From positions 17,112,001 to 17,176,000 of the forward strand of contig OX597825.1 of assembly GCA_951406725.2 (NCBI GenBank): a stretch of DNA of 64,000 nucleotides, read 5' to 3'. The stretch's first letter is position 1, and each line of letters opens with the position of its first letter. This DNA comes from Octopus vulgaris. Lineage: Eukaryota. Under the pieces are notes generated by a model. The model saw only the letters and a program-made list of their open reading frames with translations, was not told the origin of the DNA and did no database searches. The translations under genes and the position numbers were made by a program. Shown in pieces: positions 1 through 64,000 of this stretch.

Positions 1-13
1 GATAGATAGATAA

Positions 14-86
<73 letters not shown>

Positions 87-102
87 GAGATAGATAGATA
101 GA
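1..102. repeat. (GATA)n tetranucleotide microsatellite
   Basis: Near-perfect gata/gaga repeats from the window start. Confidence 0.97.
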
Positions 103-881
103 TTGCCTGTATGAGTCGCTTATTTGAAATTTTGTCAACAGAGAGCAGATATCAATTCTCCCTAATAATTCTGAGTAGTTTCCCCGAGATTGAAGCTAGT
201 GTGATACGACACCCTATTATACATTCGTGTATGTGTGAGTGTGCATTTATACGTCCTGCGTTAGGATCTTCATTAACCTGCTTGAATGTATTCCTGAGTT
301 TAATTTATACAACGGTTTTCAGAAAATACTTTCGAATGGGAAGGAAAGTTGTGTTTTCCGAACAGAGGGAACTGGTAAAAGAAGATTTGGTTCAAGAAGA
401 AGACATTCAAAATTTGAGTATCTTAGATGACATCATTAAAGTCTCGATATCAGAAGCTCTAGATATTTTATCTTCTAACCAGATCACGAATAGACTTTGA
501 TTTAATTAGCATCGTTACTGGCAGTTTCCACTATTACGGAATTTGACCGTTAAAACACATAATTATTCCTATCATTTCAGCCACTGGATCTGTAGGGTCA
601 TGTGTTCCGTAGCAGTAGTTGCAGTTCCAATAATTAGACATAAGTACAGGGATACAAACTGATGAAAAGATAAGCAGAGGTTTGATAAAATTCGACGAAT
701 TTGAGTTGTGGGTAGTTATTTTCTTTCGAAAGAATTTGTATTACTTTCGATAACAGAAATCTTTTCTCAGATGATATCATCAATAATTCATGTATTCTAC
801 AAAAAGCTGTCTCTTAAAATTATGTTATATAATGGATAGAACTGTAAATAGATTTGACTGAAACTCCATTTGCGTTGGTGT

Positions 882-912
<31 letters not shown>

Positions 913-1029
913 GTATGTATTACATTATATATACAGAGAGAGAGAGAAATATATATATACATACATATATAGGCTTACCTATATGCATACATAAGTAAGA
1001 TTACCTATCCATATACATGCCACAGACAC

Positions 1030-1055
1030 ATGTATATATACATATACATACATAT

Positions 1056-1122
<67 letters not shown>

Positions 1123-1585
1123 CATGTGTGTATATATATGAACGTATCTATATATATTTGTGTATACGTATGTAAATATATACTTGTATGTACGTACTTA
1201 TGTCTGTGTCTGTGTGTGTGTGTGTGTCTAGATATGTATGTGTGCACGAAATTATGTTTGCATTTATTTATGTAATTATGCATGAATTTATGGATGGATG
1301 GATGATGATTGAATATATGAATGGCAGGTGAAAAATATCTACATATATTGAAAACACCGCTATTACTATTAGTCATTCTTCTTCTTCTTCTTCTTCTTCT
1401 TCTTCTTCTTCTTCTTCTTCTTCTTCTTCTTCTTCTTCTTCTTCTTCTTCTTCTTCTTCTTCTTCTTCCTCCTCCTCCTCCTCCTACTCTTTCTTCTATT
1501 TCTTCGCCTTCATTATTATTAATATTATTATCATCATCATCATCATCATCATCATTATTATTATTTTTATTATTATTATTATTAC

Positions 1586-1625
<40 letters not shown>

Positions 1626-1865
1626 ATTGATGTTGTTATTATTATTATTATAATTAGTTATTATCATTATTATTATTATCATTTGTTGTTGTTGTAGTAG
1701 TAGTAGTAGTAGTAGTAGTGTTAGTAGTATTATCATTATTATTATTATTATTATCATTATTATTATTGTTGTTGTTTTTGTTATTATTATTATTATTTAT
1801 TATTTTTATTTTATTATTATTATTATTATTATCATTATTATTATTATTATTATTGTTGTTGTTAA
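1030..1865. repeat. Compound microsatellite block (TA)n/(TG)n, (CTT)n, (CCT)n, (TTA)n, (TAG)n
   Basis: Directly visible; explains the low-complexity ORFs 1005-1757, 1030-1275 and 1321-1626. Confidence 0.95.
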
Positions 1866-1899
1866 TAAGCTATCATTAATAAACTATCATATGCAACTT

Positions 1900-2340
1900 T
1901 ACTTAGCAGGTATATTGTCATGATGTTTATTCACAATATATTTTGGCATATGTCAAGAATCTAACATGGAACTTTCCAACAACACATCAGTGCGTGTCTA
2001 AATTCCAATATTCGTTAGCCTCTCAGATGGTAGTCTGGATGTTGTCCCAATCTCAGCACTTATTACAAGAACTATTGGCTAGATCCTAACATATCGCAAT
2101 TTCCTCAATGTTTGTTTTATCCACTCTATTATGATACTGTATTTCTCATCTTTACAATTCTATCTAGCCTACTTGCTTTAAAAAATGTTCAAGTCTTTAT
2201 AGAGGCGCCCCATAAAATCCCGTAAAAACTACTTAAAACTAGAGCATTTAGATTGAGCTCATGCCACGTATCTGCTATTTGGAATCCGCACATTCGGCGA
2301 CCACTTCAACGCATTATATTTTCCCTCAAATTTTCTATAC
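1900..2340 (-). mobile_element. Highly decayed 3' end of an R4/Dong-like non-LTR retrotransposon
   Basis: Minus strand reads PIVLVISAEIGTTSRLPSERLTNIGI*TR, resembling the PIVIGALGT...L..IGI C-terminus of this clade; the 3' end lies next to the (TAA)n array. Confidence 0.45.
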
Positions 2341-2445
2341 TCCACTGATACAATTTTCATGTTAGCTTACTGCATTCACTTAATTGATGCTTAATATTTC
2401 CGTTTTCTTTCTCACAAAGGTTTATATACACATAATACACACACG

Positions 2446-2486
<41 letters not shown>

Positions 2487-2566
2487 ACACACACACACAC
2501 AGGTAATAATGTTCCTCTGTCCTTGCTCTTAGTTAAGTTTTGAAGAGTGCATTTCGGTTTTAACAG

Positions 2567-2616
<50 letters not shown>

Positions 2617-2777
2617 GTATATGAAAACGTGAGTTGTGCTGGAACAAATGTCTTCTGCGTTCATATCAGCTATCATGTAACATGAATATGCAACATTTTG
2701 ACATAATTTATTGTATATCAATTACATATAAATATGGCGCCACACAAATCTTTGTATTGCATATAATGTCGTGAACG

Positions 2778-2860
<83 letters not shown>

Positions 2861-3321
2861 ATCTATCTATCTGTATATATATTTACAGACATGTATAGGA
2901 TAGTATATAATACTATTATGACATATAATGACGTTATGTTGTTCTTGAAACTTGAGAAAGCAGCATGTTCTCCTTTAACTACCGAAAAATTATTAATACG
3001 ACAATTTAGAATGTCAAATATTTCTAGATCTCAATTGTTTTGACATTATATTTTTATACATACATGCATACATAAGTGAACACAGGTCAACATATTCATA
3101 ATCAAAGCTGCAGAAATAGCGAATCTCGAATGCGTTAAAAGGTAGCGTAATGCATTGGTAGAGTGACAAATCTAGAAATCAGGTAGACCAAGACAGTCGG
3201 AAGGACAAGGATAGTCCGTGTGAAATAGCGAATATAGAAACAAGGATAAAAGAGAAAATATAAACGAACGTGATGGCGTGCAAAAAAATTATATTAATTT
3301 ACGCTCGGTGAAAGGACAGAA

Positions 3322-3357
3322 ATTCTAACGTTTCGAGCATGGCTCTTCGTTGGAAAG
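3322..3357 (-). ncRNA. Degenerate minimal hammerhead motif in a Penelope-like pLTR remnant (~3065-3450)
   Basis: Minus: ctttCCAACGA a GAGC-cat-GCTC GAAA CG TT agaa; stem II and GAAA intact, core has two changes from CTGACGA. Confidence 0.35.
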
Positions 3358-3465
3358 GAGAAAGCGAAACGTCTCTCTTTTATTCTTTGTTTCTTTTTCT
3401 TTTTCTCACTTTTGGATTTTTTTTATTCGTTTTCTGAATTGTTCGCTCGTTTAAGTTGTGTATAT

Positions 3466-3636
3466 ATGGCTGCGTGGTAAGTAGCTTGCTTACCATCCAC
3501 ATAAATACGGGTTCGGTCCCACTGCGTGACACCTTGGTTAAAAGGTGTCATCTTCTATATATTCGAGCTGACAAGATCCTTGCGAGTGGATTTGGTAGAC
3601 GGAAACTAAATGAAGCCCGTCGTATATATATATATG

Positions 3637-3668
<32 letters not shown>

Positions 3669-3876
3669 GTGTGTGTGTCTGTGTCGCCCAAACATCGCTT
3701 GACAATGTATGCTGGCATGTTTACGACCCCGTGACTTATCAGTTCGGCTAAAGAGACCGATAGATTAAAAACTAGGCTTACAAAGAATAAGTCCTGGCGC
3801 CGATTTGCTCAACTAAAGGCGATGGTCCGGCATGGCCGCAGTCAAATGACTGAAACAAGTAAAACAATGAAAGAAC
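3466..3876 (+). mobile_element. tRNA-derived SINE family A (internal TA/TG microsatellite)
   Basis: Pol III A-box-like TGGCTGCGTGG and B-box-like GGTTCGGTCCC; body gagtggatttggtagacggaaact and tail cagcatggccgcagtcaaatgactgaaacaagt shared with several other copies in the window. Confidence 0.88.
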
Positions 3877-3889
3877 TTATATATATATA

Positions 3890-4081
3890 GTAAAGTCTAT
3901 TTGCCAACACAAAGTGGCAGTCCAGCTTAGGACGGTATTACTAGTATTTAGCCCCAGGAAAACATATATATATATATATATATGCTGACAGCTATATATA
4001 TATACATATCTGGGGCTAAATACTAGTAAAACCGTCCTATGTTGTACTGCCACTTTGTGTTGGCAAATAGTATTTACCCCA

Positions 4082-4083
<2 letters not shown>
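3890..4083. mobile_element. Two inverted copies of a ~75 bp mini-MITE-like element in (TA)n
   Basis: 3897-3957 is the near-perfect reverse complement of 4010-4070; the right unit has its own TIRs ctggggctaaatacta / tagtatttaccccagg. Confidence 0.7.
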
Positions 4084-4158
<75 letters not shown>

Positions 4159-4504
4159 CTGTGTGTATTTATGTATGTATGCATATGTGTGCATTTATAC
4201 ATCTGTGAATTGTCTGGTGCGAATTATGCTATGGTTAGATATTTCAATGTATTACACAATATTTCAAGATTATTATAGTTCTACATTGCTCTACTTTGTT
4301 TAAATATACGCTAACCTATATTTTATTGTAAAATATATTACATGTGACGCAAACGCATTTTTACGGTAATTTTTTAAGCTGCAGTTTTCATCTAATGCAT
4401 TTTAAACGCAAGAAAATATATATCTTTCGATCAATTCGCTGCCGCATGACAATTTTTTCGTAACTTTTTCTACACAAAATATTATAATTGTATTATACAC
4501 ACAA

Positions 4505-4662
4505 TCGTACATACATACATACCTACATTTATATGTATATATATATATACAAATATATATATATATATATACATATATACACACACATATATATATACAT
4601 ATATACATATATACGCATATATATATATACATATATACACACATATATATACTTATATACAG

Positions 4663-4715
<53 letters not shown>

Positions 4716-4724
4716 TACACACAT

Positions 4725-4777
<53 letters not shown>

Positions 4778-4820
4778 TACATACATACATGCATATATGT
4801 GTGTGTATGTATACATACAT
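4505..4820. repeat. (TA)n/(CA)n compound microsatellite
   Basis: Directly visible. Confidence 0.95.
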
Positions 4821-5274
4821 ACTCCCGCTAATTTCGAACAGTGAGAATAAGTGCTCAAGCACGTCATTGGTGGATAAATATCCTTTATTTATGCAATTCA
4901 TGCTTGTGTGACAACATGGGTGTCAACATTTTAAGAATTTTCTCTTTCTGCTCTTACCACCAAATGAAATCATTAAATGCATGTTGGTAGTTCTGTGTTT
5001 AATGCTTTGATCTATAAGATAAATTCTAGTTAGTATTGTCTTACTTTTATTTTGAAATATATTTTAATATATTTTAAATAGATTTTGTTGTCTTAAAACG
5101 TACAACGCACTTCATGTGAAAGTTCTAAGTGTCTGGTCTAATTACATATTATGACATGTTCAGATGAATTTATCCTAAAACATTCATATGTTCGATGGTG
5201 CCTTCAAGTAATGATATCTGAGGAAGCTGAAGGACTATAGGATTTTTACATATTTCCATATCAAAAAAGGTAAG

Positions 5275-5608
5275 GATCGCTTTCGGTCATGAATGGCCAG
5301 GGGATGGGGCTTAGTAGGTTTTCCCCTGTGGTATAAATATAGGAAAGTTTGCTTATGTAATACCAGCGGTCGACCATGCATACCAAACTTCCCTGTCCAC
5401 GTCACAGATATTATCAAAGGAAAAGGCAATGGCTGAGACAGCTTGGCATTAGTGACGTTGCAACTCATTTCGACAGCTGAATGGACTGCAGTAACGTGAA
5501 ATAAAGTATCTTGATCAAGAACACAACGCACAGGCCTGTCGGGGAATCGAACTCACTACCTCATGATTGTGAGTCCGACGCTCTAACCACTGAACCAGGT
5601 AACTTCAT
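5275..5608 (-). mobile_element. tRNA-derived CORE-like SINE family D
   Basis: Minus: ggttcagtggttagagcgtcggactc...gagttcgattcccc head, then tgtgttcttgatcaagatactttatttcacg CORE-like body; homologous to 58601-58905. Confidence 0.75.
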
Positions 5609-5750
5609 ATATTATGATATGATTGCATGATATTGTGTAAATCGCATAACATTGTACAAGATATGAAATAAAATCTTTGTGATTATACAAATAACTGTAA
5701 TGTCAACTTGACTTCTTTCCTATTTTAAAGTACTCAGACACGAATACATG

Positions 5751-5841
<91 letters not shown>

Positions 5842-5879
5842 GACAATATGGAGAAAGTCGAGTGAAATTTCCATGGGGA

Positions 5880-5921
5880 ATGATCCAACGTTTCTTTCAG
5901 AGACTGTCTTTAGGGTATCAT
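5880..5921 (-). ncRNA. Degenerate minimal type I hammerhead motif
   Basis: Minus: ATGATaCC CTAAAGA CAG-tct-CTG aaa GAAA CG TT GGATCAT; stems I and II recognisable, core mutated. Confidence 0.4.
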
Positions 5922-6269
5922 TACAAGAGGGAAATAAAAGAAAATTCTGGTGTTTTATATTTTCTCTGCGTCAGGAGGTAGTCGCAAGTTATGAAAGAAA
6001 ACGTGAGCTTCATACGTTCATATAAAATTGCAGGAGAGAAAAATTTGGTGAGCGAGTTTGAAGCAAAAGATAAATGAAATACAGAGTAAAGAGCGAATAT
6101 GAGTGTGAGGTACAAGGAAAATTGAGTTAAGAGTAATGTTGAAGGCTGAGAAAGGGATTACTAAACTAAAACCAGGTACAGAAGGAAAAAAAACGTACTT
6201 CTAATTTAATCCGGTCGATGACATATACGATGTTCTAATATGTAGTGCTGAGTGTTCTGTGTCCTTGAC

Positions 6270-6445
6270 TACGAAGAGTTGCTGAAAATTCTTGGTTTTA
6301 AGTAAAAGAAAATACAGGAGGACAAGTTGGTTATGATTTTATTTAAAATATTCCCCTCTCAGTTTCACACACATATTGAAACGGTCCTTCTGTTTTTCTA
6401 AGCCCTGTAAAAGAAATCGGGAGTTTAGGCCTTCAACCAGGCCTC
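6270..6445 (-). mobile_element. Truncated mariner-derived MITE (same family as 28113-28331)
   Basis: TA then TIR cgaagagttgctgaaaattcttgg; internal sequence is the reverse complement of 28113-28331 and encodes a mariner-like C-terminus (LRGEYF). Confidence 0.65.
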
Positions 6446-6449
6446 TCAC

Positions 6450-6738
6450 ACTGGAAAAGCAATTGTCTCGGGACACAACAATTAACAACAAACACAATTC
6501 AACAACCCTTCACTAACCCGTCGAACGACGCACAAAGTTCACGACCAACTCGGTCGCGGATGATTGTAACAACGGTGAAAAATATATCAGTGTTATTGAT
6601 GCATTTAGGCAATTCTATGTCTGTATTATCAGACAATTGAAAAAAAAAAAACGTGTTTTAAAAAATTCAAAACTCTGCAAAAACCCGGTACAAATTCTTC
6701 ATGGTTCAAAGCATTGCTTACTTTTTGCTCAACCTAAT
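6450..6738 (-). mobile_element. Mariner-like terminal fragment
   Basis: Ends in gcattgcttactttttgctcaacctaa+TA, resembling a mariner TIR (TTAGGTTGGTGCAAAAGTAATTGC type). Confidence 0.45.
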
Positions 6739-6869
6739 ATATATTTACACACACACGCACACACACACTCACACACACATACACACACATACACACTCAC
6801 AGATACACACTAATATATATAATATATCTATCTCTGTCTGTCTGTCTTCTGTCTGTTTCTCTCTCTATA

Positions 6870-7070
6870 TATTTCTTTATTGCCCACAATGGGTTAAACA
6901 CAGAGGGAACAAACAAGGACAGACAAAGGGATTAAGTCGATTACATCGACCCCAGTGCGTAACTGCTACTATATATATCGACCCCGAAATGATTAAAGGC
7001 AAAGTGACGGCAGACGAAATACCGCTAAGCATTTCGCCCGGCGCGCTAACGTTTCTGCCAGTTCACCGCC
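6870..7070 (-). mobile_element. SINE family B (Meta/MESC-like central domain), internally deleted
   Basis: Reverse complement of ggcggtgaactggcagaaacgttagc...ctttgcctttaatcatttcggggtcgat...ctggggtcgatgtaatcgacttaa. Confidence 0.85.
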
Positions 7071-8041
7071 ATTCTGTCTCTCTATATATACATGTACGTA
7101 TTATATATGTACATATTATGTATTCATCAAAGAAAGACCTTATGGTGCCATTATTGTCACAATAGGTCTCTATCACACAGACCCATCCCGCGGATTTTAT
7201 TCCTTTTCGTCTCATTGCACGCTGTGTAGCCCTGACTACTCACCCTTCGTTTATATATGTTTATATATGACTACTTATTATATAATAGCTAATTATTTAG
7301 CAACAATTACCTAAAACATGCCCGAATACTTACGTAAAGAGAATAATGTATGCTATATGTAAAGCAATTGTTGCTTTCAAATTTTAACATCAGCTACTCT
7401 AAATGCTAACGTACGCACCTAAGCACACACACACCCATAATCACATACATGCATATATGCAGCATATATGTGTATCTATGTATGTATTTTATCAAGATGT
7501 ATATATCGTAGTAATGTGTATGCAAGTATGTTAGCAACGTGTATGTACGTGTTTTTTTCAGATATTCAGTTTAATACAATTATCTTCCCATTTATATTTT
7601 CTAATCTATTTACCTATGTTCATTTCCGATCTTTCTTCCCCTGATTTTTTTCCTCGCAAATTGTTTTTTTTTCGTTTAGTTTTATTTTTTACATTATGCT
7701 ACATTCTGCGTCGTCTTCATTTCATTTTACTCTTTTTTTTCTCCCCGTTTTATAACTTCTCCGCATTCGCCTGTTCTTCCTATGTGTTTCTTTCTATGCG
7801 CAAAAAAGAAAATGACGAGGAAATAAAGAAATTCCCCACGTTAAGCATCCATCAATTTCACCTACAGGGAACAGAGAAGAAGAAGGAAAGAAAAACATGC
7901 CTTTGATGGATTTTAATTCAAACTAACGACTTTTGTTGCGGTACTAATTTTATATAGCTTCAGAAATGCGCTACTGGTAATTTATCAAGTCTGCTATACA
8001 CGGTCAATAACCTTCTTAATACAGCTACATATTTCATTAAC

Positions 8042-8066
8042 ATACTACTACTGCTGCTGATGTTAT

Positions 8067-8130
<64 letters not shown>

Positions 8131-8155
8131 GCTACTACTACTGCTGCTGCTGCTG
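8042..8155. repeat. (CTA)n/(CTG)n microsatellite
   Basis: Directly visible. Confidence 0.9.
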
Positions 8156-8413
8156 AGCGAAGCGGTCTTCGTCCCATTACTGGGAGAAGTCCGAAACGTG
8201 GTCCCTTGCTATTCGTAAGACCCGCGGAAGAGAGAGCAGGTCAACCCCCCGACACCGAGAGCATCGACGGATGGATGAATGCGCATCCAGATTCAGCGGC
8301 TGCGTAGGAAGTCGGGGACTAGAAAAAGGAAGAAAGAGTGAGAGAAAGTTGGGGCGAAAGAGTACAACAGGGATCTCCACCACCCCTGCCGTAGCCTCGT
8401 GGAGCTTTAGGTG
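8156..8413 (-). mobile_element. SINE family C body with tail type 1 (5'-truncated)
   Basis: Body cacctaaagctccacgaggct...ccctgttgtactctttcgccccaactttctctcactc shared with 29657-29951 and 53375-53689. Confidence 0.8.
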
Positions 8414-8539
8414 ATTGCTGCTGTCCTGGGGATAGCTGATGTCAAGCGCAGTATTTCACTGGTACTTTATAAATAATAATAATAACAATGATTTCAAATT
8501 GTGACTTAAGGTCAACATTGTTTCTTTTGCGGTGCAGGG

Positions 8540-8900
8540 TTAAGTTGATTGTTGGACCTCGCTGCTGAATTGGTAATTATTTTAACGACTCCGAAAAGAC
8601 GAAAGGCAAAGTCGACCCTCGGCGGAATTTGAACCTCAGAACGTAAAGACGGACGAAACACCGCTAAGCTTATTCTCCAGCTTGCTAACGATTCTCCCAT
8701 GTCGCCTCTCCTAATTCGGTGAGCTGGCAGAATCGCTTGCATTTCGAACAAAACGCTTAGGGGCTTCTCTTTAGTATCATTACGCTCTGAATTCGAATTC
8801 CGCTGGCGTCACTTTACTTTACATCACACTAGAACATACTACCCGTCAAGTACTTAGGTCGATGCGATGAAATTTCTAGTCTTCTACTAAAAAGTGGAAA
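8540..8900. mobile_element. Two older SINE family B copies, head-to-head
   Basis: Minus copy ~8540-8712 and plus copy from ggtgagctggcagaatcg at ~8718. Confidence 0.7.
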
Positions 8901-9228
8901 CGTCTATTAGTGTTTAAATCGTTAATGCGGTTGCTATGTTGTGACCATTTTTTTTTCGGTTGTGGACGCAATATGTTTTGTTTCATTTTACTACCAAAAT
9001 ATTCTGCAGAATCTAAACAGGTATCTCGTTTCCCAGTCCTGAATTAAAGGTTCTTGTTTCAATGTAAATGCCAAGTACCTGGAACATGTTCATATTTTCG
9101 AACTAGATCTGTTTGTATTGTTATTCGCAGCTCAGAATAGCTTCAGATTTGGAAGGATGATGCATCTACCACATTATAGTAAAACAGACGTCGAATAACA
9201 TGAACAACAAAAATAAGAGCAACAGAAT

Positions 9229-9262
9229 GCTACTGCTGCTGCTACTCCTCCTCCTCCTCCTC

Positions 9263-9299
<37 letters not shown>

Positions 9300-9327
9300 A
9301 ACTACTACAACTACTACTACAACAACA

Positions 9328-9385
<58 letters not shown>

Positions 9386-9387
9386 TC

Positions 9388-9427
<40 letters not shown>

Positions 9428-9439
9428 TCAATAATAATA

Positions 9440-9478
<39 letters not shown>

Positions 9479-9490
9479 TCAATAATAATA

Positions 9491-9569
<79 letters not shown>

Positions 9570-9603
9570 TAATAATAATAATAATAACAACAATAATAAT
9601 AAT
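9229..9603. repeat. (CTA)n/(CAA)n/(TAA)n long trinucleotide array
   Basis: Directly visible; about 270 bp is (AAT)n. Confidence 0.97.
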
Positions 9604-9609
9604 GACGTA

Positions 9610-10480
9610 AACGAACTTCTCTCCGCCAATTATATTTTAAAACAAATAATTTATTATGGTGACATTTAGCAGACAGAGCTTCAGGCACAAACAATAGATT
9701 TACACAATGGAAAACACAAACGTGTACACTGTTCAAAACAGTATGTTCAAAGAAACAAGGAAATGAGACACTATGTGGGGTATATATATATGGAGAAATC
9801 ATTGCCTTCTTGCTTGAAGAATTTCTCCAGTAAACAATGAGGTGACTACTGCCGTACGAATGTATCATGAATGACAGAATGAGTTTCCATGTATCCTAGA
9901 AAAATTGTGGATGGAGAGGGGTCTGAGCGAACGGTAGGAAATGGATGCATGTCCGACCAATAAAGGACGTATGCAACAGTTTATATGGGGTTTCATACCA
10001 AAATAGGTAAGGAAGAGAGGCAGAGAAGATGATCTACGTACCTGGCAAGAGGCTGGTTAGAGAGTTTGTAAGAAAAAGGAATATAAACTTCTTAGCAAGA
10101 GGTTATGATACTGACGTTGAATACCTGAACTCTCACCTGCTTTGCTGTTCAGATCAGGATGTTTTGCTTCGATATGTGTTCTGGTGGAGTCTGTATTTAT
10201 CTCCATGTTCTGAAAAACAACGGAAACTACAGAGCCTACTCGAAAATCTATCATATCGACTGTAACAAGATCTGATAGGTGTTGAAGGGCGAGATTGTCT
10301 ATTATTAAGGCGGACTGAAGTGAGAAAGGAAGAAGAAAGCAAAAACAGATGGGAATATAGTAGCGCAAACAGTCACGAGAAGATATCTACGCTGTGAAAA
10401 CGATCGTTTACTTCCGAACTATAAAACGCTGTTCCCTGAAAGTTCAAGACGTTGATGCTCAATGAACTTTATCCTGTTGT
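9610..10480 (+). mobile_element. Old decayed R4/Dong-like retrotransposon fragment (RT C-terminus to endonuclease)
   Basis: Ordered motif remnants on plus: QYVQRNKE (LYVPRKEG), KWMH (K.MHG), REAEKMIY (RETEG.I.AAQ), RYVFWWSL (RY.HW.L), LLEN, QDLIGV..RDCLL (PD+..CL+ID), KEEE. Starts directly after the plus-strand (TAA)n array. Confidence 0.5.
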
Positions 10481-10740
10481 TGTCGTTGATTACATCCATA
10501 CCAAGACGAATACAGAAAAACAAAAGTTAAAATAGACTACATAGAAGTGACTAACTCATGAATTTTCTAAGTACAAGGCATCTAGTGTTAGGGTATCACG
10601 ATATTTGAATGCACGAGTGAGCTTATTGTTTCGTTTTCAGTGTTATGTAACCAGCAAGTATTTTAGTTTCCTGGATATATGCAGAGTTTGTTTATTGAAC
10701 TTAAACAGACTACTTTTTATCATCTTTGCTTGTCGAATAG

Positions 10741-11420
10741 CAGGGTGTGCCAAGAAAAAAAAATGAAACCCAGAATTTTGCAATATTTTATTCACTTAAT
10801 TTGACATGTTTACACGTTTATCGCTTTGAAAGTATTCTCCATTTGAAGCAAGACATCTGTCTTGACGCGTTTTTCACTGTTCGAAGCAGTCCTAGAACTG
10901 TTGCTAAGTGATGCCTTTTACCGCCTCCGTCGTTGTTTTCTTCACCACTTCCACATATGCAAAGCGCTTTCATTTCAGGACTTTTTTTCATTCGGGGTAA
11001 CAAAAGATTGACCCAAGGAGCAAGATGGGGCGAATAGGAAGGATGGGTAAGGGGGATCAAGTGAGGCTGGTTTTCAAGTGAAAAGTGACCATCCCTAAAG
11101 CGTAAAAAAACACTCGTAAACTAGTGTTTTGATGATGGCAGTGTCCTTGTAAGTTGTTCGACACACCAGAACTTTTTCCGCAGCTATTTTCCTTAGCAGA
11201 AAACAGAGTTTCACGGAAGCACGCCGCTCTTTCGTTTCAGCCATCGCAGACATCGAGGAACAAGAGAGAAATACTGCAAGACAAAGGCACACCACGTGGT
11301 CATCGATGGTGCGTAGGCTGATACCGAGGGTTGCATCAAATGGCTGCTAGCAACGAAAGTCTGAACTACAACGGGCTTGTCCTACAGAGAACATTTCCGG
11401 TTACTTTTGGGTTAAGTTGA
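10741..11420 (-). mobile_element. Internally deleted mariner (DD34D) transposon
   Basis: N-terminal MAETKERRASVKLCFLLRK...VYE joined to C-terminal HPSYSPHLAP (HPPYSPDLAP) ...SNGEYF; degenerate TIRs at both ends. Confidence 0.85.
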
Positions 11421-11489
11421 TTTTTTATATGCACACAAATACACATAATCGCCTGCGCACACACTCACGCATACACACACACATATGGC

Positions 11490-11860
11490 CTTCCAGCGTC
11501 AACTCTCTCCAGCAAGTGTTTCACCACTGTCTCCAGCAGCTTTGTTTTATACCTGTCTGTTTTGGGAGTAAGTGTCTGTTCCCCTGCCATGTTTTACAAC
11601 CTTTACAGCATTCATACAGTTCTAAGCAACTGTCATGATGTCGGCATTTTGAATCATGGCATGAACCATCAGCGCATCGGTAACTCTTTTCCAATATTGG
11701 TATAGCTTCCAGTCCACGACATCAATTGCTTTTCCACAACTACAACTATAATATTTATGCACAAACACCGTTGACTGATCGCTAATGCACCAAGCTGCTT
11801 TCTGACGAAGAGAATTAAATATCTTCAAAATAGCCCTAACCAACTGTACATATATTTGTC
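11490..11860 (-). mobile_element. Decayed RTE-like LINE reverse transcriptase fragment
   Basis: Minus remnants SLRQ, KAIDVVDWKL (KAFD.VD..L) and TGIKQSC (TGVRQGC) in the correct order. Confidence 0.55.
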
Positions 11861-11889
11861 TGTGTGCTGCTTTGCCTCTTCGTTTGTAA

Positions 11890-12070
11890 CCGCACCACGC
11901 TCCTTAACAATCAATGTTTCGTTGTTTACGTGCCTAGCAACTTAGTAGCTCACCCGATAGAATACTACCAGACTTAAAACACATAACTCTAATCTAGTCG
12001 ATTTGTTCCACGAAGTCTCTTCAAGACGGTGACCTAGCATGACCGCAGTCCGATCACTAAAGAAAAACTC
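11890..12070 (+). mobile_element. Old SINE family A 3' half
   Basis: Diverged tgtttacgt...ccgatagaat...gtcgatttgttc...agcatgaccgcagtc. Confidence 0.6.
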
Positions 12071-13031
12071 GAAAGATTCAACGTAGCAGGTAAGAGATAG
12101 TTATTATTGTTATCGCACGATTCACAGCAAAATGCCATTGTCAATAGAAGCGATAAATAGGGGGCGAATGAAAGAAACGCTAGATTGCTGCCTACAATAC
12201 AATGCGGTAAATACTTTCCTTTGATTCCTATCTTCAAATCCTTATAATCTTTCCTGGAATTCACCATATACTTTCAGAGTCAAGGCCTACCTTGATTTAA
12301 TCCCCCCAAATCCCTCTTACAAGCTTTCTAGCTTTGTGACCATCTAAGAAGCCATTTTGAATTATACTGTATACTGTTCGTAGTAGCATTAGTAGTAACA
12401 GAGGCAGCTATTATCAAAATAGTAGTAGCAATAATATTAGTAGTAATAGTAGTAGTAGTGGTGTTGGTGTTGGTGGTAGTAGTGTTGTTTGTTTGATAAG
12501 AATTACTACCAACAAATTACATTAAAGACGGCGAGTAGCATCGAATAGAGTAGCAGGTGAGGCATTTGAAGTCTACAAAGCCTGCTATTAGGATTAAACA
12601 GACATGGATGGCTACAATGCTAACTTGATGGGAAGAATGGCGCTCCAAACTAGACACATATCTTAGCATATTTGTACACATACATATAAATATACATATA
12701 GATATTTGTGTATGCATGAAGTATACCTCCTATACACAGCTCATGCTTGCACACATGCCTTTTGATGAAAAATATCCAATTACTTAATGCAATGTGACTT
12801 AATCTATAATGTGACGGAGTCAAATGTCAGGAGAGTAAGAAGCACTATTGTTTTCGTTTTGAAACCGATGTATTTTTATTTCGCTGCTGCCTTTCCTCAA
12901 TAGGTAAATCAGTACAGAAGCGGAATTGCTATTCCGAAAATTAGAATCACACAAAGAGACAATCAAATACATAGGCATGCGTATACGTTTACACTCAAGC
13001 TACGATAATAAAAGGAGTGTGTGTGTGTGGT

Positions 13032-13107
<76 letters not shown>

Positions 13108-13472
13108 TGTGTGTGTGTGTATTATAAACGTTTATTGTTTGTGCATATACAGATAGTTATGTACACTAACATACACACAGATATATGTATGCATATATAT
13201 TTATCCACATGTCAACTTCAAAGATATACATGTATTCCTATGCGGGTGCATATATCTTTATACATATATATATATATATATAATTTCAAGATATCACTAT
13301 TTGGTTTAACATCCTTATTGCAACGAATACAATTCCATGTCGGGAACAACTCGCCAGACTTGACTTCACTTAAACGGATATTCTAAAAACAATTTGGAGT
13401 TTGTTATATACGGCTCGAATCGAATGTTGTGGTACAGTGCACTGCTTGTTAGCGTGGCACTATATATACAAA

Positions 13473-13760
13473 CAGAGTGCAAGGGGTATTTGAGGACATT
13501 TCGTTTTTAGTTCATTACACTTCCAAATTATTTAATGTATCATTTTTTTTTTTTTTCAGATCATCCTTTCAAGATATCATGCTAACTCAAGAAATGAAAA
13601 GACATGCAGTCACGGTTGCTATACATGCAAACCAAAAGTGATTTAGAAATTAGCAATTTTCTAAATGCTGGGAGATCATTTGTACACAAGCTTCAGATGG
13701 AATTGGAGGCATGTAATGTTGATGTTTCACCTGTATGAAAGAGAAAAAAAAGTAACATGT
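13473..13760 (+). mobile_element. 5' fragment of a Tc1/mariner (maT-like) transposon
   Basis: Translates MLTQEMKRHAVTVAIHA..SDLEISNFLNAGRSFVHK, an HTH-like transposase N-terminus, with frameshift and stop. Confidence 0.55.
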
Positions 13761-13779
13761 TTTCTTATCAGCCCGATGG

Positions 13780-14062
13780 CTGGTGCCAATCTGGGGTACC
13801 AGCGTTTGCTTTGTCACACATTCACTAAACCTCATCTCATGTGAATGAGGATGATTGACGTTGCTGCTCTCATCTTTGTTTCTGACCTTGAGGTAATTTC
13901 ATCCAGAATTCTTGACTAGAGACCGAGTTTTGTCCTGGTCTCACAGGCCTCATACAAGGATATTGCAGACCTGTGGTCCCTTGAAGCCCAAGCAGTTGCT
14001 ATATCTGGTCCTGTATCCTGATAGCCAAGTATGGGTTTTGGGTTCTAGGCAGTGTCACCCCC
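13780..14062 (-). mobile_element. Decayed CR1/L2-group LINE 3' end
   Basis: Minus remnants TRYSNCLGFKGPQ and TSRSETKMRAATS resemble CR1-group C-termini. Confidence 0.5.
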
Positions 14063-14231
14063 ACACATACGCACATATAAAACACGCGCACACACAAACA
14101 CACGTTCTTATTTACATATGTAACGAACACTGCTGGAGTTCAAAATTCACAACAGCTGTTTCGACCCCTACACACTAATAGACCTAAATTTTACGGAACT
14201 TTTTGTCCTCTTAATCCTTTCTGCCGAAAAT

Positions 14232-14336
14232 CACTTATTGATCGGTTGAAATAGTCTAATAGACTAAGAATACATAAGCATGTATGATAAACATACTTAT
14301 TCTTAGTCTATTGGATTATTTCAACCAATCAAAGTG
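14232..14336. repeat. ~35 bp inverted repeat / hairpin (MITE-like)
   Basis: ttgatcggttgaaatagtctaatagactaagaata pairs with tattcttagtctattggattatttcaaccaatcaa (3 mismatches). Confidence 0.8.
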
Positions 14337-14664
14337 TAATCTGTATTGTTCTTTTTCATGCCCTGAAGATATTCCACCCAAACTATTTTGAAATAAAACG
14401 CCATTCCACCATTCATTTCCTTTGTTGCCACATTACGGTAGTATCTAGAAAGAAAGAATTAGATTTTGCAATGAAAGATAAGTCGGATAAACATATGGTC
14501 GGATAAGTAGACAGACAAATAGAAGGGAGATGACAGGAGCATGCTGGATTTGTGATAATGGTAATAATAAGCGAAAATATGCGATTAATTAAGGTAATAA
14601 TGATGGCAGTGGCGATAAACCTGGTAATAGCACCTGCACAGGTGACTATTTGTTGGCACAGTTT

Positions 14665-14712
14665 TTTGGGTGGCGGTGATGGTGTTGATGGTGTTAATGG
14701 TGGTGGTGACGT

Positions 14713-14743
<31 letters not shown>

Positions 14744-14900
14744 AAAGATGAACGCGTTGATGGCGGTGCTAAGGTGTCGGAATTGTGTTGATGATAGTGA
14801 AGACGGTGATGATGATGATGATGAAGATGGTGGTGGTGGTGGTAGTGGTATTGGTGGTGGTGATGGTGGTGGTAGTGATCATTTTGAGGATGATAATGAG
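14665..14900. repeat. Degenerate (GAT)n/(GGT)n low-complexity tract
   Basis: Directly visible; source of the poly-D/G/H ORFs. Confidence 0.85.
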
Positions 14901-15408
14901 TATAACGGGGACAAACGAGGGCGGTGGGTATAGAGCTGATTATGTTTGTACCGTAGGCGTTGAGGATGAAGAGAATGAACAATGTTTGTGACGATGAAGT
15001 GGATAATAAAGATAACGATGATTATTTTCGTTGTATTAATGACGGAAGTGATGTTGCTGTTGTTTTTGTTGCTAATGTTGTTGTTGTTGTTATTGGTTTT
15101 TGTTGGTGGTAGTAGTTGTGAAAAATAAATATGGTGCAAGAGATGTTTTTACACCTTGGTGCTATCGGTGGTGGAGTTGGTTGTGATAGTTATGATTTCG
15201 TCAAGCTACCGATTTAGGTATAAGCATTAAAAACAAGAGATATGCACACTTAGATAAGCAACACATACGGAGTCATACACACCAATACGCTCACGTAAAC
15301 ACACCAAGACACAGATGCATGCAAACACGCAAGCTCTACCAGGTTCACATACACACACACGTTCAGTTGTAATTTCAGGGAAGTGTGTATATAGCCATAC
15401 ACATATAC

Positions 15409-15852
15409 GCGCAGGAGTGGCTGTGTGGTGAGTAGCTTGCTTACCAACCACATGGTTTCGGGTTCATTCCTAAGGCGTGCCCCTTGGGAAAGTATCTTCT
15501 ACTATAGCCTCGGGCCGACTAAAGCCTTGTGAGTGGATTTGGTAGACGGAAACTGACAGAAGCCTGTCCTATATATGTCAATATATATGTGTATGTGTGT
15601 GTGTGTGTTTATGTGTTTTGTTTGTCCCTCCAACATCGCTTCACAATAGATGGTGGTGTGTTTACGTCCCCGTAACTAAGCGGTTCAGCAAAAGAGGGCG
15701 ATAGAATAAGTAACCTAGCGGTTCGGTAAAAGGGTCCAATAGAATAAGTACTAGGCTTACAAAGAACAAGTCCTGGGATCGCTTTGCTCCACTTAAGGCG
15801 GTGCTCCAGCATGGCCACTGTCAAATAACTGAAACAAGTAAAAGAGTAAAAG
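15409..15852 (+). mobile_element. SINE family A, full length, with ~40 bp internal duplication
   Basis: gcgcaggagtggctgtgtgg head to gaaacaagtaaaagag tail; taac(c)tagcggttc...atagaataagta repeated twice. Confidence 0.9.
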
Positions 15853-16377
15853 CGTATATACACACAAACGTGCGAACAAACAAGTATACATGCAACCATA
15901 TAAGTACAAACATACGTACATATTTTTAAAAATCTTATATGTATTTTTGGACACAATTCTTGAATTACGGCTTTTTTTACAATCATTTTAATTTAGCGCA
16001 AAGGTTTTTGTAACAGTGAGCATTAAAAAAAAATTATATATAGTTTCTCCAAGACGGAATTATCTACATTGCAATTTTACCTATTTAGAAAACTGTATTA
16101 TTTGGGAGATTGTCAAAGTCTATTTATACGATATCGGTATTCAATTGCAAGCTTCCTATTACAATGTTACTAATTTTAACGTTAAGGCGTTTTCATTTGA
16201 GTAGACAACCCGAAGGAAATACATATCAAATATTATTTTGTAAAACCCAAGACTCTTTAGACCCACTGTACTATAGTTACTGCACAAAATAGAATTCTGT
16301 AACCTGCTTTTCTCCTTCTGTCAGGAATTAAAGCATGCTTCTACTCCTACATATCATATAAATATATAAATATACCT

Positions 16378-16765
16378 AGGAGTGGTTCTATGGTAAGTAC
16401 CTTGCTTACGAGCCGCATGGTACCGGGTTCAGTCCCACTGCGTGACATCGTGGGCAAGTGTCTTCTACCATAGCCTCGGGCCGACCAAAGTCTTGTGAGT
16501 GGATTTGGTAGACGGAAACTGAAAGAAGCCCATCATATATATGTATATGTGTGTGTATATATGTATGTGTGTGTGTGTGTTTGGGTGTATGTGTTTGTCC
16601 TGTCAACATCGCTTGACAACCGATGCTGGTGTGTTTACGTCCCAAAATTAACCGATAGAATAAATACTAGGCTTACAAAGAATAAGTCTTGGGGTCGATT
16701 TGTTCGACTAAAGGCGTTGCTCCAGCATGGCCACAGCCAAATGATTGAAACAAGTAAAAGTAGAA
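16378..16765 (+). mobile_element. SINE family A
   Basis: Head, body and tail all match the other copies. Confidence 0.9.
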
Positions 16766-16909
16766 GTAATATTTATATGTACATATACACATATGTGCAA
16801 GTGCATAAAATCATTTGTGTATATACGCAACGAGTGTGTGTCTATAGACACACGCGCACACACACAGAGATAAACATGAGTGATTTGTGTGTATACATGT
16901 GTGTATATA

Positions 16910-18263
16910 TACACGGTGACCACAAAAACACTTCCAGATTTCACGATGTTATATTTAAATTCAAATATATTGATGAACATGTGAAACGATATTCTAACAG
17001 CAGTTATTTCATTTTTTCAGGTGGCTAAACATCTTTGACCTTAAATCCACAGGTGTGCAAGGAAGTCTAAAAATGGGCGCTACCCCACAGCAATGCAGCT
17101 GGTGTCTAGTGGAATTTGCTAGATCAAACAACATTGTGGACGTGCAACGTTCTTTCAGACTCAGATATCATACGATTCCACCGACACTCAAGTCCATTCG
17201 GAAATGGTACAACGATTTTAATAAGAAAGGGTGTAGTTGTGATAAGAGAAAGGGGCATTCTGGCCGACCATCAGTCTCACAGGAATTTATTAATCGAGTT
17301 AGAATAAAAGTCGTGCATAGCCTCAAAAGGTCAATACGAAGCGCTAGCCGAGAGTTTCAACTCCCCCAAAGCACAGTTCCCAAGGTCCAACATAAACACC
17401 TAAAGTTTGTCCCTTAAAAGCTGCAGTTAGTCTAAAACTCCACCCAAAAGATAATGGAATGCGATTTGAATTTTGTGAGAATATCCAGAAGTTAATGGAA
17501 GATAATGATAACCTGCTGTCAAAAATCATTTACAGTAATAAGGCTATATTTCACTTGAACGGTAAAGTCAATAGGATTAACGTGCGTATATGGGGGCTTT
17601 GATATCCCCATGCTTCCCAGGAAATTGAGCGAGACTCACCAAAAGTTAACGTGCTTTGTGCGGTATCAGAGAGGACGGTGTATAACCCCTTTTTTCTTTG
17701 AGGGAGGGACTGATACTGGTCAGTGTTAACTGGAGATGCTGACCGATTCGATGTTTCCTCGACTAGCTGCTGAGGGCGATGACTACTTTTTCCAGCGAGA
17801 TGGTGCTCCACCGCACTGGGATCTCGCAGTCAGGATATTTCTCACAGTCAGGAGATTTCTCACTGAGCACTTGTCAAACAGACGAATTGGTCGTGCTGGA
17901 CGGACGTGATGATCAGGTGTTCTGCAAGTGGCCTGCGAGGTCACCGGATCTAACTGGTTGTGACATTTTTCTTTGGGGGTACGTGAAGTGCACAGTTTGC
18001 GTACCACGGTAACATGCAACCGAGGAGGAGCTGAACATTTCGATCACTGAAGCAGTTAGCACGGTAACCTCAGATACATTGCTGAGTGTCTGGAACGAAC
18101 TGGACTATCGCATCGATGTTTTCCGAGCAACCAGGGAGGCGCACATTGGGTGCCTTTAATGCTACCCTATACGACATGAAACGGAATGAAATTCTGCATC
18201 TGAAGCTACTAACTGTGAAAGCTTATTACAATACATTTACATATTATATCTGTTTAAAATCAG
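16910..18263 (+). mobile_element. Near-full-length defective Tc1/mariner transposon (DUF4817-type N-terminus, DDD family)
   Basis: MGATPQQCSWCLVEF...SGRPS...RSIRSASRE, FHLNGKVN, FQRDGAPPH, WPARSPDLTGCDIFLWGYVK; stops and frameshifts; left TIR after TA, right TIR largely lost. Confidence 0.88.
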
Positions 18264-19291
18264 TATATATATATATATATATATATAAAAGGAAATGAAG
18301 AGAATGCTGACAAAATAATTTAAGTAATTTAATTAGGTGAAAGTTCTTTTTACCAGTTGCGCATTTGTTATGCTTATCAAAAGAATTTTTTTAAAGAGAG
18401 ATAGAGTTCCTTTTCTCTGATGATCCAGTCATAGCTTTGTAGCTTAACAGAATATTCCCAACAATAGAAAGTTTGCTATAAAACACATCTAAAGTATCAA
18501 AACGCACCGATATTTTGAGAACTAATTTCGTAGTCTTTTCGAAATAATCATATTAACAGACCCCTAGAAACGAAACAGCCAAGTGCATTTCTCCATTCTC
18601 AGTAATTATATAATTTAGCCCACAACTCTCTGAAGTATATATTGTACATAATTGCATATAGATATCATAAGCAAATAGATGGCGCCACCTTATAGAATTG
18701 AGTCGTGATACAGTTCTTTCATTTCAGTTAGTAAGTGCAAAGATAACGAGAATGAGGTGCAATAAATGAAATCTACTTCAGCCTTTTTGATGTGTTTCTC
18801 AGCGCGACAGCCATTGCATTGTTATAGCTCATGAAATAAGCTGCATGTTTTACTTCGTATTTATTTTACCATCTTTGAAATGATAGAAACGCAAAGACTA
18901 TCTCTCTTAGTTTCAATTAAATTCTTTCATGTAATTTCTTCTTCTACTTAGGTACTTCAACACGACGATAGCTTTCTTTCGGGTGAAAAAAAAAAAAAAG
19001 AAGAAGCAAATATCAAAACTATGAAGTACGCTTTGAGTCCAAATAAACATGTATATAATTAGTTATCGGAGCGATAATGGAGAAGAAGAGAGGGAGAGAG
19101 TGTGAAAGGGAGAGTGTGGAGAGGAGAAAAAATTAGGAAAAATAGACAAAGGAGGGAAACATAAAGGCAAAAAAGAATAGGATTTTTTTAGTAATATATA
19201 TATATATATATATAATAGAAATATTAAAATTACTAACTCTCTCTAAAGGAGATAACGGCAGCGTTACTGGATATTAATAGTTATCGCCATA

Positions 19292-19356
<65 letters not shown>

Positions 19357-19373
19357 TATACATATATATATAC

Positions 19374-19438
<65 letters not shown>

Positions 19439-19448
19439 TGTATACATT

Positions 19449-19479
<31 letters not shown>

Positions 19480-19580
19480 GCATACATATATATATGTATA
19501 TATATATACATATATATATATATGTATATATATATACATATATACATATATACATATATATATATATATGTATGTATTTT
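19292..19580. repeat. (TA)n-dominated microsatellite
   Basis: Directly visible. Confidence 0.95.
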
Positions 19581-20117
19581 ATTAATATTTAGCAGAAGTA
19601 ACAGAGGACTCAAGGTCCAAGAATTTTTTTGCGTTGGCACTTATCATATGTGTATGTGTGTGAGTATGTATGTATATATGTCTGTATATGTGTGTGTGCA
19701 TATATATATATTAAGCAGAAAATGGAGAAAACCTTTGATCAACAAACATCTGTTATTTTTTTTTAATACAAAAACTTTAACATTGCCCTATCTGCTATCT
19801 ATGTCACTCGGTGCTTCCAAAGAGAATTATGATAATAATTATGAGAATAATATTCATTTTTGTAGCACTTTCGATGCGGTACATGGAGCTTCATGAGAGT
19901 GAATACAAATATATAAAATAAAAGATGAGAAGAGGAAAGAATAGGGCCTCCAGATGAGCAAAGAAGGCTTAATAAATTAGGATCATACCATTTTGGAGTG
20001 TAAAGCTTGAAGTCTATGAGCTGATGAATTAACTAGAAAAATAGTTGGTGGGTTCATCTTTCTTTAGGAGAACTAGGGCTGCTCATCGACTAACATTAAA
20101 ACTAACTTATATTTAAG

Positions 20118-20350
20118 AAGGCGGTGAGCTGGCAGAAACGTTAGCACGCCGGGCGAAATGCGTAGCCGTATTTTGTCTGCCGTTACGTGCTGAGTTCAAA
20201 TTCCGCCGAGGTCGACTTTGCCTTTCATCCTTTCGGGGTCGATAAATAAAGTACCAGTTACGCACTGGGGCCGATGTAATCGACTTAATCACTTCGTCTG
20301 TCCTTGTTTGTCCCGTCTATGTCTAGCCCCTTGCGGGCAATAAAGAAATA
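20118..20350 (+). mobile_element. SINE family B, full length
   Basis: aaggcggtgagctggcagaaacgttagc A-box, gagttcaaattcc B-box, gtcgactttgcctttcatcctttcggggtcgataaa domain, tail ...aaagaaata. Confidence 0.9.
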
Positions 20351-20443
20351 TATATTTACGCGAAGCGGGCCCCAAAAGCCAGCACAGCAACCTAAAACGA
20401 TCTTTCTCTTGTGACACGAACCTACATATGCATAAATACATAC

Positions 20444-20476
<33 letters not shown>

Positions 20477-21159
20477 CACAAAGACACAATCACACACACA
20501 CATCTATAATAATTATGATAGCCATAAGGAGTTGATATAGATGTTAGCCCTTCAATTACTCTAATGAAAATAGCGAGATTGGTGCACTCAAAACGAATCC
20601 CAATGAAATAAGTATAATGTGTATGATTGCGAATGATGTCATTGCAGCATACATTGTTTGAACAGAAAACAAGTGCATCAACTAATTTTTAATTATTAAA
20701 GGATTTTTCATTCATTTTGTTTATAACTATTGTTTTCCAGGAACAAATATTATGGGAATATCTTGATGCGATGATACAAAATAAATAAATAAAATAAAAG
20801 ATATCTAAAAATAAAATAAACGAAATTATTGGAAATATACAGCATATAACCGATAAGGAAAAATGGTATAAAAATGGTAGCATGATACGTGGGCAACAAT
20901 TCGTTATAATAAACAAAATGGATATTGTAACACTTTCTAGACAACAACGATACAATTGTCTCAGATTCTTGCTGGGAAACATTACACAGGGGTAAAAATT
21001 TGCCCATAATTTCTGTTAAGTTTGCTTTTTGTTTTCTTGATTTTGACTAATGTCAGCATACTGATTTGAAAACTTACAGTTCGTTTTCCTCTACCACGTT
21101 AAATTATATTTTTTTCTACTTACTCAGTGACTAAGCACAATTGTTTGTAATAGCCCAGG

Positions 21160-22400
21160 GAACACTATGGTAAAAAAACTTTCTGTTGTCTCGCAACTTA
21201 CTATTAGTCTAACCTTATGCAATGCTCCTGCGTTCAGAAATACCCTCAGAGAATTTATACCATGTAAATCTTTTTTGTTAAACAGGAATTTTTGTTTTCG
21301 TTCTTTTTTTTCAATAACAAATAACATTTTGCCATTAAATGCCATACTGAAATAAGAAACTAATACAAACCAAACAATACTATTTATTGTTTAACAAATA
21401 TATTAAGCAACATGTTTATTTACTCACCTTAGGGTAGGTCTTTCTTTCAAACTAGTGTTTCAACTACTCAAAGAATGAACTTTATCTTTGCTGCTTTGTG
21501 TGAATAACTTACATTACGACAGTCTCTTTGCAGCGACCAGCAGCAATCAGCCATCATTTTTGCATTCCACCTGTCTTGATAGCTAATCTCCACAGTTTTG
21601 ATGTCTTGGTAGAATCTCTATCTTTACTTATTACCAATTGCACTAGGATTTTCAGTAAATTGGTAGAGGTTACTGTGCAGTAAATGCACTTTAACACTGA
21701 TACTGCAGCCCAGTACTCGAAAACTGCTTAATGGGGTCTGAACACATTCTTCATAATTTGATGACTTCTTATTTCACAAGCGATCAGACATAACTGTAGC
21801 AAACGTACTCCATATTCTTTTTCCAATGTCAGACGTCGTCTCCAAAATCTGCTGGTCCTTCAATAACCACCTACTTTGTGGCCCGTCAAACACACCACAC
21901 TTAATTTTCTAACAAGTCAAAGATAGGGACATTCTGCTTAAATATTTCAAACAGTCACTGTCGTAGTGTTTCAACACGTTTTACACACTATATGGGGTGC
22001 CCAGCCTTATTTTCATCACAGAGTTTCTTGCCAGAATATGTAAAGTAAGCTTTCTTCAACAAATCCGTGATTCTGTTTCGCTTTTCAGGTAAAGGGTAAC
22101 ATCCACAAATATATAGCAGACGACATCGGGGCTGTGTTTGCTCTTCCTTTTCTCAAAGCAGGCCATGTGTCTGACACATACAAAACATATTTGAGCAAAT
22201 TATCAGCTGGGAAAAGCATTTTCGGAATTGTCAAATTTCGTAAAGTAAACAAATGCAGATTTTTAATGCTAAAATTTCATAAACAGAATCCACATCATAA
22301 AGTTCCTACTATAGTTCTTTGACCATACTTGACAAATTCAAACATAGCTGAACTTGGAATTTATTGATTTCATACTTTTGTTTCATTTGTACACGTATGT
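21160..22400 (-). mobile_element. Internally deleted Chapaev3-like (CMC) DNA transposon
   Basis: Minus: SPDVVCY-ICG...KKAYFTY...WAPHIVCKT zinc-finger N-terminus joined at ~21950 to KIKCGVFDGPQ...ISVKVHLLHS...RFYQDIKT.E..YQ.RW...MMADCCWSL C-terminus. Outer boundaries approximate. Confidence 0.75.
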
Positions 22401-22697
22401 TCATGTTTTCAAAAACGTTATGCGAATTACATACCAATAGTAACCTTATGTAGGGGATTTTTAAATGTGAGGAAAATAATTATCCGCTAATTTCTTGTTG
22501 CGGTGTCAATGACTGTGAGAAAAGAATAAATTTTATGGATATATTGATGCGTAAGTGACAATCTAGACGGTAGCAAAATTTTAAGACAACCTCTGCATTC
22601 TGATGCTCTTTACATGTAGGCATGTACAATGCATTATCTATAACTCCAAGAAATTTTTGATATCGCCCAAGAAATTTTTATATATTTTAAAGACCTA

Positions 22698-22860
22698 GGT
22701 GCAGGCGTGGTTATATCATAAAGAAATTGATTTTCAATCATATGATTCCGGGTTCAGTATTACTGCTTGGCACCATGGGCAAGTGTCTTCTACCATAGCA
22801 TCAAGCCTACCAAAGGTTTGTGAGTGGATTTTGTAGACAGAAAATGAAAGACTGTCAGGT

Positions 22861-22924
<64 letters not shown>

Positions 22925-23150
22925 GTGTGTTTGTGTGTATATTTATGTCTGTGTTTGCCCTCCAGAATTGTTTCACAACCGGTGTTGTTGTGTTTATATC
23001 CCTCGTCACTTAGCGGTTCTGCAAAAGGGCCGATAGTAGATGTATCAGACGTTAAAAGACTATGTACTAGGGTTGATTCATCCGAATAAAAATTCTCCAT
23101 GCTGTTGCCCTAGCATGGCCACAGTGTAATGACTAAAACAAATAAAAGAT
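22698..23150 (+). mobile_element. SINE family A (older copy)
   Basis: Diverged head, body and tail. Confidence 0.8.
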
Positions 23151-24363
23151 ACACGGCAAAAGATTTATGAAGGATTATACATATATGTTATTGATTATCC
23201 CTTCGTGTGCAGATGTGCCTGTCAACATACGCATACATGTAATTTAAAAGAAAACTAATATTTTGATCACGATTAAAGAGTAAAACAGAAACACGTCTAA
23301 TATAATTTTCCAAATATTATATAATAAATATTTATACAAATTTAATTATTGCTGAAAAGTGTTAAACTTTACACATTTCGTAAAGTGTTTACCCACGCCA
23401 TAAAGTTAAATTAACATAGAATAGAAAATGTACCTTTCTTAATATTATGTAGGCGATTTAAATTCTCATTAAGTGTATAACGAACCAGTTAAATGGATGC
23501 AATAAAAATACTGCTGCTAATGTCAAGAAGTCAATTGTGTTAATAAAGAAAATATAATGGTTGATGCTTTAAACGTTAAGCGAAGCCAAATTTAAGTATG
23601 TGCTAAGAATACGTGTCAATTGAATTAGCAAATACAAAATGAGAAAGCAACAATATTAGATTGTGATGTTTAAAGAAACGAGATACGAAATAATGATTTT
23701 TAAATCTGTAAGGTCGTAAATGCTTGGAGAGCGTAGAGTCGATTAATATAGTGGTTATATATGTGGTACTTATTTTGTTTATATCTAAGCGAAAAATATC
23801 ATCGTTCATTAGAGAACATTTATACTATCGCAAGGTGCATTAATTAATTAAGTCCACTTGATTTATTAATTCTAGTTACAGAATATAAATGTTTACTGGG
23901 TATGAAGTGCAATTACATTGAGAGGGCCTTCAACACAAAATTGAGTTCTTTGTGTTTATTCCAAATATGTTTTATATGCGGATAAATTGCGTCGTATTCA
24001 TGTTCATTGTGGTAGTTCTGATTATCAATTATTACGGTGTATGTTTCGAATTCCATCACAATATAATCCTATTCACACTCCATCAGTTATACATTCATAC
24101 ACATGTATACATACGTATACACACACACACACGCACGCATATATACATATATATAAAAATAAAAAAAGGGGTTTGTATGATTGTGTATAGAGGGATATAT
24201 ATTATTCAAAGGAATTCCAACACTGTTTTTTATGTTTTATTTATATTCTTTATAATATTAATGTAAAATATAGAATATAAAGTATAAATAGTATATATAG
24301 TATAATGAAATGAAGCATTGATTGTCTTATTGAATAGATGAAATGTTGAATATCAAATATTAA

Positions 24364-24407
24364 GGGACTAGTATACTTTCTTGCATTAAAGCAGTCTTCA
24401 AGGCCCC
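24364..24407 (-). ncRNA. Minimal type I hammerhead motif (slightly degenerate) in a pLTR-like remnant (~24170-24412)
   Basis: Minus: GGGGCc TTGAAGA cTGC-tttaat-GCAa GAAA GTATAC T A GTCCC; palindromic stem III AGTATACT; AATAAA downstream. Confidence 0.55.
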
Positions 24408-24412
24408 AGGTA

Positions 24413-24590
<178 letters not shown>

Positions 24591-25672
24591 ACTAGCCTCA
24601 GTACCCTGCGCTTCAGGGAAGCTTAAAGAATGGTAAAAAAGATATTTTGAAAAAAATTCTATCAGATGACGTGAGTATAAAGAAAGTTATTTTAAAAACC
24701 CTGAAATCAATCACAGTTAAATATACAATGATGTCAGTGTGGCCTCTAATTGGTGTACAAAGCAAAGGAGTTTGGGGGCTTACAACCCACGTATATCCCG
24801 AATATAAGAGAAGCAAGTAGAAGCAAAGTTAAGTCCAAGAAGGTTGAGATATTGTGCTTAACATTTGTTTATGGACATATCAAAATTGGAGCCGTTTAAA
24901 TTCATAGGGCAGGTCAGATGGGATTATTGGTATCTGTGCAATGAATATATTGTCACCCATATATTTCCCAAGAGAAATGAATTTTGGTGGTAAGGACTAA
25001 GCCTCTTGTTTCATTATTTCAATTAAAAAGCGTTTATATTTACTTTTAAAAAAAAGGAGGTGGGGGTTCATAGACGTATGCTGGAAATTTATTCAATATC
25101 GTGTTTGTTTCTATCAGAATCGTTTACCTTAAAGGGAAAAAGTATACGACAGGTATGTAAAACATATTCCAGATTTTGAAAATAAAGCTAAAAAGTTACT
25201 GAGCACCCCCGCCCCTTAAAACTTACCCCTTTCTTTTCTACCCACGAGGGGCTAAACACAGAGAGGACAAACAATGACAGACAAACAGATTAAGTCGATT
25301 ATATCGAACCCAGTACGTAACTGGTACTTATTTAATCGACCCCGAAAGGATGAAAGGCAAAGTCAACCTCGGCGGAATTTGAACTCAGAACGTACCGGCA
25401 GACGAAATACCGATAAGCATTTCGCCAGGCGTGTTAACGATTCTGCCAGCTCGCCGCCTTAGAGCTTATCGGTGATCTTTCGTTTTAGCTCGGTGTGTGT
25501 GCACGCAGTTCAGCTTTTACCTTACGGTGCTCGGTAAATTCCGAAAAAAAATTTTGTTTATTTTTCTGAGTGGAAATATTTATTTGAAATCAGCATAAAG
25601 TGAAAGAGAGAAGAAACTGACATGGACGTGTGTATGTATTAATGAGAGGGGGTGCTAGACAGAAAGTGTTTA

Positions 25673-25714
<42 letters not shown>

Positions 25715-26500
25715 CGTAAATTTTACTTAGCTACATATACATAGATGCAAAAAATATGTCATGAGAACACACACCTTTAATCACTCACTGACTCTCTCTA
25801 CCTCACAGGCACACATAAAAAAACATGTATGTATATGTATTTAAGTATGAACGTGTATATGACAGATAATGGGTCTACATATGTGTTTGCGCGCGTGTGT
25901 GACTGACCCTAGCCATTTTAGACATACATGACAACACGCCTCTCTCTCTCTCTCAATCAATTAATTACTCACACACTAAAAAAATGCGAAAAAAACTAAA
26001 TAAATAAATAAAATTTACGCAATCACTCTCTCCCTCTCACTCTCTCTCACACACATACACTGAACAAGGCATATGCTCTTTCTCTCGCTCTCTCTCGCTC
26101 TCTCTTCCCCTCTCTCTTTCTCTCTGACAACACCTCTCTCTGTCTCTCAGTCAAACAGAATAAAAGATGCGAGAAAAAGTGAATAAATAAAATTTACGCG
26201 ATCACTTTCTTTCTTTCTTTCTCCCCCCCCTCTCTCTCTCTCTGTCACACAAACACACAGCAACACACCCTTTCTGTTTCTAGCAATAAAAGTGAAACTA
26301 TTTTACCGCTGAAAAATAATCGGAAGAGTCGAATGAGAGGAGGGCTACAACTCCCTATATGGGCAAAAGTCAAACCTTGACACCCCTAGAACCTTCGCCG
26401 ATTAATGAAAAACATACATGCCAAATTTGGTATAGAATGATCCAGCACGGTTTAGCAGTGCATAGAGGAAACACACAGACACATACACACCCTAAGCATT
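24591..26500 (+). mobile_element. Putative non-autonomous Helitron/Helentron-like element with nested SINE
   Basis: 5' actagc...ccctgcgcttcaggg hairpin; 3' catgccaaatttgg...ggtttagcagtgcatagagg...acacagacacatacac, typical of non-autonomous Helitron-type ends; internal repeats. Confidence 0.45.
25235..25460 (-). mobile_element. SINE family B
   Basis: Full reverse-complement match to 20118-20350. Confidence 0.9.
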
Positions 26501-26524
26501 TTTACCCATGCTAACGATTCTTTT

Positions 26525-26715
26525 ATTTCTTTACTGCCCACAAGGGGCTAAACATAGAGGGGATAAACAAGGACAGACAGACGGATTAAGTAGATTACAT
26601 CGACCCCAGTGCGTAACTGCTACTTAATTTATCGACCCCGAAAGGAAGAAAGGCAAAGTCGACCTCGGCGGAATCTGAACTTAGGACGTAAGGACAGACA
26701 AAGTGCCGCTAAGCA
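26525..26715 (-). mobile_element. SINE family B (5'-truncated)
   Basis: Reverse-complement match to the family B body and tail. Confidence 0.85.
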
Positions 26716-26822
26716 CGCACAAATCATGTATGTACACATATATATATGCACATCCAGACACATACAAAAAAAGGCACGTATTTACATATACATACGTACA
26801 TACACAGATACATATATATACA

Positions 26823-26862
<40 letters not shown>

Positions 26863-26869
26863 CAAGTAA

Positions 26870-26921
<52 letters not shown>

Positions 26922-27520
26922 GAATGTAGATTTGTATATATGTGTGTGTCTGTGTGTATAGTGCTATAGAAATATATGATTAGGGAAACTTGTGTCTGAA
27001 TATAGTATTTATTGTTTAGTAAATGTAGGAGGTAAAAAAAATCTAGGTTCAAAGAGCGAAATGTTTTGTCCTCAGAAAAAAAAAATGAGTTGTTTTTTTG
27101 AAAAACTAATGTGAATCGAAGGTTATTGAATCAGTGACCGTGTATATTATTTGCTTGGCCAATTTTATACTAAAGAAAAATTCTATATGTATATCTTCGT
27201 AAATAATATCTAATAATGATAATAATGATAATAAAGATACTTCTAAAGATTGCAACAAACATCAATTTCAAAACAATCCGATGAACTAACGTTTTCAGAA
27301 AATTGGTGACAGACTCAAAGAAAGTATGAATGTTGAAGACATAATTTCGGAAGAAGGGCTATCATTTATAAATTTTTTGCCAATAATGTAAAAGAACCCA
27401 GTGTCTTGTTTAACCTATATGAAACTTTTTTTGTATACTCAAACGTTTATAGGAATATTGTGTTAATTTAAATGGAGTCTTACAGGTATAAGCTGCCGTT
27501 TGTAATTTGTAAATATATTG

Positions 27521-27551
<31 letters not shown>

Positions 27552-27554
<3 letters not shown>

Positions 27555-27757
27555 TGCAGCGTGGAAGGTGTTCATAAGCCATTTAAGAAACACACAAAAA
27601 CCATTAGATACACTTCAACATTGAAATTTAATTTGCCAAAATATTTTCGTCGCTTTGAGACCGCGACCTATTCACTGTCAAAATTCCGTACTGTAATTAT
27701 TTTCGTTCTAGCACACGATCTCAGATCAGGCCACTTGCTATACATGTATATCTTCGT
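27552..27757 (-). mobile_element. Penelope-like pLTR element family E (copy 1)
   Basis: Clear similarity along ~200 bp to 49413-49630; carries a hammerhead motif. Confidence 0.65.
27632..27682 (-). ncRNA. Variant minimal type I hammerhead (core GUGAAUA)
   Basis: Minus: TTTGaCA GTGAATA G GTCGC-ggtctcaaa-GCGAC GAAA ATAT T T TGgCAAA. Confidence 0.55.
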
Positions 27758-27854
27758 AATAATAATAATATTAATAATGATAATAATGATAATAATAATA
27801 CAGTTTACATGTATCTTGAGCAATCTCACATTCAATACTAAATATACATGCGAC

Positions 27855-28010
27855 GATATGCTGGCAGAATCGTTAGCACGCCGAGCAAAATGTTTCGCGG
27901 CATTTCGTCCGTCTTCACGTTTTGATTTCAAATTCCACTCAGGTAGATTAAATAGGTACTGGGGACGACACAATTAACTCATCCCAATCCTGGCCTTTTG
28001 CCAAAATTTG
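27855..28010 (+). mobile_element. Old SINE family B
   Basis: gctggcagaatcgttagcacgccg head, diverged body. Confidence 0.65.
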
Positions 28011-28112
28011 AATGCATCATTAAATGTAGTTGAATCTAAAACAAATGAGAATTACGCGCTCATTAATTAGCTAACATTGGATTTAGAATCTTTTTCTGTA
28101 TTTGCTAAAATA

Positions 28113-28331
28113 ACAGGCGGTGATGAAAAGTTCCTCGCTTTAAAGTTATCGCGAAAGGACTGGTTGGACACCCAGCATTCCGAGTTCTTTCATAACGCTT
28201 AGAAAAACTGAGGGACCGTTGCAGTAAGTGTGTGTATCTAAGAGGGAAATATGTTGAATAAAATCATAGTTAACTGATCCTCCTCTATTTTCATTTACTA
28301 AAAAAGCCAAGCAATTTTCAGCATCTCCTCG
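28113..28331 (+). mobile_element. Mariner-derived MITE
   Basis: TIRs caggcggtgatgaaaagttcctcgcttt / aaagccaagcaattttcagcatctcctcg with flanking TA; internal KCVYLRGKYVE* mariner C-terminus. Confidence 0.75.
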
Positions 28332-28439
28332 TAATTCACTAAAGACGGAGTTTAATCAGTCTAAAATCGAATAGTCAAGGTTATTCTCGGTGATCAACGA
28401 ATTACTGAGAATTTATCAGAGTCAATGAAATAATGACTG

Positions 28440-28760
28440 CCTCACGCAGTTTCATCAGGAAGATCGAGGAACGATAATGTGTTTTTGTCTTTTAGCTGGA
28501 TCCAAGAGAGGAATGCTTGCAAGAAAATGAAGTCCATTAAATGAATGCAAGGAGCACTTAATATTATTAAATGGGGAAATGGATCAAGTAAAAAACGTGA
28601 GAACGTAGAACGTGAAATATCCGAAAGAAGTACAGAATGCCTCTCGTTAAGTGTTCTAACTGGTCCATCGCCTTGCACTGATCCATTTGCTTTTCAACCA
28701 TGAAAATTTGAAATATTGATTGCAACAGCTTAAATAGTAGGTTAATTAATAGCGTTACCA
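28440..28760 (-). mobile_element. Decayed Penelope-like reverse transcriptase fragment
   Basis: Remnants KQMDQCKAM (Q.DG.AMG) and KDKNTLSFLDL (E.NN.LPFLD). Confidence 0.35.
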
Positions 28761-28879
28761 TCATCATCGTCTAATCATGTTCATTACTGTTTCTTGTACT
28801 AGGATTCATAGAGACACCTACTTTGTTTCTATAATTTATTAGTGACCCCGATCACATAAATTTTCCTAAAATGGACCCC

Positions 28880-29015
28880 AGCCCGTCGCACTGTTGTGCA
28901 TTTGCAAATGAATGGACTGAGGTAAAGTAAACTGAAATCTTTAGCTTAAGGACGCCCTCCGTGGAAATCGAAGCCACTACCTTACGTACAGCAATCTCTA
29001 CCCTCACCCTCAGAC
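28880..29015 (-). mobile_element. Very old CORE-like SINE fragment
   Basis: gaatggactgagg...gaaatctttagcttaaggac...ggaaatcgaa resembles family D. Confidence 0.4.
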
Positions 29016-29656
29016 AACGGACATTCATTTAGATAAGGTGGTAAAATTTAAGCCATCAGTTTCTAATACTACTTGTATGACTGAAAAGATTCGCTGAGAA
29101 TCGAAACCAAAACTCTGGCTTCTTGCAAATAACGCTTTTTATACTCCGAATTCGTTTAAAGCTTATAAATTCTTACGCGATAATTACTTTGAATTTACGC
29201 CCAAGTACACAAATATTATATAAATACGATAATATCAATTTCCCAAGAATATTATGGAAATAAATCAAACGAATAATATGCTAAAACCAATCTTAATTAA
29301 GATTCTGTTCGTGAAGAACTTAACGCTACAACGACAATTAATAGATTTGTCAGACGTATTTATGAAGCGTGAGTTTTCTTGTCACACAGTTTTGGAGTCA
29401 ATCACCTTCCTACAGAAATTAAAGCTAAATTTGCTTCCACCAGATTCGAAACTGGATCGAATTTACTTAATACACTATTTTCTTTCCTCGATACTTTACG
29501 AAAAAGGAACTGAAATGAAAAGTTTTGATATCGTCATATTTGCATGTGAATTAACTACTGGAAGCACGATAAAGGAGAACGCGACAATACCTTCTTGCGT
29601 ACGTTCTAGGGTATACTACACATATATATATATATATGAATATATATATATATATT

Positions 29657-29951
29657 TCACCGTGACCGATCAGGCTATAAGATGTTGTTACACATCGCTG
29701 GTCACAATGCGCTTCGCATTTTTTTTTTGGCTTTAAATGATGCCACCCCGCTGGCTAAGCGAGCAGGCCAACAGAAGAAAGTGAGAGAAAGTTGTGGCAA
29801 AAGAGTACAGCAGGGATCGCCACCACCCCCTGCCGGAGCCCCGTGGAGCTTTAGGTGTTTTCGCTCAATAAACACTCACAAGGCCCGGTCTGGGAATTGA
29901 AACCGCGATCCTACGACCGCGAGTCCGCTGCCCTAACCACTGGGCTATTGC
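29657..29951 (-). mobile_element. tRNA-derived SINE family C with tail type 2
   Basis: Head gcccagtggttagggcagcggactcgcggtcgtaggatcgcggtttcaattcccagacc (tRNA-Arg-like) plus the shared body. Confidence 0.85.
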
Positions 29952-29959
29952 CAAATGAA

Positions 29960-30307
29960 AACAAGTTGGTGCTGCGGCTGTGTATGAATGCTGGCCAGAA
30001 GTGTTGAGATCATATGGATAATTATAGGGTTCGGTGTCATGCTATACCTCTGGAAATGTTCCACAATTTCACCAGCATCAATTTTGGGTCTCGTAATACC
30101 CCCAATTGTAACCCTGTGTTTTACTATATATGACGCGTGGTTTAAAAAGGTACCAACCACATTGCCTGCAACAACGAGGAGGAGCTCCTGACCAAGATCA
30201 AGGAAGTGCTCAAACTCCTTCGCTGAGAAATAGAGAGGAATGCCCGCAAAAGGATCCGAAAACGTTATTAAGACCGGGGTGAAAATTATTGGCGACTACT
30301 TTGAATA
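29960..30307 (+). mobile_element. Decayed maT/DD37D-like transposase 3' fragment
   Basis: TPNCNPVFYYI...CNNEEELLTKIKEV...GDYFE*; parallels 56520-56790. Confidence 0.55.
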
Positions 30308-30342
30308 AACTGCTATCTCTCTGCCTCAATGGAGTTGATATT

Positions 30343-30745
30343 TGGATCTTTTCGGTTTGAACGGCATTTTAAAAAAATAATTTCCACGTAACTAAACACT
30401 TTTAAGCATCGTATACTGGTAGAATGTGTTTATAAAACATCTTTTTCTCTTGGCTTTATTGAGAAAATTTTATAGTTTTTAAGATATTTGTTGTTTTTGT
30501 TCTTCAATTTCTGCAATTTCAACCAATCAATGACGTCTATTGAGGTGAAAACATTCTGTGCCGTATGAATATGTCCCTCGATTAAGAAACAGACTGGGGT
30601 TATTTACATTTCCGAAGAAAAAAAGATACCCTTCCCCGCACCCCTAACCCTAACCATAACTAACCCTAGCCCTAAAACAGATTGAAATGCAATAGATCGA
30701 TACTAGGGTCATAATTATGAGTGACAAAAAAATTATTTTTTGGTG
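30343..30745. mobile_element. Non-autonomous DNA-type repeat containing (CCCTAA)n
   Basis: Starts ggatcttttcggtttgaacggca; imperfect ccctaa units at ~30642-30675; no matching right terminus seen. Confidence 0.4.
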
Positions 30746-30909
30746 AGATATTGCGGTTACTGTTTTGCAAGCAGTCCAAATTTCTGCGAGCACACTGTAT
30801 ATATGTATGCATATACATATGAGGATGGGTATATACATATAGTTTATATGCGCATGTTTATTTGCGTGTCTTCCAATGTGTCTCAGTATTCGTTTGAATT
30901 TTCGTATAT

Positions 30910-31340
30910 ACATTTTAGTATGCAAATATGCACATGCTTGCAAACGCTTCCCTCAACCGCTTCCATGGTCTACATGTATAGAAACTCCTTTGTCATCGGT
31001 TTGCTTTCAATTCCATTTGGAAATAATTATATTTGTTATTTGCCAATTTTCTCACGCAGAAGAATTATTAATGAAATTTGTAAATATTCTCAGTTATCCA
31101 TCATTCACTCATTCCGACACCAGATACTTGTTCGTAATATGAGGCACATCCAACTAAGACTGCTAGGTTTCACATGAAATAATGCAATCAACACAGAATT
31201 TATAATTATACTTATGAATATGTATTTCATGACACATAAAGAAATGTAACCATGGAATACATCCCAGAAAATCCTCAAACAAACTACAGATGTTGCTATA
31301 AGCGATCTTATACGATTTTACGATACTACTTGTACTTAAA
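30910..31340 (+). repeat. ~420 bp direct repeat, copy 1 (copy 2 at 33540-33938); possibly a decayed RTE RT
   Basis: Long colinear matches, e.g. agaagaattattaatgaaatt...aaatattctcagttatccatcattca and cacatccaactaagactg.taggtttcacatgaaata. Confidence 0.85.
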
Positions 31341-31494
31341 TAACGATTAGGACATGTTAAATGCGCAGTGTCGCCAGTTGTATTTTTGTATCTGAACAAT
31401 TATTTACGAAGTAAGACAATCAATATTCTGTTTTCTCACGAATTATTTTTGTTGTTGTTCTTCTTGTCGCTGTTTTTGTTGTTATTTTTTTTAT

Positions 31495-31700
31495 TAAGAC
31501 AGCAAACCGGCAGAATCGTAAGGATACAGGAGAAAATGCTTAACAGCATATCGTACGTCTTAACGCTCTGAGTTCAAATTCCCACCGAAATTGTCTTTGC
31601 CATTCGTCATTTCGGTGTAGATTAATTAAGTACCAGTAATACGCTGAGGAAGATGTAATCGACTAGTACCCGCACTCCAAATTTCAGGCTCAGTGCCTCT
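31495..31700 (+). mobile_element. Old SINE family B whose tail runs into (TTA)n
   Basis: ggcagaatcgtaag...ctgagttcaaattcc...aaatttcaggctcagtgcct followed directly by attattatt. Confidence 0.75.
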
Positions 31701-31713
31701 ATTATTATTATTA

Positions 31714-31778
<65 letters not shown>

Positions 31779-31940
31779 GCCTTTGCACAACTTCTAACGC
31801 TGGAGATGTACTACAGCGTCAGCTGTTAACTACCAGTGAACTAAGGAAACACCTCTTATTTTTCGATCACCTTCCGGAGAATTCGAGCGGTTCCAAGCAG
31901 TGCTGTTTACTACAAGAGCTCCACACTTATTGCATCCACC
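31779..31940 (-). mobile_element. R4/Dong-like 3' terminal fragment 1
   Basis: Minus: ISVELL**TALLGTARILRKVIEK* plus short 3' UTR; (TAA)n on both sides. Confidence 0.85.
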
Positions 31941-31952
31941 TTATTATTATTA

Positions 31953-31993
<41 letters not shown>

Positions 31994-32043
31994 TATTATT
32001 ATTATTATTATTGTTATTATTATTATTATTATCATTATTATTA

Positions 32044-32091
<48 letters not shown>

Positions 32092-32092
<1 letters not shown>

Positions 32093-32612
32093 ATGAAAAC
32101 TCAAAGCTTATTTGCTGGGTATAACGGAAAGTTTCAGCTGTCCACAGCCCGCAGACTAAGGTGATACTTATTTACTGGTCATGCTTCAACTACCCTGCGA
32201 AGAATTCTTGCAGTTCCAGGCAATGCTGATTTTTGTAGGTGTATTACCTTAACACTTGCACCAATATTTTTCAGCCATGTTGGTAGTTTAGTGCTGATAC
32301 TTCCAACTGCACCAATTACAATTGCTATCACGTCTACTATCTTCATTGACCACAACCTTCGCATTTCCCACTTCAAATCGTCATAGTTGTTAATTTTTTC
32401 TTCTTTCACATTAATCCTGTTGTCACTGGGGTACGCTATATCGATTGTCATACATGTTATACATGTTATATTCACCACAACAATGTCCGGTTTCCGATGT
32501 TTGGTCGGATGATCGAACTGGATCATTGCATCCCACAGGATTTCTATTTTTCGGTAACTCCTTCCGGAATTTTCTCATACTACACCTTTGTTCTGTTTTT
32601 GTTTGCTTTGTA

Positions 32613-32615
<3 letters not shown>
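32092..32615 (-). mobile_element. R4/Dong-like 3' fragment 2 (restriction-like endonuclease)
   Basis: ORF 32179-32526: RKPDIVVV...IDIA...KEEKINNYDDLKWEMRRLW...IVIGAVG...GTARILRRV; (TAA)n on both sides. Confidence 0.9.
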
Positions 32616-32676
<61 letters not shown>

Positions 32677-32679
<3 letters not shown>

Positions 32680-32892
32680 TAGATTTATTTTTATAGCGTG
32701 CTTTCACTTCACTACCGAGCGCAGCTCTGTGTGCCTTAGGTATGTGCTGTGATTTGTTGTGATGCTCTGATGGTTATTGTATGGAAAGTGTTCTGCGTAG
32801 GATGTGTGCAGTGCCTAGTAGTGCAATTTTCTGTATGTTATATGTGTTTGTAAGTCCTGGTGTTTTTTGTTATGTATTTGTCTGAATATTTG
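32677..32892 (-). mobile_element. R4/Dong-like 3' terminal fragment 3
   Basis: Minus: TPGLTNTYNIQKIALLGTAHILRRTLSIQ*; (TAA)n on both sides. Confidence 0.88.
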
Positions 32893-32939
32893 TATTATTA
32901 TTATTATTATTATTTTTCATAGTAGTAGTAGTAGTAGTA

Positions 32940-33480
32940 TTGTGCCTGTTGTGTTCCTCATATAAAGTCAGTACCACGCGAAGCTATCCAGGGGAGATAT
33001 TAACCCGAAGTTTGGTGTCAACATTTCCCTTCCCCCCCAAAAAAACAGAACAAACTATTGATCCTTGCAAAATAAAAATAGATCGATTGTGCCAGTTGGC
33101 AATATCTGTTTCAATGCCAGTAGCATTTAGCCTCTTAGGAAGCGGTCCGATTGAATTCCTGAATGCTACAATTAGAGCAATGACAGTTTTCTCGCCTCTT
33201 TCCGTTAGCCATTGAATTGTATCAATGATCAGCAGATGCCGTATCACAAAGTGTTTATATCTAAACCAATATATACGTCTTAGCACTGTTTATTCGTCAC
33301 GGAGGGAACCAAATGTAATCGAAACACTGGAGATACAGCGACGTTCTGTGGAGTATCCAATGTCTGTCATACATAATTCTTTTTCAGAGGCTTCCCCGAG
33401 AGTGGATATTAGAGATAATGCCGTTCAGATTTGAGTAGACGTTAAAAATATTATATACACAGATCTCTTAACGTGAGGTT
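32940..33480 (-). mobile_element. Old R4/Dong-like 3' fragment 4
   Basis: Ordered remnants LKSE..GII, VLRRIYW (..IHW), LLIID, LPKRLNATGIETDI, FARI. Confidence 0.6.
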
Positions 33481-33539
33481 AAGATATAAATTGAATTCTA
33501 ACTTCGCATTCGAGCAAATCACTAAAACTTTCCTTATTC

Positions 33540-34140
33540 ACATTTTATATATGCACATGCTTGGAAACACTTCTCTCAGACACTTCCATGGTCTACATGT
33601 ACATATACTCCTTTGTCATCGGTTTGTTTTCAGTTCTATTTGGAAATAATTATATTTATTATTTGCCAATTTTCTCACCCAGAAGAATTATTAATGAAAT
33701 TATAAATATTCTCAGTTATCCATCATTCATTCATATCTGTTGCTTGTTCCCAATATGTGGCACATCCAACTAAGACTGTTAGGTTTCACATGAAATACTG
33801 TAATCAACAGAGAATATATAATTATATCTATGAATATGTGTCACTTTGAAAATAAAGAAATAAAATACATCCCAGAAAAGCTACAGATGTGGTTATAAGC
33901 GACCTGACACGGTTTACAATATTGCTGGTATTTAATGTTGATGCGAACAGGAAAGATAGAACACAAAAAGCTTTCAGAACTTCTGTCGCTGTTGAGTACT
34001 CGCCATTTGTGAACAAACCAGATATACAAGATATATTCTCCTTGACAAAACGTAGTGAGTAGCTTCTTCCCCAGTTCGAACGTACAACAAGCATATTCGG
34101 ACTAATAATAACTTGGGAAATATGGTGCTAAACCCTGTTA
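33540..34140 (+). mobile_element. Decayed RTE-like RT fragment (includes copy 2 of the 420 bp repeat)
   Basis: Remnants LVFN, ELL.A and PQFER...IFGLII resembling RTE RT (ELLFADD...F..A...FGL.I). Confidence 0.4.
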
Positions 34141-34251
34141 TTTAAATGAGTTTTCCCACGGACACCTTTTAATATGCTTATGCTTATGTGTGTATGTTTG
34201 TTGACAAATCGTGTGTACACACCTAGATAATCTCGCAGCCCCACCTACCTA

Positions 34252-34303
34252 GTGTGTGAGATGCCAGCATTTCGGAATAGTTATCGCCTCATCAGTCATA
34301 GAC
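34252..34303 (-). ncRNA. Type I hammerhead motif with intact catalytic core
   Basis: Minus: GTcTaTGA CTGATGA GGcgataactattCC GAAA TGC-tg-GCA T C TCAcAcAC; core and UC site intact, stems I and II imperfect. Confidence 0.65.
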
Positions 34304-34449
34304 ACCATGCACAGGATGCTACGAGCTGAATTAAGAGACAACCTCTCTTATAATTTTCCAGTCACCATACGGTGACTGGTAGTATTATAAGATCACTCAC
34401 CGTAAGAAAATTACGAAGGGAGAGCGCTAAGCTATGATAAGTGAAATTG

Positions 34450-34590
34450 CAATGTTATTATCAGTCCGAATATGTTTGCTGCACGTTCAAACTGGGGAAG
34501 AAACGACTCAACGCATTTTGTCACTGAGAATATATCTTGCTTGTTGACATTCGTTTTGTTTCCACAGATGTTTTTTGTGTATCCTTTGTT
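34450..34590 (-). repeat. Inverted copy of 34028-34115 (RTE-like segment)
   Basis: Reverse complement caagatatattctc..tgacaaaa...ttcttccccagtt.gaacgt.ca.caa.catattcggact.ataataac matches 34028-34115. Confidence 0.85.
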
Positions 34591-34711
34591 GTATTTGTTT
34601 TATTGTTGTCTATAATAAGAAACGTAAAATCCTACCTGTCTGAGACCCAAGAATCTCGATCTATATTTGGTCTACATAGAAATGTTATACCATTTTGGAA
34701 TCATTTTGGAA

Positions 34712-35128
34712 AAGCGGCGAGCTGGCAGAAACGTTAGCATGCCGGGTGAAATGCATAGCGGCATTTCGTTTGCCGTTACGTTCTGAGTTCAAATTCCGCC
34801 GAGATCGACTTTGCCTTACATCCTTTCAGGGTCGATAAATTAAGTACCAGTTACGCACTAGAGTCGATATAATCGACTTAATCCGTTTGTCTGTCCTTGT
34901 GTGTCCTCTCTGTGTTTAGCCCCTTGTGGGTAGTAAAGAAATAGGTATTTCGTCTGCCATTACGTTCTGAGCTCACATTCCGCTGAGGTCGACTTTCCCT
35001 TTCATCCTTTCTGGTTCAATTAAATAAGTACCAGTTACGCACTGGGGTCGATGTAATCGACTTAATCCCTTTGTCTGTCTTTGTTTGTCCCCTCTATGTT
35101 TAGCCCCTTGTGGGCAATAAATAAATAT
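34712..35128 (+). mobile_element. SINE family B tandem dimer
   Basis: Full unit, then a second unit starting at ggtatttcgtctgcc directly after aaagaaata. Confidence 0.9.
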
Positions 35129-35571
35129 ATACCATTTTGGAATCAAGATGATTCCTGAATTGAAAATCTGTCCTTCATTTTGTTCTTGAACATCCAAGAC
35201 TGGAATCTGATTAAAAAGCATTTGGTTTGCTATTTCTTGCTGGTAAAGCGCTTGGCTGATAAATAGCATTCGCTTCGTTAGGTTTATGTCGAAATAAGAA
35301 CTTTAGAACAAAGTTACCAGCAGCTGAAATTCAAATTCAGATTGGAACAATTGAATGAGTGCATTCTCACCCTTCCTTAACCTCTGATCAAACTCCACAC
35401 GGGCATATAGTCATTATAGACGAATTACAGTCAGCCTATTTAGCCGCAGGTCCAATTAGCCTTGTCTAAAAGCCTGCAGAGAGTGCGGTTTTTAAGCTAG
35501 TACATAATAATTTTGGAATTACTTATAGGAATATTTGTACTGTTGGGCCCTCGCGTTGGAAAGTTATGTTA

Positions 35572-35858
<287 letters not shown>

Positions 35859-35879
35859 ATTTATATATATATGTATGTG

Positions 35880-35981
35880 TGTGTGTTTGTGTATCTGTGC
35901 TTTTCCCCAACATCACCGTAACTTAGCGGTTCGGCAAAAAAGACCGATAGAATAAGTACTAGGCTCACAAAGAATAAGTCC
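35880..35981 (+). mobile_element. SINE family A internal fragment
   Basis: ccgtaacttagcggttcggcaaaaaagaccgatagaataagtactagg. Confidence 0.75.
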
Positions 35982-37201
35982 TGCAGAGAGTGCGGTTTTT
36001 AAGACAGTACGTAATAATGTTGGAGTTATATAGAGTTATATTGGAGTTGTATATAGAGGAATATTTTTACTGTTGGCGTCTCTCGTTGGAACGTTCTGTT
36101 TAAATGCTTCAAGATATAAACGTAGTAAATTTACGTGGGTAGAATGTCGCTGGAAATTATGCATGTAGTATAGAAGCATACGTCTCACACGTATAGGTAT
36201 GTCATATTTTATATTTGTGACATGATAATCAATTATGATTTTTCTGTTTATATTGCCATTACTTCCGTCGAATACCCTATTATGTGTTTTTTTCCCCTTT
36301 AATGTAGATATTTGCACGATCCTACGTTTTATGCACGAGATTCAAACTCCCTATTATTCGTGATGAGCTGAATGTTAACATTTAATTTGTATTATTTGTC
36401 GTATTTGTGCAGCATTACGGAATCTCCAGGTGCTAATATGAACATGCCATGATATCTTGTTTACAAGTGCTATCAAATCATCGACTGCTACGAACATTTG
36501 TAATGCAACAAATATTTATATGAGATTATGGACGGAAATTTTACAAATATTAGTGACAAAATTAACCTTCAATTATTTCTTTCTTTTTTACATTTCGTGT
36601 TCTTGCTTTGTAATAATTATTATTGAAAATGATTTGAAAGGCAGATACAATGCATTATCAAATATTTTTGTTAATATTATTGATGTTGGTATTATTTTAG
36701 TTGTTTTTGTTTTATACGGGTGTTCCCACATTTATCCACCAAATTATTTTGTAAGGTAAAATTGATGTTTTTGAAACAAAGGAGGTAAAATACTGAGGAT
36801 TTAGACTTTGTAAAAAAAAGTTGTAACAGCAGCGATTCCTGAAAGATTTAAAAAGTGTTAATATTCTCACGTTAACGGCAGTAGTTTCAGAACTGTATCA
36901 ATGACTGTGATTCTGATTTGAAGTCCTAACAATTTTGGTTTTCTTGATAATTAGCTATGATAATTAGGGGTGCCATTTCATATTTCAATATATTTTATAC
37001 GTGATGTTAGGTTATATGGAGGTATACGTTTCCCCACTTTTGGGGGCAAGTGTGTATATATATGTATATATATATGTAAATGTAAAAAAGTACAACTGGG
37101 ACAAGAACGTGAAACATTTAGAAGGCGATACAAAAATCACGGACGGGACATTCGAAGCCTTCAATCTTCAGTCAAGAACCGGATCATCTTCGCAATTTCG
37201 G

Positions 37202-37264
<63 letters not shown>

Positions 37265-37315
37265 GTATGTATACACACACACACACAAACACACATATAT
37301 ATATATGTATGTCTT

Positions 37316-37365
<50 letters not shown>

Positions 37366-37826
37366 TATACGACCGGCTCCTTTCAGTTTCCGTCGACTAA
37401 ATCCATTCACAAGGCTTTGGTCGGCGGAGGGTATAGAAGACGACACTGAACACGGAACCATGTGTTTGAGAAGCAAGCTTCATATCACACTCGGGTCTCT
37501 GTATAAATATTCTTTTATAATTTTTCTTTTATTCTTTTATTTGTTTCAGTCATTGGAAGGCGCCCATTCTAAAGCACCGTCTTTAGTCGAACAAATCGAC
37601 CACCGGACTTGTTCTTTGTAAGCCTACAACTTATTATATCGATCTCTTTTGCCGAACCGCTAGATTACGGAGATGGTGGGTGGAAAAACACAGACGCACA
37701 AACATATATATACGATTCCTGGCTTTCACCCAGGCGGCCCGGATTCGATTCCCGGCATGGGAATGTTATGTTAAAGGCGGGGCTCCAGCATGGCCACAGT
37801 CAAAATGACTGAAACAAGTAAAAAGA

Positions 37827-37891
<65 letters not shown>

Positions 37892-37982
37892 TGCGACGCA
37901 GTGGGACAAAACCCTGAACCATACAGTTTGTAAGCAAGCTACTTTACCACACAGCCACTCTTGCGCTTCCACCACACCTGCG

Positions 37983-37985
<3 letters not shown>
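37366..37985 (-). mobile_element. Jumbled SINE family A fragments (heads 37366-37490 and 37890-37985, tail 37530-37712)
   Basis: Reverse-complement matches to family A head, body and tail. Confidence 0.75.
37714..37763 (+). pseudogene. 5'-truncated tRNA-Glu(TTC) fragment
   Basis: gatt CCTGG-ct TTC ac-CCAGG cggc ccgga TTCGATT cccgg catgggaa: anticodon arm, T arm and 3' acceptor strand of tRNA-Glu; D arm and 5' acceptor missing. Confidence 0.8.
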
Positions 37986-38044
<59 letters not shown>

Positions 38045-38724
38045 TATTTCCTTACTCAACATTTTCTATACACTTGCATATTACTCTTATCAACAGCGAG
38101 ATAACTTTATAATTATCACATCTTGTGAAGGGACCATAACCTCCCTTTCTCTTCCACTCATATTCTTATCATTATTTTTTATTATTAGACCATGATATTT
38201 CGTTTATTGCATGCATTTTGAGTGCCATGTGGCATGACTAAACTTTGTGAGCCTCAAATGCATAAAGTGTTTTCCTGTTTGACTATTATAATGCCATTTG
38301 CAAACATTTATCTGTTTATCCATGCAGCTACAAGTGGGCGGTGTTAACTGAAAATCTTAGAGAAGCATCATTATTTCCAGGTGATACTCTCATCAAATGT
38401 TCAAAAATAACAGTTTCCCAGGAACTGAGTTTAGAACATTCACCGGAAGAAGTAAAAAAGGAGAAACAGTCAAATAGACAAAAAGACAGGCTGAGTTGTA
38501 CAACGACATGAATATCATTAATTTATAAGCAGATCCAACGAAACTTCACGGGAAAAGAATGGAAATAGCAGAATAGGATTTGATAAAAAAAACTAAATCA
38601 TGCCGTTTGCTCTTCGATAGAAATAGAAACGGTGGGGCTGTTTATCCCCCTCAACACAGGTTTTAAAAAATGTGAAAAATATAGTAAGAGTTCCTGATCT
38701 TCAGCACTTAACGTGCATGGAATG

Positions 38725-38745
38725 TGTAGTTGTAGCAGCAGCAGC

Positions 38746-38783
<38 letters not shown>

Positions 38784-38798
38784 CAAGAAGTGGTTGAT

Positions 38799-38843
<45 letters not shown>

Positions 38844-38907
38844 GTTATTATTATCATTATTATCATTACCATCACCATCATCATCATCGTCATCATTATT
38901 ATTATTA

Positions 38908-38938
<31 letters not shown>

Positions 38939-39195
38939 CATTATTATTATTACTATTATTATTTTTGAGTGAGAGAGCAGTGCATACCACCAAAGTGACA
39001 CGGGTAAATATATATGAAGCCCAGTATACCCATCATGACTACCTATCTGATAAGGGTACACCAGGCGCATGCATCACAACCATATGTGCGTGACATGGTG
39101 ATCTCATGTCAACATAATTTGAATGATAACACTTCCAATTAGTTCAAATCAGCAACCATCAGAATCACTAACTGGACCGCATCAGGGCATCATCG

Positions 39196-39231
<36 letters not shown>

Positions 39232-39276
39232 CCATCGTCATTATTATTATTATTATTATCATTATTATTATTATTA

Positions 39277-39373
<97 letters not shown>

Positions 39374-39380
39374 TAGTATT
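38725..39380. repeat. (TAG)n/(TTA)n/(ATC)n arrays surrounding an inserted element
   Basis: Directly visible. Confidence 0.9.
38966..39190 (-). mobile_element. Internally deleted copy of the non-coding (TAA)n-embedded element at 61150-61705
   Basis: Shares both termini (gagtgagagagcagt... and ...gcatcagggcat) but lacks ~330 bp of the middle. Confidence 0.8.
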
Positions 39381-41387
39381 GAGCAATTGATTGATAAATC
39401 GAACAAGCATCTATGCAGAAAATACAGAATATAGTAATTTAATCGTATTACCTTATGAAATAATATCTGTTGCTGGCCTGTTGCTAACATAAAACTTTCA
39501 GATTGTTTGAATGTCCACTTCATTACCTGGGTTGGAAGAAATGTTTGGCTTTAGACATTTTTATCTGTTTATATGTTATCTGTAAATAGCCATTTACGAT
39601 TATTGTAAGCGTTGCAAGGTGGCCACATAAGACGCAAGAAGTAGAGATTATTACGATAGTAGGCGTAACACTAACACACAAATGGGTAAAATATAGAATT
39701 ATACAGAAAAAATCGTGGCAAAATAATCGAACGGTCAGACATTGTATTTCACATATACAGATGAGACGTGGATCACACACACAAACACATTTAAGTGCTG
39801 CAGACATAATTTTAAATGGTAATATAATACTAAGAACAACGTTACCAAACATTTTCACTTTTATAAACTGCGTAGATTTCGAGGAAATACACCCCAGGAC
39901 TTAACTCTAAGAAAAGAGGTAGGTACACACTGTGTCACAAACGTCTGTGAAATCAGTTATCTCCCATAGATGAGTTAAAATAATAGTAGGGTCCTTCATA
40001 TGAAATAAAATTAATAGTTGGTAGGAGGCTTGTCCAATACATCATGCGATGTGTGAACCGCCAATCTAAGCGTGATATATGCTAGCTGTTTAAAATTGAA
40101 AGTCAATTAGAAAAAGGACCGTGCCGCTTTAAAGTGCACTGGTCGTCACTCTCGTATCGTAGCATATATGACTCAGAAATACAAGTTCGATTTGAAAAGG
40201 AAGTATTGACTTGATTTCTAGCCACAAATTCGCAAGATTTCATTTATGTATTTAGTCACAGGCGTGAATTGCTGTTGCAGTGGGTAGATGGCGGACGGCG
40301 GCTTCTGAGCTTTGTGGAAGAGTAGGAGGTTGTCTATTGTGGATGTGTTCGAGAAGGCGACGGTCTAGAAGACGTCGTGAAATGACGTATAGAGCGCAGT
40401 ACACAGAGAAGCGGGTAAAGTACGCGATGGATGGGTATTACCAGTTTGTTAGTCAATGCTGGCAAGGTAGCTAGAGAACGCACGCTTAATCGGGAAGACT
40501 TCTATTGAAGTCATCCATTCTTTGCAGGTGTACGATCTATGAGACCCGCAAAAATATGTGCTGGGGTAGGTTCTGCATGGACTAACCATTTGTGATGACC
40601 TTCGATTTCCAGCAGAATATCCTGAAGTTTTAATTATTGAATTAAGGGTGCTGGTAAAAGAAATTAACCCTACGTGTGTAGTAATAAAAGGTAGGTTATG
40701 GTCGTTTGCCAACTAAAAGATTACAAAGCACAAAAGCAGAGTTTATTACGAAGTAACAGAGAACAGTATGAACAATATAGTGTCCTGCATCCTATTGTAA
40801 ATAACATGGTGGTTTCTGTAGCTGAAAAGATAACCAGTGTGAAGCCAAGAAATCACTTCATCGTTTGTTTCTCTAAGAAGACACTGATTGTCATCCAAGA
40901 AATGGTTAAGCAATATGGGCGACTATGACAGAAATTCTTAAAATTTTAGGGTGATGGAAATACTCCAAACTCCTACCTGCAGGCTGGGTTGGGGAGCAAA
41001 CGTTGTGCAAGAGCTTCTGTTTTTTGTCATCAACGTGGTCTTGAATATCTGGGATAATTTGCTTGGCTCTACTTAAAGGCTGTCCCGTACGAGGAGCACT
41101 GAATCACTCAAGAGTTTTCATATTTTGGATAATGTATAACATTTTCATGCCAATCCCATATCTTTCTTCCCTTCCTTCATCTTTTAATGTAAGCCCACAC
41201 TGAAGTTGTAAACTGTCCTTGTAATTACCCTTCCATTTCACTTCAGATGTTATAAAAGTCAGTATGAGAGAAGCCATAATGAACATGACCATGATGATGA
41301 CTATCATGATCACCATTACTATCGTCATTATCCACCTCACCTCTTCCTCCTCCTCCTCCTCCACCTCCACCTCCTCCTCCTTCTTCC

Positions 41388-41442
<55 letters not shown>

Positions 41443-41443
<1 letters not shown>

Positions 41444-43364
41444 TATGTTTGACTTTTGCTTTATGTCTGTACAAGTTGGCTCCAAGTTTCCCCCAGAGAC
41501 CTCAAGAGACAACAGGTTGGAAGTTCTGTGCCATATATTTGGGTTTTTTTTTTTTGGTGAATGTCTAATACATAAAAATAAAATAAAAAATAAAAGAATA
41601 AAATAAAATAAAATAAAATAAAAAAATAAATAAATAAATAAAGGGTTTGTTTTAAACCTTGGGATTACATAGAGAGTATTTTGCGTAGGATATGAGCAGT
41701 TCCCATGAGCACTATCTTTTGAATTTCTGCCATTTTGGGGTTTCCTGGTATTTGAGTTAGGTAGCAATTAGTCCCTTTCGCTATCATTCCCAGGGCACCT
41801 ATGACAACAGGTATTGTTTTAGTCTTCAGCTTCCACATTTTGCTGATTTCTATTTCAAGATCTTTATATTTGCTCAGTTTTTGGTAGGTCTTGACAGATA
41901 CGTTTATATCGATTGGGACAGTCATATCAATGAGGAGGCATGTTCTTTGTCCGAAGTCTTTCAATATGATGTCTGGCCTATTTGCATCTATCTTCCTGTC
42001 AGTTTGAATGGTGAAGTTCCAGAGGAGTGAGATGTGGTCATTTTCAAGCACTGGAGGTGGATTGTGTTCCCACCAGTTTTTTTCATGGAGCAAATTCAAG
42101 TTTTTGCAAATTACCCAGTGAATATATTCTGCAGCTCTATCATGCCTGTTGAGGTACTCTGTAGGCGCTAGAAGACTGCATTTTGTTTCATTTTGTTGTC
42201 GGCATACACGACATGTTGGGCTACTGCCGTTCTTTAATATGTTGGCCTGGTAGTTTCTTGTTGGTAGGCATTGATCTTGAGCTGCTATGATAATCCCCTC
42301 TGTTTCAGATTTTAAGCCAGAGGCCATTAGCCATTGATGGGTCAGGGCTTTGTCAATATCTGCATTATTCGCTCTCTTTGGGTATTTGCCATAGAGAGGT
42401 TTTTCTTGCCATTTATTATTCAGAATATCTAAGGCCGCAGTTTTGGCACAGGTTTTCATGCGTCTAGCTTTTTCTGTGCTTGTTTCTTTTATGTCTATCT
42501 CTAATTCCGAAATTGGTTGTAATCGGAATTCACTTAGATATTCCTTTGCCTGTTTTGTGCCTGAGTATGATGCTTTCTTGTTTTCATGTTTTGAGACAAG
42601 TTTTAACATCCAGTCCTCAGAGTTTTTCAGGTAGGTGTCTAGGCCAATTGTAGCAATCTTCATTGTTATTGCCAGTTGTAAAAGACCACGGCCTCCCTCT
42701 TTTCTTGGCAGATAGAGTCGTTCTGTATCTGCGTTAGGGTGGTGCATTCTATGCATTGTCAACAGTTTCCTTATTTTTCTGTCGAGCTGACATATTTCAG
42801 TAATTGACCAGTTAACAATATTGAAACTGTAAGTCACGACTGGTATAGCTAATGCATTGATCGCTTCGATCCTGTTTCTTGCATTCAGCTCTGTCTTGAG
42901 TATTGCTCTCACTCTTCGATAGCATTCTCTCCTGATCCTTTCCTTCATCTCTGAATGCCTTATTCCGTTCCCTTCAATTACCCCTAGGTACTTGTAGCTC
43001 TCCGCTGGGTCTAGTTCTTTTATGACATTCTGCTGGTCAAGGTTAACGTTAGACGTTTCTGTCATTTTTCCTTTGATAAAGGTAGCTTTTGCACATTTAT
43101 CGAGGCCGAATTGCATTCTGATGTCGTCACTGAATTGTTTGACTATCGCTAGTAAGCCCTTGAGTTGTTGGTCATTTTTTGCAAAAAGCTTTAAATCATC
43201 CATGTAAATGAGATGATTTATATTTTTATCAAACCTTTTATACCCATACTGCGCATCATTGAGCAGCTTTGAGAGAGGTATTAAGGATAAACAAAAGAGG
43301 AGTGGTGACAGCGAGTCACCCTGGAAAATGCCACACGAAATTTTTACATCATCAGCATTTAGGG

Positions 43365-43365
<1 letters not shown>
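41443..43365 (-). mobile_element. 5'-truncated R4/Dong-clade non-LTR retrotransposon inserted in (TAA)n
   Basis: RT and RLE coding region plus ~220 bp 3' UTR; (TAA)n immediately at both junctions. Confidence 0.93.
41665..43365 (-). CDS. Reverse transcriptase (C-terminal part) plus zinc knuckle plus restriction-like endonuclease; truncated, likely non-functional
   Basis: The frame stays open 54 codons upstream of the listed ATG (GIFQGDSLSPLLF...HLIYMDDLK). YKYLG, LYLPRKEGGRGL, ETEGIIIAAQDQ, RHD, RPDII..CLLID..K..KY (PD-(D/E)xK). Confidence 0.9.
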
Positions 43366-43424
<59 letters not shown>

Positions 43425-44378
43425 GTTATCATACCATTAACTATCCATTTCAGAATAGAAGTATTTTAAAAATAATACCATCTGATATAACCACAGATCC
43501 TATAAAACTAGTCCAATTTTTTTAAAGACATACCTATTCTCCATGAAAGTTTCCGCTGGAGAAATGTTAAAAGCGTCTTATTTTTGAAATTACCTGACAC
43601 ATAGTATAAATCGAGATGTGTTATGCTTCATTTGCTGTACACACTTTAATATTAAAAAAAAACAAAAAAGGATATGTACGAAAAGAAAAGAAGAAAAAAG
43701 TATTCTTCAGGCATAAAAATGTAATAGAAAAACATTTCCAAGTAAAACTAAGCAAAATATATCGTTTGAGCATGAATTGTTATAGTAAAAATATATTTAT
43801 ATGTATATTGAGTAGAAGGAGAAAAACATTGCGTTTGAAGGAAATTACAATATGCAAAACACGAATTCATACATATGGAAGTAGGAAAAATTAAACTTAG
43901 TGTTCCGCCTTGTTAAATATTTCGATCGCTTTTCTGCCACACATTGGCAAATATTCGTGCAAACATTAGATCTGGAAATTGTTAAAAACTGTACAATCAA
44001 TGATTTAAAAAACAAACAATCTAATCCGTTTGCGGATTTACTACATGACATTATATTCATCAACATGTTTTTCAATTCAAAGACCTTAATATCAAATATA
44101 TAGATTTTGTAAGCAGGAAAAACAAAATCGATAGATATGTACAGATATGTACATACAATTACTCTAACATATTTTTTTCAATATGTATATTTATGTATCT
44201 ATTCGGATATCTACCAAAATATTAAATTACAAATATTCCAGCACTCGTTTTCAAACAGTTCAAATTTCTGAGGCTCGTACGAACCGAACGAGGCAGGTCC
44301 AAGTTGGCTTCTGGCAGTTGGGTCAATATGGATCAATAAAGATCACATAGGCGCAGGAGTGGATCAATAAAGATCACA

Positions 44379-44781
44379 TAGGCGCAGGATTGGCTGTGTG
44401 GTAAGTAGCTTGCTAACCAACCACATGGTTCCGGGTTCAGTCCCACTGCGTGGCTTCTTGGGCAAGTGTCTTCTGCTATAGCCCCGGGCCGACCAATGCC
44501 TTGTGAGTGGATTTGTTAGACGGAAACTGAAAGAAGCCTGTCGTATATATGTATATGTATATATATATACGTGTGTATGTGTGTCTGTGTTTGTCCCCCT
44601 AGCATTGCTTGACAACCGATGCTGGTATGCTTACGTCCCCGTCACTTAGCGGTTCGGCAAAAGAGACCGATAGAATAAGTACTGGGCTTACAAAGAATAA
44701 GTCCCGGGGTCGATTTGCTCGACTAAAGGCGGTGCTCCAGCATGGCCGCAGTAAAAATGACTGAAACAAGTTAAAAAAAAA
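44379..44781 (+). mobile_element. SINE family A, full length, young
   Basis: ggcgcaggattggctgtgtggtaag...gactgaaacaag, complete and little diverged. Confidence 0.92.
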
Positions 44782-45864
44782 GTATGCTGTTGTCAATTTC
44801 GAGGTGGTACCAATTCCCAATCTGAATTCCGAGGAACATTTGATAGGACGGGATTTTGGTACAGACATTGTGTAGGAAGAGTGGTTCGTTTTGCTAACGA
44901 CGTCGGTCCGCCGGAGTGGTTGTGTGTGTGTGTGTGTGTTTGTGCGAGTACACTTAGCCTGGTATGTTGATGCGTGTATCTGGGACACGTGCGTATATAA
45001 ATGCTCCTCGCACGTGTGTATATGAGCGTATTGGTGATATCAGTTTGCTAGTGTAGATATCTGGTATGTGCGGGAGTATATCTACTGTGTGCGGGTGTGG
45101 ATGTGCCTATATAAATGTGCGTTTGCATGTGCTGTGTGTATATGTGTATGTGCGTCCGGTACTTATGGACATGAATTCGATTTATGCACGTTCCTGGATC
45201 ATGTGAGTATGTGGCTGCTGTGTATGTCTATATCTAATGTGTTTGTGTCTGTATGTATACATATGCGTCTCTATCTATTGTGTGTGTGTATGTGTATCTT
45301 AAAAACAGAAGGGTAAAGTTACCGTCTCTCTTAAATACCGACTTATAAAAGCCGGTATCATGGCGTATATATATTCCTCGCCTGAGATATGTGACGGCGA
45401 AGGAAGTAATTTTGTTGACACAGTTGGTGGCAAAGACGGTGGCAATGCAGATGATGATGTTAGCATTGTCAACTGTGATTAATGATAAAGATGACCATAA
45501 AGAGTTTAATTATGATGATAAAGTTGTGTTTGTGGAAGGAGACGAAAATGGTAGAGATTCCACTATTAGGATTTGAGGATAAGACAAGTGAGTTAGCTAG
45601 TAATTCGAAATATGACACTCAAATAAATACATAACGATAAACTCACACGCTTACCTTACAAATCGTTGTGAATATATTTATGTACACATACTACACACGT
45701 ATAAAAAGAATACATGCATATATATATGTTTTTAATCTTTTTTGCAATTTACTTAATCATTGACATTTTATTGTTATTTTAATTTGAATATTTCTATTAT
45801 ATGTAATTTTCTAGATGGTGTAATTTAATTATTCATTTTGGATTGATAAAATGTGCTTTTTCTA

Positions 45865-45913
<49 letters not shown>

Positions 45914-46613
45914 GCATACATACACATAAACATGTATACATATATTTACGCATTCACAGTCACAGAAATGAATTTCAGAATAATTACAGATTTTCTTCGC
46001 GCTCAACTTTCTGAAAATTACATTATTTTGTAGACATATTGTCAAGGGTGTAGATTTCAAAAATTTTGATAAAATTTACAAATATTTTTTCCTAAATATT
46101 TGCTGAGCTATTCCTGTAATCTTCATTTTGCTACCTTAACTTCAGCTTTTTAAAAACTTAAAAAAAAAAATTTAATGTTTGAGACTTCAACATTCTTAAT
46201 GTACTCCACAAATTTCTGGAAAATCTGATTAAAGAAATATATATAAGGCATGTTAAGAAGAAGCAAAGTGAGAGAATGTGAAAGATTCGAAACTTCTTCA
46301 AAAATTTTCTAAGAAAATATTGTCAACGCTAATGTTTTCTCCATCCTCTAAAACTAATCTCTATGCATTTCAGTCACAATGGCACCTAAGAGTATATTAA
46401 GACAATTTTTTCAAAGATGCATAAAATATCACAATTACGAATTATTGAAATATCTCTCTGTTCTGTAAAAATGCAGTTGTTATGTACGAAATTTATGAAT
46501 GATTATTTCCATGCCTTTGAATAGATGCGTCATTATATACCATTAATAAAACTCTCGTGCCATTTGTGAGGACAGGGGAATGCTAACCTATACATACATA
46601 CATGCATACACAA

Positions 46614-46650
<37 letters not shown>

Positions 46651-46853
46651 AAGGAATGTGTGTGGGTATTATATGTATGTATACCTATTATATAAACGTA
46701 TATATATATATATATACATATATGCTTATAAATATATTTACACACATAAAATATGCATATACACATATATTATATCTATCTATCGATCTCTTTCACTCTT
46801 TATACTTATACATGTATGTATATATATATATATATATACTATATATATATATA

Positions 46854-46894
<41 letters not shown>

Positions 46895-47660
46895 ATATAA
46901 TTCTTTATACACGTATATGTTTTGTGAGAACATATTTGAAAACAGTATATCGTCCATATATAACTGGAGACAGAACTACCTATCAGAACAATTTTACTTC
47001 AAATTTTATTGATTGTCCTATTGTTATAACAGTTACGCCCGACAGATTCCATGTAAACAAAATTTTATTTTTTTTCCATAACATAATTAAAAAATACATT
47101 TATATTTTCAAATAGTTTCATGATTGTAGAGAGATTATTGTGGCTATTGTGAAAATTGTAGTCTGTTTTCCAAAAAATTTTTAAATGCTATTCATGCACA
47201 CAAAAAGGGAATTTGGTGATGTTACACACATACACACACATATATGTGTATATAAGTACATAGATAGATCGATAGATAGATATAAAAATGTCTGCACAGA
47301 TGTACACATACGTATATACGTATGTCCATAGACACAGGCACCTAAATAATTGTAAGTGTTTTATATTCGCTTGGTAAAATAAATGTATGATGACGACAAT
47401 GGATTTTAAGTAATATAGCAAAACACAGCAATGAATATATGTCAACAGTTACCTGAATATTGTATGAAGAATGCAATAGATTTTCTACGAACTGAATATT
47501 GAATGTAGCATGGTGTTCAATTTTCAATTACCACACATACAGAGATATAGATAGGTAGATAGATAAAGATTGAGATAGAGAGAGAGAGAGAGAGAGAATG
47601 ACAGAAAGAGACTGAGAATGAGGCTGATTTACACACACAGACATCCACAAAGATATATAC

Positions 47661-47715
<55 letters not shown>

Positions 47716-47751
47716 TATCTATTTATCTATGTATCTAACTATCAATCAATA

Positions 47752-47806
<55 letters not shown>

Positions 47807-48027
47807 GTATATGTATATATATGTATGTGTGTGTGTGTGTGTATGTATATATAATGAAATTTAAACAGAATATTTAATAAAGTATCTTAAATAAAATGAA
47901 AGAAAATAACGTTATAACTAGTAACTTAAACTATTTCAACAGAAGCCGCAAAATATAATTGATTAGAAATTTATACTAACGTGTTAGAAAATTTTCTTGA
48001 ACCTATGTGTATGTATGTAGGCATGTA

Positions 48028-48063
<36 letters not shown>

Positions 48064-48162
48064 TGTATGTATGTATGTATGTATGTATCTATGTATGTGT
48101 GTGTGTATGTATGTATGCATGTATGTATCAATCTATCTATCTATATATCTACCATAAACACG

Positions 48163-48246
<84 letters not shown>

Positions 48247-48674
48247 GTAGGTATATTTATATCTATATATAAGCATATATATATATATACTCACACACAC
48301 GCGCACACACATATGTAATGAATCGTTTATGAAGAACATTAACTAAAAGACAGTCGAATTCACTACTATTATTAGCGAAATATTTGAAAATATATATGAG
48401 TAAATAATTAGAAGTGGCCTGAAGGTTTTAAAAATTAATTAGGAAATAGACAAATTAGAACAATTATTATATGTTTCAATTTGAAGAACATTATCATTTA
48501 CTTTGGCTATGATGAAACAATAAATATACACGTTATTATAATTTTGTTATAGGGTGAACATGCGTTGAAAACATAACCAGAAAGTGATTAGGAACGGGTA
48601 ATTAATATTTCAATTCTTGAGTTTGTTGTATGGAGTGAAAGAATAGTGCAGGTAAACCTACCCAGGTGTTCCCT

Positions 48675-48821
48675 CTCTGTCTACCACTCTCTCTTTCTCT
48701 CTCTGTCTCTCTCTCTGTACCTCTGTCTCTGTGTGTGCCTCTCTCTCTGTCTCTCTGTATATCTGTGTTTGTGTCTCTGTGTTTGTGTGTGTGTGTGTCT
48801 GTGTGTGTGTGTGTATGTGTG

Positions 48822-48856
<35 letters not shown>

Positions 48857-48960
48857 ATCTCTGTGTGTGTGTCTCTCTCTGTGTCACTCTCTCTGCCTAT
48901 CTCTATGTCTGTCTGTCTGTATGTCTGTCTGTCTCTCTGTATCTCTCGCTCTCTCTCATA
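48675..48960. repeat. (CT)n/(GT)n compound microsatellite
   Basis: Directly visible. Confidence 0.9.
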
Positions 48961-49412
48961 TGAGTACATATGTTACATACACACACACGCACACACAAAC
49001 TATGCATCACGCTTGTCAAACTTTTGTCAAACTGCATGTCAAAGTTTTGTTGGTATTTTGAATATTAAACACTGTACAAAGGTGAAGCTTGGTCCACGGA
49101 AAGATCCCATGTAGGTACGTACGTAGAGAACATTTCAATCTTATTGATTCGCTGCATACAAAGGTATGATGAGTTACTTATATTGAGGTGCTTTCAACTG
49201 TGTCACGCTTAATTGCAGGTGTACGACAATATCAATTTAAGGTAATGAAACAAAGTATTATCGTTATATTACCATTTTATTGTAATAACCAAACACACTA
49301 CCGAAGAATTGCAGGGAAATTACAAAACAAACACTATGCCCACATTCGTATATGTATATGCGTATAGATGTAAGTATGTACGTATACGTATATATATATA
49401 TATAAACAAACA

Positions 49413-49629
49413 AAAACAATTGCAGCGTGGAAGGTGTTTGTAAGCCATTTAAGAAACACAGAAAAGCCGTTCGATTCACTTCAACATTTAAGTTTAATTT
49501 GTCAAAATATTTTCGTCGCTAAAATCCGCGACCTTTTCAATGACAGAAATCCGTGCTTCCACGCTGCAATTGTTTTCGTTCTAGCACACGATCTCAGGTC
49601 AAATCACTTGCTATGCAAGTATATCTCCG

Positions 49630-49630
<1 letters not shown>
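49413..49630 (-). mobile_element. Penelope-like pLTR element family E (copy 2) with 21 bp inverted duplication
   Basis: aaaacaattgcagcgtggaag (49413-49433) / cttccacgctgcaattgtttt (49556-49576) enclose a hammerhead motif; flanked by (TA)n. Confidence 0.7.
49498..49547 (-). ncRNA. Variant minimal type I hammerhead (core UUGAAAA)
   Basis: Minus: TGTCA TTGAAAA G GTCGC-ggatttta-GCGAC GAAA ATAT T T TGACA. Confidence 0.6.
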
Positions 49631-49682
<52 letters not shown>

Positions 49683-49765
49683 TGTATATATATATTATTT
49701 ATATTATTATATGATTGAACGCCACGCATCGTTTACCAAGTAAGTTGTGTATATATATATATATA

Positions 49766-49837
<72 letters not shown>

Positions 49838-51834
49838 CGTATATACATATACGTACACAATACAGACACACGCATACATACAGATTTACCCATTCCACAT
49901 TAGTGTGAATTATGTTATGGCATAATCAGAATAGGAATATTATGTTTGCAAATGTACAGTGAAACTCATATTCTGCATCAATTTGTCATTCAGGTACATA
50001 AATTGAAATTTATGGAGCAGTAGAACAAGTAGACTTATTACAATCTCTTCGAACTAACAGAATGTCGTCTTCGTTTTAACCCATTTCATCACTTATTTCC
50101 CATGCAGCTCTGTGTGTCACTCTTTTGCCATGTATTGTACATTCACGCATATATTTTCCAGTGTGTTCCTCTTGTTTTATAATTTTGTTGTAATTTGATC
50201 GAAGCATTTGTTTGCTATTTCTCTCACGTAGAAGAACCATTTAGACGTAATCTGTTGCTGAATCCAGAGTGTGTATGCTATACGCTGGATAAATATCTAG
50301 TTTTACAACAACTCCAATTTACATAATTAATACAACTCTACATATTTTAAGATGAAACACTTTCCCAAAATGACGATTATGCTATAATATATAAGATACA
50401 TAAGACATTAATTTTTATTTTATTAGTAGTAGAAACACCACGCATTCAGCCAAATCAATGCTATAATGATATTAATTGTCTAACATGATAACGGTCGAGT
50501 CTATCTGATAGCAATAAATTAATTCAGTTGTCAAGTGCTCTGCAAGCCTTTGAAATTATATACTGATAGTTAATAGCTCTTAAATTAAGTTACCATATAA
50601 AGCCTATATCGGAATACTTATTCACATAATGACAATTCTGGCACCAATTGGACATTGATATCTCTAAATTAGAACCCCTTCGATTTTATGGCTCTACGCA
50701 TATCAAATATTTCTTGTGGTGCCTATTGACTACCATGACCAGTAAATGCTGCAGCATCAAAAACTGCTAGTTTGATCATCGACTGCGTATGGACGAGTTA
50801 TATATTCTTCTTAAACAGAAAAAATAAAATAAAACATTTCTCATGCGTAAATTTATCAACACTAAAGCTAGCATCAAAGCAATACAGTCTCGTTTATTGG
50901 TTTGATATCCTATATATTATACTATATATTTCCAAACTACAATTACAAGTCTTAAGTGCGATTCTAGGTGGAAATGTTAGCAGCGTTTACAAGCTTCCAT
51001 CTATTGAATTTATATTCAATTGTCCAGCCATTCGAACAATGTAGTAATGTTTATGAGCAAATTATATATTACTACGGGTTTTTATTTTCATGTATATTGC
51101 TTCTTTCATTTCTATATTTCTGTTTCATAAAATTTTCGGTTTTGGAACTTACAGCAACCAAGCCTTCGTTAGTATTCTCGTTTGCTTTTCAACACGAAAA
51201 TGATGGCAGACGGAGCATAAATAATAAAAAAGGAAATAACATAAGAATAATGTAATAAATCTGTATAAGAGCGAAACAAATTTTGAAAATTCTAACGAAA
51301 TGACAGATAAATAAACTACGTTCTGAAAATGGGACATCATTAGTGATAGCCTTAGGTACCTTCAACGTTGTTTTCTGTTTTAATAGAACAATTCCTGGCT
51401 AAAACATAAAGGATAATTAATAATAAATACGAGAAACACGCACATAAACACACGTACATGCAAATACACATCAACATATATACACTCAAAAATACGCACA
51501 AAGCACACATACACACATATATCGAATTATCGAATTGTTCTATCTTTTTTTTTATATTCTAAAGCTTTTACATTCTAAAAGCTTTCAAGGAGTCAAAAAA
51601 TATACAACTTATTTATTTGACTTGATTTTACGATTTACGTCTCCGGGATATGGAGGTCTTCTATACTTGAAAGATATATAATTTTTTTGACTACTTCCAT
51701 TTATTTCATATCAGAGAAACTCGAATTACATTTATGTAGTTTGTCTGCATCGTATGACCTGCAGAATGTCGATTCATCCCACGAATGACGACAGAATATA
51801 TTCTAATGAATTGAGTATGAAATAATCATTGGCT

Positions 51835-52265
51835 TCAAATTTCAGCACGGGGCCAGCAATTTTCGGAGGATTAGGGGAATCGATTAGAGCGACCCCTGTT
51901 CTCAACTTCTACTTAATCTAGTGATTTCGAAATGATAAAAGGCAAAGCAGACCTCTGCAGAGTTTGAACCTAGTGTGATAAATATGGAAAAAATCTCGCT
52001 GTTTTGTCTGAGGTGCTGACGATTCTGTCAACTCGCTACCTTGAGTTATTAAATAGCCATCTGTTAAACATAAGGGTTAAACATAAGGGGACAAACAAGG
52101 ACAGACAAAGGGATTAAGTCGATTATATCGACCCCAGTGCGTAAATGGTACTTATTTAATCGACCCCGAAAAGATGAAAGGCAAAGTCAACCTCGGCGTA
52201 ATTTGAACTCAGAACGTAACGGCAGACGAAATACCGCTAGGCATTTCACCCGTTTCTGCCAGCTA
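51835..52265 (-). mobile_element. Two SINE family B copies (old 51835-52040, younger 52070-52265)
   Basis: Family B matches; gctaccttgagttat.aaata repeated at ~52035 and ~52262. Confidence 0.8.
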
Positions 52266-52537
52266 CCTTGAGTTATGAAATACTTATCAATGATTAAAAT
52301 AGCGATCAATACATCATGTTTAATGCATAACAGCGTCGCAAGACCAGTTAATGCTGTATTTCCCTTTAGATAACATCATTCCAGACGTATTTCTACGTTT
52401 TCTTTCGTAATACTTAATTTACTGTGGTTGGATAACATCCGACCTGATGTTGCATGCTTACTCAATCATGTGTTTGGTGTGCTACCAGATCAGCGCTACT
52501 AAAACCAGAAAATTATGTTGAATCAAAATTATTTTGT

Positions 52538-52960
52538 AATACCTATTTCTTTACTACCCACAGGGGGCTAAACACAGAGGGGATAAACAATGACAGACAA
52601 ACGGATCAAGTCGATTATATCGACCCCAGTGCCTAACTGGTACTTATTTAATCGACTCCAAAAAGATGAAAGGCAAAGTCGACCTCGGCGGAATTTGACC
52701 TCAGAACGTAACGGCAGACGAAATACCTATTTCTTTATTACCCACACGGGGCTAAATATAGAGGGGACAAACAAGGACAGACATAGGTATTATGTCGATT
52801 ACATCGACCCCAGTGCGTAACTGGTACTTAATTTATCGACCCCGAAAGGATGAAGGGCAAAGTCGACCTCAGCGGAATTTGAACTCAGAACGTAGCGGCA
52901 GACGAAATACCGCTCAGCATTTCACCCGGCGTGCTAACGTTTCTGCCAGTTCGCCGCCTT
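52538..52960 (-). mobile_element. SINE family B tandem dimer
   Basis: Two units with the same aaagaaata/ggtatttcgtctgcc junction as 34712-35128. Confidence 0.9.
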
Positions 52961-53374
52961 ACCTATTTAGTAATACCTGTTACTATGTAAATCTTGAAGC
53001 CGCCAAACCTGTTCCAAAAGAGAAGAAACTTTAGTGTAGAACGATTTGATGGCTAACAAACTGCATTGCTCTTAGTGTCAATATTTTCTATAGTGACACC
53101 GAATGCAGGTAACAGCCATACGTCGATCCATCAGTGTAAAATGATAGGTGGTCTAGCCAAAGACTTCCTAACAACAGAAATAATTAGGATGAAAATGAAT
53201 GTAACGTCTTTTCTCTTTGTTTGTTGTGGTCTACATTATTTGACAAAAGTTTGATCTCATGAAAATGGGGGACAACGCTGTATTTTTGTGACTTCGACAA
53301 TAATAATGAAATTGCGCGAGATCGTCGCATATACTTGTCTGTTTCTCAATAACTTGATTACTATGGTTATTAAT

Positions 53375-53689
53375 GTGGAGGCGCATTAGCCCAGTGGTTA
53401 GGGTAGTGGACTGGCGGTCGGAGGATCGCGGTTTCGATTCCCAGACCGGGCGTTGTGTGTGTGTATTAACCGAAAACACCTGAAAGCTTCAAGAGGCTCG
53501 GCAGGGAGGGGGGGGCGACCCCTGTTGTACTCTTTCGCCCCAACTTTCTCGCACTCTTTCTTCCTGTTTCTTGAGTAACGCTGCAATGGAAGGCGTCCCG
53601 GCCAGCTGGGGGGAACACATATGTCATAGAAACCGGGAAACCGGACCCATGAGCCTGGCTAGGCTTGAAAAGGGCGCAAAAGAAAAAAG
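53375..53689 (+). mobile_element. tRNA-derived SINE family C with V-domain-like tail type 3
   Basis: Head gcccagtggttaggg...ggtttcgattcccagacc, shared body, then ctgcaatggaaggcgtcccggccag; flanked by the TSD-like repeat atg(g/a)ttattaatgtgga. Confidence 0.88.
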
Positions 53690-54565
53690 ATGATTATTAA
53701 TGTGGATGAATGTCACCTGTAATTTTTTTTCCTGAGGTAGCCCTAAAAGTCGAAATGTCAGTGACCTCTAGCTACCTATGATTTAGAATGAAGCCGGCAA
53801 GAATACACGGTTTCCAGACACGTGACAAACAAGACGAGATATTTGTAACAAGCTTCACATCTGGCAATTCATTATACCAGAGTCAAAAACCTTAAACATT
53901 TTCAGGCAGTATGTAAAGTGGATGCTTCTGTACGTAGATATGTAGATGAAAAGTGTAAAAAAAAATGAGAACGAAAAGAAATTCAAGTACATTACCATGA
54001 TGATGCGTGAGTCAGGCAGCATCATTAATTACAATATCTGGATCAGAGACAGCAAGAGAGTTAAAAGCATTGGTCTTTAGGTTTAAAAACATATTTCGTT
54101 TGTGTGTGTAAAGTCATAAACACAAAATTCCCCTTGTATGCAAACAAGCTTACACACCTTCACATTTATCTATATATATAGATGTACACACCCAAACATG
54201 CATGCAAATACATAAATTAATAGACAGACACAGATAAAGTTAGTGGTGTGTTATTTTCAATGTAGTTTTACCCGCACCGTTCAAAATCATTTCATGTTTA
54301 ATTTCTGTAAAGTTAGTAGTACGAAAATAAATTATTCCCTAAAGTTAAAAACATCTACGCATTGGCATAGCAAAACAATAATGAATGTCATTCTGTTTTA
54401 GGAACATACAAGCACAACATGCCCGCTCATAAGACTCTTTTAATTCTTAATGAAGCGTGGTTTAGTTTAAACACGCATGCTTTTGTTTTCTTTGGCGTCA
54501 TAGAATACGAATGACAATTCTCTAACTTTATTCTGTTGTCAAGCTAGGAAAACAGGGAAGGTTTC

Positions 54566-55120
<555 letters not shown>

Positions 55121-55695
55121 TTATACTGGATTCTAGCCCCTCTGCGAAATACTCAGGGATTAATACCGACTAATATCTGCTTAGCATTAAAATATGTCGG
55201 ATGGTGTTTTTAAATGTCAGGTTAGTACGGACACAAAGATTTGCTCGCATTCATTACATGGAGCATTAGCAAAATGCAAAGGGCATTAATTAGAAAAACA
55301 TGAGGAGATATATTATCAGGCACGAAGAGTAATTCCCGTCAAGTAAATGGCGATGCCATTAGGAATGACTAAGATATTTCCTATTAAAACCTGAATAACG
55401 TATTAGATTTGTTAAAAAAAGAGAAACAATTCCCTGTGGGTGACATTTACAGCTATTTTCCGGATGAAACAATGAACTACATAATGTTTCAAAGTCACAA
55501 TGTCAATACATATAAACATACATACTTATGTATGTATGTATGTATGTATGTATGTATGTATGCATGTGGTGTGTGAGTTTGTGTGTGTAAATGTATGTGT
55601 GGAAACAGCGGAATGTAATACAAAAGCTGACTTGAACAAACAAACAGGTTATATATGTATATGTATATATATACACACATATATATATATTTATA

Positions 55696-55746
<51 letters not shown>

Positions 55747-55770
55747 TATATATATATGTGTATATATGTA

Positions 55771-55858
<88 letters not shown>

Positions 55859-56079
55859 TACATATTTTTCACATCAGAGATAATGCGTTGTTATGATATG
55901 CTAATACATCAAATTCATTACTAAGATTAGATAAATGGCATCTCTGTGCCACAAATACATTATTGTTGAATAGGTGTAAAAAGCCTAAAACACATCCAAG
56001 CATATACATATACTTACAATCATGCAAGCGTACATTTGTACAAGTATGTTCATGTATATATATTCAGCTTGCGATGGAT

Positions 56080-56900
56080 ATACTGTCGCCATTTTATCCT
56101 TTTAACTTCGCGTATGCCTATTGTTTGTTTTTCATTTGTCGACTACATAGTATAACAGGGTCTTTGAGCATCGTTTGAGAGAAAAACAGCACTATGATGC
56201 ATGTCACTCTGCCAGGAATTTGTGAACGCCTTGTTGTACTGCTTGGCATTAATATTTCAGAGTGTTTGGGTGACAATCTGAGGACAGTGCATGTACGGAG
56301 AGTGGTAAAAATCAAACAACCAGTTAATGTCATGGTGTTTGGAATGATCACTAGTGGTGGTGACGTTATGCCTCCCTTCTTCTTCTCATCCAGCTTCAGA
56401 CTCAACACGGAAGCATACACCAAGTGCCTGGAGGACGCAGTGCTGCCCTGGGTCAAGAGGGTGGCTGCTAGAGGACCCTGTGTCTGGCAACAGGAATCTG
56501 CACCATGCCTCACAAGCAGGATAACCCAATCATGGCTGTGAGAGAACTTTGGTGACCACATCACCCCTAAGATCTGGCCACCTAACTCCTTAGACTTCAA
56601 CCCGATACACTATCATGTTTCGGGCGCAGTTATACGAGAGACCAACCAAACTCCTTGTAACACCAAAGATAAACTGAAGGCAAGGATTATGACAGCATTC
56701 ACCAACGTAAACAAGGAGAATGTCCAGATTAGTTGCAGGAGATTCCGAAGTTGTATGGAGTCCTTGGTTGAAGCCAATGCGATTTTATTGCATAAAATTT
56801 ACTATTTAATATAGGAAGATACTTTTTGGTATGTTGGTAAATATATCTGTTAAAATGAGATATCAGTGTTATTTTATTTTTTGCGTAATTCAGAACCCGT
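56080..56900 (+). mobile_element. Internally deleted maT/DD37D-like Tc1/mariner transposon
   Basis: VMVFGMITSGGDVMPPFFF, VWQQESAPC, WPPNSLDFNP, CRRFRSCMESLVEAN; stop codons present. Confidence 0.85.
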
Positions 56901-57064
56901 ACACACACATATGAATATATACATAATTCAAATTTATAGGGAAAAAAAGACAAAGAGAGTTTTAGGAACAACAAGCATATACGTCAGGAATCCCGTGGCG
57001 TCCTTGGAGTCTGTATTCCTAGTTCAGATACGGAAAATGCAATTCACGAGACTCATTATTCAGG

Positions 57065-57167
57065 TTCAATACAATTGTTTCGACTCATCCTGCAACTGCA
57101 CCTCACCGGTAGGATTGCCTACATTTATTTCTCTTCCGTCACAGGTGCAGATCTCTTCTCAGTTGAC
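57065..57167 (-). ncRNA. Degenerate type I hammerhead motif with long stem II
   Basis: Minus: TCAA CTGAgaAGA ga..CTGCACCT...AGGTGCAG...gtc GAAA CAATTG T A TTGA; same stem III as 35628-35670; core has a 2 nt insertion. Confidence 0.45.
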
Positions 57168-57184
57168 TTTTTAAACAAGACCCT

Positions 57185-57589
57185 CTTTCAGAACTCTTTC
57201 CAGAGGTAAACGCAATTTTTCATGATGATAATGCATCAATTCACACAGCTAAAGTTGTTATTGAATGGCACGAGAAACAGTCTAGTGAAGTTGAACATCT
57301 TATCTGGCCACCACAGTCCCCAGATCTCAATATTATTGAACATTTATGGTACATTTTATAAAAACAAATAAGGAGTCGATAGTCGATATCCCTCACCATC
57401 ATTACTACATGAACTGGAAACTGTTTTAGCTGAAGAATGGACAAAAATTCCTTTGGAAACAATTCAAATTTCGTACGAGTCCATACCTCGTAGAATTCAA
57501 GCTGTAATTACTGCCAAAGGCGGTCCTACTCTATATTAAAATAAATTTGTTTGAAATTTTAAGGTGTTTTCATTATTTTGTCCAACCCC

Positions 57590-57591
<2 letters not shown>
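57185..57591 (+). mobile_element. Tc1 (DD34E) transposon 3' fragment with right TIR
   Basis: FHDDNASIH...WPPQSPDLNIIEHLW...SIPRRIQAVITAKGGPTLY*; ends ttttgtccaacccctg. Confidence 0.9.
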
Positions 57592-57641
<50 letters not shown>

Positions 57642-58477
57642 TACTGAATTCATATAGCCTAAATGTATCTATATTCTCCGGTTCACGTGTGCTTGCTCGT
57701 CTAAAATATCACATGCATCTAAAAGAGACATATTCTAAAACATTGTTTTGACAGACCAGTTGAAAGCAAATAAACTCGTGATAAACTCTATGGAACCCGA
57801 TATATCCTCATTTGTTTTCTGATTATCATAATAATGAATGAATGGGCCATTTGTAAAATATCACCACCACTGCGTATCTTCATTGCAAGACCTTCCAGAA
57901 TTGAGCAACAGATTAGATTCTGTATCATTTACAAATTTGTTCCGTTTGTTTTATTAAGGTGGAGTGCAGGGATTCGAGATAGGTTTAGTTGACATTCATA
58001 GCAGGTCCCACATAGATGCCGACTCGTCCTCATTGGCTTGTAATCACATTTGTTGAAGCATAATGCGTTAATAAAAATTTGTATCTTCATGAGAAATTTG
58101 TATTCTGATAGTTAGGTTAAAACGTAACAAATTTTATTCGTGCAGCGCATTGTAAGTCAAAACATAGTTAAGTTGGTAGCTGCATCTCTGATATGAAACA
58201 TTGAAGATATACATAACTTACAATCTCATGTACATAACTTACAATTTCAATTTTCAAATATGCTCATTTATTGCAGACTTGTTTGCATGTATTGCCATCT
58301 CAAGTTTTACCATAATGGGTGATAGTGTTATACATGTAATATAGAAAATAATTAACACTGGAAACCATTAATTATTAATAGAAATAAATAATTAATGACG
58401 CGGTGCAGTCTAGTCTATAAAATATTACGATTACAAACACATCTGCGATATGTTTCGACATACCCACACTCATACAT

Positions 58478-58518
<41 letters not shown>

Positions 58519-58600
58519 TAAATATAAATATAGTGGAAAAGATTTCTGTTTGATATAGAATCTCCGGTGTATTGTATATCACATTGGTATAGTTTTCTAC

Positions 58601-58905
58601 AGTGAAGGCACATAAGTCAGTGTTAGAACTTACACTCGTGAGGCCGAGTTCGAATCCTTACCCGGGATGCGTGTTGTCTTGAGCAAGACCCTTTTTTTCA
58701 CGTTGCTGCAGTTCACTCAGCTTTAGAAATGAGCTGAGACGTCACAGGTGCCAAGCTGTATCAGCCTTTGCCTTTCCTTTGGATAACATCAGTGGTGTGG
58801 AGAGGTGAGGCCGGTATGCATGGGCAACTGCTGGTCTTCCATAAACAACCTTGGAGGGTAACTTTCTAGGTGCAATCCCATGGTCAATCATGACCGAAGG
58901 GAGGT
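58601..58905 (+). mobile_element. CORE-like SINE family D
   Basis: gagttcgaatcc B-box, gtcttgagcaagac...cagttcactcagct body; homologous to 5275-5608. Confidence 0.78.
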
Positions 58906-59039
58906 CCCAGCAGTATTCTACGTTGCTATGAATTGGTATTCATAAGAGATTCCATACGAAGGTAAATAATGCGGTAGTGGTGTTTAGAAACGAGATGTAT
59001 GTCGATATTGAGGTAGTTTACCTTGTATTAATTAGTCAA

Positions 59040-59410
59040 GCCGAAGCTTTATGTTCATCATAGATTCTAGGTGCAAATCCTGTAAATACGTTAAAGAGCC
59101 TGCTGTCTTACAGTGTCTCTTTCCGCTCATTATATGCTTTGGTACTTGGTTGTCAATTATCGTGATATCGTTATTATAATCTGCTATCATGTAGTTATCG
59201 TATTTATTCATGTTTCTTTGAATACCTCAGCTGCGGATCTAGGGTGTAAAGCTTTATTATCTTTTCGGCTATAAGACTCCTTTTACAGATTTCATATATA
59301 TATGGTAGACAGTATTTTGCTGGATAACAACCCTCACCTGAAGATATTGATTTTCAATGGTAGTTGACAGGGTAAAATCCATATTAAACTCTTTATTTTA
59401 GTATTTCATA
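59040..59410 (+). mobile_element. Possible decayed Penelope 3' region with a dead hammerhead
   Basis: DSRCKSCKYVKE resembles the PLE pre-GIY-YIG Cys motif; accct...CTGAAGA t ATTGA-ttt-TCAAT...agggt at ~59330-59375. Confidence 0.3.
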
Positions 59411-59779
59411 GTTGTGGCGATGGTCACGGCATCCCCTGCGAGAATAGAATTAACCGAACGTCTATAAATAATAGCGGTCTTAGCGAGAGACAGAGACAGA
59501 ATAGGCGTTAATCGAAGGTTTCTTAAGGTGCTGTTTTGCTAGCTTGACGGAATATCGTGTGTTGGTATCTGTATAGTTCGTGAAGTGTTTGCTGGATTAT
59601 TACGTTTTTGTTACCCTTCTTCGTTATATATTATATTGCTACTACATCTTTATAGAGTAAACAATTATCGTCATAAATAATGGCGATACTAGAATAATTG
59701 GCGACGAGTAACCAGGTTACAAAACTAGTATATGCAAGTATAATATTTTAGTTTTTTCTTGAATCTAATATGAAACACA

Positions 59780-60390
59780 AATACCCGGCTTGCTCAGCGA
59801 TTTCCACTTCATCGACGTTTTCAGAAACGTTAATCTTCGTTTCTACAATTGTTTATACATTTCTTTCAAAGCAAAGCCGAATATTTTCCACTGAATTATT
59901 ACTGCATTTTCAATATGTTCCACAATGTTGCACTCATTTTGAGCTGTTTGTGTTACGATAAAACGTATTTTACACGCTACTCTATATCCTAACACATTCT
60001 ATGTTGTAGGTGAAAAGTCCTGCTTATCAATCATTATCTTCATTCAGTGTACATTTAAGGACTGTACCTGCGCAGCTAAAATCAATCCTTCGTTATCTGT
60101 CTTCAATACACATTTCTCCATCAAAAAATCGCCTATCTTTTTCTTTCCTCATATCTTTATATTTTTGTTTTCGATAAGATCATTGGATTGCACTTCTCGA
60201 CTCAAAGTTTGTGTTTCTTTTTTCCACATTTCCCCTTTTTCTTTCCTTTGGGTTATAATAAATCTCTAAATAACATGTTCCTTATCTCACAAGGAAGGAC
60301 TTCTTTCTTTCCTCAATAGAATCCAAAGCCTGATTGCTTTTTTGTTTTAATCCCCTTCATTCTAGTTTAACGGCTCACATGTAATGAAGG
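59780..60390 (-). mobile_element. Old R4/Dong-like fragment
   Basis: Minus: LKTDNEGLILAAQVQSL...MIDKQDFSP matches LKSETEGIIIAAQDQCL of the 41665-43365 ORF. Confidence 0.65.
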
Positions 60391-60410
60391 ATGCAGGCTT
60401 CTGCAAATTG

Positions 60411-60826
60411 CCTTCTTCTTCTTCTTCTTCTTCTTCTTCTTCTTCTTCTTCTTCTTCTTCTTCTTCTTCTTCTTCTTCTTCTTCTTCTTCTTCTTCTTCT
60501 TCTTCTTCTTCTTCTTCTTCTTCTCCTTCTTCTTATTGTTCTTTTTCTTCTACCTCTTCTTATTGTTCTTCTACTTCTACTTCTTCTTTTTCTTTTTCTT
60601 TTTCTTCTGCTTTTTCTTCTTCTACTATTTCTTCTTGTTCTTTTTTCTTGTCCTTCTTGTTCTTTGTCTTTTTCTTCTTCTTGTTCTTTTTCTTCTTCTT
60701 GTTCTCTTTCTTCTTGTTCTTGTTCTTGTTCTTCTTCTTCTTCTTCTTGTTCTTTTTCCTTCTTCTTCTTCTTCCTCTTCTTCTTGTTCTTTTTCTACTT
60801 CTTGTTCTTCTTCTTCTTCGTCTTAC

Positions 60827-60859
<33 letters not shown>

Positions 60860-60880
60860 GATGATGATGATCATCATCAT
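60411..60880. repeat. (CTT)n and derived polypyrimidine tract followed by (TTA)n/(ATG)n/(ATC)n
   Basis: Directly visible. Confidence 0.95.
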
Positions 60881-61096
60881 CAAGGCAGAATTGTTAGCAC
60901 ACCGCGGAAAATGCTTGGCAGTTTTTCGCCCGTCGTTACGTTCTGAGTTGAAATTTCGCCGAGATCGACTTTGCCTTTCATCCGTTCGGGGTCGATAAAT
61001 TAAGTATCAGTCAGGTTCTGTGGTGGATGTGATCGACTTACTCCTCCACACAAATTTCAAGCCTTGTACCTACTGTAAAAAGGATTATTATTATTA

Positions 61097-61149
<53 letters not shown>

Positions 61150-61974
61150 GAGTGAGAGAGCAGTTCATGCCATCAAAGTGACACTGGGGTAAAATATACG
61201 AAGCCCAATATACCCATCATGACTACCCGTCTGATAAAGGTACACCAGGCACATGCATCACAACCATATGTGCGCGACATGGTGATCTCATATCAAGATA
61301 AACAGCACATGACCTTGTAGGTGGGGTCCAGTTAGAATTTTCTTCAGGTTGAGTAGCCCATCCCGCTCAAACGGTCCCTGAATAAGGGTTGTTTAAGGCT
61401 GTTGAAAGAACCACCCATGTCTCCAGAGGTGAACTATTCAAACCCCAAATAATCCCTCTCAACACATGGCTATGATGCTCCCCCACTACTTCTGCTCGTG
61501 ATCAGAGATGCACATATCGTCAGCCACTAAGGGACATGCTCAACTGGTTAAGGTCAAACAACTGACAAGCAAATCTGTGGTATTGAGCAGAATATTTGCT
61601 GTAGCCCATCTTTTATACCAAGACAAAACAATGTACATGATAACACTTCCAATTAGTTAAGATCAGAAGCCATGAGAGCCTCTGCCTGGTACTGCATCAG
61701 GGCATTTATTATTATTATTATTATTAACGGCGCGATGGGGCAGAATCGTTATCACGCCAGGCAAAAAGCTTAGCAGGTATTTCACCTGTCTGTACTATCT
61801 GAGTTCAAATTCTACCGAGGTCAACATTGCCTTTCATCCTTTCGGAGTCTTTAAACTTAGTACCAGTGTAACACTGGGGTCGTTGTAACCGAGTAGTCAC
61901 CTCCCACAAATATCAAGCCTTATGCCTTCAGTAGAAAAAGTTTTTATCATTATTGATGTTGTTGTTGTTGTTGC

Positions 61975-62007
<33 letters not shown>

Positions 62008-62274
62008 TGTTGTTGTTGTTGTTGGTGGTGTTCTTGTTACTATTAAGGTAGTGAGCTGGAAAAATCGTAACATGCCTGAAAAATTCTTAGCGGCTTTTCA
62101 TGTGTCTTTACGTTCTGTGTTCAAATTCGATCGAGGTCGACATTGCCATTCAATCTTTTGGGGCAAAATAAAATAAGTACCAGCAAAGTACTGGTGACGT
62201 TATAATCGACTAGCTCTCTCTCCTCCAAAACTCCAGGCCTTGTGCCTATAGTAGAAAGGACTTCTACGATAACG

Positions 62275-62310
<36 letters not shown>

Positions 62311-62500
62311 TGAAGGTGGTGCGCTGGTAGAATTGTCAGCGCAGCGGACAAAATGTTTAGCATTATATTTACTGGCTCTTTGGGTTCTTAGTTCAAGTAC
62401 AACCAAGATCAACACTTGTTTTCAGCATTTCAGAATAGTTATTTTCAGAATAGTTAAATCGATGTAATCGATTAACGTCCGCTTCCCAAAATTCCTCTCC
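60881..62500 (+). mobile_element. Chain of four old SINE family B copies (60881-61085, 61727-61940, 62045-62260, 62312-62500) separated by trinucleotide arrays
   Basis: Each has a g(a)gctggcagaat-like head and gagttcaaat B-box; the first three end in ccttgtgcct...agaaagga-like tails. All in the same orientation. Confidence 0.75.
61150..61705 (-). mobile_element. ~555 bp non-coding element embedded in (TAA)n; putative non-autonomous Dong partner
   Basis: Flanked on both sides by (TTA)n; second, deleted copy at 38966-39190; no tRNA head, TIR or ORF. Strand inferred from array orientation. Confidence 0.65.
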
Positions 62501-62501
62501 T

Positions 62502-63869
62502 CTATAGCACGACACTGCTTAGACTCTCAACTAAATGTGTCTTCCTGTTAGCTAACCCCTTGGCCTGAAGCTTCTCATCAGTGTTTATCAGATTTACAGA
62601 CAGAAAATTACCAATGTGAACCCCTTTTCAGTCACTTCTCAGCTGAGCAATCGCTCCTCGACACACAGAACTGTAAATTTTCCCCTCTGTTATTATTGTG
62701 CAAGAGTTCGCAAGTGGCTATTGAATTTTGTCGTTGCGAATAAAGTTCATTTCGTTTTTGTTGTGCCATTTTCTTATTAAGTCCACCAACATCTTTAGAG
62801 GTTAGATGGGTTTAGATTATTTTCGCTCGGAATGGAATAACTGCAACAGGACATCCAAATAATAACTAGATAGCGTATTCTAAAAACAAGTAGATAAAGA
62901 TAGCGTAAGCTGTCTACAGTCTAAAGCGGTCAGATACACAAACCAAACCGTTTTGACCTGTAAGATTAACAGAAATTAGTTTCGTCGGCAAGGGTCTGAA
63001 TGCTGGATGCGTCGCTGCTTGAGTGCCAAGCTTACAGAAGGCAGATTGGTAAATTAATTGAATTGAAATTGACGGAGGCAATTGTCAACAACAAATAGTG
63101 GTCCACCCCGAAACGAGGTGTTAAAGTAGGCTCAGTTAAGTTTAGTATAGTCGTACCTAGAAAGACGGGAAATTTAGTAAGAATGATAAGAAGGCGCTTA
63201 GTAAAAGCATCGCAACCGATTTATTTGCTGTAATATAGTTCTTCATTACGAAACACAAATGATTCATTGTTAAAGTTAAGCCGGTCTCTCTAAGAAACGA
63301 GGGAATGGAAGTCGTTCGAGCGGCTGGAATGGCAGACAAGAAACGGAGCAACAATGCCACAATTCGGTGTTCAGCGGATCATAATGGGAGCATGTTACTC
63401 GAGGCCTAAGCAGATGTATAAAGCTTTTCTGCAACAATTCGGTACACTTTTCAGTCGAATGGCGATCCAGAACGCCGCATAGTCTGCAATTCCTATTTTA
63501 ACGGCCTGTCAGGATTCTCAGCAAAGGAAGTCGAGTTTTGCACAATGTTTGTTACGACTGCGGGAACAAGGAAAGCGATGTTCGGTTGTACAGGAGGATA
63601 TGCACCTGGTTTGGCTTATCTTCATTGCGAGCTTTTCATTGATAAGCCGGATTTGTTTGAAATATCTACCGCAACTAGCAGTCGAGCGGCGAATTCCCAG
63701 TTTTGTGCGTCGAGAAACGATTGCTCAGCTGAGAAGCGACTGAAAAGGGGTTCACGTTGGTAATATTCTGTCCGTAAATCTGATAAACACTGATGACAAA
63801 CTTTAGGCCAAGATGTTAGCTAACACGAAGGCATATTTAGTTGCGAGTCTGAGCAGTGTCGTGCCATAG
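62502..63869 (-). mobile_element. Decayed Penelope-like RT bounded by ~180 bp inverted repeats
   Basis: 62502-62680 is the diverged reverse complement of 63692-63869. Minus-strand remnants in order: QLSN, CISSCTTE, KLYTS, LTMNHLCF..QQI..VAM, VDNC, HPAF. Confidence 0.6.
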
Positions 63870-64000
63870 ATTTTGGATTTGCTAGTAATGAGTATTAATC
63901 TATTACACCACTTATCTTTTTTTATATATATTAAACTAAAATCAGAACTCGATTATTGAGAAACATTGCATCTTACAATTTCTTTTTAATCTAAGGCCGA

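Follow-up and report, generated by a model that had tools for sequence, protein, structure and literature searches.

Two hammerhead motifs in the window

The window (the whole analysed stretch of 64,000 nucleotides of Octopus vulgaris DNA, contig OX597825.1, positions 17,112,001 to 17,176,000) contained two minus-strand hammerhead motifs, copy A at 49545-49500 and copy B at 27634..27680. Inspection of the window sequence confirmed the elements originally predicted for both: the cores TTGAAAA and GTGAATA, an extra G, a GTCGC/GCGAC stem II, GAAA, a palindromic AATATT and a UU. Copy A was ordered as stem I (TGTCA), core (TTGAAAA), extra G, GTCGC, an 8-nt loop and GCGAC, followed by GAAA, AATATT, UU and TGACA. 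Copy B had the same stem II, GAAA, palindrome and UU, with a 9-nt loop in stem II and, in stem I, an A·G mismatch at the third pair. The prediction of one fold in both copies therefore held for the motif parts that they share and failed at this mismatch. The features were as follows.

49500..49545, minus strand: minimal type I hammerhead of copy A, read from the sequence
49545-49541/49504-49500, minus strand: stem I of copy A, read from the sequence
49534..49540 (49540-49534), minus strand: core of copy A, U3-U4-G5-A6-A7-A8-A9, differing twice from the source (G3...C8)
49533, minus strand: extra G of copy A
49532-49528/49519-49515, minus strand: stem II of copy A
49514-49511, minus strand: GAAA of copy A
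49511-49506, minus strand: palindrome of copy A
between 49505 and 49504, minus strand: predicted cut of copy A, from hammerhead numbering
49408..49557, minus strand: sense segment of a Penelope-like pseudo-LTR in copy A, -52 to +97 from the predicted cut
49418..49448, minus strand: first codons of the parent ORF within copy A, cut off where the insertion ends
49556..49633, plus strand: inverted 3' end of the element in copy A, +71 to +149, ~60-nt tail included
49632..49851, no strand: (TA)n-rich microsatellite adjoining copy A (Tandem Repeats Finder)
27634..27680, minus strand: hammerhead of copy B, core G3-U4-G5-A6-A7-U8-A9, sequence inspected
27675-27669, minus strand: core GTGAATA of copy B, one C-to-T away from the source core
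27668, minus strand: extra G of copy B
between 27639 and 27638, minus strand: predicted cut of copy B
27549..27693, minus strand: sense segment of the pseudo-LTR in copy B, 86.2% over 145 nt to L143
27691..27760, plus strand: inverted 3' end (+79 to +149) in copy B, 81.4% over 70 nt to L143

The two copies had been described as elements of ~200 bp, which was not what was found: each was made of two pieces, a sense segment and, attached to it, the 3' end in inverted orientation. The sense segment of copy A matched the ORF-linked natural copy L143 at 94.7% over 150 nt and stopped at the first of the family's two 3' ends, and its inverted arm matched L143 at 92.3% over 78 nt in the opposite orientation. 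Copy A also contained an ATG at 49448, 56 nt past the predicted cut; the same ATG opened an RT/GIY-YIG ORF in the loci L241 and L242. The adjoining microsatellite was likely the target site of copy A, and (TA)n flanks were common in the sample of copies of the family. Copy B clustered with an older subfamily, characterized by a 9-nt loop II. Copies A and B were the sole members of their family, named G3-C8 below, within the window. A repeat whose tandem period is 184 bp was also present in the window as two inverted copies (34708-35127 and 52544-52963; 88% over 420 nt).

Both motifs had the type I hammerhead order (stem I, core, stem II, GAAA, short stem III, NUH, stem I), copy B with its one stem I mismatch. 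U4, G5, A6, A9, G12, A13, A14, A15.1-U16.1 and H17 were retained in copies A and B and in the ORF-linked copies, all of which also had the extra nucleotide between 9 and 10.1, G10.1-C11.1 and the palindromic stem III region. Single-strand folding z-scores of the two window copies (-1.45 and -0.42) were not significant. Cofolding of two intact copies gave a swap of stem II, and a stem III dimer was not predicted. The Rfam hammerhead models had no match in the window at E<=1. At E<=10, a G3-C8 copy and a copy of a sister family with C3-G8 gave microsatellite noise and no hammerhead. Since the C3-G8 copy was also missed, the G3-C8 swap is not the cause of the Rfam miss.

The G3-C8 family, its parent element and its sister families

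The 2.8-Gb genome was searched by pattern. The patterns kept several letters of the core constant; one of the flanks, with all seven core positions free, gave 6,684 matches against 1 control match, and as a repeat the window motifs are far beyond chance. The core was GTGAACA in 86 of the first 100 listed of these matches (hand count). With a pattern leaving positions 3, 7 and 8 free, 95 of the first 100 listed of 6,902 matches were G3-C8 (hand count), and at six loci with long open frames all ten hammerheads were identical and G3-C8, so a Watson-Crick 3-8 pair was present at the level of the family. The original prediction was right in seeing a hammerhead family that has an extra G, a core other than CUGANGA and a place in parent elements. 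That searches for CUGANGA overlook it was likewise correct; the source core was GUGAACA. Per 100 listed matches, 3 departed from the consensus at position 3, 4 at position 5, 5 at position 8 and 3 at the free position 7. Catalytic positions thus departed as often as the free one, which fits neutral decay.

The hammerhead was located in the leader, within the pseudo-LTR of an RT-bearing element. From long copies an ORF was reached upstream; in L143 there was a 1,025-aa open frame (P0001) with a YVDD motif and a C-X3-C-X2-C linker. The Pfam GIY-YIG model matched this ORF with 25.4 bits (cut-off 22.6). The Pfam RT model did not match it; its named relatives, the best of them from Octopus vulgaris, were annotated as RT-domain proteins. 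The end repeat ran straight into the ORF at L241 and L242, where the ATG was 56 nt after the predicted cut. Eight other long copies joined a P0001-type ORF, and direct copies 4,261 nt apart flanked one ORF. The parent ORF was 54% identical to the ORF of a sister element over 814 aa and 38% identical to it at the N-terminus. Pseudo-LTRs, inverted 5' segments, a tail at one end and microsatellite targets were present as Penelope-like traits. Judged from its sequence, the parent is an endonuclease-positive Penelope-like element, of Neptune/Nematis type by its CX2-5CxxC linker as defined in the available text of Craig et al. 2021 (PMC8557442). L060/L091 was rejected as the parent, its GIY-YIG ORF being a different element fused to the 3' part of the G3-C8 family. 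In this chimera (L091:5800-7815; G000:C1:13167300-13169300) a foreign Penelope-type RT-thumb/GIY-YIG region led into the family's 3' part and end repeat. The repeat was covered by contigs of four sequencing runs, presumed to be RNA; such contigs convey no ends, strand or level. The motif of the clan had 120 matches in metagenomes, 1 of them with both stems, which were treated as chance.

The original prediction had read U-A in copy A and G-U in copy B as covarying states of the 3-8 pair. Both copies depart from a G3-C8 source, and within the family positions 3 and 8 were found to vary independently, the outcome that the original prediction had named as its own refutation, as 57 of the 65 A8 matches kept G3 (the others had A3 in 4 cases, U3 in 3 and C3 in 1). 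Two of the three U3-A8 matches had other flanks and belonged to sister families. The third was copy A, the sole U3-A8 copy within the G3-C8 family, where about 0.5 would be expected by chance if the changes were independent. Among the first 100 listed of 209 non-G3 matches, 88 kept C8, as did 22 of 26 U3 copies. The near relatives of copy A were often G3·A8, and neither U3-A8 nor G3·U8 occurred in any ORF-linked copy examined. It is true that copy A could still pair at 3-8, that natural cores with U3-A8 are known (PMC3088659, PMC4209133, in the portions available) and that U3-A8 occurred here in sister families (L183, L207, L198, L148, L157). Even so, we regard it as extremely improbable that active source elements of the G3-C8 family had U3-A8 and G3·U8 as compensated states. 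The rarity of U3-A8, the independence of the two positions and the single C-to-T change in copy B make both window states best read as neutral decay, most likely through post-insertion mutations. The 3-8 pairing of copy A is a matter of chance and that of copy B a wobble, and the U-A/G-U pairing that had been highlighted is an artefact of comparing two decayed copies. Three same-strand G3·A8 copies with ~3.4-kb spacing, truncated past the hammerhead, were observed at L093 (G000:C2:171239234-171246116) and probably represent a local tandem duplication.

The real 3-8 covariation is between families, with the G3-C8 clade set against sisters with C3-G8, U3-A8 and U3·G8. A looser pattern that excluded the stem III of the G3-C8 family gave 1,577 matches against 21 in controls; the first 100 listed comprised 63 C-G, 13 U·G, 5 U-A, 4 G-C and 1 A-U pairs and 14 mismatches. 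In a tree of 62 end repeats constructed with the core removed, from which four rows were dropped, 18 rows were split from 44 with a support of 97/100. The clade of 18 had G3-C8 or decays thereof, four deeply diverged rows among them keeping C8, and the remaining 44 rows were pyrimidine-3/purine-8. The swap to G3-C8 was a single event on the tree, which leaves n=1 for compensation. Among 54 rows, where 20 of those from sister families had been chosen by hand because their cores were not C-G, pair 4 of stem II was A-U in 33 and G-C in 17, and pair 3 of stem I was U-A in 23 and C-G in 13; the shuffle controls for covariation in these rows ignore relatedness. U16.1-H17, which the pattern did not fix, was retained in 51 of the 54. 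The palindrome was imperfect in most sister families. Old sister copies were repeatedly U3·G8 (L181, L185, L192, L196, L199, L201, L206), a group that may represent a family with a wobble core instead of decayed copies.

Damaged cores had also been amplified. There were 234 G8 matches, mostly in older subfamilies, and 94 of the first 100 listed had G3. They exceed about 9-fold the approximately 27 G3-to-C changes, which belong to the same class of mutation. Not one of the 29 G8 copies read had the youngest loop type, vs 30 of 63 copies in an unbiased sample. These data point to old source elements with a mismatched G3·G8 pair, but the G8 copies were scattered without forming a clade in a tree, and old copies with C8 exist; 22 rows that failed parsing were absent from this tree, the mis-parsed row L295 was included and a later tree dropped two rows. 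About eight of the 29 G8 copies (L433-L462) had in common another loop II and an insertion of 2 nt behind stem I. C replaced A9 in 85 of the first 100 listed of 4,474 matches to the C3-G8 sister family (A9 in 12, T in 3). A sister copy with a 1,312-aa open frame was C9 as well (L145:9391-9397). A9 matters for hammerhead catalysis; an effect of A9C on cleavage was not found in the literature searched. The multiplication of lineages with damaged cores weakens the idea, part of the original prediction, of a hammerhead kept functional in its parent elements.

Insertion ends and the role of cleavage

Insertion ends were mapped on the first 100 listed matches to a pattern downstream of the cut, all of which were compared with a reference ending at +149. 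The 3' ends fell at +84 to +93 in 38 copies and at +143 to +149 in 55, that is, at two sites ~60 nt apart which both lie within the first 31 codons of the ORF. The 5' end was at or before -51 in 46 copies and at -44 to -41 in 21 more; copies usually started about 20 nt before stem I. The whole hammerhead was included in 67 of the 100 copies, 88 began before the cut and 12 had 5' ends at +5 or later; three 5' ends at -5 to -2 were blurred by T-run microhomology. None of the 100 began at the predicted cut (0 to +4). The absence of starts at the cut and the fixed 5' boundary near -58 indicate that the insertions derive from uncut RNA. This boundary may be a transcription start or a splice junction. 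It showed GAG in 15 of 64 copies where long copies have CAG or TAG, which could stem from a small spliced exon or from a cap-templated G. A branch-point-like CTAAC, a pyrimidine tract and a YAG, together resembling a splice acceptor region, were observed just before the common 5' boundary (L143:7545-7563; 490 exact matches).

Thousands of the copies were short and sharply bounded on the 5' side near -58, and few were long, as might be expected if the 200-bp units were an independent non-coding retrozyme or SINE replicating via ribozyme-cut RNA. The unit, however, consists of the leader and the first codons of the parent ORF, its ends fit internal priming rather than the cut site, and in the loci read the copies were solo or inverted, not head-to-tail. 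The non-coding head-to-tail repeats bounded by the ribozyme that define animal non-LTR retrozymes were thus not what was found, and we consider such an independent replicator very unlikely.

We hypothesize instead that the protein of the element starts reverse transcription inside uncut RNA at two internal sites, and that the cDNA would be copied back to the fixed 5' end, with a frequent fold-back producing the inverted arm, before insertion into (TA)n. The G3-C8 ribozyme may cut slowly, either as a dimer via the palindrome or with help from the element's protein, and cleavage would trim the leader off the ORF. Because a new insertion needs no cutting, selection on the ribozyme likely acts only over long times. 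Overall, there is a good probability that both window motifs are decayed solo pseudo-LTR insertions, that the G3-C8 source in the Penelope-like element likely self-cleaves weakly and that the states in the window most likely arose by mutation after insertion. We lean, by a small measure, towards the prediction that under helpful conditions the source G3-C8 RNA would show measurable cleavage.

The main rival holds that the clan no longer needs its hammerhead as a catalyst, the fold being a binding or translation-control element of the leader or a passenger, and that G3-C8 arose by drift through G3·G8. The lack of insertions that begin at the cut, the excess of G8, limited to older subfamilies, over the equivalent class of mutation at position 3, and the dominance of C9 in the sister family would all agree with it. 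So would two reports in the text available to us: ribozyme mutants of an anole element insert normally in vitro and its RNA-seq had no ends at the cut (PMC11167929), and Craig et al. noted that such ribozymes may simply parasitize elements (PMC8557442). Loss of function is countered by the retention of both G3 and C8 in diverged sister rows and in the youngest subfamily, by the retained U16.1-H17 and by the sister clan, where the first 100 listed matches were pyrimidine-3/purine-8 in 90 cases and purine-3/pyrimidine-8 in 7. The proposed G3·G8 intermediate is at odds with G8 copies that form no clade and with old copies that have C8. On balance we find this rival doubtful. We attach still less probability to the clan being a ribozyme that crossed an inactive valley, in which G3·G8 or lost-A9 sources multiplied, as they could if insertion needs no cutting, and slower selection then fixed G3-C8. 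Were this unlikely course true, a comparison of G3-C8, G3·G8, C3-G8/A9 and C3-G8/C9 would reveal the purpose of Penelope hammerheads.

Comparison with known hammerheads and Penelope-like elements

What hammerheads do for Penelope-like elements is described as an open question in the available part of PMC8557442. With C3-G8, G3-C8, U3-A8 and U3·G8 sisters, young long-ORF copies and damaged-core lineages in one genome, the octopus provides a panel for asking whether cleavage matters. The family of about 6,900 hammerheads was unseen by CUGANGA descriptors and Rfam, and descriptors should therefore admit all four Watson-Crick 3-8 pairs. Caution is also warranted, as covariation can be mimicked by two decayed repeat copies.

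Searches of the literature, which did not extend to Lunse et al., Hammann et al. 2012 and Przybilski and Hammann 2007, turned up neither a natural G3-C8 nor a cephalopod case. The accessible text of PMC6765202, PMC6155905, PMC8967140 and bioRxiv 10.64898/2026.07.22.740005 likewise contributed nothing on this. As an engineered variant, G3-C8 is in print, including in the available text of PMC11167929. Perreault et al. 2011 (PMC3088659) reported that the 3-8 pair covaries in nature, as it does here; the portion available reports U3-A8 and not G3-C8.

Cervera and de la Pena 2014 (PMC4209133, available in part) described minimal type I hammerheads that metazoan Penelope-like elements carry in their pseudo-LTRs. 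The octopus family resembles them in its pseudo-LTR position, short stems I and III, palindromic stem III region, G10.1-C11.1, extra nucleotide between 9 and 10.1, thousands of solo copies and opposite-strand pairs. The same source includes a natural U3-A8 variant in Schistosoma. In its Fig. S3, all 56 representatives start with CUGA or UUGA and none is G3-C8, in contrast to the octopus family. The published consensus for the extra nucleotide is H, with G once (Nasonia), whereas it was G throughout the clan studied here.

The anole Poseidon element PAc (Frangieh et al. 2024, PMC11167929, in the sections available) is similar in having its hammerhead at the junction of pseudo-LTR and ORF, AT-rich targets, uncut RNA as a template and a pair of internal priming sites that lie early in the ORF and delimit the tail; the two groups of 3' ends found here match those two sites. 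Its hammerhead needs protein, single mutants at 3 or 8 abolish cleavage while insertion in vitro is not blocked, and an engineered C3G/G8C double mutant partly restores cleavage. PAc itself is C3-G8 and its ORF begins inside stem II, whereas the octopus element has the swap naturally and its ORF begins 56 nt past the cut. Compared with PAc, the tail here is ~60 nt and a Cys linker is present, which the Penelope/Poseidon clade lacks. The Neptune/Nematis elements of Craig et al. 2021, as covered by the available text (PMC8557442), share with the octopus element an RT, the CX2-5CxxC linker and also a GIY-YIG at the C-terminus, as well as tandem and inverted 5'-truncated copies, a tail at one end and a (TA)n bias; the tail here is longer than the 30-40 bp described for them. 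The extra nucleotide, the palindrome and a natural U3-A8 are already published (PMC4209133, PMC3088659, in the parts available). Against the literature searched, the octopus adds a core variant with a family-level G3-C8 swap, in a known kind of ribozyme and a known class of retroelement.
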